The position numbers and the translations under genes are program-made. This document shows, piece after piece, positions 1 to 32,000 of a stretch of DNA of 32,000 nt. Source of the stretch: Thermofilum pendens Hrk 5. Its GTDB lineage: Archaea > Thermoproteota > Thermoprotei > Thermofilales > Thermofilaceae. The stretch spans positions 1,170,001 to 1,202,000 of the forward strand of contig NC_008698.1 in the NCBI RefSeq assembly GCF_000015225.1, read 5' to 3'. Position 1 is the first letter of the stretch, and each line of letters starts with the position of its first letter. Under the pieces are notes generated by a model. It searched no databases and was not told the origin of the DNA. It saw only the letters and a list, made by a program, of their open reading frames with translations.

Positions 1-647
1 AGCCCATCGATGGCGAGTTCGCATCGAGGATAGTCGAGAAGACCGGGGAGCTCGGAGTAGCGGCTGTCTTCACCATGTTCCTGAGGGAGGGTCCCGGCGT
101 GTACAACGCGGCGGTGCTAGCCGAGGAGGGCAAGGTTAAGGCGGTGTACAGGAAGATCCACCTTTTCGACGCCTACGGCTACAGGGAGTCCAGCGTCTTC
201 TCCCCGGGCAGGGAGCCCGTAGTGGCGGACCTTAAGGGGCTCCGGCTCGGCATCGCGGTGTGCTTCGACCTCAGGTTCCCGGAGCTCTTCCGGTCGATGT
301 TCCTCAGGGGGGCCGAAGTCTTCGTAGTGCCCTCCGCCTGGTACAGGGGCCCCTACAAGGTTGAGCAGTGGAAAGCCCTCACGGCCGCCAGGGCCCACGA
401 GAACACCTCCTACCTCGTCGCGGTGAACCAGGTGGGCGAGAGCTTCACGGGGCACAGCCTAGTCGCTACGCCGCTCGGCCACCTGCTCGTAGACCTCGGC
501 GAGGGGGAGAGGAGCATCGCCGTAGACCTGGACGAAGGGGAGCTCGCCTCGGCCAGGGAGAGGATACCGGTCAGGGACCTACTGAGGCTGGAGCTGTACA
601 GGGAGTGGTACGCCGGCTTCAAGCGACCCGGAGAAGCCTCGGGATAA
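1..647 (+). CDS. Carbon-nitrogen hydrolase (nitrilase superfamily), 5'-truncated by window edge
   Basis: The frame is open from nt 3 (PIDGEFASRIVEKTGELGVAAVFT then MFLREG...), so tracked ORF 75..647 is only the ATG-delimited part. GIAVCFDLRFPELFR (catalytic-Cys strand) and VPSAWY...ARAHENTSYLVAVNQVG fit the CN-hydrolase fold. Stop is TAA 645-647. Confidence 0.85.
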   Translation, partial: PIDGEFASRIVEKTGELGVAAVFTMFLREGPGVYNAAVLAEEGKVKAVYRKIHLFDAYGYRESSVFSPGREPVVADLKGLRLGIAVCFDLRFPELFRSMFLRGAEVFVVPSAWYRGPYKVEQWKALTAARAHENTSYLVAVNQVGESFTGHSLVATPLGHLLVDLGEGERSIAVDLDEGELASARERIPVRDLLRLELYREWYAGFKRPGEASG

Positions 648-1338
648 CCCCGGGCACCTCCTCTAGCCTCCTGACAACCGCGATTCTCAGCGACTCGTCT
701 ACGAAGGCCTCGCCCCGCCCCCCGTCTACGAGCACGCCGGCAACCCCGGCCGCCAAGGCTCCCGCGAGGTCCTCCTGGGGGCTATCGCCCACGTGCACCA
801 CCCCCTCCCGCGGGGCCCCCGTGAGCCTGAGGAGCTCCGCGAAGAAGCCTGGGTCAGGCTTGAGCCGCCCCACCTCGTCGGCGTAGACCTGGACCCTGAA
901 GAACCTGGAGAAGCCGGCCCTGTCGAGGAGAACCCTGGTCACGTAGCCCGGCCAGTAGATAACGTTGCTCGCAACAGCCAGCGAGTAGCCCTCCTCGTGT
1001 AACCGCTCAACGGTCTCCAGGCTCCCGGGGATGAGGAGATCCGAGACGGAGACCCTGTTCGCAGCCCTAGCGAATGCCAGGAAGACGTCGCCCTTCGTCA
1101 ACCCGGCCCCGGAGGAGCCCAGCGCTACGGCGACAGAGCTTCCGATGACGTCGCCCGGGTCTATCGCTCCAAGCCTGCGAGCGCCCTTAACCTCCCTGTA
1201 GCCCTTCACAAGGAGATCGAGGGCCTCCCGAAAGCCGAGTATCCCGAGCTCCTCCATGGCCCGCGCCGCCGCCTCGTAGAACGGCTCTATCCTGAGCAAA
1301 GTCCCCCAAACGTCGAAAGAGACTAGGCGCATCGCCAC
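619..1338 (-). CDS. HAD-superfamily hydrolase (haloacid-dehalogenase-like, D-x-[YW]-G-T type motif I)
   Basis: HAD motifs are readable in order: SFDVWGTLL (I), AVASNVIYW (II), GRLKPDPGFF (III), VHVGDSPQEDLAGA (IV). The tracked start is GTG 1338; ATG 1332 two codons later is equally possible. The 3' end overlaps the convergent nitrilase gene by 29 nt. Confidence 0.8.
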   Translation of the reverse strand: MAMRLVSFDVWGTLLRIEPFYEAAARAMEELGILGFREALDLLVKGYREVKGARRLGAIDPGDVIGSSVAVALGSSGAGLTKGDVFLAFARAANRVSVSDLLIPGSLETVERLHEEGYSLAVASNVIYWPGYVTRVLLDRAGFSRFFRVQVYADEVGRLKPDPGFFAELLRLTGAPREGVVHVGDSPQEDLAGALAAGVAGVLVDGGRGEAFVDESLRIAVVRRLEEVPGVIPRLLRVA

Positions 1339-1364
1339 CCCTAACGACGAGAGTACTTAAGTCT

Positions 1365-1865
1365 TTAACGTCGCATACACCTGCAGGAGGCTACGAAGTA
1401 GTCTTTGGAGACCCTGAGGTCCATGCAGGAGAGGTGCTTCGCCGCGACCTTGGCGAAGAGCCCGGGAGGCCAGCCCTCCCCCGAGCCGGGTATCATCAAC
1501 CTGCTCGAAGGAGTAAGCCCCCCGATAACCAGGCGCCCCCCGGCCCCCAGAACCCTGCAGGCCTCCTTCAGGAAGCCCTCCAGCTCGTCCGCCCTCTCGA
1601 TGCACGCGAAGCACAGCAAGAGCCCCACGGACCCCTCCCTGAACGGCAGGCGCAATGCCTCCGCGTAGACGGCCGCGGCGCCCTCTGGGAGGCCGCGCGG
1701 CGACCCGGAGGGCTCGATTACCACGTAGGCGTCGAGGCCTTCCGGGAGGCTTTCCAACGGGAGGACGCGGTACGCGGGGGGCGCCGGAAGAACTAGGGCT
1801 ACGCGCGGCGTCGCGTCCCGGGCGGCTATCGAGGCGACGTCTGCGAGCACGTCTTTCAGTAGCAT
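1365..1865 (-). CDS. Class I methyltransferase-like protein with degenerate SAM-binding motif I
   Basis: LRLPFREGSVGLLLCFACIERADELEGFLKEACRVLGAGGRLVI matches the C-terminal half of Methyltransf_11-type domains. The expected VLDxGxGxG position reads VALVLPAPPAY. A competing ORF on the same strand, 1357..2145, is R/P/G-rich junk. Confidence 0.55.
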   Translation of the reverse strand: MLLKDVLADVASIAARDATPRVALVLPAPPAYRVLPLESLPEGLDAYVVIEPSGSPRGLPEGAAAVYAEALRLPFREGSVGLLLCFACIERADELEGFLKEACRVLGAGGRLVIGGLTPSSRLMIPGSGEGWPPGLFAKVAAKHLSCMDLRVSKDYFVASCRCMRR

Positions 1866-1892
1866 CAGCGTCTCTCTCCGAGCGCCGCCCAG

Positions 1893-1902
1893 GCTTTAAA
1901 GC
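1893..1902. promoter_or_regulatory. Palindromic TATA element GCTTTAAAGC in a 58-bp divergent intergenic region
   Basis: This is the only AT-rich element between start 1865 (minus) and start 1924 (plus). Its centre lies about 32 nt and 27 nt from the two start codons, consistent with leaderless transcripts in both directions. Confidence 0.5.
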
Positions 1903-1923
1903 GTTTCGCATGAGAAGGCTTAA

Positions 1924-3228
1924 ATGGGGCGCCGTCTTACAGTGGTTCTCATGGGGTACCCGGAGGGGCTGCAGGTAGAGCCTACCAACGAGTGCAACCT
2001 GAGTTGCGTTATGTGCGTGAGGAGGACCTGGAGGGGCGGGGCTTTCGGCTTCATGGACCTCGGGCTTTACCGGAGGCTGGTGGACGAGGGCTCCGGGAAG
2101 CTGAGGAGGCTGGCTCTCTACGGGTTCGGGGAGCCCCTGCTTCACCCCGGCTTCCCGGAGATGGTTAGGTACGCTAGGGAGGTTCTCGGCGACTCGGCCT
2201 ACATACTCACGGTTACCAACGGGACGCTTATGTCCCCGGCGAGGGCCGCGGAGGTCTTCGGGGCGGGGATAGACGAGGTTGCGTTCTCGGTGGACGCGCC
2301 TGAGCTGGACCTCCTCTCCAGGATAAGGGTGGGCGTTCAGTCGTACGACGTTTTGGGGAACCTTAGGTCGGCGGCGAGGCTTAAGGAAGACTACGGCGTG
2401 AGGCTGGGCGTCTCGCTGGTGCTCATGAAGTCTAACTACAGGAGGCTTCCGAGGGTAGCCGAGGCGGCGGGGGAGCTCGGGCTAGACTTCCTCGTCGTCT
2501 CGCACGTCGTACCGTACTCGCCGGGGATGGTCGGGGAAGCTGTTTACACGACGGCTAGCAGGTTCTCGGTGGAGTTCTACGAGAAGAGCGGGCAGGACCT
2601 GAGCGTGTTAGCGCGTGAAGCCATGCAGGACGAGTTCCTCCTGCACTACACCTACGCGTCGAGGGGTAAGAGGAAGCTGTACCTCCAGCTCGTAGACCGC
2701 CTGGCGTCGAGCGGCTACAGCGTCAACGCCGAGATAGCGAGGGACGCTTTGTCGAAGAAGAGCCTCTTCGAGGAGGTCCAGCTCTACCTGAAGGAAGCCG
2801 CTAGGATCGCAGAAGAGTACGGGGTCGAGGTGAAGCTCCCCTCGCTGTACGCCGACGCGAAGAGGAGGTCCTGCCCCTACATAGACTCCAACTACGCGGT
2901 GGTACTGTGGAACGGGGACGTAGTACCATGCATGGACCTCGCCTACACGCACCCCCTATACACGAACATGCACTACAAGCTGGTGAGGCGCGTGGTATTC
3001 GGGAACGCCTCCAGGGAGCCCCTCGGAGAGATATGGGAAAGCCCGAGGTACAGGGCGTTCCGAGAGGCCCGCAGGAAGCTCTCCGACAACGTGCCCTGGT
3101 GCGGAGACTGCCCCTTCGCTACCTCGAACTGCTGGTACGTATCGGCGAACGAGTTCGACTGCTACGGCAACGAGGTGGGCTGCAACGAGTGCCTGTACAG
3201 CGCGGGGCTAGCGCACTGCCTGGTCTAG
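1924..3228 (+). CDS. Radical SAM enzyme with C-terminal SPASM-type Cys-rich domain
   Basis: CNLSCVMC (Cx3Cx2C) lies at residues 24-31 after EPTNE. GFGEPLLHP is a glycine-rich SAM motif. The C-terminal cysteine-rich part reads CPYIDSNYAVVLWNGDVVPCMD ... WCGDCPFATSNCWY ... CYGNEVGCNECLYSAGLAHC, typical of SPASM/twitch auxiliary-cluster domains. Confidence 0.85.
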   Translation: MGRRLTVVLMGYPEGLQVEPTNECNLSCVMCVRRTWRGGAFGFMDLGLYRRLVDEGSGKLRRLALYGFGEPLLHPGFPEMVRYAREVLGDSAYILTVTNGTLMSPARAAEVFGAGIDEVAFSVDAPELDLLSRIRVGVQSYDVLGNLRSAARLKEDYGVRLGVSLVLMKSNYRRLPRVAEAAGELGLDFLVVSHVVPYSPGMVGEAVYTTASRFSVEFYEKSGQDLSVLAREAMQDEFLLHYTYASRGKRKLYLQLVDRLASSGYSVNAEIARDALSKKSLFEEVQLYLKEAARIAEEYGVEVKLPSLYADAKRRSCPYIDSNYAVVLWNGDVVPCMDLAYTHPLYTNMHYKLVRRVVFGNASREPLGEIWESPRYRAFREARRKLSDNVPWCGDCPFATSNCWYVSANEFDCYGNEVGCNECLYSAGLAHCLV

Positions 3229-3609
3229 GCGTACGAGCGAGTACTGGACTGTTATCACCCCGCTAACCCCGCGAAGGGCGGAGATCAGGTTCTTCAGCCT
3301 CCCACCCTCCCCCCGCACCCCTAGAACCTCCAGGCAGAGGTCCTCGCTGAGGTGCATGTGGAGCGACGCGGAGATCTCGGGGTAGTCGTGCTGGGCGTCT
3401 GTGACCCCGTAGACTGTCTCGCCCCGGGAGTGGTCGTAGAGGACTATTATCGCCCCGGCATAGCGCGCGCCGTCCTCCAGGCTCTGCGAGGCGTACGCCA
3501 TTATGGCGTCCGAGACCAGCCTGGAGCGGTTACTTATCCTCGTCCTCTCCGCGAGCTCCTCGAGGGCTTTGTAGACCTCGTCGGGCACCGTGAGGCTAAT
3601 ACGCCTCAT
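3208..3609 (-). CDS. nikR: Nickel-responsive regulator NikR (ribbon-helix-helix plus ACT-like metal-binding domain)
   Basis: The N-terminal RHH reads MRRISLTVPDEVYKALEELAERTRISNRSRLVSDAI. The C-terminal domain carries SLHMHLSEDLCLEVL, which has the H-x-H-x5-C spacing of the E. coli NikR high-affinity Ni site, with an upstream QHD. A TATA-like TTTATTTA (minus strand) lies about 25 nt upstream. The 3' end overlaps the radical SAM gene by 21 nt. Confidence 0.8.
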   Translation of the reverse strand: MRRISLTVPDEVYKALEELAERTRISNRSRLVSDAIMAYASQSLEDGARYAGAIIVLYDHSRGETVYGVTDAQHDYPEISASLHMHLSEDLCLEVLGVRGEGGRLKNLISALRGVSGVITVQYSLVRLDQAVR

Positions 3610-3759
3610 AGGTATTCTGGTGCGACGAAGGTAAATAAAGGCAGTGCTCGGGGCGCGCGAAACCAGGAAAAAGGAAACAATGGAGATTTTACGCTAGCCC
3701 GAGCCCCTCAGCCCTCCGATATCCTCCTCCAGCTACCTCTCCAGCCCCCGTGCACGTCG

Positions 3760-4242
3760 TTAAGCCTGCTTTACGGGGACCTCGACCGCCGCCGCGAAGC
3801 CCTTCTCGACGAGCTCCCGGAGGTCCAGCCTCACCAGGTGCCTTTCGTCGCCTCCCCCCGCGTAGACCTCCCCGGCATCGAGTAGCCTCGAGTCGACGTA
3901 GACCTTGAGGCGCTTCCTGTGCCCGACCGGTGGAACCCCGCCGGGCTCGTACCCAGTCTCCTCTACTACCTCCTCCCTACGGGCTAGGCGGAGCCTCCTG
4001 TACCCGAGGAGCCTGGCGAGCCTCGACTGGTCTACCTTCAAGTCTGCCCTCACGACTACGAGCACCGTTTCGCCTCCATCGGACTTGAAGACTACGGTCT
4101 TGGCTATCCTGTCCAAGCCTACCCCGAGGCTCTCGGAGGCTTCAAGCGACGTGGCGGCGCGGGACACCTCGACTATCTCGAAGCGGAGGCCGGCAGACGA
4201 GAGAAACGACTCCAGGTCCTTCGCGCCGAGCACCGCGGTCAC
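3760..4242 (-). CDS. YbaK/ProX-type aminoacyl-tRNA trans-editing (deacylase) domain protein
   Basis: IAKTVVFKSDGGETVLVVVRADLKVDQSRLARLLG ... GYEPGGVPPVGH ... VYVDSRLLDAGEVYAGGG matches the YbaK/tRNA_edit fold. The tracked ORF (to 4374) runs 127 nt into the upstream gene with R/G-rich text. I chose GTG 4242, which lies 5 nt after the upstream stop (TAG 4250-4248). Confidence 0.75.
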   Translation of the reverse strand: MTAVLGAKDLESFLSSAGLRFEIVEVSRAATSLEASESLGVGLDRIAKTVVFKSDGGETVLVVVRADLKVDQSRLARLLGYRRLRLARREEVVEETGYEPGGVPPVGHRKRLKVYVDSRLLDAGEVYAGGGDERHLVRLDLRELVEKGFAAAVEVPVKQA

Positions 4243-4247
4243 CGCTG

Positions 4248-4988
4248 CTACTCCTGGTACACCTTCACGTAGTCTACCTCGAGGAACGTCCTCGACCTGT
4301 TCTCCTGCGTCAAGTGCCTGTACACCTGCCCCGCGTCCCTGGGGTTGTAGCCGAACACGGCGTTGTCTATCCATATGTCCGCCCTCGCCCGGGACTCGTA
4401 GCCCTTGTTCGGCAACCTCGCCGCGAGCACGCCGTCCACATAGAACCTAACCTCCGAGGCTCCCCACTCCACCCTGTAGACATGCCACTGCGTTAAGTCG
4501 AGGTGCTGCATCGACGGCTTATGGGTATGCACGACGACGCCCGGTAAACCCCCGAGCAAGCGGGTGGCTACGCTGTAGGGTAGCAGCGAGCCCCTGTACA
4601 CCTTTATAGGGGCGAAGTGGTTCCGGACCTGGGCGAAGAAGCCCTGGAACGGGTAAGGCCCCCTGCTCTGCAAGTGTATAAACCACATGGGCATGCACGT
4701 CTGGAAGACCATAGTGTGGTTCCAGAACCCCCAGCCAGCCGAGCCGTAGTGTAGCCCGCTCATCCTTATCTTCGCCTCGAAGACGGCGCGGCTCCACGGT
4801 AGCTCGTCGAACGCGCCGTCGGAGAGCTCAGCGTTGGAGTAGTAGAGCGCCTCCGTGGGCCCCATCCAGAGCCGTAGAACGCTGTTTCCGAGCTCGAACC
4901 CAGCGTAGTTGTCGACCCTGTACTTCCAGTACTCGCTCTTCTCGAGGAAGTCGTCGAAAACGAGCTTACTAGGTTTTCCCGCGACCAT
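4248..4988 (-). CDS. Hypothetical cytoplasmic protein with ConA-like/GH16-like beta-jelly-roll features
   Basis: AVFEAKIRMSGLHYGSAGWGFWNHT and WHVYRVEWGASEVRFYVDGVL resemble the two conserved strands of GH16/ConA-like lectin-glucanase folds. No signal peptide is visible. The tracked start is TTG 4991 and the next codon is ATG 4988. Fold assignment is from motif resemblance only. Confidence 0.6.
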   Translation of the reverse strand: MVAGKPSKLVFDDFLEKSEYWKYRVDNYAGFELGNSVLRLWMGPTEALYYSNAELSDGAFDELPWSRAVFEAKIRMSGLHYGSAGWGFWNHTMVFQTCMPMWFIHLQSRGPYPFQGFFAQVRNHFAPIKVYRGSLLPYSVATRLLGGLPGVVVHTHKPSMQHLDLTQWHVYRVEWGASEVRFYVDGVLAARLPNKGYESRARADIWIDNAVFGYNPRDAGQVYRHLTQENRSRTFLEVDYVKVYQE

Positions 4989-5029
4989 CAAGGTTGAAGA
5001 AAATTACTGGCTAAAACCTTTTCTATGAT

Positions 5030-5116
5030 GGCTTGAAGATGAACGTTTTGGAAAGCTCTAAGGCTTTTTCCTGGGGACCTCTATGGCACGCGATACTCGC
5101 GTGCATCTTCATTTTT
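5030..5116 (+). ncRNA. Candidate small structured RNA (nested stems followed by T5)
   Basis: Three pairings are visible: TGAAGAT (5034-5040) with ATCTTCA (5105-5111); a perfect hairpin GCACGCGA-TAC-TCGCGTGC (5086-5104); and GGAAAGC (5050-5056) with GCTTTTTCC (5063-5071). TTTTT follows at 5112-5116, and AT-rich AAAATTAC lies about 25-30 nt upstream. No homology support. Confidence 0.25.
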
Positions 5117-5320
5117 ACCTCTTGCCAGGGTTCTCCGGCGGGAAACGCGGAAAACTTTGAGAAAGGTTAGAGGTCTCGGTTTTTAGGCTAGCCGGTAAGC
5201 CGAGCGTTCTCTGAAAGCCCGGTATAAATTCGAGCAAAGAAGTCTATCGCTTTCTGCTCGTGAAAAGATATTTAACTGCCCTCGTGTAGCTATACACGCT
5301 GTAGGTGGAGTACTTAGAGT

Positions 5321-6160
5321 ATGTCATTTGAGGTTCAAGACCTCTACGACGTTATCAAGATCTCGATCCTGCTGGCGCTGGAGGACGACCCGAGGCTGAG
5401 GCTAGACGAGCTAGAGTCCAGGCTAAGGGAGCTCTACGGGAACGAAGTCGGCCTGGACCCCGCCGAGATTAGGAAGGCTCTCTCCGAGCTCTCCGGCGAG
5501 GGTTTAGTTGTTTGCAAGGACGGCGTCCTAGAGCTCACGGAGGCCGGTCTTAAGATAAGCGAGGACTGGAGGAACCTGTTGCTGAAGAGCGAGCCTGTGC
5601 TGGAAGTAGTGGCAGGGCTCACGGATGGTACCGTGACTGGCCTCATAACCGTAATCTCCTCCCACCTCGCCGGGCTCTCCTCGAAGCTCACGGTGTTCGC
5701 ATCCCTCCTCGCCCTGACGTCCGTTGCTGTGACGAACTTCTCGAGCTTCTTCCTGGGCGGGGTCACGGAGGACCTCTCGGAGGTAGTGGCGCTGAGGAGG
5801 CTGATGGCGTACAGCCTGAGCGACCACCCGGACAAGAGGCAAGTCTCCAGATCACTCAAGCTCCTGGGCCGCCTCTACAGGGTGCTCTACAGGGAGATCC
5901 GGAGGGCAAACGTTCTCTCAGCCGCCCTCTCCGGTGTAGCCACGCTCGCCGCCGGCTTCGTACCCATAGCTCTCTACCTCGCGCTACCCCCGCCGTTCAA
6001 CCTCCTGGCGTCCATCGCCGTGGTGAGCGCGGCTATCCTGGCGCTGGCGAAGTACCGCTCAAGCGCCGCGAGGACGCACTTCAAGAGGACGCTCGCCGAG
6101 ACCCTGCTGGTGATACTGCTCGTCGTGCTCGTATCCCTGCTCCTAGGGCTCAACGCCTAG
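5321..6160 (+). CDS. Winged-helix domain fused to a VIT1/CCC1-like (Fe/Mn transporter family) membrane domain
   Basis: The N-terminal ~90 aa (ISILLALEDDPRLRLDELESRL...GEGLVVCKDGVLELTEAGLK) looks like a wHTH. It is followed by VAGLTDGTVTGLITV ... FFLGGVTEDLSE ... and C-terminal TM helices (AAGFVPIALYLAL), typical of VIT1 proteins. GGTGGA lies 12 nt upstream of the ATG. Confidence 0.7.
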   Translation: MSFEVQDLYDVIKISILLALEDDPRLRLDELESRLRELYGNEVGLDPAEIRKALSELSGEGLVVCKDGVLELTEAGLKISEDWRNLLLKSEPVLEVVAGLTDGTVTGLITVISSHLAGLSSKLTVFASLLALTSVAVTNFSSFFLGGVTEDLSEVVALRRLMAYSLSDHPDKRQVSRSLKLLGRLYRVLYREIRRANVLSAALSGVATLAAGFVPIALYLALPPPFNLLASIAVVSAAILALAKYRSSAARTHFKRTLAETLLVILLVVLVSLLLGLNA

Positions 6161-7029
6161 GCGCGGAACAGGCCCGGGGTAGCATAACGCCTGCCCTTCG
6201 CCTTCTTCGCCTCGTCCCACTCGTGGAGTATCTTCACAGCCTCGTTCGCGGTACGCACAGCAGCCTCCACGCCAGCGTTCTCTACGAGTTCGTCCTTAAC
6301 CCTGTTTGCCACGACGGCCAGCACGGCGCCGCCGCGCGCCCCGTAGATCGAGGACAGCGTTAGGATGGTTGAAGCCTCCATCTCGAAGCTCAGCACCCCG
6401 GCCCTCTGGAGGTCCGGTATGAGGTCCTTCATCCAGCTCTGCTCGTAGCCCTTGAAGCCCGGCCTCGCCTGGCCCGTGTAGAAGGAGTCCGTTGAAGCCA
6501 CTACCCCCACGTGGTACCTGGCGCCTACGCTCTCGGCCGCCTCTATCAGCGCCTCCACGACCTCGAAGTGCGCGATAGCCGGGTACTCCGCCCTCACGTA
6601 CTGCTTCGTCGTCCCGTCGAGCCTAACGGCGCCCGCGACTATTATCACGTCGCCCACGTCGATGAAGGGCTGTATAGCCCCCGTCGTTCCTACGCGTATA
6701 AACGTCGACGCGCCCACCCTCAGCAACTCCTCCACTGCTATCGCCGCCGCGGGGCCGCCTATACCCGTGGAGGTAGCCGAGACCTCGACGCCCTTATACC
6801 TACCCGTGTGCGTCACGTACTCCCTGTGCCTCGCGACCTCCCTGTACTCGTCCCAGAAGCTGGAGATGTAGGGCACTCTCTCCGGGTCGCCCGGAAGGAG
6901 CACGGTCGGGGCGACGTCCCCCGGCCTGCACTTTATGTGGTACTGGAGCCCCCCGCTACCCGAAGGCTCCCGGGCGCGCACCTTCTCCCCAGTCACCGCC
7001 AACCCTCCGGTCCGGCGCGGGCCAGGCAT
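6157..7029 (-). CDS. udp: Uridine phosphorylase (PNP/UDP-1 family)
   Basis: There is extended collinear similarity to E. coli Udp: LLPGDPERV, SATSTGIGGPAAAIAVEELLRVGASTFIRVGTTGAIQPFIDVGDVIIVAGAVRLDGTT, FEMEASTILT. The N-terminal ~25 aa extension may reflect a downstream true start. Confidence 0.9.
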   Translation of the reverse strand: MPGPRRTGGLAVTGEKVRAREPSGSGGLQYHIKCRPGDVAPTVLLPGDPERVPYISSFWDEYREVARHREYVTHTGRYKGVEVSATSTGIGGPAAAIAVEELLRVGASTFIRVGTTGAIQPFIDVGDVIIVAGAVRLDGTTKQYVRAEYPAIAHFEVVEALIEAAESVGARYHVGVVASTDSFYTGQARPGFKGYEQSWMKDLIPDLQRAGVLSFEMEASTILTLSSIYGARGGAVLAVVANRVKDELVENAGVEAAVRTANEAVKILHEWDEAKKAKGRRYATPGLFRA

Positions 7030-7046
7030 ATAAGCGTAGCGTCACG

Positions 7047-7056
7047 GATTTAACCC
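7047..7056. promoter_or_regulatory. Single TATA-like element GGATTTAACC in the 48-bp udp/rpiB divergent spacer
   Basis: This is the only TTTAA element between start 7029 (minus) and ATG 7078 (plus). It lies about 22 and 26 nt from the two starts. Confidence 0.45.
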
Positions 7057-7077
7057 CCCGCGGCTAGGCTGTACGCG

Positions 7078-7521
7078 ATGAAGGTAGCTTTCGGGGCGGA
7101 CGATAACTACTCGATAGCGAGGTTCGTAGTAGAGGAGCTTAAGCGCAGGGGCCACGAGGTCGTGCTGGTAGGCTCCCCGCTGACGGGGAAGCCCTACCCC
7201 TGGCCAAAAGTGGCTGTGGAGGTTGCGGAGCTCGTTGCGAGCGGCAAGGTGGATACGGGGATAGTCATGTGCTACACCGGGACGGGGGTGAGCATAGCCG
7301 CGAACAAGGTCAAGGGAGTCAGGGCTGCTCTCTGCACCGACGCGAAGAACGCCAGGGGCGCGCGCCTGTGGAACGACGCCAACGTGCTCGCGCTAAGCGC
7401 GAGGCTCCTCTCGGAGGAGGTCGCGAAGGAGATACTCGACGAGTGGTTCTCGGTCGAGAAGCCGGACCCCAGCGAGCTGGAGAACATAGAGTTCGTGAAG
7501 AAGCTGGACCTCTCAAGGTGA
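7078..7521 (+). CDS. rpiB: Ribose-5-phosphate isomerase B (RpiB/LacA/LacB family)
   Basis: MKVAFGADDNY, GIVMCYTGTGVSIAANKVKGVRAAL (catalytic Cys plus the SIAANK motif) and NDANVLALSARL match the family, and the 147-aa length is typical. Confidence 0.9.
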   Translation: MKVAFGADDNYSIARFVVEELKRRGHEVVLVGSPLTGKPYPWPKVAVEVAELVASGKVDTGIVMCYTGTGVSIAANKVKGVRAALCTDAKNARGARLWNDANVLALSARLLSEEVAKEILDEWFSVEKPDPSELENIEFVKKLDLSR

Positions 7522-8121
7522 GCCCAGGACCCTCCACAGCTCCTCCGCGGCTTCCCGGTCGACCTCCAGGAACCTCTCGAGCACGCGTAGCCTCTCGACC
7601 TTGCCCCCCGCCGCGAGGTAGACCCTGCCGCCCTCCACGGCTACTAGCTGGTAGACGACTCCGCGGAACTCGAGCTCGCCTACCCTCAGCTCCTCCGCGA
7701 TCGCGTCGAGCAAGCCCCCCGTGTCTACGAAGCCCTTGAAGAACTCCTCGACCCTGCGCATAGCCCCCCTGACGCCGAGCATCCTCACCGCGAAGTAGTC
7801 GACAGCCTCGAAGGACGCGCCTAAAGGCCTCTCGCGCGGCTGCGGGGGCGGCGGGATCCCCCTAACTATACCTTCGTTGCAGTCCCGCGAGGGGACCAGG
7901 GGCGCCGCCACGGGCGGGTCACCCTCCTTGACTGCACCCTCCGGGATCCTCCGGGCCAGGAGTATCAGGGCCCGCCGCCCGCCCCGCGCCCCCGCGAAGC
8001 AGTCGAAGAGGTAGAGGTAGCCGGGCTCCCCGGCCCGGCGGAAAGCGGCGTAGGGGTACCAGGCCTTCCTGAGCCGCTCGACTCTCCTCAGAGCCTTGGC
8101 GGAGACGTCCACGTAGTACAC
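7513..8121 (-). CDS. Hypothetical protein (third gene of a three-gene unknown operon)
   Basis: A 202-aa ORF with ordinary, non-low-complexity composition. It starts 13 nt after the stop of 8135..8632. No motif recognised. Its 3' end overlaps rpiB by 9 nt (convergent). Confidence 0.6.
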   Translation of the reverse strand: MYYVDVSAKALRRVERLRKAWYPYAAFRRAGEPGYLYLFDCFAGARGGRRALILLARRIPEGAVKEGDPPVAAPLVPSRDCNEGIVRGIPPPPQPRERPLGASFEAVDYFAVRMLGVRGAMRRVEEFFKGFVDTGGLLDAIAEELRVGELEFRGVVYQLVAVEGGRVYLAAGGKVERLRVLERFLEVDREAAEELWRVLGSP

Positions 8122-8134
8122 TGGGACGGCACCT

Positions 8135-8632
8135 CTACGTGTCCACCCGCGAGACGAGCCCCGCGTACCCCGTGTGGAGCCTCGGGTGGTTCTCCTCGAA
8201 GGAGAAGCCCTCGGCGTTCAGCAGGAAGAGCTCGTCGGCGCGTACCCGTAGCCCCCTGCGCCCGGCCATAGCGAGGAAGTCCCCGGACGCCAGCGACGTG
8301 TAGCCGCTCCACGACTCCACGGGGAACTGGTCGTAGTGCGTCGTGCCGACAGCGGTGATCTCGCCGGCGCGGACCTCGTAGACGCGCATGTGGAGGTAGA
8401 GGTAGGCGTTGAACGTCGGGGAGTAGACCACGCCCTTTGTGCCCCTGTCGCCGAGCCAGGTGCCCGCCGGCCAGACCTGCATCTTCATCTCGTTGCCGTA
8501 CGGTGTTCCACCGAAGAACAAGCCCCTAACCTCTCCGGCGCCCCCGAAGCCCGCGAAAACCAGGGAGACGGGCCAGTCGACGTTGTCCAGGCCTACCCTC
8601 TCGGACTGGAAGTCGTAGTTGTAGAATGACAC
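8135..8632 (-). CDS. Hypothetical protein (middle gene; may be the C-terminal part of a frameshifted fusion)
   Basis: A 165-aa ORF from GTG 8632 (SFYNYDFQSERVGLDNVDWPVSLVF...YLHMRVYE...GTTHYD). Its frame stays open upstream to 8749 with protein-like text but no ATG, GTG or TTG. No family recognised. Confidence 0.6.
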   Translation of the reverse strand: MSFYNYDFQSERVGLDNVDWPVSLVFAGFGGAGEVRGLFFGGTPYGNEMKMQVWPAGTWLGDRGTKGVVYSPTFNAYLYLHMRVYEVRAGEITAVGTTHYDQFPVESWSGYTSLASGDFLAMAGRRGLRVRADELFLLNAEGFSFEENHPRLHTGYAGLVSRVDT

Positions 8633-9291
8633 GCCCCCGGCGGACAGCTTTGCAAGCCCGCACTTAGCCCTCGACCTGGCCTCCCGCGCCCTCTCGACGT
8701 GGGAGGAAACGTCGCGCGCCTCCCCGGGACGGCTAGCCCCGTGAAGCGCTCAACGATCCGCCCGCCCGGCTCAACCCCCACGAGCGCAGCGCCGCCAGCC
8801 GTTAGCACCTCGTATACCCTCAGGCTCCCCAGCTGGCCGTAGGAGTACTCGCCTACCAGGCGCGCCTCCCCAGCCTCCCCCCACAGCCTACCGGCAAACT
8901 CGAGCACCCTCGCGAGCTCCCCCGAGTCCGCCCGCAACCCCTCCCCACCTCCCAGGAGGGGGTCCAGCAGAACCACCCTCCCGCGCCCCCTGTCGTAGAA
9001 GACGTGGAGCCCGCCCGCCACTACGCGCGCGGAGTAGCTCGCCCCCCTCAGGAAGTCCGCGAACACTCCTTCGACCTCGACGCGGCCGGCTAGGCGGAGA
9101 AGCGCTACGCAGCCGGTGAAGCCCATCGAGCGCCAGGAGCCCGAGACCAGTAGCTCCCACTCGGCGTGCCCAATCACTCTTCCAAGCAGTGGGTCAGACC
9201 TCAGCGCCTCCTCCAGCCTCCCCGCCTCCCACCCGCAGTAGTCTACCTCGCTTCTCTCCTCGACGAGACTTGCATCCAACCCTACCGGCAT
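8593..9291 (-). CDS. Hypothetical protein (first gene of the unknown operon); the last ~45 aa look out-of-frame
   Basis: A 232-aa ORF with a TATA-like element (revcomp of 9319-9331) about 30 nt upstream. The C-terminal tail PGRRATFPPTSRGRGRPGRGLSAGLQSCPPGACHSTTTTSSPRG is P/G/R/S-rich and overlaps the next ORF by 40 nt. Confidence 0.6.
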   Translation of the reverse strand: MPVGLDASLVEERSEVDYCGWEAGRLEEALRSDPLLGRVIGHAEWELLVSGSWRSMGFTGCVALLRLAGRVEVEGVFADFLRGASYSARVVAGGLHVFYDRGRGRVVLLDPLLGGGEGLRADSGELARVLEFAGRLWGEAGEARLVGEYSYGQLGSLRVYEVLTAGGAALVGVEPGGRIVERFTGLAVPGRRATFPPTSRGRGRPGRGLSAGLQSCPPGACHSTTTTSSPRG

Positions 9292-9620
9292 AGCCTACTC
9301 CTCACGCTACGGGCAGCCATAAAGCTTTAACGTAGCATGCGTAGCCGTTCCCGGTAGAAGCTTCTCCGCGCGTTAGCTTTAACTGAAGCTTTTCGGATGC
9401 CGCGTGATAGCTTCATTAATAAATATAACGCGGAGTCTTTTTAGTTTATCCCTCCCGAAGCGAGCTCCACGTTTTCACGATAAACTAATATTCTTCGAGG
9501 CCCTCCCATTACTGTTGATTATTATTCAAAGCTTTAACTCCTGCTTTGACGGAATTCTTCATGTATTTCTTTCTCAATGTAAAGTAAAATGTTTATTAAT
9601 GCTTAAAGACAGTTTAGGTT

Positions 9621-11771
9621 GTGCAACAGGCGCAGAAAAAGGGCTTGAGTAAGAGCGCGTTGTACGCCATTATAGCCGTTGCGTTGATTCTCGTAGTTGT
9701 AGCCGTCTACCTCTTGGCCCCGAAGGGTGCGGGACCAGCTGGCCCCGCCGCCGTGGCTAAGCCGTTCCACAAGCAGATTCTCTACGTGATCGTCAACGAC
9801 GAGGGGACTAGGATAAACATGTACAAGACCGGTGTCTTCGACATCGCTGCCGTAACGCCGGCTAGGTGGCCCGACGTTAACAATACTCGTGTCGGGAACT
9901 TCACGCTCCACCTCGTGAGGAGGCCCGACAAGCCGCAGCTAACGATACAGTACATAGGGTTGAACCCGATGAAGGAGCCGCTGAACATACCGGAGGTCAG
10001 GCAGGCGCTGGCCTACGCGACGCCCTACGACGTGATACTGAAGCAGGTTTTCGGCGGGCTCTACGTTAGGCTCTACACGATCATCCCCAAGGGGATGTCC
10101 GGCTACACGGAGTTCGGTATAAACAAGTACGAGTACGACATGGCGAAGGCCCAGCAGATAATCAGCCAGCTGAAGGCTAAGGGCTTCGACCCGGGCAAGT
10201 ACGTGATCACTATAATATACAACGAGGGCAACACGGCGCGCCAGCAGATAGCCACGCTCCTCCAGCAGTCGTGGAGCCAGCTCGGCTTCAAGGTTACCGT
10301 GGAGTCGTACTCCTGGCCCAAGTACCTCGACCTCGTCGACCACTTCCAGTACCAGGTGATGTTGCTCGGGTGGATACCCGACTACTTCGACCCCGACGAC
10401 TACCTCATGCCGTTCGTCTGGGGAGGCGCCGAGTTCAAGGACATAGAGGTACACTCGAACGTCGCGCCGGGAGACGTCGGTAAGTACCTCGCGAACGTCA
10501 ACATGACCGTCGAGACAGAGAAGTTCATCGTAGTAGCGGGAGAGAAGGGCACAGGCGCCACCTACAAGGGACCGACGAACAAGCCGATAATAACAGTCGG
10601 CTACGTCGTAGACTGGGACACGACGAAGTCTAACTGGGCGGAGCCCGTGAACATGGTTACCCTCGGCACCGGGGGGTTGAAGGACGTTGCTCTCAGCGCG
10701 CTGTGCAAGGCGGCCCAGAGGATAATCGACCCGACGGTTAGAGAGGCCGTCATGCAGGCCGCCGTCATCTACTTCAACAAGCAGGCAACCATGCTGATAC
10801 TCGGGCAACAGATAACGGGCGAGAACTACGGATCGTGGGTTCACGGCATGTACTACCCGCTCGCAACTTTCGCGAGGTACGACCTCGTCTGGGAGGACCC
10901 CAACGCCCCGGTTGTCGACACGGGCGTTCTCAACATTAAGAACAGCCCCGAGACGATGGTTATCGGCGATATAGGCTGGCCGGACACCTTCGACCCCGCC
11001 AAGTCCTACGAGAGCTTCGGCTGGGAGATCTTCTGGCACATATACGGAAAGCTTGTCACGATGTGGAAGGAGGACACGGAGCCCATACCGGAGCTCTCCG
11101 TGGCCTGGGCGTTCAGCAAGGACATGACGGACCTCTACTTCGTGATGAGGGGCAACGTGAAGGCCTACGATCCGTGGAACAACAAGACGTACCCCATAAC
11201 CGCCGTGGACGCCTTGTTCAGCATCTGGCGCGCCGTTAGGCTGAACCTGCCCGGAGGACCCCAGTGGATGATCGATAGCTACATAGACGTCAACGCCTCG
11301 AGCGTGCTCACGGAGAGCGAGCTAGACAGCATCGCCAAGTCCCAGGGCCTCGTAACAGTGTACAAGGGCAAGTCGGCGGAAGTCCACAGCCTCAAGGAGC
11401 TACTCGACTTCTTCGGCTACTCGGGCCCCACAGCCGGGGTCGTGAAGTTCAAGCTACGCTTCCCGTACGTGCCGATACTGCAGATATTCGTGACGGGCGT
11501 AGGCTCGATAATACCGATGCAGTACGCGCTCGGAGACAAGTACCAGGCCGCCCTCGCCGACTCCAATAACGGCAGGAACCCCGCGGCGTGGGCTAAGTAC
11601 GTCGGTGTCGGCGATACCGACGCGACGTTCAAGCTACTGTCGACGAAGCCTGTATCCACGGGGCCGTACTACGTTGCGGACTACAAGGAGGACAGCTACA
11701 TACTCCTCAAGTACAACCCCTACTACTGGAACGCCACGCTCTGGCAGGAGCTGTATGGCTTCAAACCATAA
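9621..11771 (+). CDS. ABC transporter substrate-binding protein, family 5 (Dpp/Opp/Nik type), membrane-anchored, apparently circularly permuted
   Basis: N-terminal anchor ALYAIIAVALILVVVAVYLLAP. Family-5 motifs include IQYIGLNPMKEPLNIPEVRQALAYA, YEYDMAKAQQII, LLGWIPDYFDPDDYL, TMVIGDIGWPDTFDPAKSY, IPELSVAWAFSKD and PVSTGPYYVADYKEDSYILLKYNPYYW. GTG start; a downstream TTG (9645) is possible. Confidence 0.9.
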   Translation: MQQAQKKGLSKSALYAIIAVALILVVVAVYLLAPKGAGPAGPAAVAKPFHKQILYVIVNDEGTRINMYKTGVFDIAAVTPARWPDVNNTRVGNFTLHLVRRPDKPQLTIQYIGLNPMKEPLNIPEVRQALAYATPYDVILKQVFGGLYVRLYTIIPKGMSGYTEFGINKYEYDMAKAQQIISQLKAKGFDPGKYVITIIYNEGNTARQQIATLLQQSWSQLGFKVTVESYSWPKYLDLVDHFQYQVMLLGWIPDYFDPDDYLMPFVWGGAEFKDIEVHSNVAPGDVGKYLANVNMTVETEKFIVVAGEKGTGATYKGPTNKPIITVGYVVDWDTTKSNWAEPVNMVTLGTGGLKDVALSALCKAAQRIIDPTVREAVMQAAVIYFNKQATMLILGQQITGENYGSWVHGMYYPLATFARYDLVWEDPNAPVVDTGVLNIKNSPETMVIGDIGWPDTFDPAKSYESFGWEIFWHIYGKLVTMWKEDTEPIPELSVAWAFSKDMTDLYFVMRGNVKAYDPWNNKTYPITAVDALFSIWRAVRLNLPGGPQWMIDSYIDVNASSVLTESELDSIAKSQGLVTVYKGKSAEVHSLKELLDFFGYSGPTAGVVKFKLRFPYVPILQIFVTGVGSIIPMQYALGDKYQAALADSNNGRNPAAWAKYVGVGDTDATFKLLSTKPVSTGPYYVADYKEDSYILLKYNPYYWNATLWQELYGFKP

Positions 11772-11772
11772 G

Positions 11773-11790
11773 TTTTTTTTTTTAAATTTC
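11773..11790 (+). terminator. T11 tract followed by AAATTT between the SBP gene and the permease genes (attenuator and/or internal TATA)
   Basis: TTTTTTTTTTTAAATTTC starts 2 nt after the SBP stop. GGTGAAGGTGG (SD-like) lies just before ATG 11816. Confidence 0.45.
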
Positions 11791-11815
11791 CCGTTTTTCT
11801 CTCGGGTGAAGGTGG

Positions 11816-12874
11816 ATGGGTCTAGCTAGCTATCTGGTGAGGAGGCTTGCAACGTTTCTCCCGAGCGTCCTCGGGGCGCTCCTCATAACCTACCTCATAG
11901 CCTACGTTATCCCCACGGACCCCGTGAGGGCGTGGGTAGGGGAGAAGCTCATGGACCCCTCGACCCTAGAGAGGCTGAGGAAGGAGTACAAGTTCGACGC
12001 GCCGTGGTACGAGCAGTTCGCCTTCCTGGTCGAGAAGCTCCTAACGGGCACGCTCGTAGACCCCACCAGGGGTATCCCCGTCGTCCAGCAGGTGGCGCAG
12101 AGGTTCCCGATAACCGTCGAGCTGGCTATATTCGGCATGCTGTTCACAGTGGCTATAGGCATACCGCTGGGGATACTGGCAGCGGCGAAGAAGGACAGCT
12201 TCGTGGACTTCTTCGTAAGGGTATTCGCGCTCTTCGGGAGCTCCATGCCGGCCTTCGTGCTCTACTACTTCCTGATACTGGCGTTCTACGTCTACGTGAG
12301 AGCCTCGCTACTAGCCGGGGTTCCCTCCCTGTCTCCAGCGTGCGCCGCCAGCCTGGACTCCGTCAGGAACGCGGTTCCCCTCCTGGGCTACGTCGTGTGG
12401 GCGGTAGGCCAGGTCCCGATGTTCGGCGGTCTCATGTGCGGGGATCTGGGGGTTGTCTCTGCGACGTTCGTTAGGATGTGGCTTCCGGGGTTGGCGCTGG
12501 GGCTCCTCTCCGGCGGCTTCATAGCGAGGATAGTTAGGAACAGCTTGCTCGACGCGCTGAGTTCGGACGCGATCCTCTTTGCAAGGGCAAGGGGCCTTAC
12601 GAGCGGCAGGATATGGCGGCACGCCTTGAAGAACGCGTTCGCGCCTATAGTCACGATTCTCGGCCTCAACTTCGCCGGCCTGCTCACGGGCGCCGTGATA
12701 GCGGAGACTGTCTTCAATATCCCCGGCATGGGGCTCTACATGTACCAGGGGATCACGAGGCTGAACTTCCCGATAATAATCGCCGGGACGTTCATATTCT
12801 CGGTGATATACATCGTGATGAACCTCCTGGTAGACCTCGTCTACGCGCTGATAGACCCGCGCGTCAGGTACTAG
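11816..12874 (+). CDS. ABC transporter permease (DppB/OppB-like)
   Basis: Typical N-terminus MGLASYLVRRLATFLPSVLGALLITYLIAYVIPTDP, multiple TM segments, and the EAA-loop region ARARGLTSGRIWRHALKNAFAPIV. Confidence 0.9.
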   Translation: MGLASYLVRRLATFLPSVLGALLITYLIAYVIPTDPVRAWVGEKLMDPSTLERLRKEYKFDAPWYEQFAFLVEKLLTGTLVDPTRGIPVVQQVAQRFPITVELAIFGMLFTVAIGIPLGILAAAKKDSFVDFFVRVFALFGSSMPAFVLYYFLILAFYVYVRASLLAGVPSLSPACAASLDSVRNAVPLLGYVVWAVGQVPMFGGLMCGDLGVVSATFVRMWLPGLALGLLSGGFIARIVRNSLLDALSSDAILFARARGLTSGRIWRHALKNAFAPIVTILGLNFAGLLTGAVIAETVFNIPGMGLYMYQGITRLNFPIIIAGTFIFSVIYIVMNLLVDLVYALIDPRVRY

Positions 12875-12885
12875 GGGTGGTAAGC

Positions 12886-13992
12886 GTGAACGTCGTCTAC
12901 GCCCTGGGTAGCAGGCTTATAGACGCCTACGCCAGGCTCAGGGATAGGCTCTCGCCCGGCTGGCTCGAGAAAAACAAGTCCAAGCTCGTAGAGACGAAGC
13001 TCTCGCTGTACGTCTTCTCGTCCTCCAAGATAGGCTTGACGGGGCTCGCTCTCGTCACGGTCACGCTCTTCCTGGCGATCTTCGGCCCCTTCATAGCGTG
13101 GGAGCCCTACGACGTGTACCCAGTGCTCTCGAACCCGGACCTCGCCGGCAAGCTACCCCACCCCCCGTGCCTCGGTAACTGCGAGGGGTTGCCGCCCGCG
13201 GGTACGGACCAGTACGGGAGAGACGTGCTCAGCCTGGTGATCAGGGGCTTCCGGATATCCCTCGTGATGAGCGTGATAATCGTCGTTACCAGCGCCGTGC
13301 TGGGAGTAGTCCTCGGGCTCGTCTCCGGCTACTTCGGAGGAGCGGTAGACGAGGCCATAATGAGGTTTACCGACATGATGCTCGCCTTCCCGGGCCTAAT
13401 ACTCGCGATAGCCTTCAGCCTAACGTTGAGGCTCTCCCTGAGGGACTTCATGATGTCCAACCCCGCGTTCACAGGGCTCGTCGCATCCATGTTCGCGCTG
13501 GACCCCAGGGACGCGCCCAACCTGGCGAACCTCCTCTCGGTGTTCCTGGCGCTCATACTCGTCTGGTGGCCGCCGTACGCGAGGGTAGTTAGGGGCTCCG
13601 TGCTGACAGTCAAGGAGCAGGGGTTCATAGAGGCGGCGAGGGCTCTCGGGCTGTCGACGCGGAAGGTGCTCTTCAGGCACGTCCTCCCCAACATCATGTC
13701 CCCGCTCCTCGTCATGGTAACCTTCGACTTCGCGACAGCCACTCTGAGCTCAGCGGCTCTCTCCTTCCTGGGGCTCGGCCCCCAGCCGCCCGTACCGGAC
13801 CTGGGGCTGATAATATCCCAGGCGGGGCAGTTCTTCCCGGAGAGGAGCTGGTGGATAGTCGTGGAGGCGGGGACCGCCCTGCTACTCATATCCCTCGGGT
13901 GGAACCTCGTGGGGGACGCGCTCAGGGACGTCTTCGACCCGAAGACGAGGCGCTCCATAGAGCTTAAGGCGAAGATAGAGGTGAGACCATGA
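12886..13992 (+). CDS. ABC transporter permease (DppC/OppC-like)
   Basis: Tracked ORF 12613..13992 starts inside the upstream gene with R/P-rich text. GGGGTG at 12874-12879 followed by GTG 12886 gives a sensible start. EAA loop: IEAARALGLSTRKVLFRHVLPNIMSPLLV. Confidence 0.88.
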   Translation: MNVVYALGSRLIDAYARLRDRLSPGWLEKNKSKLVETKLSLYVFSSSKIGLTGLALVTVTLFLAIFGPFIAWEPYDVYPVLSNPDLAGKLPHPPCLGNCEGLPPAGTDQYGRDVLSLVIRGFRISLVMSVIIVVTSAVLGVVLGLVSGYFGGAVDEAIMRFTDMMLAFPGLILAIAFSLTLRLSLRDFMMSNPAFTGLVASMFALDPRDAPNLANLLSVFLALILVWWPPYARVVRGSVLTVKEQGFIEAARALGLSTRKVLFRHVLPNIMSPLLVMVTFDFATATLSSAALSFLGLGPQPPVPDLGLIISQAGQFFPERSWWIVVEAGTALLLISLGWNLVGDALRDVFDPKTRRSIELKAKIEVRP

Positions 13993-14987
13993 GCGCGTTG
14001 GAGGACAGGCAGGTGCTCTCGGCTAGGGGCGTAACCGTCAGGTTCTACACGTACGCCGGCGTCGTCCACGCGGTCACGGACGCCTACCTCGACGTCTACG
14101 AGGGCGAGAGCGTAGCCCTGGTGGGCGAGACGGGTAGCGGTAAGTCCGTGTTCACGAAGGCGCTTACAGGCCTCATAGACCCCCCGGGGCGCATAGAGTC
14201 CGGGAGCGTTCTCTTCAGGAGGCGGGACGGCAGGGTGGTCGACCTGCTGAAGCTTTCCCCGGAGGAGGTCCGGGAGATAAGGGGCGACGAGATATCCTAC
14301 GTGTTCCAGGACCCTTCGAGCGCGCTCGACCCCCTCTACACGGCGGGGGACCACATAGCCGAGACTATAACGGAGCACAGAGGCGTCCCCAAGGGGGACG
14401 CGCTCAGGGAGGCCGTCTCCCTCCTAAGGGACGTCATGATCCCGAACCCGGAGGTCAGGGTGAAGAACTACCCGCACGAGCTGAGCGGCGGGATGAGGCA
14501 GAGGGTAGTCATAGCCACCGCTATTGCGAACAAGCCGCGCCTACTCATAGCGGACGAGCCCACGACAAACCTCGACGTGACTGTCCAGGCCCAGATACTC
14601 GACCTCCTGAAGGACCTCAGGTCCAAGTACGGTATGAGCCTGCTACTCATAACCCACAACCTGGGCGTCGTCGCCGAGACGGCGGACAGGGTCTACGTCA
14701 TGTACGGCGGGAGGATAGCGGAGACGGCGGACGTGTACACGGTGTTCGAGTCGCCGGCACACCCCTACACGCAGCTCCTCCTCCGCTCCGTCCCGAACCC
14801 GCTGAAAAAGATCGAGCGCCTCGAGTCGATCCCGGGGACTGTCCCCAACCTGATAGACATGAAGCCGGGGTGCCCGTTCGCTCCGAGGTGCCCCTTCGCC
14901 ATGGAGGTTTGCAGCAGGGAGGACCCCCCGCGGGTAGACCTGGGTGGGGGGCACGTCGTCCACTGCTGGTTGCACGCTAAGAGGTGA
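13989..14987 (+). CDS. ABC transporter ATP-binding protein (DppD/OppD-like)
   Basis: Walker A GETGSGKS, signature LSGGMRQR, Walker B LLIADEPTTNLD, and the C-terminal oligopeptide-type extension GCPFAPRCPFAMEVC. ATGA overlap with the upstream permease. Confidence 0.95.
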   Translation: MSALEDRQVLSARGVTVRFYTYAGVVHAVTDAYLDVYEGESVALVGETGSGKSVFTKALTGLIDPPGRIESGSVLFRRRDGRVVDLLKLSPEEVREIRGDEISYVFQDPSSALDPLYTAGDHIAETITEHRGVPKGDALREAVSLLRDVMIPNPEVRVKNYPHELSGGMRQRVVIATAIANKPRLLIADEPTTNLDVTVQAQILDLLKDLRSKYGMSLLLITHNLGVVAETADRVYVMYGGRIAETADVYTVFESPAHPYTQLLLRSVPNPLKKIERLESIPGTVPNLIDMKPGCPFAPRCPFAMEVCSREDPPRVDLGGGHVVHCWLHAKR

Positions 14988-15955
14988 TGGGAGTGTCCGA
15001 GCTGGTAGTGGTTAGGGACCTCAAGAAGTACTTCAAGGTTAGGGGTAGCTTCTCCAAAACGGTCAAGGCCGTCGACGGGGTTTCCTTCGAGATAAGGGAG
15101 GGCGAGACTCTCGGGCTCGTTGGGGAGAGCGGGTGCGGCAAGTCCACGCTGGGGAGGGTCGTGATCAGGCTCCTCGAGCCTACCGGTGGGAAGGTTTTCT
15201 TCAAGGGGCAGGACGTAGCCGCTCTGAAGGGCGAGAAGCTGAAGCAGTTCAGGAGGCAGGCCCAGATAGTGTTCCAGGACCCCAACACATCGCTGAACCC
15301 TAGGATGACCATACTGGAGATCCTGAGCGAGCCTCTCTACGAGCACAATATACCCGTCGACGACCCCGAGGACTTCATAACCAAGCAACTGGAAAGCGTG
15401 GGGCTGGGGCGGGAGCACCTCTACCGCTACCCCCACGAGCTCAGCGGTGGGCAGAAGCAAAGGGTAGCCATACTGAGGGCGCTCCTCCTCAACCCGAGCT
15501 TCGTAGTGCTTGACGAGCCGACGTCGTCGCTCGACGTCTCCGTCCAGGCACAGATACTCAACATGCTCAAGGACTTCCAGGCGCAGAGGAAGCTCTCCTA
15601 CCTCTTCATCTCCCACGACATAGGCGTCGTGAAGTACATGAGCCAAAGGATAGCCGTGATGTACCTAGGCAAGATCGTCGAGCTAGGACCCTCGGACGCC
15701 GTCTTCGAGAACCCCCTCCACCCCTACACGAAGTTCCTGCTAAGCGCGGTCCCCGTGCCCGACCCCAAGTACGCGAGGGCGAGGAAAAGGCTGGCAATAC
15801 CGGGCGAGCCGCCATCGCCTATAAACGTGCCGCCCGGCTGCAGGTTCCACCCCAGGTGCCCCTACGCGACGGAGAAGTGCAGGACAGGCGAGCCGCCCGT
15901 AGTCGAGGCAGAGCCCGGGCACTTCGTCGCGTGCTGGCTGTACAGCAAGGGCTAG
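14984..15955 (+). CDS. ABC transporter ATP-binding protein (DppF/OppF-like)
   Basis: Walker A GESGCGKST, signature LSGGQKQR, Walker B VVLDEPTSSLD, and C-terminal GCRFHPRCPYATEKC. Start is GTG 14984 (GTGA overlap) or ATG 14987. Confidence 0.95.
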   Translation: MMGVSELVVVRDLKKYFKVRGSFSKTVKAVDGVSFEIREGETLGLVGESGCGKSTLGRVVIRLLEPTGGKVFFKGQDVAALKGEKLKQFRRQAQIVFQDPNTSLNPRMTILEILSEPLYEHNIPVDDPEDFITKQLESVGLGREHLYRYPHELSGGQKQRVAILRALLLNPSFVVLDEPTSSLDVSVQAQILNMLKDFQAQRKLSYLFISHDIGVVKYMSQRIAVMYLGKIVELGPSDAVFENPLHPYTKFLLSAVPVPDPKYARARKRLAIPGEPPSPINVPPGCRFHPRCPYATEKCRTGEPPVVEAEPGHFVACWLYSKG

Positions 15956-15970
15956 CGCCCCTTAGTCACT

Positions 15971-16016
15971 ACACTGTTACTCCCCGGCGTCGCCGGTTAA
16001 CAGTGTTTTCTCTTTC
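15971..16016 (+). terminator. Compound hairpin plus T-rich tract after the Dpp/Opp-type operon
   Basis: ACACTGTTA (15971-15979) pairs with TAACAGTGT (15998-16006), enclosing an inner CCGGC-GTC-GCCGG hairpin. TTTCTCTTTC follows. Confidence 0.4.
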
Positions 16017-16232
16017 GATGATTGCAGGCTTTGATGCTGTAAACCTTTGTTTATTCAGAGAGGGTGAGGAGTTTAGTCTAGCTTAGCTGTTCTCGTAGCC
16101 TCCAGCCCTCTTCTTACTTTTCGACACAGAGTCCTCTGAGCCTCTGTGTAGAGGTACGTAATAATAACAACTAATGTTCCCTTAGTGTTTAGACACACAT
16201 ATTAGAGTGGAATTCATCGGTAAGAGGGGAGC

Positions 16233-18059
16233 ATGGACGTAGTTATTGTAGCGGCAGGCGAGGCTTCGAGGCTTAGGCCTTACTCCGAGGAAATGCCGAA
16301 AACACTCATGGAACTGAGGCCCGGCCTTCCTATAATCGACTTCATACTGAAAAGGGTTATGGCTCTCTCTCCTAGGAAGGTGGTGGTTGTTACGAGAAGG
16401 ACGTGGAAGGATATTCTCGCCTCGCATCTCGCCGGCTTAGCCGAAGTCGTTACAGTAGACCTCGAGGGCGGGTTTGGGAACCTCTACAGCGTGTACACGG
16501 CGCTCACAAGAGTCGGGGACGAGTTCCTGATATTGATGTCTGACCACATATTCGAGGAGGAAGTACTGATGAGGCTTGCAGAACACGCGAGCAAAGCGTC
16601 GTTTACCGTTTGTCTCGACAGGAATCCCTCCCGCTCCGAGGCTGTGGAAGGTTTGAAAGTTATAATCGAAGGAGGACTGGTTAGGGACGCTGGCAAAGAT
16701 GCGGCGCCCCGGTACGGGATCGATACAGGGGCGATAATGGCGCGCGGGAGAGCCAAAGAGTTTATCGAGGAAGTGATCAGACAGAAAGGTCCAGGGGCAT
16801 CTATTGCCGACGTGCTGAGATTCGCCGCCTCTAAGGGAGAGGAGGTCGACTACGTAGACGTTACGGGGCTTTTATGGAAAGATATCGACACCCCCGAGGA
16901 CCTCGTTAAGGCTAGGAAACTCGTCGAGAAGGTGGAGCTCAGGGAGCTAGCGAAGAGGACTGGGGATCCCCTCTCGCGAGCTCTTTTGAAACCCCTAACG
17001 ACGAGGCTTTCGATGCTCGCCTTAAAGAACTCTCTGCTGAAACCCGCCATGCTTACTAGCTGGGCTTCGGCGTTTTTAGCATCGTGGGCTCTGCTTCTCC
17101 CACAGGTGGAGAGCAACGCGCTTCTAATGTTTCCCCTATTAGCCGTGCACGTAGTAGCGAGCGAACTTCTACGCGAGCTAGCAGTGCTAGCATCGTGGGA
17201 CGTCACGGCGATATCGCAGGTAGATTTCCTCGCTACACTACCCTTAGCGGCTTTTGTCTCAAGGCTTGCCGATACATGGCCTTTGTCTGTGCTTGCGGGG
17301 GCTGGGATACTTTTCACTTCGCTTGCCGGGCTCCCCAGAATGGCAAGCGCGGAGGGTTACTCAGGGTTACTGGTCTCCAAGCTTCTCGCTACTATCGTGC
17401 TTTCGCTCTCTCTTTTCGTGGGTGGGGCGATCTACGGGGTAGCCTTTTGCGCACTAATGCCCTGGTTGCACATAGCTTTAAGGCTTAAGCCGCGTAGATC
17501 TGGGCTTGCCAGAGGGAAAGAGCCTTCCCATGTACCCATCCCCGCGGTTCGTGTTGACGAGATCGCCGAGAAAATCGAGTCCCTTGTAACGAATGTGGTG
17601 AAGCTAGCGGTGGTTCTAGCTGTGCTTACGATGCTCTCCCCCCTCTCATCGGACGTCCTCTTCCAAGTCGATGAATATTCGCTACGCGTGGGGACTCTTC
17701 TAACGGTCGCGCAGTTAACCGCCGTTGTGTACTATGGCTATAAGATCCTGGAACCTCTCTTTAGCCTGCTAGACGCCCTGGCGACAAGACTCGTCGAGAA
17801 ACTCGGGGTAACAAGGTACACTGCTAGGCGTATACTGGTAGAGTCCGTGTACTTGGTGCTAATAGTGCTTACATGGTTCCTCCTCCCCAGCCTCAAGAAC
17901 ATACCCGGTATTGGCGGTGTGCTCTACAGGGTTCTAACGATAGTTATCGTCGCGCTTTTTGCCCTTATCTCCTACGACTTGGTGAGGCTTCTCTTCAGGG
18001 TATTCGAGGACACGCTTAAGCGCATAGTACACGCTATAGCCCGTTTTGTCTCCGGGTGA
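16233..18059 (+). CDS. IPCT-like cytidylyltransferase fused to a DIPPS-like membrane domain lacking the CDP-alcohol transferase motif, plus an extra C-terminal membrane region
   Basis: The N-terminal domain reads VVIVAAGEASRLRP...PKTLMEL, SDHIF, GIDTGAIMA, LWKDIDTPEDLVKARKLV, collinear with the IPCT domain of archaeal IPCT/DIPPS as I recall it. It is followed by the connector GDPLSRALLKPLTTRLS and TM helices. The expected DGxxDGxxAR position reads HVVASELLRELAV. About 170 further aa contain additional TM helices. Confidence 0.8.
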   Translation: MDVVIVAAGEASRLRPYSEEMPKTLMELRPGLPIIDFILKRVMALSPRKVVVVTRRTWKDILASHLAGLAEVVTVDLEGGFGNLYSVYTALTRVGDEFLILMSDHIFEEEVLMRLAEHASKASFTVCLDRNPSRSEAVEGLKVIIEGGLVRDAGKDAAPRYGIDTGAIMARGRAKEFIEEVIRQKGPGASIADVLRFAASKGEEVDYVDVTGLLWKDIDTPEDLVKARKLVEKVELRELAKRTGDPLSRALLKPLTTRLSMLALKNSLLKPAMLTSWASAFLASWALLLPQVESNALLMFPLLAVHVVASELLRELAVLASWDVTAISQVDFLATLPLAAFVSRLADTWPLSVLAGAGILFTSLAGLPRMASAEGYSGLLVSKLLATIVLSLSLFVGGAIYGVAFCALMPWLHIALRLKPRRSGLARGKEPSHVPIPAVRVDEIAEKIESLVTNVVKLAVVLAVLTMLSPLSSDVLFQVDEYSLRVGTLLTVAQLTAVVYYGYKILEPLFSLLDALATRLVEKLGVTRYTARRILVESVYLVLIVLTWFLLPSLKNIPGIGGVLYRVLTIVIVALFALISYDLVRLLFRVFEDTLKRIVHAIARFVSG

Positions 18060-19300
18060 GCATGTCAATGAAGGGCGTTGTAATGTTCACGGAGGAGGAT
18101 CGTTGTTGCTATGAGCTAAAGCTGTGCGGCGTACCGGTCTACCTCCGCGTAATAGCTGCGCTCATCCAGGGGGGCGTAAGGGAGATAGTCTGCGTGAATG
18201 CCCCGAGCCGCGTAAAATCGGCGTTAGGCGACGGGAGAGAGCTGAACGCCAGGGTAACGTACTTGGATTCAGCGGCGCGGGTCGAGGGTTTGGGAGACGC
18301 TGTCCTGCTAGAGGCATCGACTATTATCGACGTAGCACTGGTGCGGGCGGCTAGTACGTTTAAAGAGGACACGGTGGTGCTCGACGAGAAGAGTGGAGGA
18401 AAGGTGTGGGTACTGCGGAAAGCCAGCGCGAGGCTAGAGGGTAAAAGTGCTGGTGAACTACCGGTAATACTAGGCGAGCTCGAGAAGTCTTCGCTCAAAC
18501 GGGTAAGCGTCCGAGAAATAGCCTTTATGGATCCTGAGCTCAAGCGTGAAGTGGAGCCTCTTTGCGTTAAGATCCGTGACCCCCTGGACGCACGCGAAGT
18601 AAAAAAGTTGCTGGTCAAAAGGGCTGGTAAAAGGTTGCACATAACCTCGCGGGTGAACACCGTAATTGAGGACAGGGTAGTCGAAATGCTATGCGAGCAC
18701 AGCTGGGTAACGCCTAACAGGGTTACACTCCTCGTAGACTTACTAGCGTTTATGGTAGCATTCTTTATACTGCAGGCGAGCTTGCCCCTGGCGCTCGTAG
18801 CGGCGTACCTCGTAGGAGTTCTGGACGGGGTAGACGGGAAGCTGGCAAGGGTCAGGTTTCCCTCAAAGGTGGGTAGCCTCGAGCACTCGTTCGACGCGCT
18901 ATACGAGCAGACCTGGTATGCTTTCCTCGCCTGGAGGTTGTTCGTAGACACGGGATCTCACCTACCCCTTATGCTCGGCTTTGCCTTTCTCGTCGTGGAC
19001 ACCTTCGTCCGGCACGTGTACATGCAGTTTAAAATGACGATGGGTATACCCCTTACGGCTTACTCCAGATTCGACAGGGCTTTTGCCGCCATCGACGGTA
19101 GGCGGAACGTTTATCTCATTTACTTCCTCGTCTCCTCGCTTCTCGGACAACCGCTCTGCGGTCTGCTAGCGGCGCTTGCACACGCGCTTATAACGGCTAC
19201 GTTCTACTCGCTGAGAGCGTTAAAACATGCAAGGAACGTCGACAAAGCGTCAGGCCTCTCGCGCCTCTTAGAACTGAGTAAAAGCACTAGGAAAGACTAA
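18056..19300 (+). CDS. CDP-alcohol phosphatidyltransferase (DIPPS-like) with a degenerate N-terminal nucleotidyltransferase-like domain
   Basis: LDGVDGKLARVRFPSKVGSLEHSFD (nt 18824-18895) fits D-G-x2-D-G-x2-A-R...G...D with one Asp-to-Glu change. It is preceded by TPNRVTLL and TM helices. The N-terminal ~190 aa align to the upstream gene's transferase domain (LCGVPVYLRVIAALIQGGVREIVCV ... KIRDPLDAREVKKLL), but the G-rich loop reads FTEEDRCCYEL. GTG 18056 overlaps the upstream stop; ATG 18062 is an alternative start. Confidence 0.8.
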   Translation: MSMSMKGVVMFTEEDRCCYELKLCGVPVYLRVIAALIQGGVREIVCVNAPSRVKSALGDGRELNARVTYLDSAARVEGLGDAVLLEASTIIDVALVRAASTFKEDTVVLDEKSGGKVWVLRKASARLEGKSAGELPVILGELEKSSLKRVSVREIAFMDPELKREVEPLCVKIRDPLDAREVKKLLVKRAGKRLHITSRVNTVIEDRVVEMLCEHSWVTPNRVTLLVDLLAFMVAFFILQASLPLALVAAYLVGVLDGVDGKLARVRFPSKVGSLEHSFDALYEQTWYAFLAWRLFVDTGSHLPLMLGFAFLVVDTFVRHVYMQFKMTMGIPLTAYSRFDRAFAAIDGRRNVYLIYFLVSSLLGQPLCGLLAALAHALITATFYSLRALKHARNVDKASGLSRLLELSKSTRKD

Positions 19301-19317
19301 GGTATCGACACAAGCAT

Positions 19318-19761
19318 CTAGCCGTCGTGGGAGGGCTTAGAGCCGGCCCTAGGTACTGTCATCCCCGTGAAGCGGGCAGCCTCTGCTACCAGCATCCTGA
19401 GGGCGTGGTAGAGCAACTGGTCCCTTACGAGTACTTTCTCCCCCCTCATGGCTCTCGCTAAGAGCCCTTCTCCCGCCACGTTGAGTACCACCACGTCGAA
19501 AGGTAGGCCGGTCTCCCTTTCGAGAACCCTGCCCAGGAGCTCAGAGTACTCGGCCGCCTCATATAGGTCCACGCTCCTAGCGAGGTAAACGGCGAGGTCT
19601 ACGTCCCTCGCGAACCCCCCTCTGACGAAGCTCCCGAATATCAGGGCCAGGGCTACCTCTTCTCTAGGTTCGAGGACCTTCCTCACTTTACCCTTCACGG
19701 CCTCCCTAAGCTCCTCCGTCACCCTGAAGGGTCTCCTACCCTTCAACAAACCTTCTGACAC
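19318..19761 (-). CDS. Minimal nucleotidyltransferase (MNT, pol-beta superfamily), partner of the HEPN protein
   Basis: ALIFGSFVRGGFARDVDLAVYL contains the GS-x(n)-D-x-D signature of NTP_transf_2. The tracked GTG 19761 overlaps the HEPN gene by 26 nt; GTG 19722 after the HEPN stop is an alternative start. Confidence 0.85.
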   Translation of the reverse strand: MSEGLLKGRRPFRVTEELREAVKGKVRKVLEPREEVALALIFGSFVRGGFARDVDLAVYLARSVDLYEAAEYSELLGRVLERETGLPFDVVVLNVAGEGLLARAMRGEKVLVRDQLLYHALRMLVAEAARFTGMTVPRAGSKPSHDG

Positions 19762-20164
19762 TTTTCACCGCCTCCTCCACAGTTTTCACACCGCTTTTAC
19801 GGGCCTCCTCTAAAATCTTCTCGTCGCTCACCTCCCAGTACCTATGAACCAAGAGGTTCCTGAGCCTAGCCAGCCTTACGAGCTCCTCGCCCACAGCCGG
19901 ATCTACGATCCCTGCTCTCGCTAGAAAGCTCATAGCCTCCACGTAGCCCTCTACGACTGTTCCGCGGAGCTCGGCCAGCCTTGACGCTATGACTGCCAGC
20001 CCCTCCACTACTTGTATCACCGCGTACCTGAGGGCGAAAGCGTCGGCTAGGTCCCGTACACCCCTCTCGGCGCACAGCCTTAGAACTCCCAACGCCTGCT
20101 CGACCTCGTAGAGAACCTTCCTCACCAGCGCCTTGTCCTCGGCGCTTAATTCGCCGCTCGACAC
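19736..20164 (-). CDS. HEPN-domain protein (DUF86/HepT-like)
   Basis: ARLRNLLVHRYWEVSD contains the R-x4-H HEPN catalytic motif in the usual DUF86 context. 142 aa. Confidence 0.85.
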   Translation of the reverse strand: MSSGELSAEDKALVRKVLYEVEQALGVLRLCAERGVRDLADAFALRYAVIQVVEGLAVIASRLAELRGTVVEGYVEAMSFLARAGIVDPAVGEELVRLARLRNLLVHRYWEVSDEKILEEARKSGVKTVEEAVKSVRRFVEG

Positions 20165-20252
20165 CGTCTCCCTAACTGCATACCCGGTAGATAAGCCTTG
20201 CCGCGCGCGAGCGCGAGGCTTAAAGCCTTAGCCACGCATCTTCCATGTAGCG

Positions 20253-21407
20253 ATGTGGAGGATAAGCCTCTACAGGAAGCTCTGGAGCTCCGAGAAGGAG
20301 TGCAAGGTCTGCGGTAAAAAGTCCATGCTGGTATCGGAGGCTATCGGGGTGTGCGCCGAGTGCTTGAGGAGCGACCCCGGGGCGGTGGAGGTAGCCCTGG
20401 AGGGCCACAGGAAGGAGAGGGCCTCTCTAGGCTTGCCGCCCGACCCTCCGAGGGATCCTCGGGGCACTCCGTGCGGCCTGTGCAACCTGGGCTGCAGGAT
20501 ACCCGAGGGCGGGCTGGGCTACTGCGGGCTCGTGAAGAACGAGGGCGGGAGGATTGTCCACCTCTCGGGGCAACCCGGGAGCGGCGTGCTCGAGTACTAC
20601 TACGACCCCCACCCGACGAACTGCGTAGCATTCTGGTTCTGCCCCGGCGCCACGGGGGCCGGCTACCCCAGGTACGCGGTTAGGCCTGGTTGCGAGGAGG
20701 GGTACGTGAACCTGGCCGTCTTCTACGGCGCCTGCAACCACAACTGCGCGTTCTGCCAGAACTGGTTCTACAGGAGGAACGCCGTCTCCAGGTCCCCGAG
20801 GGTCAGCGTCGAAGAGCTACTCGAGGCCGCGCTAGACCCCAGGGTTACCTGCGTCTGCTTCTTCGGCGGCGACCCCGCCCCCCAAGTACTGCACGCGCTC
20901 GCCTTCACCAGGGAGTTGCTCGAGAGGGCTAGGGGCAGGATTATGAGGGTTTGCTGGGAGTCCAACGGGCACTTCAGCCCTAAGATTCTCCCGAGGGTCA
21001 TCGAAGCCTCCCTGAGGAGCGGCGGCACCGTCAAGTTCGACTTGAAGGCGTGGAGCCCGGGCATATACAGGGCTCTAACAGGCGTCGAGCAGGGCTCCCT
21101 GCTGGACAACGCCGGGAGGGTCGCCGAGGCCGCCAAGGAGAGGCCGGAGGTACCGCTGTTCACCGCCAGCACGCTCCTAGTCCCCGGCTACGTGGACGAG
21201 GAGGAGGTAAGGGCTATCGCGCGCTTCCTCGCATCCCTCTCCCCCGACATCCCGTACACCCTGCTCGCCTTCCACCCCGACCACAGGATGCTCGACCTAC
21301 CCCCGACGAGCAGGAGGCACGCCGAGGAAGCCGCGAGGGTTGCCAGGGAGGAGGGGTTGCTGAGGGTGAGGATCGGGAACCCGTGGTTGCTCGGCGACTA
21401 CTACTAG
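20253..21407 (+). CDS. Radical SAM enzyme related to PFL-activase/AmrS-like proteins, with N-terminal Cys-rich region
   Basis: CNHNCAFCQNW (Cx3Cx2C followed by QNW) is preceded by CKVCG...CAEC and CGLCNLGCRIPEGGLGYCGL, as in COG1180-type activases. FFGGDPAP is the glycine-rich SAM motif. TATA-like GGCTTAAAGCC (20217-20227) lies about 30 nt upstream. Confidence 0.85.
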   Translation: MWRISLYRKLWSSEKECKVCGKKSMLVSEAIGVCAECLRSDPGAVEVALEGHRKERASLGLPPDPPRDPRGTPCGLCNLGCRIPEGGLGYCGLVKNEGGRIVHLSGQPGSGVLEYYYDPHPTNCVAFWFCPGATGAGYPRYAVRPGCEEGYVNLAVFYGACNHNCAFCQNWFYRRNAVSRSPRVSVEELLEAALDPRVTCVCFFGGDPAPQVLHALAFTRELLERARGRIMRVCWESNGHFSPKILPRVIEASLRSGGTVKFDLKAWSPGIYRALTGVEQGSLLDNAGRVAEAAKERPEVPLFTASTLLVPGYVDEEEVRAIARFLASLSPDIPYTLLAFHPDHRMLDLPPTSRRHAEEAARVAREEGLLRVRIGNPWLLGDYY

Positions 21408-21542
21408 AGCCTCTGAAACTACACCGTGCTCTTCATCGTCATCAGCTACGTAGCATTCCCTGGTAGCTTGATGGAGGTTCGATGGGTTAAGTTAACAGTT
21501 AGCTAAAAATACCGGGCAGGTCTTGGTATTGTCGGTGGTTGG

Positions 21543-21641
21543 ATGCCCAAGAAGAAGTCGGAGAGCGCCGGGGAGGCGGGCAAGAAGAGGGGTTGCGGTA
21601 GCCGGAGAAAGGCCTCCAAGGAGGAGGGCGCCTCCCAGTAG
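21543..21641 (+). CDS. Possible small basic protein (32 aa), below the ORF-track length cutoff
   Basis: The ATG 21543 ORF encodes MPKKKSESAGEAGKKRGCGSRRKASKEEGASQ. GGTGG lies 4-8 nt upstream, CTAAAAATACC about 35 nt upstream, and TTTTTTCTTTTT 17 nt after the stop. No homology recognised. Confidence 0.25.
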   Translation: MPKKKSESAGEAGKKRGCGSRRKASKEEGASQ

Positions 21642-21657
21642 CATTGGGTAAATAAAG

Positions 21658-21669
21658 TTTTTTCTTTTT
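21658..21669 (+). terminator. Oligo-T terminator TTTTTTCTTTTT
   Basis: The T-run is on the plus strand only, downstream of the radical SAM gene and the small ORF. The identical 12-mer recurs at 30739-30750 after another plus-strand gene. Confidence 0.45.
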
Positions 21670-21674
21670 CTCGG

Positions 21675-22526
21675 TTAGGCGGATCTACCCGTTAGTGTGA
21701 GCATGCCTCTGATGAAGTACTTGCTCATGAAGAGGAATACTACTAGCGGTGGGAGCGAGCCTATGAGGGCGGCGGCGAACATCTCGTTGTAGATCGTTCC
21801 CGCCTGTCCCACGTAGCTGAAGATTTTCAGGGTGACGAACTTCTCGTATCCTCTCGTCATGGAGAGCGGGATGAAGAGGTTGTTCCACATGTTTATCAGT
21901 AGGAATATCAGCGTGGAGACGAAGCCCGGCCCGAGGAGCGGTAGCGCGACTCTCCAGTAAATAGTCGGCAGGCCTGCGCCGTCCACGAGGGAGGCCTCTA
22001 TGGGCTCTCTGGGCATAGCGTTGGAGAATATGAACATCAGGAGAGTCGCCATGGGAGTGTAGTACACGAGGAGCACTAGGAAGAGCCCTTGGGAGGTATC
22101 GTAGAGGGGTATACCCGTGGCTACCTCCACCTGCCTGATCACGGAGACTAGCGGGACTATTATCGCCTGGTAGGGAATGTAGGTAGTCAGGGCGATTACC
22201 ACTGGTAGCCAGTCCGCTACCTTGCCGCCGTACAGCCTTATCGCGAAGGCTGAGAGCGAGCCGAGGAGCGTCGCGGCGAACGCCGCTGGGAGCACTATGA
22301 GCCCCGTCAGGGCTATAGTCGAGGAGAACTTCTCGAGCGCCGCAACCACGTTCCCGAAGTCTGGCTGGGAGGGTGGCTGGAGTACGGGCGTTCCCATCGC
22401 GTCGGCCAGGTTTTTGAGCGAGCCGGCCACCAAGGCGTAGAGCGGTATCGCCCAGAGGGCTCCCAGCAGTAGGAGCAGTACTGCCGCCGCGTACTCGGCC
22501 TTCACCTTACCACCCCGAGGATCCAC
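21675..22526 (-). CDS. ABC sugar transporter permease (CUT1 family, MalG-like)
   Basis: Six predicted TM stretches and the EAA loop PIEASLVDGAGLPTIYWRVALPLLGPG. Overlaps the upstream permease by 25 nt. Confidence 0.9.
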   Translation of the reverse strand: MDPRGGKVKAEYAAAVLLLLLGALWAIPLYALVAGSLKNLADAMGTPVLQPPSQPDFGNVVAALEKFSSTIALTGLIVLPAAFAATLLGSLSAFAIRLYGGKVADWLPVVIALTTYIPYQAIIVPLVSVIRQVEVATGIPLYDTSQGLFLVLLVYYTPMATLLMFIFSNAMPREPIEASLVDGAGLPTIYWRVALPLLGPGFVSTLIFLLINMWNNLFIPLSMTRGYEKFVTLKIFSYVGQAGTIYNEMFAAALIGSLPPLVVFLFMSKYFIRGMLTLTGRSA

Positions 22527-23377
22527 TTCCTCAGGCCGTAGGTAGAGTAGGGTATTGCTATCGACGCCGAGAGGGCTATGAGGAATATGCAGGCGGCTGC
22601 CGAGAGGTTGAAGACCATGTACGCGAACTTGTTGTAGAGGTACATTACCAGGGTGGAGGTGAACGGGTTTATGTAGAGGACGGAGTACGGCAGGTCGAAC
22701 ATCTGTAGCGCGAAGAGCGTGGAGAATACGACCCCGAGTATCAGCCCAAGCTTCGACGCGGGTATCACTATCTTAACCATAACGGTCAGCATGTCGGCAC
22801 CGTCTACGAGCGCAGCCTCTATAGCGCTCGCCGGGACGTTGTAGAACGCGGCGAGGTACATCAGCGCTACGAAGCCGGAGTACACCCAGAGGGATACCAG
22901 GACGAGGCTCCAGAAAGCGTTGTTCCCGCTGAGCCACTCTACCCTGGGAAAGCCCAGCGGCGCTAGGACGGCGTTAAAGCCCTTCACGGAGTCGAAGAGC
23001 CACCGCCATATCACCCCGCTCGCGACCAAGGGCACCGCCATTGGGTAGATGAAGTAGGATGTAAGCACGGATCTAAGCTTGCTGCTCCTCAGCTGGAAGA
23101 TAGAGCTGGCTATAACCAGGCCCAGCACGTTGCCGCCGAGGACCAGTAGCAAGGCCCAGGCCAGGGTTCTCACGAGAGCGTTCACGAAGTCCGGGTCCGA
23201 GAAGAGCTGGGCGTACGTGTTCAGCCCGACGAACTCTAGCACTGGGCGGTAGATCGAGTACGAGGTGAGCGATAGCCAGAAGTTCCAGCCCACCCCGTAG
23301 TAGATTACGGCGACGAATACCAGGAGGGGGCTGAGGAATACTAGGAGCTCGCGAGTTTTAATCAGCCTGAGAGGCAT
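22502..23377 (-). CDS. ABC sugar transporter permease (CUT1 family, MalF-like)
   Basis: EAA loop AIEAALVDGADMLTVMVKIVIPASK. The tracked start TTG 23404 adds MILFCGDPR. ATG 23377, preceded by GGTGAT, is the more likely start. Confidence 0.9.
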   Translation of the reverse strand: MPLRLIKTRELLVFLSPLLVFVAVIYYGVGWNFWLSLTSYSIYRPVLEFVGLNTYAQLFSDPDFVNALVRTLAWALLLVLGGNVLGLVIASSIFQLRSSKLRSVLTSYFIYPMAVPLVASGVIWRWLFDSVKGFNAVLAPLGFPRVEWLSGNNAFWSLVLVSLWVYSGFVALMYLAAFYNVPASAIEAALVDGADMLTVMVKIVIPASKLGLILGVVFSTLFALQMFDLPYSVLYINPFTSTLVMYLYNKFAYMVFNLSAAACIFLIALSASIAIPYSTYGLRKWILGVVR

Positions 23378-23428
23378 CCTAGGATCACCACAAAAGAGGA
23401 TCAAAAAATAAAAACATTTTTTGGTTTT

Positions 23429-24832
23429 CTACTTCTTTGCCCAGGGCGGGAGGTAGCCGGCGAACGGCTTCTCGGGGGTTCCCAGGAAGAGCCCGCTCTG
23501 CTCCCAGAGCTGTCTCTCGAGCTTAATCGCGTCGCTGACGGTCGAGTACCACATCGAGGTCTGCTTTGTCTGCGCTAGGAGCACTGCGCCGCTCAGAAGC
23601 TTGCTCCAGACGTCGGAGAACAGGGCACCGTGCGTGATGCTGAATACCTGCGACTTGGAAGCCGCGTACTGGCTTACCTCCCACTTCTGTATCGAGGTCG
23701 GGTATATGTCGGTCGGTAGGTCCGCGTAGCACGCTATCGAGCCTTTAAGCGGGTTGAATATCTTCTGACCGTCCCTCGAGGCGAAGAACTTGGCGAACTG
23801 GACTCCGAGGTCCTGGGCGGGACCCTTGGGCACGGCTACGGCGTCGATGACCATGTTGTAGATGCCCTGCGTGCCCGGGAACGGCGCCACTATGATGTTG
23901 CAGTCAGGGGTAATGGCGTCTATGGGGCACATCTTCACGTTCGGGTAGACGTTGTAGATAAGCCCGACAGCCCAGTCCCCGTCCACGTGGAAGGCTCCCA
24001 TGCCCTTTACCACCCTGTCTACCGCGGAGGTCCAGTCGAGGGCCATCCAGTCCGGCGGGAACGTGTCAACGTAGCCGAGGAATATCTGGGTGGCCTGGGT
24101 TATGCTGGGGTCGTTGGGGTCGAGGGTCCCGTACATGAACTTTATGAACTTATCGGGTCCCGCCACGGCGAGGAATATCTGCTCCCAGAGGTGTAGCACC
24201 GTGAACTGGTCCGCTCCTGCCTGCACGAGGCACGGTACTCCCGCCGCCTTGAGCTTGCTGCAAGCGGCGTTCAGCTCGTCGATCGTGGTCGGAGGCTTTA
24301 CGCCGTACTTGTCGAGTACCTGCTTGTTCATGAAGATCAGGTTAGCCCTGTGGAGGTTCACTGGGAGCGTGTAGAGGCGCCCGCTCAGCATGCACACCTG
24401 CCCGGGAGGAGTCGCCGTGAGGCCTATCTCCTGCCCGACGGAGGTCAGGTCGACGAAGTCGTCTTTTCCGTGTGGCGCCGCCATGAAGTAGCTAATCATC
24501 TCGGGCCCGCAGTGTACCTGGAAGGCCTCCGGGGGCTTCCCGGCCATTATCAGCGCTATGATGGCGTACTTAGCGTTTACCCCCGCGCCTCCGGGTACCG
24601 CCGTCTTTTCAACAGCAACCCCCGTATTCTTCGTGAAGTTGCCGATAAGCGCGTCTATGGCGAACCTCTCGAGCCCGGCCCACCACGTGTAGAACGTTAT
24701 CTTCGAGGGCTTAGTGGGGGCGGCTGGAGGCTTGTAGAGCAGGAACGCCGCGGCGACGAGGACCACTATGACTACCAGGATTCCGGCGATTAGAAGCGGC
24801 GAAACTTTCTTCTTGGTTGCCTGCTGGCTCAC
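23429..24832 (-). CDS. ABC sugar transporter substrate-binding protein (family 1), membrane-anchored
   Basis: N-terminal anchor SPLLIAGILVVIVVLVAAAFLLY followed by a Pro/Thr linker, then ITFYTWWAGLERFAIDALIGNF, typical of SBP_bac_1. GTG start at 24832, with TATA (revcomp of CTTATATAAATT, 24853-24864) about 26 nt upstream. Confidence 0.9.
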   Translation of the reverse strand: MSQQATKKKVSPLLIAGILVVIVVLVAAAFLLYKPPAAPTKPSKITFYTWWAGLERFAIDALIGNFTKNTGVAVEKTAVPGGAGVNAKYAIIALIMAGKPPEAFQVHCGPEMISYFMAAPHGKDDFVDLTSVGQEIGLTATPPGQVCMLSGRLYTLPVNLHRANLIFMNKQVLDKYGVKPPTTIDELNAACSKLKAAGVPCLVQAGADQFTVLHLWEQIFLAVAGPDKFIKFMYGTLDPNDPSITQATQIFLGYVDTFPPDWMALDWTSAVDRVVKGMGAFHVDGDWAVGLIYNVYPNVKMCPIDAITPDCNIIVAPFPGTQGIYNMVIDAVAVPKGPAQDLGVQFAKFFASRDGQKIFNPLKGSIACYADLPTDIYPTSIQKWEVSQYAASKSQVFSITHGALFSDVWSKLLSGAVLLAQTKQTSMWYSTVSDAIKLERQLWEQSGLFLGTPEKPFAGYLPPWAKK

Positions 24833-24935
24833 GTGTTGTAATAACTGAACAGCTTATATAAATTCTTTACGCAAAACAGACATTTTATAATCATTCAATG
24901 AGGACAGGTTATGTTTTATATATCGTGCCACGTGT

Positions 24936-25640
24936 ATGTGGGTTGTGCGGTCGGAGCCTGGAGTTGTGGATAGGGAGGCTTACTGCCTCCGCAACGGCAG
25001 GCTGGAGAGGTGTGTCGACAGGGTGGTCGTGGAGAGGGCTTACGCGGTGTACGTGAACGGGTCAAGGCTCGTGTCGCTTTCCTGCTCGCCGGGCATGGAG
25101 GAGGAGCTGGCGCTGGGCTTCCTCGCTGGGCTCGGCTTCTCGCCGTCCCGGGGCTACTCCGTCTCAGTGGAGGGCGGGAGGGTGGAGGTTCGCGGCGAGC
25201 TGGAGAGGGCTCCGTGGAGGAGGGGGTGGGGGAAGTTTCCCGCCGAGGTTGTGGTGAGGGCTGTGGAGAGGCTCGCGGAGCTTGGAGAGGGCTTCAGGGC
25301 TACAGGCGCCCTTCACGGGGCGCTCTGCTTCACGCCCGGGGGAGAGGTTGTGGGCTTCGTCGAGGATGTGAGTAGGCACTGCGCGGTCGACAAGTGCTTA
25401 GGGCTCGCCGTTAAGAGGGGGCTGGACCTCGGCTCGCTGGGCTTCGCGGTTACGTGTAGGCTTACGGGTAGCGTGGTGGAGAAGTTCGTCTCAGCGTCCG
25501 TGCCCCTCGTAGCCTCTAAGGCGGCGGTCACCCTCCAGGGGGTGCTGGCGGCGGAGAGGGGCGGGGTAACGCTAGTGGGCTTCGCGAGGGGTGGCAGGTT
25601 CAACGTCTACACCTACCCTAAGAGAATAGCGCTAAGTTAA
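24936..25640 (+). CDS. fdhD: FdhD/NarQ-family protein (sulfurtransferase-like), short form
   Basis: AYAVYVNGSRLVSLSCSPGMEEELALGFLAGLGF, TGALHGALCF, EDVSRHCAVDKCLGLAV, VTCRLTGSVVEKFVSASVPLVASKAAVT and GVTLVGFARGGRFNVY are collinear with FdhD. GTG 24945 is an alternative leaderless start. Confidence 0.75.
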   Translation: MWVVRSEPGVVDREAYCLRNGRLERCVDRVVVERAYAVYVNGSRLVSLSCSPGMEEELALGFLAGLGFSPSRGYSVSVEGGRVEVRGELERAPWRRGWGKFPAEVVVRAVERLAELGEGFRATGALHGALCFTPGGEVVGFVEDVSRHCAVDKCLGLAVKRGLDLGSLGFAVTCRLTGSVVEKFVSASVPLVASKAAVTLQGVLAAERGGVTLVGFARGGRFNVYTYPKRIALS

Positions 25641-25664
25641 TAGGGCACCCCTCCCTCGTAGGGC

Positions 25665-26675
25665 GTGTCTTCGATAAGGTTCGGCGAGGTAGTCTCGGGG
25701 AGGCTTTCGGACCACTTCTACTGCTGGGTTAGGAAGCCCCTCGACAAGGGCGAGGTCTTCGCCCCCGACGACCCCTCGAAGTACTGGGTCTACTCCCTCG
25801 AGGAAGAGGAGTACACGCGCTTCAAGAACAGCTTCATAAAGCGGCCGAAGGGCGTCTTGACGCTGTCCCTGAGGAGCAGGAAGACGTTCAGGTACGGCTT
25901 CTTCCAGCTCGCCGCGGCCCTACCCTCGTGGGGCAGGGGGTCCCCGATGCTGTGGTTTGGCTTCGAGAACGAGGACCTCTTCGGCGGCGGTGTCGCGCAC
26001 TTCCTCTTCTCGGAGGACGAGCTCTATGCCTTTGCCGGCGCATGGGGGTCTAGCGTGCTTCAGCTGAGGCTACCCGTCGACGTGGGGGAGCTGAAGAGGG
26101 GTAGCCACGTTTTCACGGTGAGGGTCTACGAGGGCCTAGCTGTGTGGAGCGTGGATTCCGAGGTGAAGGGGGTAGCGGTGCTCGCCGACACCGGCCAGCC
26201 CGTCGTCGCCTACGAGGGGGCGCCCTACTCGGCCGGGGTGACTGGGAGGAGCCCCCCGCCGAGCATGGGCGTGCTCATCGACATCGACGGGGGCCCCGGC
26301 GACGAGGACTGGGTGTGGTGGAACGTGAACCCCTGGCACTTGAGGGTCGCCGAGGGAGGGCCGAGGCCTTTCATGGCGCTCAGGCTCTACGAGTGGGGCA
26401 CCGGGAGGCAGTGGGAGGGCTTCAGGGCCTCCGGGAGGCTCGTGTCGCAACCGGTCCCCACGCTCGGGCGGAGCGTAACCCTGACCCTCGCCCCGGCGAA
26501 CGGGATGCTGAGAGTGGAGGCTCTCACGCTTTCGAACAGGTGGGTCACAGTCTACGAGCGGAGGGTGCAGGGGGTTGCCAGGGTGTACCTCGACGGGGGC
26601 GACTTGTTCTCGAGGTTTGTCTACGAGCCCGAAGGAGAGCAGGCGATAAGCGTCGCGGAAGTCACGGTAACGTAG
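25665..26675 (+). CDS. Hypothetical protein, possibly beta-jelly-roll (ConA-like)
   Basis: A 336-aa ORF from GTG, 24 nt after the fdhD-like stop. FRYGFFQLAAALPSWGRGSPMLWFGFENED and SHVFTVRVYEGLAVWSVDSEV loosely resemble the strands noted in ORF 4248..4988. No signal peptide. Confidence 0.55.
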   Translation: MSSIRFGEVVSGRLSDHFYCWVRKPLDKGEVFAPDDPSKYWVYSLEEEEYTRFKNSFIKRPKGVLTLSLRSRKTFRYGFFQLAAALPSWGRGSPMLWFGFENEDLFGGGVAHFLFSEDELYAFAGAWGSSVLQLRLPVDVGELKRGSHVFTVRVYEGLAVWSVDSEVKGVAVLADTGQPVVAYEGAPYSAGVTGRSPPPSMGVLIDIDGGPGDEDWVWWNVNPWHLRVAEGGPRPFMALRLYEWGTGRQWEGFRASGRLVSQPVPTLGRSVTLTLAPANGMLRVEALTLSNRWVTVYERRVQGVARVYLDGGDLFSRFVYEPEGEQAISVAEVTVT

Positions 26676-26723
26676 ACAACCTCGCGCGAAGTTTTTTATA
26701 CTCTGGCGGGGGCAGTTGGAGTT

Positions 26724-27548
26724 GTGAAGAGCGGTGTAACCGCGTTCGCGCTACTCGCCCTGCTCGCGGCGACCCAGCTCGCGCTCGCCCAGCCCCTGGA
26801 GGTTCTCTACGTACTGCCGGGCGGCCTGGTACAGGGCTACGTCGTCTTCACGGTTCCGGGGACGGGCTTCGCCGAGTTCAAGCTTCCCGGCTCGGTCGAA
26901 TCCCTCGGGGTCACGGGTACGGGCTCCTCGCCCCCCGTCTTCAACCTCAGCGGCGGCGTTCTCTCGGTGCTCGCAGACCCGGGCTCCACTGTCAACGCGT
27001 CCTTCGTGTCCAGGCTTCCGCGCGACTCCGTCACCACGCTGAGCGTGCCGGCCGAGAACCAGTCCCTCAAGGTCTACGTGAGTAGCGAGTACGTCGTGCT
27101 AGGCGTATCCCCCACGCCGACAACCATAGCCTACACGCAGGGCTACGTGCTCCTAGGCTTCGACGTGCTCGCGGAGGACCTCCAGGTTGTACTCGTCGAG
27201 ACGGGTTCCGCGCAGGCTGGGCAGGGAGCCCCCGCCGCGCAGCAAGGCGGTGCCCCTCAGTTGCAGCAGCTCCTGCCCTACGCCGTGCTCGTAGCGGTTG
27301 CCGTCGCCGCGGTGTTGCTGGCGCTGAGGCTGAAGAGGAGGGGGGAGGGGGGCGTGGTGCTAGAGGAGGACGAGGCGATACTGGACTTCCTGAGGCGTAG
27401 CGGGGGGAGGGCTTACCTCAAGGAGATCAGGGAAGCCCTGGGAATCCCCTCGACTACGCTCCTGAGGAGGGTTAGGAGGCTCGAGAAGGCAGGCTACCTC
27501 AGGCTCGAGAAGACCCCCGGAGGGCTCCTAGTGATACTCAAGAAATAA
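26724..27548 (+). CDS. Membrane-anchored winged-helix regulator with secreted N-terminal domain
   Basis: Signal peptide MKSGVTAFALLALLAATQLALA/QP, a ~150-aa beta-rich ectodomain, a Q/A/G linker, TM LLPYAVLVAVAVAAVLLAL followed by RLKRR, then the cytoplasmic wHTH ILDFLRRSGGRAYLKEIREALGIPSTTLLRRVRRLEKAGYLRLEK. Confidence 0.7.
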   Translation: MKSGVTAFALLALLAATQLALAQPLEVLYVLPGGLVQGYVVFTVPGTGFAEFKLPGSVESLGVTGTGSSPPVFNLSGGVLSVLADPGSTVNASFVSRLPRDSVTTLSVPAENQSLKVYVSSEYVVLGVSPTPTTIAYTQGYVLLGFDVLAEDLQVVLVETGSAQAGQGAPAAQQGGAPQLQQLLPYAVLVAVAVAAVLLALRLKRRGEGGVVLEEDEAILDFLRRSGGRAYLKEIREALGIPSTTLLRRVRRLEKAGYLRLEKTPGGLLVILKK

Positions 27549-27553
27549 ATACC

Positions 27554-27871
27554 TTGGCCGGCTATTCTATCTGGGTGACCGCGGTGGGGGAGGAGGTGCT
27601 CCTCGTAGGCGAGAAGCCGGAGAGCGCCTACACGCTTGAACTCATGACCATGCTGGGCAAGGGCGCGCCCCGCGTCGTAGTGAGGGCCGTCGGGAGGAAC
27701 ATCTCTAAGGCTGTCTACGTCACGGAGGGCGTCCGGCGCCTAACGGGGGACAAGATAGCCTACGGGAAGATCAGGATATACTCGACGGAGGTCGGCGAGG
27801 TAAAGGAGGAAAAGTCCGTCCCGGTGATAGAGATAGAGGTAGTAAACCTGGGGGTGGAGCGCCGGGCGTAG
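27554..27871 (+). CDS. albA: Alba-family DNA/RNA-binding protein (divergent, Alba2-like)
   Basis: VLLVGEKPESAYTLELMTML..GAPRVVVRAVGRNISKAVYVTEGVRR ... VPVIEIEV is collinear with Sso10b/Alba (IGKKPVMNYV ... KARGRAISKAVD ... STIEI). The tracked TTG start lies 5 nt after the upstream stop; internal GTG starts are possible. Confidence 0.8.
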   Translation: MAGYSIWVTAVGEEVLLVGEKPESAYTLELMTMLGKGAPRVVVRAVGRNISKAVYVTEGVRRLTGDKIAYGKIRIYSTEVGEVKEEKSVPVIEIEVVNLGVERRA

Positions 27872-27883
27872 CTAGAGGAGGTT

Positions 27884-27902
27884 TGCGGAATACAATTCCG
27901 CA
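27884..27902. promoter_or_regulatory. Perfect palindrome TGCGGAAT-ACA-ATTCCGCA abutting the TATA box of the AAA+ ATPase gene
   Basis: 8-bp arms with a 3-nt spacer. CTTTATAAG (27905-27913) follows immediately and lies about 27 nt upstream of ATG 27936. Confidence 0.4.
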
Positions 27903-27935
27903 TACTTTATAAGGGTGTGTGGAGCAGTAATCCAC

Positions 27936-29168
27936 ATGGGCTTCTTGAGGGAGCTCACAGAGGAGTACCTGGGGTCGCTCAAGTACGTTGCGCGCATCGT
28001 CCCCAGGGAGGTCGAGCTTCCGCGCGAGTCCCCGGACATAGTGGCCGTGGTGGGGCCGAGGAGGTCCGGGAAGACGTTCGTCATGCTGAGGAGCGTCGAG
28101 AGAGACCTGGCGGAGGGGCTCCAGGCTCTCTACGTGCCGCTGGACGAGCCGTCCCTGCGGAGGCTCGACGCGAGGAGGTTCGCCGAGATGGTGAGGGAGG
28201 AGTACAGGGAGGGCAGGGTCCGGCTCTACATGGACGAGGTCCAGGACTGGGAGGACTGGGACTCGAAGCTACGCTGGCTCCACGACGTGAAGGACTTCCA
28301 GCTGTACGTTACAGGGTCCTCCTCCGCCCTCCAGTCCTCGGAGATACCGAGCAGGCTCAGGGGGAGGTACGTCTCGAGGCTCGTCCTCCCCTTCTCGTTC
28401 AGGGAGGTCGCGCGGGCAGAGCTAGGCGCGGAGCCCTCGACCTTCAGGGAGAGGGGCGCCTTGAAGGGCTTGCTCAGGGAGTACCTGGCCTGGGGAGGCT
28501 TCCCGGAGGTGTGGCTGTACAGGTCGAGGGAGAAGGCCGTCGCGCTACTCGAGACGATGTTCTACAGGGACATCGTGGAGAGGCACAGGGTTAGGGAGCC
28601 GGAGGCGCTCCTGGAGCTCGCGTACGTGGTCCTCTCGAGTTACGCGAGCCCCGTCACGTGGCGCTCCCTGGCGAGGAGCCTGAAGGGGCTGGGGGTCGAG
28701 GTGGACGCTAAGACCGCGGCTAGCTACGTCGAGTACATGCGCCAAGCCTTCCTGGTCTTCGTCGTGAAGCGCTTCGCGTACTCGGAGAGGCTGAGGGCCA
28801 GGTCCCCGAGGAAGGTCTACGTCGTGGACCCGGCGGTGGCGAGCCTCTTCGAGAGGCCACTCGACCTCGGCAGGAGGGCCGAGAACGTCGTCCTCGTCGA
28901 GCTCGTGAGGAGGGGTTGCGAGCCGGGCTACTACGTCACGTCGAGGGGCAGAGAGGTGGACTTCGCTGCTAAGTGCGGGGGCTCGCTGAGGCTCGTCGAG
29001 GTGTGCCTAGAGGTCGAGGAGGGGCACGTGAGGAAAGTCGCCGAGGCCATGCGGGAGCTGAGGCTCAGGGAGGCAGAGCTCGTATCGTGGGACGACGAGG
29101 ACGAAAGGGAGGTTGAGGGCGGGAGGGTGAGGGTAGTGCCGCTCTGGAAGTGGCTACTCGGAGCGTAG
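27936..29168 (+). CDS. AAA+ ATPase of the COG1373 type (AAA_14 plus DUF4143-like C-terminal domain)
   Basis: Walker A GPRRSGKTF and Walker B VRLYMDEVQ, followed by LYVTGSSS. The C-terminal YYVTSRGREVDFAAK...LVEV resembles the E-x-D-F nuclease-fold motif of this family. ATG 27936 is preferred over tracked GTG 27915 because of TATA spacing. Confidence 0.85.
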   Translation: MGFLRELTEEYLGSLKYVARIVPREVELPRESPDIVAVVGPRRSGKTFVMLRSVERDLAEGLQALYVPLDEPSLRRLDARRFAEMVREEYREGRVRLYMDEVQDWEDWDSKLRWLHDVKDFQLYVTGSSSALQSSEIPSRLRGRYVSRLVLPFSFREVARAELGAEPSTFRERGALKGLLREYLAWGGFPEVWLYRSREKAVALLETMFYRDIVERHRVREPEALLELAYVVLSSYASPVTWRSLARSLKGLGVEVDAKTAASYVEYMRQAFLVFVVKRFAYSERLRARSPRKVYVVDPAVASLFERPLDLGRRAENVVLVELVRRGCEPGYYVTSRGREVDFAAKCGGSLRLVEVCLEVEEGHVRKVAEAMRELRLREAELVSWDDEDEREVEGGRVRVVPLWKWLLGA

Positions 29169-29222
29169 CCCTCCTGAAAAGCCTCGGTAAAGAATATAGG
29201 GCGCGTTGCGGCAAGAAGAGTC

Positions 29223-30020
29223 GTGCGCAACCCGTCAGGACACCGGGAAGCTCACGTAGTGACCGTTGGGACCAGCATCCTCAGGAACGCCGCCTCCAGG
29301 GCCTCCGGGGACCTCGCGGGGAGGCTTAGGTCCTGGGCTTCCGCGCGCGTAGGGTCGCGGGAGGACGCCGAGGCGGGCGAGAGGGCCGCGCCGGGGACTC
29401 CGGAGTTCAAGTTTCTCTACGACGTGCTCGCGCTCGACCCGCGCGGCGTGAGCGCAGAGCTGAACGCGATGTGGCCGTACCTGGAGGCTGGGCGCGTGGC
29501 CGCCGCGTACCTACTCGCGAGCGACTCCGGGGCGTCGACGCTGTGCGCCAGCGTCCTGAAGGAGTACCTGGGGGAGCACGGGGTGGAGGTGGAGGTCGAG
29601 CGCGTAGCAGACCTGGGGAGGGACTTCGACAAGGGTCTCTACAACCTGCTAGACGCGCTGTCTAGGGCTGTCGAGGGCTACAGGAGGAGGGGCTACGCCG
29701 TCTACGTCAACGCTACCGGGGGCTTCAAGCCCGAGACCGCGGTGGTCTACGCGGCGGCGTCGCTCTTCGGGGCTTCGAGGGTCTACTACATACACGAGAC
29801 GATGGGCGAGGTCGTAGAGCTCCCAACGCTACCCCTAGCGCTGAGCCCGGGCTACGAGGACTTCGCGAGGCTACTCGAGGAGCCCCTGGCGAGGAGGGAG
29901 CTGGAGGCGAAGGTGAGGCCCGAGGCTATCAAGGACGCCCTAGCCAGGGGCATACTGGTCGAGGAGGGGTCCCAGCTGAGGGTCAGGAGGTGGGTCAGGC
30001 TACTGCTGGGCGCGAGGTGA
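29223..30020 (+). CDS. CARF-domain protein (APE2256-like) with C-terminal helical/wHTH-like region
   Basis: Strand-1 motif VVTVGTSILRNA (nt 29259-29294). NATGGFK (nt 29709-29729) matches the CARF signature [DN]-x-[ST]-x3-[RK]. The C-terminus reads AIKDALARGILVEEGSQLRVRRWVRLL. TATA-like AAAGAATATA lies about 29 nt upstream of GTG 29223. Confidence 0.8.
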   Translation: MRNPSGHREAHVVTVGTSILRNAASRASGDLAGRLRSWASARVGSREDAEAGERAAPGTPEFKFLYDVLALDPRGVSAELNAMWPYLEAGRVAAAYLLASDSGASTLCASVLKEYLGEHGVEVEVERVADLGRDFDKGLYNLLDALSRAVEGYRRRGYAVYVNATGGFKPETAVVYAAASLFGASRVYYIHETMGEVVELPTLPLALSPGYEDFARLLEEPLARRELEAKVRPEAIKDALARGILVEEGSQLRVRRWVRLLLGAR

Positions 30021-30024
30021 GCGC

Positions 30025-30732
30025 GTGTTCTCCAGGTACGCCGCCCTCGTGAAGAACCTCAGGGGAGTCGTGCTCCTCGACCCCTCGGAGGAGGGCGCGA
30101 AGGAGTCGCTACGCTGGCTCGCGGAGAGGTTCAGGTACAGGAACCTCGGGTTAACGCCGGCGGCGGCCGCAAGCCTTGGGTCTCCTCAGAAGCCTTTCAG
30201 GGTCCTCGCGTACCCCCTGGAGGAGTACGAGCGCTTCGCGGGGGAGCTCGCTGGGTGCGCGGGGCTCGAGAAGGGGCTCACCGAGCTACTGGTTCTCTCC
30301 TCCCTTTACGTGTCGCCGGCTATCCTCGTGGGGTACAGGTACAGGGAGGCTCTTGGCGCGGTCGCGGTCGACGAGGTGAGGGTTCGGGGGGCTATGGGCG
30401 TCCAGCAGTGGAAGCTCCACCTGAGGATAGCCGACTACACCGTCCTGGACATGTACGAGTACTCCGTGGAGACGGCCGAGGAAGCCGTGCGGTCGTGCGG
30501 GGACGAGGCTAAGGTAGCTAGTTTGCTCGAGGAGAGGGCGAGGCGCGTGGCGGCGGACAAGAAGAGGTACTGGAGGGTGTCGAGCGGGGAGGGAGACGTC
30601 TTCATGTACTACGTGGACAACCTACGCGTGTACTGCTCGAGGTGCGGCTCCTCGGGGCTCTGCGGCAGGGACTGGCTGGCCGCGGCGCTAGCGGTGGTCC
30701 CCGTAGTGGTGGTGCCTCCAGGCATGAAGTAG
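30025..30732 (+). CDS. Hypothetical protein translationally coupled to the CARF gene
   Basis: GTG 30025 lies 4 nt after the CARF stop, and AGGTGA (30015-30020) provides an SD-like site. The 235-aa product has no motif I recognise. Its C-terminus is CSRCGSSGLCGRDWLAAALAVVPVVVVPPGMK (Cys cluster plus hydrophobic tail). Confidence 0.6.
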   Translation: MFSRYAALVKNLRGVVLLDPSEEGAKESLRWLAERFRYRNLGLTPAAAASLGSPQKPFRVLAYPLEEYERFAGELAGCAGLEKGLTELLVLSSLYVSPAILVGYRYREALGAVAVDEVRVRGAMGVQQWKLHLRIADYTVLDMYEYSVETAEEAVRSCGDEAKVASLLEERARRVAADKKRYWRVSSGEGDVFMYYVDNLRVYCSRCGSSGLCGRDWLAAALAVVPVVVVPPGMK

Positions 30733-30738
30733 CTGAAA

Positions 30739-30750
30739 TTTTTTCTTTTT
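30739..30750 (+). terminator. Oligo-T terminator TTTTTTCTTTTT
   Basis: It starts 7 nt after stop TAG 30730-30732 and is the same 12-mer as at 21658-21669. Confidence 0.5.
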
Positions 30751-30825
30751 AGAACCGCTGAAACCGGTAATTTTTACGGTTAAAACGCGAAAAGATAGAT
30801 ATTTTCCACAAGGATTGGGGGAGAG

Positions 30826-32000
30826 ATGGAAACGCCTAGGCTAATGTGCACCCAGCACCCGGACTCCACGGTCAAGGTTCCAGTCCAGGAGGAAGTCGAG
30901 GAGGCGGTGAGGAGCTTCCTCGTTTACGGTTGCGACGAAGTGATGTCTGACTACGAGGGGAAGCTTACGCCCTACGCTCAGCCGAAGGAGATAGTCGTGA
31001 AGGCGGGGGAGCTGGGAGTACCCGTGGGCGAGGGCTTCTACGTTACCGTTAGGGCTCCCAACCCGAGGCTGGAGGACTTCGACAGGGTCGACCTCGCGCT
31101 GGAAGCCGCCGTGCTGGCGAACTACTACTCGTACAAGCGGCTGGGAGTCCAGGCTGTGAGGTGGGTAGTCCTCCCCATGACGGACTCCGCGGAGACCGTT
31201 AGGCTCGTCCAGAGGCTCCTCGCCAGGAAGACCAGGGTGCTCTGCGAGGAGGTAGGCCAGCCCTGCGAGCAGGCACAGCTGGTCCCCCTCCTGGAGGACG
31301 TGGACTCGCTACTCCGGGTGCGCGAGATCCTGCGCGACCTCCACAGCGCCCTCGCCGAGCTCGGGTCCGACCCCGGGGTTCTCAGGGTCTTCCTGGGTAA
31401 GAGCGACAGCGCCTTGAAGGCGGGGCACATCGCGTCCGCCCTCTCGCTGCTCTACGCCCTCGGCGAGTCCGCGAAGGCGGGCGAGGAGCTCGGATTGGAG
31501 GTCAAGCCCATACTTGGGGGAGGCTCCCCGCCGTTCAGGGGAGGGGTGAACAACCCCCGCCTAGTCGGCGTCGAGGTGCAGCGGTACAGGGGCTACTCGA
31601 CGGTCACTGTGCAGTCGGCGGTTAGGTACGACGCCTCGTTCTCCGAGTACCAGGAGGTCCGCTCGAAGCTACTGGGAGGCGCGGGGGGAGAGCCCGGGGA
31701 CGCCGGGGGCAGGGTAGCCGAGCTGGCGCGGCTCGCGGCTTCGATGTACAGGTCGCTGGCCTCCAAGTACCTGGATTTCGTCAACGAGTATGCGCGGAGC
31801 GTCCCGACGACGAGGGACAGGGTCTCGTGGAGAGAGTACGGGAGGGCCCTGGAGCTCGAGGACAAGTTGTTCAGCGCGCCCAGGGCGATAGTCTATACGG
31901 CGGCGTGGTACTCGCTGGGGGTGCCGCCGACGTTCCTCGACGCGGACTTCGTGCTCGAGGCCTACAGGGGCGACTTCCTAGACGAGGTGCTCGGGTACCT
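30826..32000 (+). CDS. ppcA: Archaeal-type phosphoenolpyruvate carboxylase (PpcA), 3'-truncated by window edge
   Basis: Absent from the ORF track because there is no stop in the window; I translated it by hand and it stays open to nt 32000. METPRLMCTQHPDS, PMTDSAETV, FLGKSDSALKAGH, ILGGGSPPFRGG and TVQSAVRYD match atPEPC hallmarks. An AT-rich GATAGATATTTT lies about 26 nt upstream. Confidence 0.9.
   Translation, partial: METPRLMCTQHPDSTVKVPVQEEVEEAVRSFLVYGCDEVMSDYEGKLTPYAQPKEIVVKAGELGVPVGEGFYVTVRAPNPRLEDFDRVDLALEAAVLANYYSYKRLGVQAVRWVVLPMTDSAETVRLVQRLLARKTRVLCEEVGQPCEQAQLVPLLEDVDSLLRVREILRDLHSALAELGSDPGVLRVFLGKSDSALKAGHIASALSLLYALGESAKAGEELGLEVKPILGGGSPPFRGGVNNPRLVGVEVQRYRGYSTVTVQSAVRYDASFSEYQEVRSKLLGGAGGEPGDAGGRVAELARLAASMYRSLASKYLDFVNEYARSVPTTRDRVSWREYGRALELEDKLFSAPRAIVYTAAWYSLGVPPTFLDADFVLEAYRGDFLDEVLGY

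What the first reader, a model, noticed from the sequence alone, without database searches (positions are those of the whole stretch)
9621..11771. Family-5 ABC substrate-binding protein that reads as a circular permutation of the canonical DppA/OppA order
After the membrane anchor, the protein starts with the segment that normally follows the first lobe. KPFHKQILYVIVNDEGTRINMYKTGVFDIA corresponds to DppA IDTLVFSITPDASVRYAKLQKNECQV. It then continues through IQYIGLNP...VRQALAYA, YEYDMAKAQ and GWIPDYFDPDDYL to the normal C-terminal end, FNKQATMLILGQQ...VHGMYYPL (about aa 50-426, nt 9768-10898). Only after that do the canonical N-terminal motifs appear: TMVIGDIGWPDTFDPAKSY, IPELSVAWAFSKD, ITAVDALFSIWR and PVSTGPYYVADYKEDSYILLKYNPYYW (aa ~440-716). 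The protein ends with ...YGFKP and the mature part begins with ...AKPFHKQ. That matches the canonical junction YWG-x-KP-x-ID and is what a duplication-then-truncation permutation would leave behind.
Basis: partly seen in the sequence, partly recalled or inferred. Interest (0 to 1): 0.65.

Follow-up and report, generated by a model that had tools for sequence, protein, structure and literature searches.

The report
Circularly permuted archaeal peptide-binding protein
The gene encodes a membrane-tethered ABC-transporter binding protein whose chain starts in the middle of the usual DppA/OppA order and ends where the middle should begin. It belongs to a group of archaeal relatives in which this rewiring has happened repeatedly at different break points.

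Summary
ORF 9621-11771 (+, 716 aa) is a family-5 (DppA/OppA-type) substrate-binding protein, and its segments are cyclically rotated relative to the canonical order. Residues 47-278 match DppA 240-452. Residues 357-424 match the DppA C-terminus (466-533 of 535). Residues 442-705 match the DppA mature N-terminus (27-235). Residues 279-355 are a lineage-specific insert. Pfam gives the two predicted hits with swapped model coordinates.

The order is conserved in 82 of the 120 best homologues from hyperthermophilic Thermoproteota. The gene heads an intact SBP-permease-permease-ATPase-ATPase operon, is under purifying selection, and gives a confident AF2 model (pLDDT 92).

Two results go beyond the finding:
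- Sister proteins at about 48% identity (Thermococcales, Staphylothermus, Pyrodictium) share the same fused C-to-N junction but are cut elsewhere. Two further cut points occur in the same well-supported clade, so the query is probably a second-generation permutant.
- More distant archaeal family-5 proteins show independent permutations, including a canonical/permuted pair at 84% identity.

I found no solved structure or paper describing this. It is a new variant of a known family. The mechanism (tethered Venus-flytrap peptide capture) is inferred.

The parts
9592..9599 (+). TATA-like box TTTATTAA, 22-29 nt upstream of the GTG start. Putative archaeal promoter of a leaderless transcript.
   Evidence: Read from the sequence. 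A promoter role is inference only.
9621..11771 (+). Complete gene for the circularly permuted family-5 substrate-binding protein (716 aa plus stop).
   Evidence: ORF. Pfam SBP_bac_5 at 185.6 bits against a cut-off of 32.4. AF2 pLDDT 92.2, pTM 0.86. pN 0.07-0.25 against pS 0.68-0.97 in every segment.
9651..9716 (+). N-terminal membrane anchor (aa 11-32, hydrophobic helix).
   Evidence: AF2 helix H11-32. Relatives of both forms have equivalent TM anchors or lipoboxes followed by a linker.
9717..9758 (+). Flexible Pro/Gly/Ala tether (aa 33-46).
   Evidence: pLDDT below 50 for aa 33-42. In homologues it is replaced by Thr/Pro/Ser-rich linkers of variable length.
9759..10454 (+). Block A (aa 47-278), equivalent to canonical DppA 240-452. 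It covers the last strand and helix of lobe 1, the first hinge crossing and most of domain III, including GWIPD with Asp254.
   Evidence: hhalign E 4e-55. Pfam model positions 149-361. D254 aligns with DppA D408 and OppA D419.
10455..10685 (+). Lineage-specific beta-rich insert (aa 279-355) with no counterpart in canonical proteins. The termini of the sister 'swapped' form lie inside it.
   Evidence: No canonical match and no Pfam hit. AF2 strands E272-281, E295-298, E303-309, E323-330. The swapped form's C-terminus plus mature N-terminus concatenate to this sequence.
10686..10892 (+). Canonical C-terminal segment s3 (aa 356-424), equivalent to DppA 466-533 of 535.
   Evidence: hhalign 97.5% probability, E 6e-12. 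HMM against OppA 457-523, iE 0.0024.
10893..10943 (+). New peptide joining the canonical C-terminus to the canonical N-terminus (aa 425-441, 'EDPNAPVVDTGVLNIKNSPE').
   Evidence: Conserved across all cut variants of the clade. pLDDT 91-97. A single HMM alignment spans the C->N junction on doubled OppA.
10944..11768 (+). Canonical N-terminal part s1 (aa 442-716), equivalent to DppA 27-235 (domain I strand, domain II, back to domain I). It ends at '...NPYYWNATLWQELYGFKP'.
   Evidence: hhalign E 3e-38. Pfam model positions 1-142. phmmer against DppA 29-125 and 199-235.
11816..12874 (+). DppB/OppB-type permease.
   Evidence: Pfam BPD_transp_1 and BPD_transp_1_N. 45% identical to the partner of the swapped-form SBP in T. 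barophilus.
12877..13992 (+). DppC/OppC-type permease. The longest ORF starts at 12613, but homologues align only from about residue 80-92.
   Evidence: Pfam OppC_N and BPD_transp_1. Alignment offsets.
13989..14987 (+). DppD-type ATPase.
   Evidence: Pfam ABC_tran and oligo_HPY.
14984..15955 (+). DppF-type ATPase.
   Evidence: Pfam ABC_tran and oligo_HPY.

Best explanation
The gene encodes a functional, naturally circularly permuted family-5 (cluster C; DppA/OppA-type) substrate-binding protein of a Thermofilaceae-like hyperthermophilic archaeon.

Chain path. An N-terminal transmembrane helix and a short flexible tether hold the protein on the cell surface. The chain enters the fold at the strand that normally follows 'YW-x-KP' in lobe 1. 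It crosses the first hinge into domain III, passes through a lineage-specific beta insert, and returns through the second hinge to the canonical C-terminal element. A 17-residue conserved linker then takes it directly into the canonical N-terminal strand. It builds domain II and the rest of domain I and stops where it began.

Function (inferred). Both hinge crossings and the ligand-anchoring Asp are retained. The protein most likely works like an ordinary Venus-flytrap binding protein: it captures a peptide between the lobes and delivers it to the co-encoded DppBCDF-type translocator. Only the chain connectivity and the attachment point of the membrane tether differ.

Origin (inferred). The form most likely arose by in-frame tandem duplication followed by loss of the outer parts, starting from an ancestor that was already permuted (order s3-s1-s2, termini inside what is now the insert).
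For: Shown:
- Cyclic rotation of all canonical segments, each present once.
- Conservation of this order over aa 47-716 in 82 of the 120 best homologues (44-90% identity), including Desulfurococcus amylolyticus, Pyrobaculum, Infirmifilum and many MAGs.
- A high-confidence AF2 model (pLDDT 92.2, pTM 0.86). The junction has pLDDT 91-97.
- Foldseek probability 1.0 to DppA/OppA/NikA structures, but only about 380 aligned columns.
- After rotating the query, it aligns globally with the swapped-form protein over 656 positions (48% identity). The two independent models agree in DSSP state at 91% of those positions.
- Strong purifying selection in every segment, including the insert and the junction.
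- A complete operon whose permeases and ATPases co-diverge with the SBP.
- Invariant Asp254 in 'GWIPD' aligns with DppA D408 and OppA D419. That these Asp residues bind the peptide alpha-amino group is established knowledge of DppA/OppA structures.

Support for the origin scenario:
- The conserved C->N junction is shared by the query type, the swapped type and the h113 and h215 cut variants.
- The 21-member permuted clade has bootstrap 0.97 and the inner 17-member clade 1.0, with s3-s1-s2 proteins basal.
- The swapped form's two termini concatenate to the query's insert sequence, and the query's two termini concatenate to the swapped form's continuous 'YWN..IKPLHKRVIYVINND'.
Against: - There is no experimental structure or binding data.
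The 3D adjacency of the new termini is inferred from homology, not measured.
- The ligand is not known. The Arg that binds the dipeptide carboxylate in DppA is not conserved (it aligns with Asn201), and some archaeal and Thermotoga family-5 proteins bind sugars (from memory).
- The polarity of the permutations rests on NJ trees with unresolved inner branches (0.23-0.36).
- No tandem intermediate was found in this clade.
Confidence: 0.9

Rival explanations
1. Artefact: the ORF is a chimera or fusion of the 3' part of one SBP gene with the 5' part of a neighbouring paralogue (misassembly, frameshift or pseudogene), not a single working protein.
For: Tandem SBP paralogues and long multi-copy family-5 fusion proteins exist in the databases. 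The window's origin is unknown.
Against: - The same architecture occurs in 82 of the 120 best homologues, including complete genomes and many independent contigs.
- Each canonical segment occurs once only, and there is no internal signal peptide at the junction.
- AF2 folds it as one compact protein with pLDDT 92.
- pN is far below pS throughout.
- The gene sits in the normal first position of the operon.
Confidence: 0.01
2. The query form arose directly from a canonical-order ancestor by one duplication-truncation event. The swapped (s3-s1-s2), h113 and h215 forms arose independently from the same tandem-duplicated ancestor or from the query form.
For: - 'KP' is present at both termini of the query type and matches the canonical YW-x-KP junction.
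- Inner branches of the clade are unresolved.
- Independent permutations clearly occur elsewhere in archaeal family-5 proteins, for example P0137 against P0133 at 84% identity.
Against: - All cut variants of the clade share one long, highly conserved C->N junction and the same insert. This points to a single fusion event before the cuts diversified.
- The basal members P0124-P0127 have the s3-s1-s2 order.
- The insert, which has no canonical counterpart, is exactly where the swapped form has its termini. That is easy to explain if the termini grew there first.
Confidence: 0.3
3. The permutation is adaptive rather than neutral. Moving the tether attachment point (and, in the swapped form, moving it to the other lobe) changes how the tethered binding protein approaches the translocator or the S-layer in hyperthermophilic archaea, or it increases thermostability by relocating the termini.
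For: - All permuted forms are N-terminally anchored surface proteins of archaea.
- Permutation is recurrent, with at least five cut regions.
- Each form is stably conserved within its own lineage.
Against: - There is no functional data.
- The tethers are long and flexible (14 to more than 60 residues), which should blunt any geometric effect.
- Canonical-order relatives coexist in similar archaea.
- Recurrence may simply reflect close canonical termini that tolerate fusion with 3-6 residue linkers.
Confidence: 0.2

Closest known systems
E. coli / Yersinia DppA (PDB 1DPP, 1DPE, 5F1Q, 8Z1Y) and OppA (1OLA, 3TCF): canonical cluster-C / family-5 peptide-binding proteins
   Same: - Significant sequence homology over all three canonical segments.
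- Best structural matches, with Foldseek probability 1.0.
- The same operon partners with oligo_HPY ATPases.
- A conserved ligand-anchoring Asp.
- Presumably the same Venus-flytrap delivery mechanism.
   Different: - The chain order is rotated (240-452, 466-533, 27-235 instead of 27-533).
- The canonical termini are covalently joined by a 17-residue linker.
- The new termini lie inside lobe 1.
- There is an extra insert of about 77 residues in domain III.
- The protein is tethered by an N-terminal TM helix rather than being free in a periplasm.
- The DppA Arg that binds the dipeptide carboxylate is not conserved.
Sister 'swapped' proteins of Thermococcales and Desulfurococcales/Pyrodictiaceae (e.g. 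T. barophilus P0078, P. abyssi P0087, S. marinus P0095), annotated only as ABC transporter substrate-binding proteins
   Same: - About 48-50% identity over both blocks, with the same junction and the same insert.
- A homologous five-gene operon.
   Different: - The cut point lies inside the insert of domain III, so the order is s3-s1-s2.
- The canonical s1->s2 junction is intact, so Pfam sees a single collinear hit and Foldseek aligns about 500 columns.
- The tether therefore attaches to the other lobe.
Other naturally permuted protein families with several cut points, such as amino-DNA methyltransferases (alpha, beta and gamma motif orders), swaposin/saposin and glucanases. Named from memory, not tested here.
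   Same: The same fold is encoded with cyclically shifted sequence order in different lineages. Duplication-truncation is the usual explanation.
   Different: These are unrelated folds and functions. Here the permuted unit is a roughly 500-residue, three-domain, hinge-bending protein. The events include a very recent one (84% identity between a canonical and a permuted protein).
Engineered circular permutants of periplasmic binding proteins used as biosensor scaffolds (for example maltose- or ribose-binding protein; literature retrieved)
   Same: They show that binding proteins tolerate joined termini and new cut sites while keeping ligand-induced closure.
   Different: Those are artificial and belong to other SBP clusters. 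The present cases are natural, conserved and belong to family 5.

Membership tests
Family-5 / cluster C substrate-binding proteins (Pfam PF00496 SBP_bac_5; DppA/OppA/NikA) | Sequence match to the family model above the curated threshold | tested here: met
   185.6 bits against a gathering score of 32.4, E 1.9e-54.
Family-5 / cluster C substrate-binding proteins (Pfam PF00496 SBP_bac_5; DppA/OppA/NikA) | All canonical sequence segments are present (N-terminal lobe-1/domain II part, domain III part, C-terminal return to lobe 1) | tested here: met
   hhalign maps Q442-705 -> DppA 27-235, Q47-278 -> 240-452 and Q357-424 -> 466-533.
Family-5 / cluster C substrate-binding proteins (Pfam PF00496 SBP_bac_5; DppA/OppA/NikA) | Canonical N-to-C order of those segments (single collinear alignment) | tested here: not met
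   There are two Pfam hits with swapped model coordinates, and the HMM and phmmer hits are non-collinear. This is the point of the finding. Homology holds but topology differs.
Family-5 / cluster C substrate-binding proteins (Pfam PF00496 SBP_bac_5; DppA/OppA/NikA) | Three-domain bilobate fold with two hinge crossings | tested here: inconclusive
   The AF2 model has pLDDT 92. Foldseek gives probability 1.0 to DppA/OppA/NikA but only about 380 columns and TM(target) about 0.5, because the aligner is sequential. DSSP agreement with the rotated sister model is 91%. A permutation-aware superposition was not possible because no coordinates were available.
Family-5 / cluster C substrate-binding proteins (Pfam PF00496 SBP_bac_5; DppA/OppA/NikA) | Encoded with Opp/Dpp-type permeases and ATPases that carry the oligo_HPY C-terminal domain | tested here: met
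   BPD_transp_1(+N), OppC_N+BPD_transp_1 and 2x ABC_tran+oligo_HPY lie directly downstream. The order is the same in Desulfurococcus and T. barophilus.
Family-5 / cluster C substrate-binding proteins (Pfam PF00496 SBP_bac_5; DppA/OppA/NikA) | Binds a ligand (peptide, nickel, opine or sugar) between the lobes and delivers it to the translocator | not testable with these tools
   The only indirect evidence is that invariant Asp254 aligns with the peptide alpha-amino-binding Asp of DppA and OppA.
Natural circular permutant of a known fold | Two sequence blocks are each significantly similar to a relative, but in the opposite order, with each block present once | tested here: met
   Against canonical DppA/OppA. 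Against close relatives, Q297-711 -> P0078 79-495 and Q47-278 -> P0078 496-722, each about 48% identical.
Natural circular permutant of a known fold | The original termini are covalently joined | tested here: met
   aa 425-441 link the canonical C-terminal element to the canonical N-terminal strand. The linker is conserved and confidently modelled. One alignment spans the junction of doubled OppA.
Natural circular permutant of a known fold | The three-dimensional fold is preserved, with the new termini adjacent in space | tested here: inconclusive
   This is inferred from the continuity of the chain at that site in canonical and swapped relatives, and from 91% DSSP agreement. No coordinates were available to measure the distance or to run CE-CP.
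Natural circular permutant of a known fold | A tandem-duplicated intermediate is observed (duplication-truncation model) | tested here: not met
   None was found in the query's clade among the 120 closest hits and 150 representatives. The tail of the 931-aa P0073 is not a repeated block. Tandem two-copy family-5 proteins exist only in distant lineages (P0149, P0216, P0239).

The most novel reading that the evidence does not exclude
Archaeal family-5 binding proteins are a hotspot of recurrent natural circular permutation.

- One well-supported clade of hyperthermophile proteins shares a single C->N fusion but has at least four different break points: the query type, the s3-s1-s2 type, and cuts near HMM positions 113 and 215.
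- Other archaeal lineages have permuted independently. Examples are a canonical/permuted pair at 84% identity with the same membrane anchor, and a pair at 73% identity whose cut differs by about 75 residues.
- On this reading the query is a second-generation permutant, and its 77-residue beta insert is the healed scar of the previous termini.
Probability: 0.6. Interest if true: 0.72.

Novelty: new variant of a known kind. Interest (0 to 1): 0.6.

Why it matters
Natural circular permutants are uncommon, and they are usually known as single events in small domains. Here a large, three-domain, hinge-bending transport protein has been rewired repeatedly. The series includes closely related canonical and permuted pairs and several break points in one clade.

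- It gives a natural series for testing the duplication-truncation model, and for asking how chain connectivity affects the folding, stability and closure dynamics of binding proteins.
- It allows a test of whether the tether attachment point matters for surface-anchored binding proteins of archaea.
- It offers evolution-validated cut sites for biosensor engineering on thermostable scaffolds.
- It is a practical warning for annotation. Domain models report these proteins as ordinary 'SBP_bac_5', and the s3-s1-s2 form even looks collinear to Pfam. Structure-based classifications and sequential aligners will therefore mis-handle them.

Tried and rejected
1. P0073 (931 aa) as a tandem-duplication intermediate. 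Its 215-residue tail has no similarity to any block of the protein. Rejected.
2. Duplication remnants around the recently permuted gene P0137. tblastn and blastn of the canonical relative against the whole locus found only the two expected blocks and an unrelated neighbouring paralogue. Nothing found.
3. A single origin for all permuted family-5 proteins. NJ trees on a permutation-independent alignment never recover them as one group (0 of 200 bootstraps). Nine of them scatter among canonical archaeal relatives. Rejected in favour of multiple events.
4. The shared 'DPNA' motif in junctions as evidence of common origin. The junctions outside the tight clade are simply canonical C-terminus plus 3-6 residues plus canonical mature N-terminus. 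Treated as non-diagnostic.
5. dN/dS. Synonymous sites are saturated against the available relatives, so only pN and pS proportions are reported.
6. Literature. Six full-text searches combining circular permutation with substrate/solute/periplasmic/oligopeptide-binding protein, OppA/DppA and SBP_bac_5 found no description of this. The one possibly relevant paper mentions permutation only generically.
7. Pfam hits of the insert region to DUF1120, SocA_Panacea and DUF4424. All are below the curated thresholds. Ignored.
Full report
**1. What is there**

Four genes follow it directly:
- a DppB/OppB-type permease (11816-12874);
- a DppC/OppC-type permease (effective start near 12877-12886, ending at 13992);
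- two ATPases with the oligo_HPY C-terminal domain (13989-14987 and 14984-15955).

A TATA-like TTTATTAA lies 22-29 nt upstream of the start codon. That fits a leaderless archaeal transcript, but the promoter role is inference. The protein matches Pfam SBP_bac_5 at 185.6 bits (threshold 32.4).

**2. Is the order really permuted?**

Yes, by every test available.
- phmmer against solved structures aligns query 103-263 to E. coli DppA 286-445, query 444-538 to DppA 29-125, and query 669-705 to DppA 199-235.
- Pfam on separate pieces gives aa 47-279 -> model positions 149-361 of 368 (E 3e-44) and aa 487-704 -> positions 1-142 (E 2e-11).
- An HMM of the query's family maps onto E. coli DppA and OppA in cyclic order. 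On a doubled OppA sequence, a single alignment runs across the artificial C->N junction.
- The weakest link was the assignment of aa ~360-430 to the canonical C-terminus. A profile-profile comparison against about 60 canonical-order relatives settled it: Q357-424 aligns with DppA 466-533 of 535 (97.5% probability, E 6e-12), Q47-278 with DppA 240-452 (E 4e-55), and Q442-705 with DppA 27-235 (E 3e-38). Q279-355 matches nothing canonical.

Each canonical segment therefore occurs once. The order is rotated, the cut lies between DppA residues 235 and 240, and the old termini are joined by aa 425-441.

**3. Is it a real, working protein?**

- The same order is collinear over aa 47-716 in 82 of the 120 best database hits (44-90% identity). 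These include Infirmifilum and Thermofilaceae, Desulfurococcus amylolyticus, Fervidicoccaceae, Sulfolobales and Desulfurococcales MAGs, and Pyrobaculum. The best reference-genome match is an Infirmifilum MAG at 84%.
- AF2 with a 51-sequence alignment gives pLDDT 92.2 and pTM 0.86, including 91-97 across the new junction. Only the N-terminus (aa 1-10) and the tether (aa 33-42) are disordered, and aa 11-32 form the membrane helix.
- Non-synonymous differences (pN 0.07-0.25) are far below the saturated synonymous differences (pS 0.68-0.97) in every segment, including the insert and the junction.
- Assembly or fusion artefacts are therefore excluded.

**4. Fold**

Foldseek finds DppA, OppA, NikA and relatives with probability 1.0. 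Because it is a sequential aligner, it covers only about 380 of 716 residues, with TM-score normalised to the target of about 0.5.

The model of the sister form (P0078, pLDDT 82) keeps the canonical s1->s2 junction and aligns over about 500 columns with TM(target) 0.55-0.67. After rotating the query into the sister's order, the two proteins align globally over 656 positions (48% identity), and the two independent models agree in DSSP state at 91% of them. Without rotation only 429 positions align.

I could not obtain coordinates. A permutation-aware superposition and a direct measurement of the distance between the new termini remain to be done.

**5. The sister forms change the story**

Thirty-six of the 120 best hits carry the same two blocks in the opposite order: Q297-711 -> subject ~79-495 and Q47-278 -> subject ~496-722, each about 48-50% identical. 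They come from Thermococcus, Pyrococcus, Staphylothermus, Pyrodictium, Hyperthermus and Acidilobaceae.

These proteins are not canonical either. Their N-terminal part contains the canonical C-terminal element, followed by the same conserved junction and then the canonical N-terminus. They end shortly after 'GW.PDY.DPD'. Their order is s3-s1-s2, with the termini inside the lineage-specific insert. Pfam does not see this, because its model lacks the C-terminal element.

The two forms head homologous operons. Between the window and T. barophilus the permeases are 45-46% and the ATPases 61-63% identical, and the gene order is the same.

The termini of each form concatenate to the continuous sequence of the other:
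- '...YWNATLWQELYGFKP' + 'AKPFHKQILYVIVND' against '...YWNKDIWNNIKPLHKRVIYVINND';
- '...GATKFKELNVEVSG' + '...ITPAILELDKVAVIETDK' against '...GGAEFKDIEVHSNVAPGDVGKYLANVNMTVETEK'.

**6. More break points**

An exhaustive HMMER search of 1.84 billion cluster representatives found 7,767 family-5 relatives, but only 20 reached E <= 1e-30. Mapping the best 150 onto the family HMM showed that most are canonical (s1-s2-s3). It also revealed complete, signal-bearing, single-copy proteins that have the fused s3->s1 junction and other cut positions:
- near HMM position 113 (P0122);
- near 130-143 (P0148, P0174, P0177, P0232, P0158);
- near 213-215 (P0123, P0135, P0137, P0262);
- near 57 (P0164);
- near 310-360 (the swapped type).

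Several of these recur on multiple independent contigs.

On a permutation-independent alignment, NJ trees gave the following:
- The query type, the swapped type, P0122 and P0123 form a 17-member clade with bootstrap 0.98 and 1.0.
- With four basal s3-s1-s2 proteins (P0124-P0127) added, the 21-member clade has bootstrap 0.97.
- The order inside the clade is unresolved.

The other nine permuted proteins scatter among canonical archaeal relatives. Close pairs show recent events:
- P0137 (permuted) and P0133 (canonical) are 83-84% identical over both blocks and have the same N-terminal anchor.
- P0232 and P0164 are 73% identical, with cuts about 75 residues apart.
- P0148/P0151, P0158/P0139 and P0135/P0156 are 50-60% identical permuted/canonical pairs.

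P0137 is an extra SBP gene beside another Opp-type operon in an archaeal MAG, with no duplication remnants nearby. P0133 heads its own operon.

Outside the tight clade, the junctions are simply canonical C-terminus ('...YYDLWK') plus 3-6 residues plus canonical mature N-terminus ('NPDTF..IG.P..LDP'). This suggests that the canonical termini are close enough to fuse easily. Tandem two-copy family-5 proteins, the intermediate required by the duplication-truncation model, exist in distant lineages (halves 54-68% identical). None was found in the query's clade.

**7. How it most likely works**

Shown: the parts list, the connectivity, the conservation and the operon.

Inferred:
- The protein is held on the cell surface by its N-terminal helix and tether. 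It closes on a ligand between lobe 1 (domains I and II) and domain III, and delivers the ligand to the co-encoded translocator.
- Both inter-lobe crossings are retained, so hinge mechanics should be ordinary.
- The invariant Asp254 in 'GWIPD' aligns with DppA D408 and OppA D419. In the solved complexes these residues bind the peptide alpha-amino group (established knowledge).
- The DppA Arg that binds the dipeptide carboxylate is replaced (it aligns with Asn201). A peptide, perhaps longer than a dipeptide, is therefore the best guess. A sugar is not excluded.
- What the permutation changes is where the tether enters the fold: lobe 1 in the query type, and the insert on domain III in the swapped type. 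Whether that matters is unknown.

**8. Origin**

The most economical reading has four steps:
- One C->N fusion produced an s3-s1-s2 protein.
- Its termini acquired extra beta strands.
- A further duplication-truncation healed those termini into the present insert and opened the chain at the 'YW..KP|.H' site.
- The result is the query type, with 'KP' retained at both ends.

I put this at about 0.5-0.6. The direct-from-canonical alternative is at about 0.3.

**9. Comparison with what is known, and verdict**

By homology the protein is a member of family 5 / cluster C. It fails the family's canonical segment order, which is the finding itself. No solved structure has this order: the best TM-score normalised to the query is 0.37, and all sequence hits in the PDB are canonical. 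Six full-text literature searches found no description. Database names are generic ('ABC transporter substrate-binding protein', 'peptide transporter', and once 'DNA-binding protein').

The verdict is a new variant of a known kind. They extend to a recurrent phenomenon that would interest people working on protein evolution, folding and biosensor design. The likely biochemical function remains ordinary.

Noticed in passing
window 12613-13992 (+): The longest ORF of the second permease overlaps the first permease gene by about 260 nt. Homologues align only from residue ~80-92, so the real start is probably a GTG at about 12877-12886, directly after the stop of the upstream gene at 12874.
   Followed up: partly
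window 7513-9291 (-): Three consecutive minus-strand ORFs upstream of the transporter (202, 165 and 232 aa) have no Pfam match at E <= 0.001. They are either uncharacterised proteins or spurious ORFs in GC-rich DNA.
   Followed up: partly
window 16233-19300 and 20253-21407 (+): Downstream of the transporter lie a 608-aa protein with an N-terminal nucleotidyl-transferase domain, a 414-aa ORF with no Pfam hit, and a radical-SAM protein. There is no obvious link to the transporter.
   Followed up: no
P0073 (931 aa, Desulfurococcales archaeon ex4484_217_2), residues ~717-931: This is a query-type permuted SBP with an extra ~215-residue C-terminal domain. The extra domain is unrelated to any block of the SBP, and its nature is unknown.
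   Followed up: partly
P0122, P0123, P0125 (C-terminal ~30 residues); P0135, P0177: Several permuted relatives carry a C-terminal membrane anchor or a PGF-CTERM-like sorting signal in addition to the N-terminal anchor or signal. They may therefore be tethered at both ends or processed by an archaeosortase.
   Followed up: no
P0149, P0216, P0239 (1,137-1,202 aa); P0247 (4,308 aa): These are in-frame tandem multi-copy family-5 binding proteins (halves 54-68% identical). P0247 contains a direct s3->s1 junction inside a giant protein. P0239 repeats a copper-amine-oxidase-like N-terminal stalk with each copy.
   Followed up: partly
L006 (GCA_026993785.1 contig JALWRZ010000012.1), 6105-9749: The recently permuted SBP P0137 is divergently transcribed from a canonical 545-aa SBP that heads an Opp-type operon. 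Peptidase M24, Asp/Glu racemase and TldD/PmbA genes lie nearby, so this is a peptide-utilisation neighbourhood.
   Followed up: partly
P0116 (Pyrodictium occultum): This swapped-form SBP is named 'DNA-binding protein' in NCBI and UniRef, which is an evident misannotation.
   Followed up: no
L003 (T. barophilus CP002372.1), 7419-7661: An 80-aa AsnC-type regulatory-domain gene lies immediately upstream of, and divergent from, the swapped-form transporter operon. This fits amino-acid or peptide-responsive control.
   Followed up: no

Follow-up and report, generated by a model that had tools for sequence, protein, structure and literature searches.

Two neighbouring genes of Thermofilum pendens with reciprocal loss of catalytic motifs form a probable variant of the IPCT/DIPPS system

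In structure and profile comparisons, both proteins of the locus described here are matched best by the IPCT/DIPPS enzyme of Archaeoglobus fulgidus (AF0263, PDB 4mnd; the IPCT domain alone is in 2xme/2xmh). In this enzyme, a cytidylyltransferase domain, a juxtamembrane helix and a six-TM CDP-alcohol phosphotransferase domain follow one another, and both steps are carried out on one polypeptide. IPCT and DIPPS are reportedly encoded by separate genes in Aeropyrum pernix, Hyperthermus butylicus and Thermotoga maritima, and the separate enzymes of these organisms are clean single-domain proteins. In another A. fulgidus protein, AF2299 (PDB 4o6m/4o6n/4q7c), a cytidylyltransferase-like domain precedes the CDP-alcohol phosphotransferase; to our knowledge, no protein with the converse defect, a dead transferase domain, has been described as its partner. 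The N-terminal domain of AF2299 is described only as ‘cytidylyltransferase-like’, a contact or stabilising domain (PMC4634129). Finally, genes for proteins of ~620 aa have been annotated as ‘ipct/dipps’ for DIP synthesis in Bathyarchaeia and in deep-sea/hadal Nitrososphaerota (Thaumarchaeota) (PMC8397731, PMC10773090).

The window (the whole 32-kb stretch of T. pendens DNA that was analysed) contains two genes on the plus strand that probably form a variant of this known system: gene 1 (16233..18059, 608 aa) and gene 2 (18056..19300, an ORF of 414 aa from GTG 18056 or 412 aa from ATG 18062). Both have the domain order of the A. fulgidus enzyme, but each appears to combine one live with one dead domain, and gene 1 has an extra membrane module of ~170 aa. 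As in the organisms with separate genes, the two activities lie on two neighbouring genes; unlike there, each partner still contains the other's domain at full length, in an inactivated form that is under purifying selection. None of those three organisms is among the gene 2 homologues found, and the cytidylyltransferase (NT) domain of gene 1 resembles T. maritima IPCT (PDB 4jd0). Gene 2 has the layout and fold of AF2299, a protein that differs in binding CDP-glycerol and in having its transferase motif in canonical form. The ~620-aa ‘ipct/dipps’ proteins belong to the gene 1 family (30–39% identity over the full length, C-terminal module included), but keep the canonical motif and stand alone, whereas in gene 1 the motif is gone and a partner lies alongside. 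An earlier reading, made from the sequence only, had the two genes overlapping at GTGA; this holds with the GTG 18056 start but not with the database model, which starts at ATG 18062, 2 nt past the gene 1 stop. The genes abut whichever start codon is used.

Gene 1, as delimited by its ORF, by Pfam, NCBIfam and PDB matches and by an AlphaFold model (pLDDT 83.5; top Foldseek match 4mnd), is predicted to consist of an active IPCT-like cytidylyltransferase, a catalytically dead CDP-alcohol phosphotransferase domain and a C-terminal membrane module. The cytidylyltransferase domain (residues 1–235; 16233..16937, plus strand) keeps all of the signature residues G9, R13, K23, D104, D164, D217 and D219, which are invariant or nearly so in alignment A1. 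The G-loop AAGEASRL (residues 7–14) is followed by the catalytic lysine in PKTLM, with G9, R13 and K23 at least 90% conserved in A1. The other IPCT motifs are GNLYS, MSDHIF, GIDTG and WKDIDTPED, and the patterns GN-YS, M-DH, DTG and W-D-DT-ED are common to gene 1 and the A. fulgidus enzyme; AAGEASRL, SDHIF, IDTG and WKDIDTPED had already been picked out in the sequence-only reading, and all are present in the intact domain. Pfam NTP_transferase and NTP_transf_3 (PF00483/PF12804) match residues 3–232 with 50.9 bits (cut-off 27) and 49.3 bits (cut-off 21.2), passing the gathering score. The NCBIfam IPCT/DIPPS model NF041135 gives E 1.9e-29, but 102.9 bits versus an equivalog cut-off of 580. The nearest matches are the IPCT structures 4mnd, 2xme and 4jd0, and in Foldseek the Rossmann-like NT fold of the gene 1 model fits 4jd0 and 2xme, each with TMt 0.82. 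This homology (NF041135 and the PDB IPCT matches) makes inositol-1-phosphate the most likely substrate.

The next part of gene 1 (residues 236–417; 16938..17483, plus strand) comprises a linker, a juxtamembrane helix and a six-helix pseudo-transferase domain. Its counterparts in the alignments are the DIPPS domain of 4mnd and the transferase domain of the gene 2 family (hereafter family 2, the gene 1 family being family 1), and hhalign places residues 236–408 against the TM domain of gene 2. Identity to homologues is 16–18% in the pseudo-transferase domain versus ~50% in the NT domain. At the site of the motif D-x2-D-G-x2-A-R-x8-G-x3-D-x3-D, which spans TM2–TM3 in CDP-alcohol phosphotransferases, gene 1 has HVVASELLRELAVLASWDVTAISQVD instead (residues 306–331; 17148..17225, plus strand), which matches DGVDGELARLFRRASGWGGFIDSILD column for column in a 69-sequence alignment of full-length homologues, 36 of them intact. 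Where homologues read DGVDGELAR...G...D...D, gene 1 reads HVVASELLRELAV...D; thus D1, D2, G, A-R and D3 of the CDP-alcohol phosphotransferase motif are all replaced at the aligned site. The site falls inside the bracket (nt 17139–17267) to which the loss had been assigned from the sequence alone, and Pfam CDP-alcohol phosphotransferase (PF01066) has no match in gene 1. With its catalytic aspartates lost, the domain is judged from the alignment to be catalytically dead.

Gene 2 would be the reverse, a pseudo-cytidylyltransferase N-domain followed by a CDP-alcohol phosphotransferase that is probably active. In Foldseek, its AlphaFold model (pLDDT 94.6) matches 4mnd (top; 441 columns) and AF2299 with TM-scores of ~0.8. 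The pseudo-nucleotidyltransferase domain (residues 1–175; 18056..18580, plus strand) is without the G-loop, the Lys and the Mg-binding Asp. It aligns to the NT domains of family 1 and of G-loop-bearing family 2 members (P0168, P0175, P0176, P0187 and L031), and the replacement of the loop by FTEEDRCCYEL (18086–18118, plus strand), proposed earlier, is evident against AAGKGSRL...KPKPL in these relatives, with no G, R or K in those places. RmlA-like folds are matched at E ~1e-7 (Foldseek), and the family 2 profile matches 2xme at 1e-8. Pfam has no NT match in gene 2, and NCBIfam has a weak match to rmlA_long (E 0.005).

The membrane domain of gene 2 aligns to 4mnd, AF2299 and PIP synthases, with the fold of a juxtamembrane helix and a six-TM bundle. 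It carries the variant motif LDGVDGKLAR-x7-G-SL-EH-SF-D-ALYEQ (18821..18910, plus strand; D257, D260, E276 and D280 in 414-aa numbering). In the same numbering and among 68 homologues, D257, D260, G261, R265 and G273 are invariant and E276, H277 and D280 are at least 90% conserved; the family-wide motif is DGxDGKLAR-x7/8-G-x2-E-x3-D. The positions D1, D2, G, A, R and G are occupied as in the canonical motif, a Glu one residue nearer the Gly stands in for D3, and D4 lies four residues later; in the profile alignment of family 2 to 4mnd, the E falls on D3 and the D on D4. The stretch LDGVDGKLAR...G...D, described as retained in the sequence-only reading, is there, but the motif is not fully canonical: its second half is G-x2-E-x3-D and not the G-x3-D-x3-D of the A. 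fulgidus enzyme. Against Pfam CDP-OH_P_transf, gene 2 scores 19.8 bits, below the gathering threshold of 22; a PF01066 match is on record for nearly all of its homologues. The IDGRRNVY loop (19091..19114, plus strand), in which R and N are invariant in alignment A2, aligns to IPGKRDER of A. fulgidus DIPPS and is a possible binding site for a phosphorylated acceptor.

We think it probable that the pair is a split, mutually dependent IPCT/DIPPS, in which CDP-inositol would be the product of gene 1 and the donor substrate for gene 2. The cytosolic domain of gene 1 would activate a phospho-alcohol with CTP, most likely L-myo-inositol-1-phosphate to give CDP-inositol; its own membrane transferase domain could not act, because the catalytic Asp residues are gone. 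The CDP-alcohol would pass from gene 1 to gene 2, whose N-terminal domain would be inactive and whose membrane domain, with all four acidic positions of the active site kept in variant spacing, would transfer the phospho-alcohol to an acceptor. This acceptor would most likely be a second inositol-1-phosphate, yielding DIPP, the precursor of the thermoprotectant di-myo-inositol phosphate.

A rather unlikely alternative is that labour is split in the same way for another chemistry, with gene 1 making a CDP-alcohol (of inositol, glycerol or other) and gene 2 using an acceptor other than inositol-1-phosphate. This might be a lipid, a glycan or glycerol phosphate, the last giving a glycerophospho-inositol-type solute, and gene 2 would then have brought a change of product, not just a substitute for the gene 1 transferase. 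Family 2 does have specific invariants that are absent from DIPPS and family 1 (K after DGxDG, EH, YEQ and DGRRN), although the Arg-rich DGRRN loop would fit an acceptor that is soluble and phosphorylated. The E/D-H pair of family 2 resembles the D-H of choline/ethanolamine phosphotransferases, which the family 2 profile also matches weakly. Lipid-processing enzymes, however, match family 2 worse than either A. fulgidus DIPPS or AF2299 does, from 5e-11 for a PIP synthase fusion to 1e-5 for cholinephosphotransferase. A PIG-L de-N-acetylase gene lies after the pair in Infirmifilum lucidum, which would suit another product, but at locus L082 an inositol-monophosphatase-family (IMPase) gene comes directly after the dead family 1 gene. 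Among structural analogues whose N-domain is dead, AF2299 comes closest, and its substrate is CDP-glycerol (PMC4634129), yet it fits the family 2 profile far less well than A. fulgidus DIPPS (5.6e-18 versus 1.4e-27, the latter match covering both domains of 4mnd and being the best to any solved CDP-alcohol phosphotransferase). Moreover, gene 2 has no more than the six helices of the basic core; it lacks the additional C-terminal helices that reportedly make room for lipid acceptors (PMC4634129).

The comparison of genomes favours a functional dependence of gene 1 and gene 2 on each other. The canonical transferase motif is complete in 82 of 120 gene 1 homologues, and its loss is lineage-specific, recurrent and found almost only where a gene-2-type gene adjoins. 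A family 2-type transferase gene is adjacent to dead family 1 genes in 12 of 13 loci (the window, L001–L007, L012, L016, L024 and L082), and to intact or near-intact ones in 0 of 8 (L017, L019–L022, L026, L028 and L083), where the counts cover adjacent genes only. The association of adjacency with motif state has a Fisher p of 4.4e-5, each locus being counted singly though L002–L007 and L012 are one clade. Three arrangements of the two genes occur: tandem, convergent, and upstream without the N-domain. The dead or intact state needs 4–7 changes on 100/100 bootstrap trees (NJ only, built from the NT and C-module columns of family 1 alone), so that the motif was lost at least four times. The ancestor of gene 1 would have been a ~620-aa bifunctional enzyme, still intact in many Thermoproteota, and the transferase site would have decayed, several times, once a gene-2-type transferase became its neighbour.

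These patterns are hard to reconcile with functionally unrelated neighbours, gene 1 being a membrane-anchored cytidylyltransferase for another pathway and gene 2 drawing its CDP-alcohol from elsewhere, an explanation that we regard as very unlikely. It would accommodate locus L025, which has a dead family 1 gene and no adjacent transferase gene, and the 32-kb window, in which no inositol-1-phosphate synthase, IMPase or other inositol gene was found; both observations also count against a split IPCT/DIPPS, as do the sub-threshold Pfam score and the non-canonical motif of gene 2. It does not account for the adjacency in several lineages and all three arrangements, for family 2 partner lineages that mirror the family 1 lineages in the trees, for stop and start codons that overlap or abut, or for the atypical GC3 that gene 1 and gene 2 share (0.61 and 0.64 versus 0.76–0.89 in their neighbours).

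For annotation, a sizeable part of Thermoproteota (Thermofilum, Infirmifilum, Brockarchaeota-type lineages and some Bathyarchaeia) has ‘NTP transferase’ or ‘IPCT/DIPPS’ genes that are predicted to be incapable of the second step themselves, and DIP synthesis predicted automatically from one such gene would be in error if the state of the motif and the presence of a partner were left out of account. The intact ancestors, several independent losses and cultured carriers amount to a replicated natural experiment, in which a catalytic domain made redundant by a neighbour with the same activity appears to turn into a conserved pseudo-domain.

The relationship of the two proteins extends over both domains. 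With hhalign, families 1 and 2 match with 99.8% probability (E 1.4e-29) in a profile–profile alignment of 364 columns that spans both domains, and chance resemblance is excluded; the 4mnd IPCT-DIPPS is also the first Foldseek match for both models (~440 columns). The shared IPCT-like and CDP-alcohol-transferase-like architecture and the reciprocal loss of catalytic signatures, both proposed from the sequence, are therefore borne out: the folds are related, and the lost motifs were not found at shifted positions. Identity between the families is only ~15%, however, each of the two subfamilies retains fully bifunctional members, family 1 sequences are a distant outgroup in the family 2 tree, and the variant motif of gene 2 is common to relatives in Planctomycetota, Heimdallarchaeota and Hydrothermarchaeales. 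Dead-N-domain proteins of the gene 2 type in other phyla adjoin stand-alone cytidylyltransferase genes, without family 1, and for this reason the N-domain loss is probably independent of gene 1 partnership. These comparisons identify the two genes as old paralogues, not a local tandem duplicate. The history suggested earlier, in which one bifunctional IPCT/DIPPS gene was duplicated in tandem here and the copies lost complementary domains (duplication–degeneration–complementation), would suit two genes of shared architecture, side by side on the same strand with reciprocal motif loss, but the features just listed, and a gene 2 without the C-terminal module of gene 1, make it most improbable.

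Both dead domains are under purifying selection, with dN/dS of 0.15–0.30 as measured in Brockarchaeota-type relatives and not in the window organism, and their folds are confidently predicted. In family 1, dN/dS is ~0.10 for the NT domain, 0.23–0.30 for the dead TM domain and 0.05–0.12 for the C-module; in family 2, it is ~0.15–0.24 for the pseudo-NT domain and 0.10–0.14 for the TM domain. The dead domains may serve a structural purpose, by anchoring the protein in the membrane, tethering the C-terminal module or pairing in a dimer. A more specific and tentative proposal, which we hold to be possible but doubtful, is an obligate pseudo-symmetric heterodimer that would have arisen on at least four separate occasions from a bifunctional ancestor able to carry out both steps by itself. 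The dead six-helix domain of gene 1 would take the place of the second protomer in the usual CDP-alcohol-phosphotransferase homodimer, and the dead N-domain of gene 2 would pair with the live cytidylyltransferase of gene 1, with CDP-inositol channelled from chain to chain. No conserved interface stands out on the helices of the dead family 1 TM domain. If real, the heterodimer would be a repeated example from nature of complexity that is gained irreversibly through complementary degeneration, and the pair offers a concrete system for asking whether dead domains are kept for heterodimerisation.

The extra TM region of ~170 aa noted in gene 1 from the sequence corresponds to the C-terminal membrane module, which runs from about residue 430/443 to 608 (residues 443–608 at 17559..18056, plus strand). 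According to the model and hydropathy, it consists of ~3 TM helices, a hairpin and a long amphipathic helix. No Pfam family was matched by the module. Conserved residues of the C-terminal region in A1 are P437, Y500, G502, Y503, D537, Y540, G561 and Y581. The module is kept in intact and dead members of the gene 1 family alike, and it also occurs as stand-alone proteins of ~170–200 aa.

The gene pair is a variant of the known IPCT/DIPPS system, split between two reciprocally crippled genes; it is recurrent and has consequences for annotation in a sizeable part of Thermoproteota. Gene 1 (16233-18059) is an ORF of 608 aa, and gene 2 (18056-19300; 414 aa counted from GTG) abuts it on the same strand. 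The reciprocal loss of motifs in two adjoining genes, as described in the sequence-only reading, is confirmed; the GTGA overlap described with it holds if GTG 18056 is the start of gene 2 but not in the public gene model, which starts at ATG 18062, two bases past the TGA of gene 1. Upstream of gene 1 are an AT-rich stretch and a Shine-Dalgarno-like element, GAGGGG. Matches in a promoter and terminator scan, made with bacterial-type models on an archaeal host, did not exceed chance. A pseudogene or assembly artefact can be ruled out: the two ORFs are uninterrupted, each has homologues along its full length, and dN/dS among the relatives is well below 1.

In gene 1, Pfam recognizes only a nucleotidyltransferase (NT) domain (residues 3-232). 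The best NCBIfam model is the Thermococcales IPCT/DIPPS equivalog (1.9e-29, model positions 1-260, far under the equivalog cut-off), and the best solved relatives are 4mnd (Archaeoglobus fulgidus IPCT-DIPPS), 2xme (its IPCT domain) and 4jd0 (Thermotoga maritima IPCT), with which gene 1 has the motifs AAG..R, PK, GN-YS, M-DH, DTG and W-D-DT-ED in common. The match to 4mnd extends past the NT domain into the linker and juxtamembrane helix, up to residue 275. The AlphaFold model (pLDDT 83.5) has three parts: the NT domain, a juxtamembrane helix plus six helices (residues 246-416) and, after a low-confidence linker, a helical membrane module (residues 443-607). Its best Foldseek match is also 4mnd, over 444 columns.

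The family of gene 1 (~620 aa) is found in Bathyarchaeia, Brockarchaeota, Thermofilum, Infirmifilum, Nitrososphaerota and Calditenuaceae, and 82 of 120 members show the CDP-alcohol phosphotransferase motif, near residue 309, in its full canonical form. In a 69-sequence alignment, HVVASELLRELAVLASWDVTAISQVD of gene 1 aligns exactly with DGVDGELARLFRRASGWGGFIDSILD, and the acidic positions D1, D2 and D3 as well as G and AR are all substituted. Other members have variously decayed motifs at this site (SEVGNELVNL, GDLADLAAVLAR, ADYCWVLNVLA, TDFIDVIVSF, VDAGEALHAL); below, members are called dead or intact according to the state of this motif. Pairwise identity is 0.54 in the NT domain and 0.50 in the transmembrane transferase (TM) domain among intact members, and 0.60 and 0.29, respectively, among dead ones, a pattern that fits loss of function restricted to the TM domain. 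The TM domain of gene 1 itself has only 16-18% identity to any homologue. A scan of metagenome contigs gave six true family members among the matches listed, the remainder being mostly distant stand-alone NT genes.

For gene 2, Pfam reports CDP-OH_P_transf alone, below threshold; in NCBIfam, gene 2 matches NF041135 over its DIPPS half (2.4e-12) and, weakly, an rmlA-type model (residues 22-92). The predicted structure, of very high confidence (pLDDT 94.6), aligns with 4mnd along its entire length; its N-domain also matches RmlA-type nucleotidyltransferases. A published precedent is AF2299 of A. fulgidus, a CDP-alcohol phosphotransferase whose N-domain is described as 'cytidylyltransferase-like' (PMC4634129); gene 2 resembles it in this architecture and in fold (TM-score ~0.8). 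Among 68 homologues, D257, D260, G261, K262, L263, R265 and G273 are invariant, and E276, H277, D280 and E284 are conserved in at least 90% (414-aa numbering; numbers in the 412-aa model are 2 lower). The family motif can be written DG[VL]DGKLAR-x8-G-x-[LI]-E-H-S-[FL]-D-x-L-[YF]-E-Q, with x7 in gene 2. In a profile search against A. fulgidus DIPPS, the Glu of this motif corresponds to D3 and the Asp to D4, with a one-residue deletion, so that all four acidic positions are kept; the transferase domain of gene 2 is probably active. The match to DIPPS (1.4e-27, both domains) is much better than that to AF2299 (5.6e-18).

At the N-terminus, KALIIAAGKGSRL...KPKPL is kept in a few members of the gene 2 family (P0168, P0175, P0176, P0187 and L031); the G, R, K and the Asp of M-x-D-H are gone from gene 2 and most archaeal members. 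Two closely related ~455-aa members, P0168 and P0170, have KALIIAAGKGSRL...KPKPL and KALIIATDYSKSF...HPNPL, respectively, at the G-loop. Judging from this intact and decayed couple, decay of the NT site within the family is apparently recent, with the loss still in progress.

The two families can be aligned with hhalign from the first NT beta-strand through the last TM helix (99.8%, E 1.4e-29, 364 columns, 15% identity). Gene 1 and gene 2 are homologous over both domains, yet they are old paralogues. Fully bifunctional members remain in both families, and the gene 1 family is a distant outgroup in the tree of the gene 2 family. The earlier interpretation was thus right about homology along both domains, but these findings leave its account of a tandem duplication unsupported.

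The comparison across loci drew on HMM scans, for both families, of all fetched loci and on the gene tables of further contigs. A gene 2-type transferase is adjacent at 12 of 13 dead loci and at none of the eight intact loci (seven fully intact and one with D3 -> E only), giving a Fisher p of 4.4e-5 for adjacency versus motif state when the kinship of the 21 loci is ignored. The transferase lies in tandem downstream of the dead gene in the window, L002-L007, L012, L016 (Infirmifilum lucidum) and L024, and is convergent with it in L001. In L082 (3282-6921) it lies upstream as a 224-aa protein without the N-domain, its signature unchanged (DGVDGKIAR...KLEHSFDMLYEQ...DGRR). The sole exception is L025, in which the dead gene has no such neighbour. 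The dead/intact state requires 4-7 changes in 100 of 100 bootstrap NJ trees built from NT and C-module columns only. Partner subclades in the gene 2 family tree mirror the dead lineages of the gene 1 family, and therefore the pairs were inherited as units. In Heimdallarchaeota-type and Hydrothermarchaeales contigs, dead-N members of the gene 2 family also adjoin NT genes that stand alone, and from gene order the family appears generally to rely on an external cytidylyltransferase. Metagenome contigs L036, L038-L041, L044, L047, L050, L054, L057, L061, L062 and L071 have a ~260-aa stand-alone IPCT-like NT gene and, after it, a larger protein (~750-880 aa) that contains a region like the gene 2 family; in these larger proteins, a pattern search picked up no canonical or variant motif.

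The dead domains are not junk, as judged by dN/dS in unsaturated pairs of Brockarchaeota-type loci. In the gene 1 family, values are ~0.10 for the live NT domain, 0.23-0.30 for the dead TM domain and 0.05-0.12 for the C-module; in the gene 2 family, they are 0.15-0.24 for the dead pseudo-NT domain and 0.10-0.14 for the live TM domain. The dead domains of both families are retained by selection, relaxed ~1.5- to 3-fold. That the two proteins form a heterodimer is a testable hypothesis; per-helix conservation, examined for signs that the dead TM domain has kept a dimer interface, indicates relaxation across all six helices, with none specially conserved, a pattern compatible with either the presence or the absence of such an interface.

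The IPCT-specific motifs, DIPPS as best profile and an Arg-rich loop aligned with DIPPS point to inositol chemistry for the pair. In L082, an inositol-monophosphatase-family gene immediately follows the dead gene, one direct contextual hint of such chemistry; DIPP is dephosphorylated by this family. Weaker hints may come from two other neighbours. A xylose-isomerase-like TIM-barrel (AP_endonuc_2) gene lies just upstream of the gene 1 homologue in L004, L005, L007 and L021, dead and intact loci included (scored in L005 and L007, and under the Pfam threshold in both); this superfamily takes in inosose-handling enzymes. In L016, a PIG-L (GlcNAc-PI de-N-acetylase-like) gene (11056-11874) directly follows the pair on the same strand and might indicate a connection to an inositol glycan or a lipid. 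The 32-kb window itself contains neither MIPS nor IMPase. From homology and context, a division of labour in which gene 1 would activate and gene 2 would transfer is well supported, and we infer that the product would be DIPP, then DIP. A literature search on DIP in Thermofilum or dead cytidylyltransferase-like domains found nothing specific.

In L079 (6547-7812, minus strand; Hydrothermarchaeales), an NT gene that stands alone and a protein of 176 aa whose only domain is the MscS beta-domain lie near a dead-N member of the gene 2 family, the latter protein being curious because DIP is an osmolyte. A link between this MscS-like fragment and the C-module of gene 1 was dropped, the evidence of similarity being wanting.

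Third-position GC is 0.61 and 0.64 in the gene pair versus 0.76-0.89 in surrounding genes, which may reflect joint arrival by horizontal transfer or different codon use. Directly downstream of gene 2 are overlapping ORFs for a HEPN (HepT-like) and MNT (Polbeta nucleotidyltransferase) toxin-antitoxin pair (19318-20164, minus strand), with intermediate values of 0.69-0.73. Other genes in the window include ABC transporters, radical-SAM enzymes, FdhD and, at 27915-30020 (plus strand), an AAA_14/DUF4143 ATPase and the CRISPR-associated Cas_APE2256 protein; a tandem-repeat scan of the whole window showed no CRISPR array.

The C-terminal membrane module of gene 1 (17559-18056; residues 443-608) is an independent evolutionary unit. 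It matches no Pfam family, is conserved in intact and dead members alike, and also occurs as stand-alone proteins of ~170-200 aa (P0208, P0210, P0218, P0219, P0221, P0222 and P0225), of which P0210 is found in an unrelated gene context.

Follow-up and report, generated by a model that had tools for sequence, protein, structure and literature searches.

In Thermofilum pendens, a CARF gene of the Crn1 type is followed at a distance of 4 nt by an uncharacterised gene coding for 235 residues. The two are probably unrelated genes that share one transcription unit in this organism, their adjacency being accidental. The CARF gene and the 235-aa gene do not constitute a new defence module. The open reading frame at 29,223-30,020 encodes a true CARF protein, which is already annotated as a member of the APE2256 family and agrees with the long Crn1 ring nucleases that have been characterised. 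Positions are those of the window, that is, the whole 32-kb stretch of T. pendens DNA analysed (G+C content 61%), and the features are collected in Table 1.

Table 1. Features of the CARF gene, the 235-aa gene and their flanks (positions in the window).
Feature	Position	Strand	Remarks
TATA-like AT-rich box TAAAGAATATA	29188..29198	+	Read from sequence; 25-35 nt 5' of GTG 29223
CARF7/Cas_APE2256 protein, 265 aa, homologue of long-form Crn1 (Sis0811/Sso1393-like)	29223..30020	+	GTG start
CARF motif I, G16-T17-S18	29268..29276	+	Residue mapping; invariant in 16 orthologues
CARF motif II, N163-A-T-G-G-F-K169	29709..29729	+	N163, T165, G167 and K169 invariant in 16 orthologues
GAGGTGA, Shine-Dalgarno-like	30014..30020	+	Contains the CARF stop TGA (30018-30020); 4 nt before GTG 30025
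Predicted soluble alpha/beta protein of 235 aa, from an uncharacterised archaeal family	30025..30732	+	GTG start
C204-x2-C207-x5-C213, T. pendens-specific	30634..30663	+	Sequence read; variable helical region
Hydrophobic stretch LAAALAVVPVVVV, residues 218-230	30676..30714	+	Follows the Cys triplet
Oligo-T tract TTTTTTCTTTTT	30739..30750	+	7 nt after the stop codon of the 235-aa ORF

The CARF assignment had been made in a first-pass annotation from the motifs GTS and NATGGFK, which are both present, together with a guess at Cas_APE2256. Profile and structure comparisons bear it out, since Pfam, PADLOC, phmmer searches of the PDB and Foldseek all agree. The protein matches Pfam PF09651 (Cas_APE2256) with an E-value of 7.4e-44 and 149.4 bits (cut-off 24.8), TIGR02619 with 99.8 bits (cut-off 37.45) and the PADLOC model CARF7--CARF with 272.7 bits over residues 9-264. 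The CARF domain occupies approximately residues 9-203 and is followed by a wHTH domain (approximately residues 209-264), so that the wHTH-like tail noticed earlier is the same C-terminal wHTH as in Sis0811 and Sso1393. In the PDB, phmmer retrieves 7pq2 (E 3.5e-21) and 3qyf (E 2e-19) over the full length, residues 9-263 being aligned with residues 3-265 of 7pq2. The top two Foldseek matches of the AF2 model (pLDDT 91.1) are 7pq3 (Sis0811) and 3qyf (Sso1393), aligned across some 270 columns with E-values between 4e-17 and 1e-14 and a TM-score of 0.65, and every significant PDB fold match is a CARF protein. The GenBank start of the gene lies 12 codons further downstream and gives a product of 253 aa. 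GTG 29223 is the better start, because the GenBank one would cut the conserved first beta strand, EAH[IV]VTVGTS.

In its family, its architecture and its catalytic residues the protein corresponds to Sis0811, in which S12 and K169 are catalytic (PMC8643638). S12, K169, N16 and Y189 of Sis0811 are represented by S18, K169, N22 and Y189, all of them invariant in 16 orthologues. Residue mapping also indicates that the Sis0811 cA4 contacts N16, S103 and Y189 are kept and, as a point against the ring-nuclease reading, that three adenine contacts are replaced, though conservatively (D75 by N81, Y191 by H191, and T98 and T100 by Ser). The NCBIfam ring-nuclease equivalog NF040951 gives 72.8 bits, far below its very stringent cut-off of 600; since this cut-off is within reach of near relatives of the seed alone, the shortfall reflects divergence and is no evidence against homology. 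By analogy with the characterised enzymes, the T. pendens protein would have cA4 ring-nuclease activity.

The absence of cas genes and of a CRISPR array from the window, which had been stated before, was confirmed: no repeat array was found in the 32 kb, and profile scans of the 26 largest ORFs detected no cas families. There are no Rfam matches in the 32 kb either. The gene had for this reason been called an orphan, which is correct as to its position, but not when its relatives and the rest of the genome are considered. Six orthologue contexts outside T. pendens were compared; Thermofilaceae orthologues are situated in cas loci or stand alone. In Infirmifilum the orthologue lies between csx1 and cmr3/cas10, within a Cmr locus; the closest orthologue (67% identity) adjoins cas1/cas2 and is cut off from any downstream gene by the end of its contig; another is near cas6, and three further ones stand alone. 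As to T. pendens itself, a csm (type III) locus is shown in PMC3807668 according to the legend of Fig. 1A, and a study of the type I-D protein Csc2 from this organism suggests that it has a type I-D system, too (PMC4615900). A search seeded with Infirmifilum Cmr2 yielded 96 matches, none of them from T. pendens, so that a Cmr system of that clade is unconfirmed in this organism. Trans-acting ring nucleases have been proposed (PMC12409355). Taken together, the csx1/cas10, cas1/cas2 and cas6 neighbours, the stand-alone orthologues, the csm locus and this proposal make an action in trans plausible, and the CARF protein is most likely a ring nuclease or sensor for cA4 that acts in trans. The suggestion of a stand-alone ring nuclease or regulator made in the first-pass annotation turns out to be the best reading of this protein.

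The layout of the locus is as first described: the CARF stop codon lies inside AGGTGA, the 235-aa ORF opens 4 nt further on, and the pair is bracketed by the TATA-like box and the oligo-T tract, two signals that are rare in the window and whose functions are presumed. There are 29 AT-rich spots like TAAAGAATATA in the 32 kb, and similar boxes also precede other first genes of the window. The box presumably acts as a promoter, and its spacing to GTG 29223 implies a leaderless transcript. No AT-rich box is present in the 40 nt before GTG 30025. Runs of T6 on the + strand number only five in the window, three of which directly follow the ends of + strand ORFs, including the one at 30,739-30,750. 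This tract is probably the archaeal terminator of a two-gene transcript. From these window-wide counts, the TATA-like box and the oligo-T signals are more than chance; bacterial promoter and terminator scans are not applicable to an archaeon. The identical heptamer GAGGTGA, with an equal spacing of 4 nt, was found by a window scan in front of ATG 13989, where an internal gene of another operon starts. The two genes appear to be co-transcribed and translationally coupled, and the tight junction with its Shine-Dalgarno-like site suggests that both are probably co-expressed. The gene directly upstream (27,915-29,168) encodes AAA_14 and DUF4143 domains according to profile searches, in agreement with the AAA+ ATPase reported before. 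Csa3 models of PADLOC match another wHTH protein of the window, at 26,724-27,548.

The 235-aa ORF had been described as unassignable, and it remains so after searches of Pfam, NCBIfam, PADLOC and PHROGs, in which neither the sequence alone nor a set of 49 aligned members gave a match for the family; scattered profile matches to one or two of the 49 members were regarded as noise. The PDB, searched by sequence and by profile, gave nothing usable. The protein has 244 homologues, all unnamed, and a profile search of 1.84 billion proteins recovered 229 representatives (clusters at 50% identity), the relatives being exclusively full-length, single-domain proteins. No Pfam domains were found in ten distant members, and no name beyond "hypothetical protein" in eight clusters that were looked up. 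The family occurs in thermophilic archaea, and the nearest homologue compared is only 55% identical. The start at GTG 30025 is supported because homologues begin at the same MF(S/A)RYAA. The AF2 model has a pLDDT of 95.8. Foldseek searches with it against the PDB and BFVD returned nothing below an E-value of 0.01, with TM-scores of at most 0.3; weak matches to phosphotransacetylase, PIN and glycosyltransferase folds were set aside as reflecting a generic alpha/beta layer. The residues K10, N11, R13, E87, S93, Y95, S97, H132, R134, D142, D178, R181, R184, Y196 and D198 are invariant and suggest that the family might be an enzyme or possess a pocket for a phosphate-bearing ligand.

The C-terminus of this protein had drawn attention for a CxxCx5C motif followed by a hydrophobic tail, possibly a tail anchor. 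Both elements are present, but the columns of C204, C207 and C213 show no conservation in 49 homologues, and the supposed anchor is modelled as a beta strand. The hypothesis of a tail-anchored, metal-binding membrane effector can also appeal to the hydropathy of the C-terminus, whose Kyte-Doolittle mean over 19 residues (1.86, borderline) exceeds the usual threshold of 1.6. However, LAAALAVVPVVVV is a run of only 13 residues that contains a Pro, and in the model it forms a short helix and the last beta strand of the fold (224-230), buried in a compact domain with a pLDDT of at least 96 over the block. By run length, Pro content and model, there is no C-terminal transmembrane helix of about 20 residues. 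Such an effector is extremely improbable; according to the model, the 235-aa protein is soluble and LAAALAVVPVVVV is no membrane anchor. Features such as a Cys triplet or a hydrophobic tail, when noticed in one sequence only, can vanish once homologues and a model are at hand.

The genomic linkage of the two genes was examined from both sides. By tblastn, a CARF gene lies within 6 kb of the 235-aa family in none of 80 genomes, and a six-frame translation of the 80 partner loci (765 kb) contains no match to a profile HMM built from the CARF orthologues. Conversely, the 235-aa family is absent from the six orthologue contexts outside T. pendens, and its HMM, when run across the CARF-orthologue loci, matches the T. 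pendens contigs and no others. Three unannotated genes near CARF orthologues proved to lie outside the partner family: two of 233 and 234 aa (loci L083 and L086) and one of 241 aa directly after the CARF gene (L093). In 70 genomes, the immediate neighbours of the 235-aa family on either side belong to housekeeping families, neighbours including radical SAM proteins, Trm5/TYW2, HhH-GPD, a phosphoesterase, a THUMP methyltransferase and Lhr, and no single neighbour is common to more than 6 of 66 loci. A location in defence islands was not seen for this family. PADLOC matches on the partner neighbours are cross-hits to generic methyltransferases, helicases, radical SAM proteins and transmembrane regions; for instance, the match to CARF3--CARF_TM in three neighbours concerns the transmembrane end of the profile in a 605-aa protein, in which no CARF domain is present. 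In other lineages the 235-aa gene follows equally tightly behind genes for a glycosylase, a B3/4 protein, CobA, Lhr, an Lrp regulator or a glycoside hydrolase. Since the adjacency is absent from the 80 partner loci and the six orthologue contexts, it is a T. pendens-specific juxtaposition. The first-pass annotation had considered the 235-aa protein as a CARF-linked effector, an accessory factor or a regulated target, and had named in advance a lack of conservation of the pair in relatives as reason to give this up; the pair is not conserved, and these roles are not supported.

The same data bear on the possibility that the pair is a signaling module restricted to T. pendens, in which cA4 is sensed by the CARF-wHTH protein and the 235-aa protein is a newly recruited effector or target under its control, whether through autoregulation of the shared promoter by the wHTH or through direct contact of the two proteins. 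The 4-nt gap with GAGGTGA, a partner gene devoid of its own promoter box, and a single TATA-like box and oligo-T tract around both genes would fit such a module, as would the rotation of the Sis0811 wHTH domains upon cA4 binding and cleavage, for which a DNA-binding role has been speculated (PMC8643638). However, the linkage is unconserved, the partner family resides among housekeeping genes and outside defence islands, and elsewhere its gene is coupled just as tightly to unrelated upstream genes, all of which makes this module quite unlikely. We judge as very unlikely the related idea of a functional operon fusion, in which the cA4-sensing CARF-wHTH protein would control its own operon and so tie the expression of a conserved 235-aa housekeeping protein to type III signaling; on this view, and provided that the invariant K/R/H/D/Y pocket accommodates a nucleotide, the 235-aa protein might itself act on cOA or its products. 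It could also be argued that the main role of the CARF-wHTH protein is that of a transcription factor responding to cA4, similar to Csa3, and not that of a ring nuclease, given its CARF and wHTH architecture and a fold match to Csa3 (2wte) with an E-value of 1.4e-5. Nevertheless, the matches to Sis0811 and Sso1393, which are both demonstrated ring nucleases, extend over the full length and are stronger by about ten orders of magnitude. In addition, neither the catalytic Ser nor the catalytic Lys varies, and PADLOC assigns the protein to CARF7 and not to the Csa3 clade. A primary function as a transcription factor is accordingly unlikely.

The preferred explanation, two unrelated genes brought together by accident, can be put as follows. 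A dimer of the CARF-wHTH protein would bind cyclic tetra-adenylate produced by the Cas10 of a type III system in another part of the genome and would cleave it slowly, in a metal-independent manner, to linear A2>P. If it works as Sis0811 does, the 2'-OH would be held in position by Ser18 and the transition state stabilised by Lys169, and the protein would serve as an off-switch of cOA signaling acting in trans. Outside T. pendens, the 235-aa gene stands singly among genes with housekeeping functions in nucleic-acid and tRNA metabolism. In T. pendens this gene appears to have no promoter of its own and is probably read from the leaderless CARF transcript by means of GAGGTGA, the adjacency being presumably a lineage-specific accident of genome rearrangement.

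In compact archaeal genomes, tight coupling of two genes through a Shine-Dalgarno site is no indication that they form a functional module. The CARF gene offers little that is new for CRISPR biology. Several Thermofilaceae likewise have it away from any cas locus, which agrees with published suggestions of action in trans. The 235-aa family has a very confident model that matches neither a described family nor a solved fold, and offers structural and functional genomics a clean target, independently of CRISPR.

Among known systems, Sis0811 (7PQ2/7PQ3) and Sso1393 (3QYF) are the closest to the T. pendens CARF protein. They are the best structural matches, are about equal in length and share the order of N-terminal CARF and C-terminal wHTH; in the CARF part 58 of 192 aligned positions are identical (about 30%), overall identity being about 26-30%, and the catalytic Ser and Lys as well as two ligand contacts are conserved. 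In contrast to them, the T. pendens gene has no cas locus within 32 kb and lies in an operon with an unrelated gene, and its product differs at three adenine contacts (D to N, Y to H, T to S). The short form of Crn1, represented by Sso2081 and Sis0455, shares with it the CARF7/Crn1 family and the G-T-S of motif I. Unlike the T. pendens protein, the short form is devoid of a wHTH and has a motif II G-R-K at 104-106 and a helical insert lid (PMC10018336), and its structures are not among the sequence or fold matches listed for the CARF protein. Cami1 (8PHB), a cA4-activated, ribosome-dependent mRNA interferase composed of CARF7 and RelE, provides with its CARF7 domain the second-best structural group (E about 4e-11), and the CARF_RelE models of PADLOC also match the CARF part; the T. 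pendens protein differs in having no RelE and in carrying a wHTH at its C-terminus. Finally, the CARF-wHTH regulator Csa3 has the same architecture, but it belongs to a different CARF clade, its fold match is much weaker than that of Crn1, and no Csa3 model is found among the 25 PADLOC matches listed for the T. pendens protein.

The product of the upstream gene belongs to the CARF family and carries its architecture and catalytic residues. It matches Pfam Cas_APE2256 (E 7.4e-44), its score exceeds the TIGR02619 cut-off, and the PADLOC profile CARF7--CARF covers residues 9-264 with 272.7 bits. A phmmer search of PDB sequences retrieves full-length matches to 7PQ2 (Sis0811 of Sulfolobus islandicus, E 3.5e-21) and 3QYF (Sso1393, E 2e-19), and the residues S18, N22, K169 and Y189 do not vary across the 16 aligned CARF orthologues. 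When the AlphaFold2 model (pLDDT 91.1) is compared with the PDB by Foldseek, Sis0811 and Sso1393 again rank at the top (E 4e-17 to 1e-14, about 270 columns), followed by Cami1 (CARF7-RelE, E about 4e-11) and then Csa3 (E 1.4e-5). The CARF call of the first-pass annotation thus passes profile and structure tests, as does its proposal that the protein is a stand-alone ring nuclease, an activity predicted from sequence and model.

All the sequence features listed in that annotation were found where it placed them (see table). The CARF ORF corresponds to the T. pendens Hrk 5 "CRISPR-associated protein, APE2256 family", differing at the start alone, and the homologue search gave 100% identity between the 235-aa ORF and a T. 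pendens hypothetical protein. The GenBank CARF model (253 aa) begins at 29259, 12 codons downstream of GTG 29223, and drops the beta-1 segment EAH[IV]VTVGTS, kept in 15 of 15 orthologues. Because the annotated start would remove this conserved segment, GTG 29223 is the better one, the GenBank start being placed too late.

Features of the window, loci from other genomes and residue correspondences
Feature	Position	Strand	Remark
CARF gene	29223-30020	+	GTG 29223 start
235-aa gene	30025-30732	+	GTG 30025 start
CARF motifs G-T-S and N-A-T-G-G-F-K	within CARF ORF	+	read from sequence
CARF TGA stop embedded in GAGGTGA	GTG 30025 four bases further on	+	read from sequence
C204-x2-C207-x5-C213, hydrophobic C-terminus	235-aa protein		read from sequence
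AT-rich box	29188-29198		ahead of CARF gene
T tract	30739-30750		past 235-aa gene
AAA_14 + DUF4143 ATPase	27915-29168	+	directly upstream of CARF gene
TATA-like box	27902-27912		ahead of ATPase gene
Alba gene	27554-27871	+
274-aa protein	26724-27548	+
336-aa ORF	25665-26675	+
414-aa ORF	18056-19300	+
T x11 run	11773-11783
Type III-B locus, Infirmifilum contig	L089 843-12632
Proteins adjoining 235-aa family	L005 6596-9865; L009 6639-9881; L074 3329-5986
235-aa-family copies, JAWAHD01	L031 385-1095; L033 1600-2310
Sis0811 S12	S18		alignment mapping
Sis0811 N16	N22		alignment mapping
Sis0811 D75	N81		alignment mapping
Sis0811 T98 / T100	Ser		alignment mapping
Sis0811 S103	S105		alignment mapping
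Sis0811 K169	K169		alignment mapping
Sis0811 Y189	Y189		alignment mapping
Sis0811 Y191	H191		alignment mapping

The window (61% G+C) contains 29 AT-rich spots and five T6 runs on the + strand, three of them directly after + strand ORF ends, and GAGGTGA with identical 4-nt spacing also precedes an internal operon gene at 13989. Since such spots and runs are scarce at this G+C and GAGGTGA recurs, a chance origin of the expression signals of the pair is unlikely. No AT-rich box was found in the 40 nt upstream of 30025, so that the 235-aa gene probably depends on the CARF promoter; on sequence grounds the two genes would form an operon. In the oligopeptide ABC operon, the T x11 run separates the gene for the 716-aa solute-binding protein, which it follows immediately, from the permease genes, and it may act as an attenuating terminator within the operon.

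The absence of cas genes and CRISPR arrays around the CARF gene holds within the 32 kb (family scan of the larger ORFs, array search), and the gene is an orphan there. Neither repeat arrays nor Rfam matches were found in the window. Its larger ORFs code for proteins such as ABC transporters, radical SAM enzymes, FdhD, a phosphorylase and Alba; at the thresholds applied, the 336-aa and 414-aa ORFs have no Pfam match. The Alba gene lies 5 nt past that of the 274-aa protein. This protein combines a signal-like segment at the N-terminus with a hydrophobic stretch around residue 200 and a MarR-type wHTH at the C-terminus, and looks like a membrane-anchored wHTH protein. The ATPase is a full-length match (E 2.7e-79) to PDC-S01, a PADLOC candidate defence family, and may form a small defence-related islet with the Crn1 homologue; its TATA-like box suggests ATG 27936, rather than GTG 27915, as the true start.

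The closest CARF orthologue (67% identity) adjoins cas1/cas2 and stops at a contig edge, another from an Infirmifilum MAG (53% identity) is flanked by csx1 and cmr3-cas10, a further one (Thermofilaceae) has cas6 fragments nearby, and three more from Thermofilaceae are solitary among metabolic genes. These contexts make the CARF gene a mobile accessory, often away from cas loci. On the Infirmifilum contig the Crn1 orthologue is accompanied by cas6, csx1 (555 aa), cmr3, cas10/cmr2 (1120 aa) and RAMP genes; this compact type III-B locus is the canonical setting of this CARF clade.

The 235-aa protein had been said to fit no family, and this is borne out: neither the sequence itself, nor its profile, nor remote members of the family matched anything in Pfam, NCBIfam, PADLOC, PHROG or the PDB sequences. 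None of its 244 homologues is named. An exhaustive profile search (1.84 billion representatives) found 229 members, nearly all single-domain and of 230-270 aa, in Desulfurococcales, Thermofilaceae, Ignisphaera, Nezhaarchaeales, Methanomethylicia, Culexarchaeia, Bathyarchaeia and Hadarchaeales. One Desulfurococcaceae MAG (JAWAHD01) has two copies on separate scaffolds, either paralogues or a mixed bin. Invariant positions are K10, N11, R13, G14, W31, E87, S93, Y95, S97, P98, W129, H132, R134, D142, D178, R181, R184, Y196 and D198. The AlphaFold2 model (pLDDT 95.8, pTM 0.92) comprises an N-terminal domain in which beta and alpha elements alternate, two long helices and two more strands, and Foldseek against PDB and BFVD gave nothing convincing. 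The proposed tail anchor is the final strand of this confident model (residues 224-230); the cysteine cluster is present but its columns vary among homologues. Both the tail-anchor and the metal-cluster readings were therefore rejected.

The pair had also been proposed as a novel CARF-linked module, which would require linkage in relatives. In 80 other-species loci encoding the partner family (765 kb), the CARF gene was found in none, either by tblastn with the T. pendens protein (E 1e-3) or with a profile HMM of the 16 orthologues against six-frame translations (E 1); conversely, partner HMM matches on 13 CARF-orthologue loci were confined to two T. pendens contigs. Conserved linkage is lacking in these loci, and a novel module is not supported. 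The most widespread neighbour cluster of the partner is common to at most 6 of 66 loci, and its immediate neighbours are a mixed housekeeping set (radical SAM, Trm5/TYW2 and THUMP methyltransferases, HhH-GPD glycosylases, metallophosphoesterases, B3/4 proteins, Lhr-type helicases, transporters). The partner lies within 17 nt of a co-directional upstream gene in 15/66 loci, and this gene varies with lineage (endonuclease III-like, GH5-like, B3/4, CobA, Lhr, Lrp, DUF1284, a phosphoesterase). The picture is that of a small housekeeping gene readily appended to any upstream gene; in T. pendens a Crn1 homologue happens to occupy that place. There is a slight chance that the partner was functionally recruited very recently and in T. 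pendens alone, because the nearest partner homologue has 55% identity and the nearest CARF orthologue lies at a contig edge.

PADLOC matches on the partner's neighbours were discarded as cross-hits to generic domains, and an apparent CARF_TM match falls on the transmembrane end of the profile. HhH-GPD glycosylases (6 loci) and metallophosphoesterases (5 loci) recur beside the family, and BLAST-clustered proteins directly adjoin it in two Thermofilaceae and one Hadesarchaeon; the one scanned (L074) is an Lhr-type helicase. This context leans weakly to nucleic-acid/tRNA maintenance, only a lead.

We consider it quite probable that a CARF-wHTH dimer degrading cA4 in trans stands beside an unrelated co-transcribed partner. 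The dimer would bind cA4 made elsewhere in the cell and, like Sis0811 and Sso1393, slowly degrade it, which would reset type III signaling; the 235-aa protein would be unrelated to it, soluble, and either an enzyme or a ligand binder, co-transcribed through an accident of genome arrangement. Ring nucleases have been proposed to act in trans for another locus (PMC12409355). According to a figure legend (PMC3807668, Fig. 1A), a csm locus is drawn for T. pendens, and a type I-D Csc2 paper points to a type I-D system too (PMC4615900). Support for a putative cOA-producing Cas10 in T. pendens comes from the literature; none of the proteins retrieved with a Cmr2 query was from T. pendens, and the sequence read here covers 32 kb. 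Short-form Crn1 (Sso2081/Sis0455), in which motif II differs and a helical lid is present (PMC10018336), is not the closest relative. Encoded beside a conserved hypothetical gene, the T. pendens CARF protein is an uncharacterised addition to a known kind of protein.
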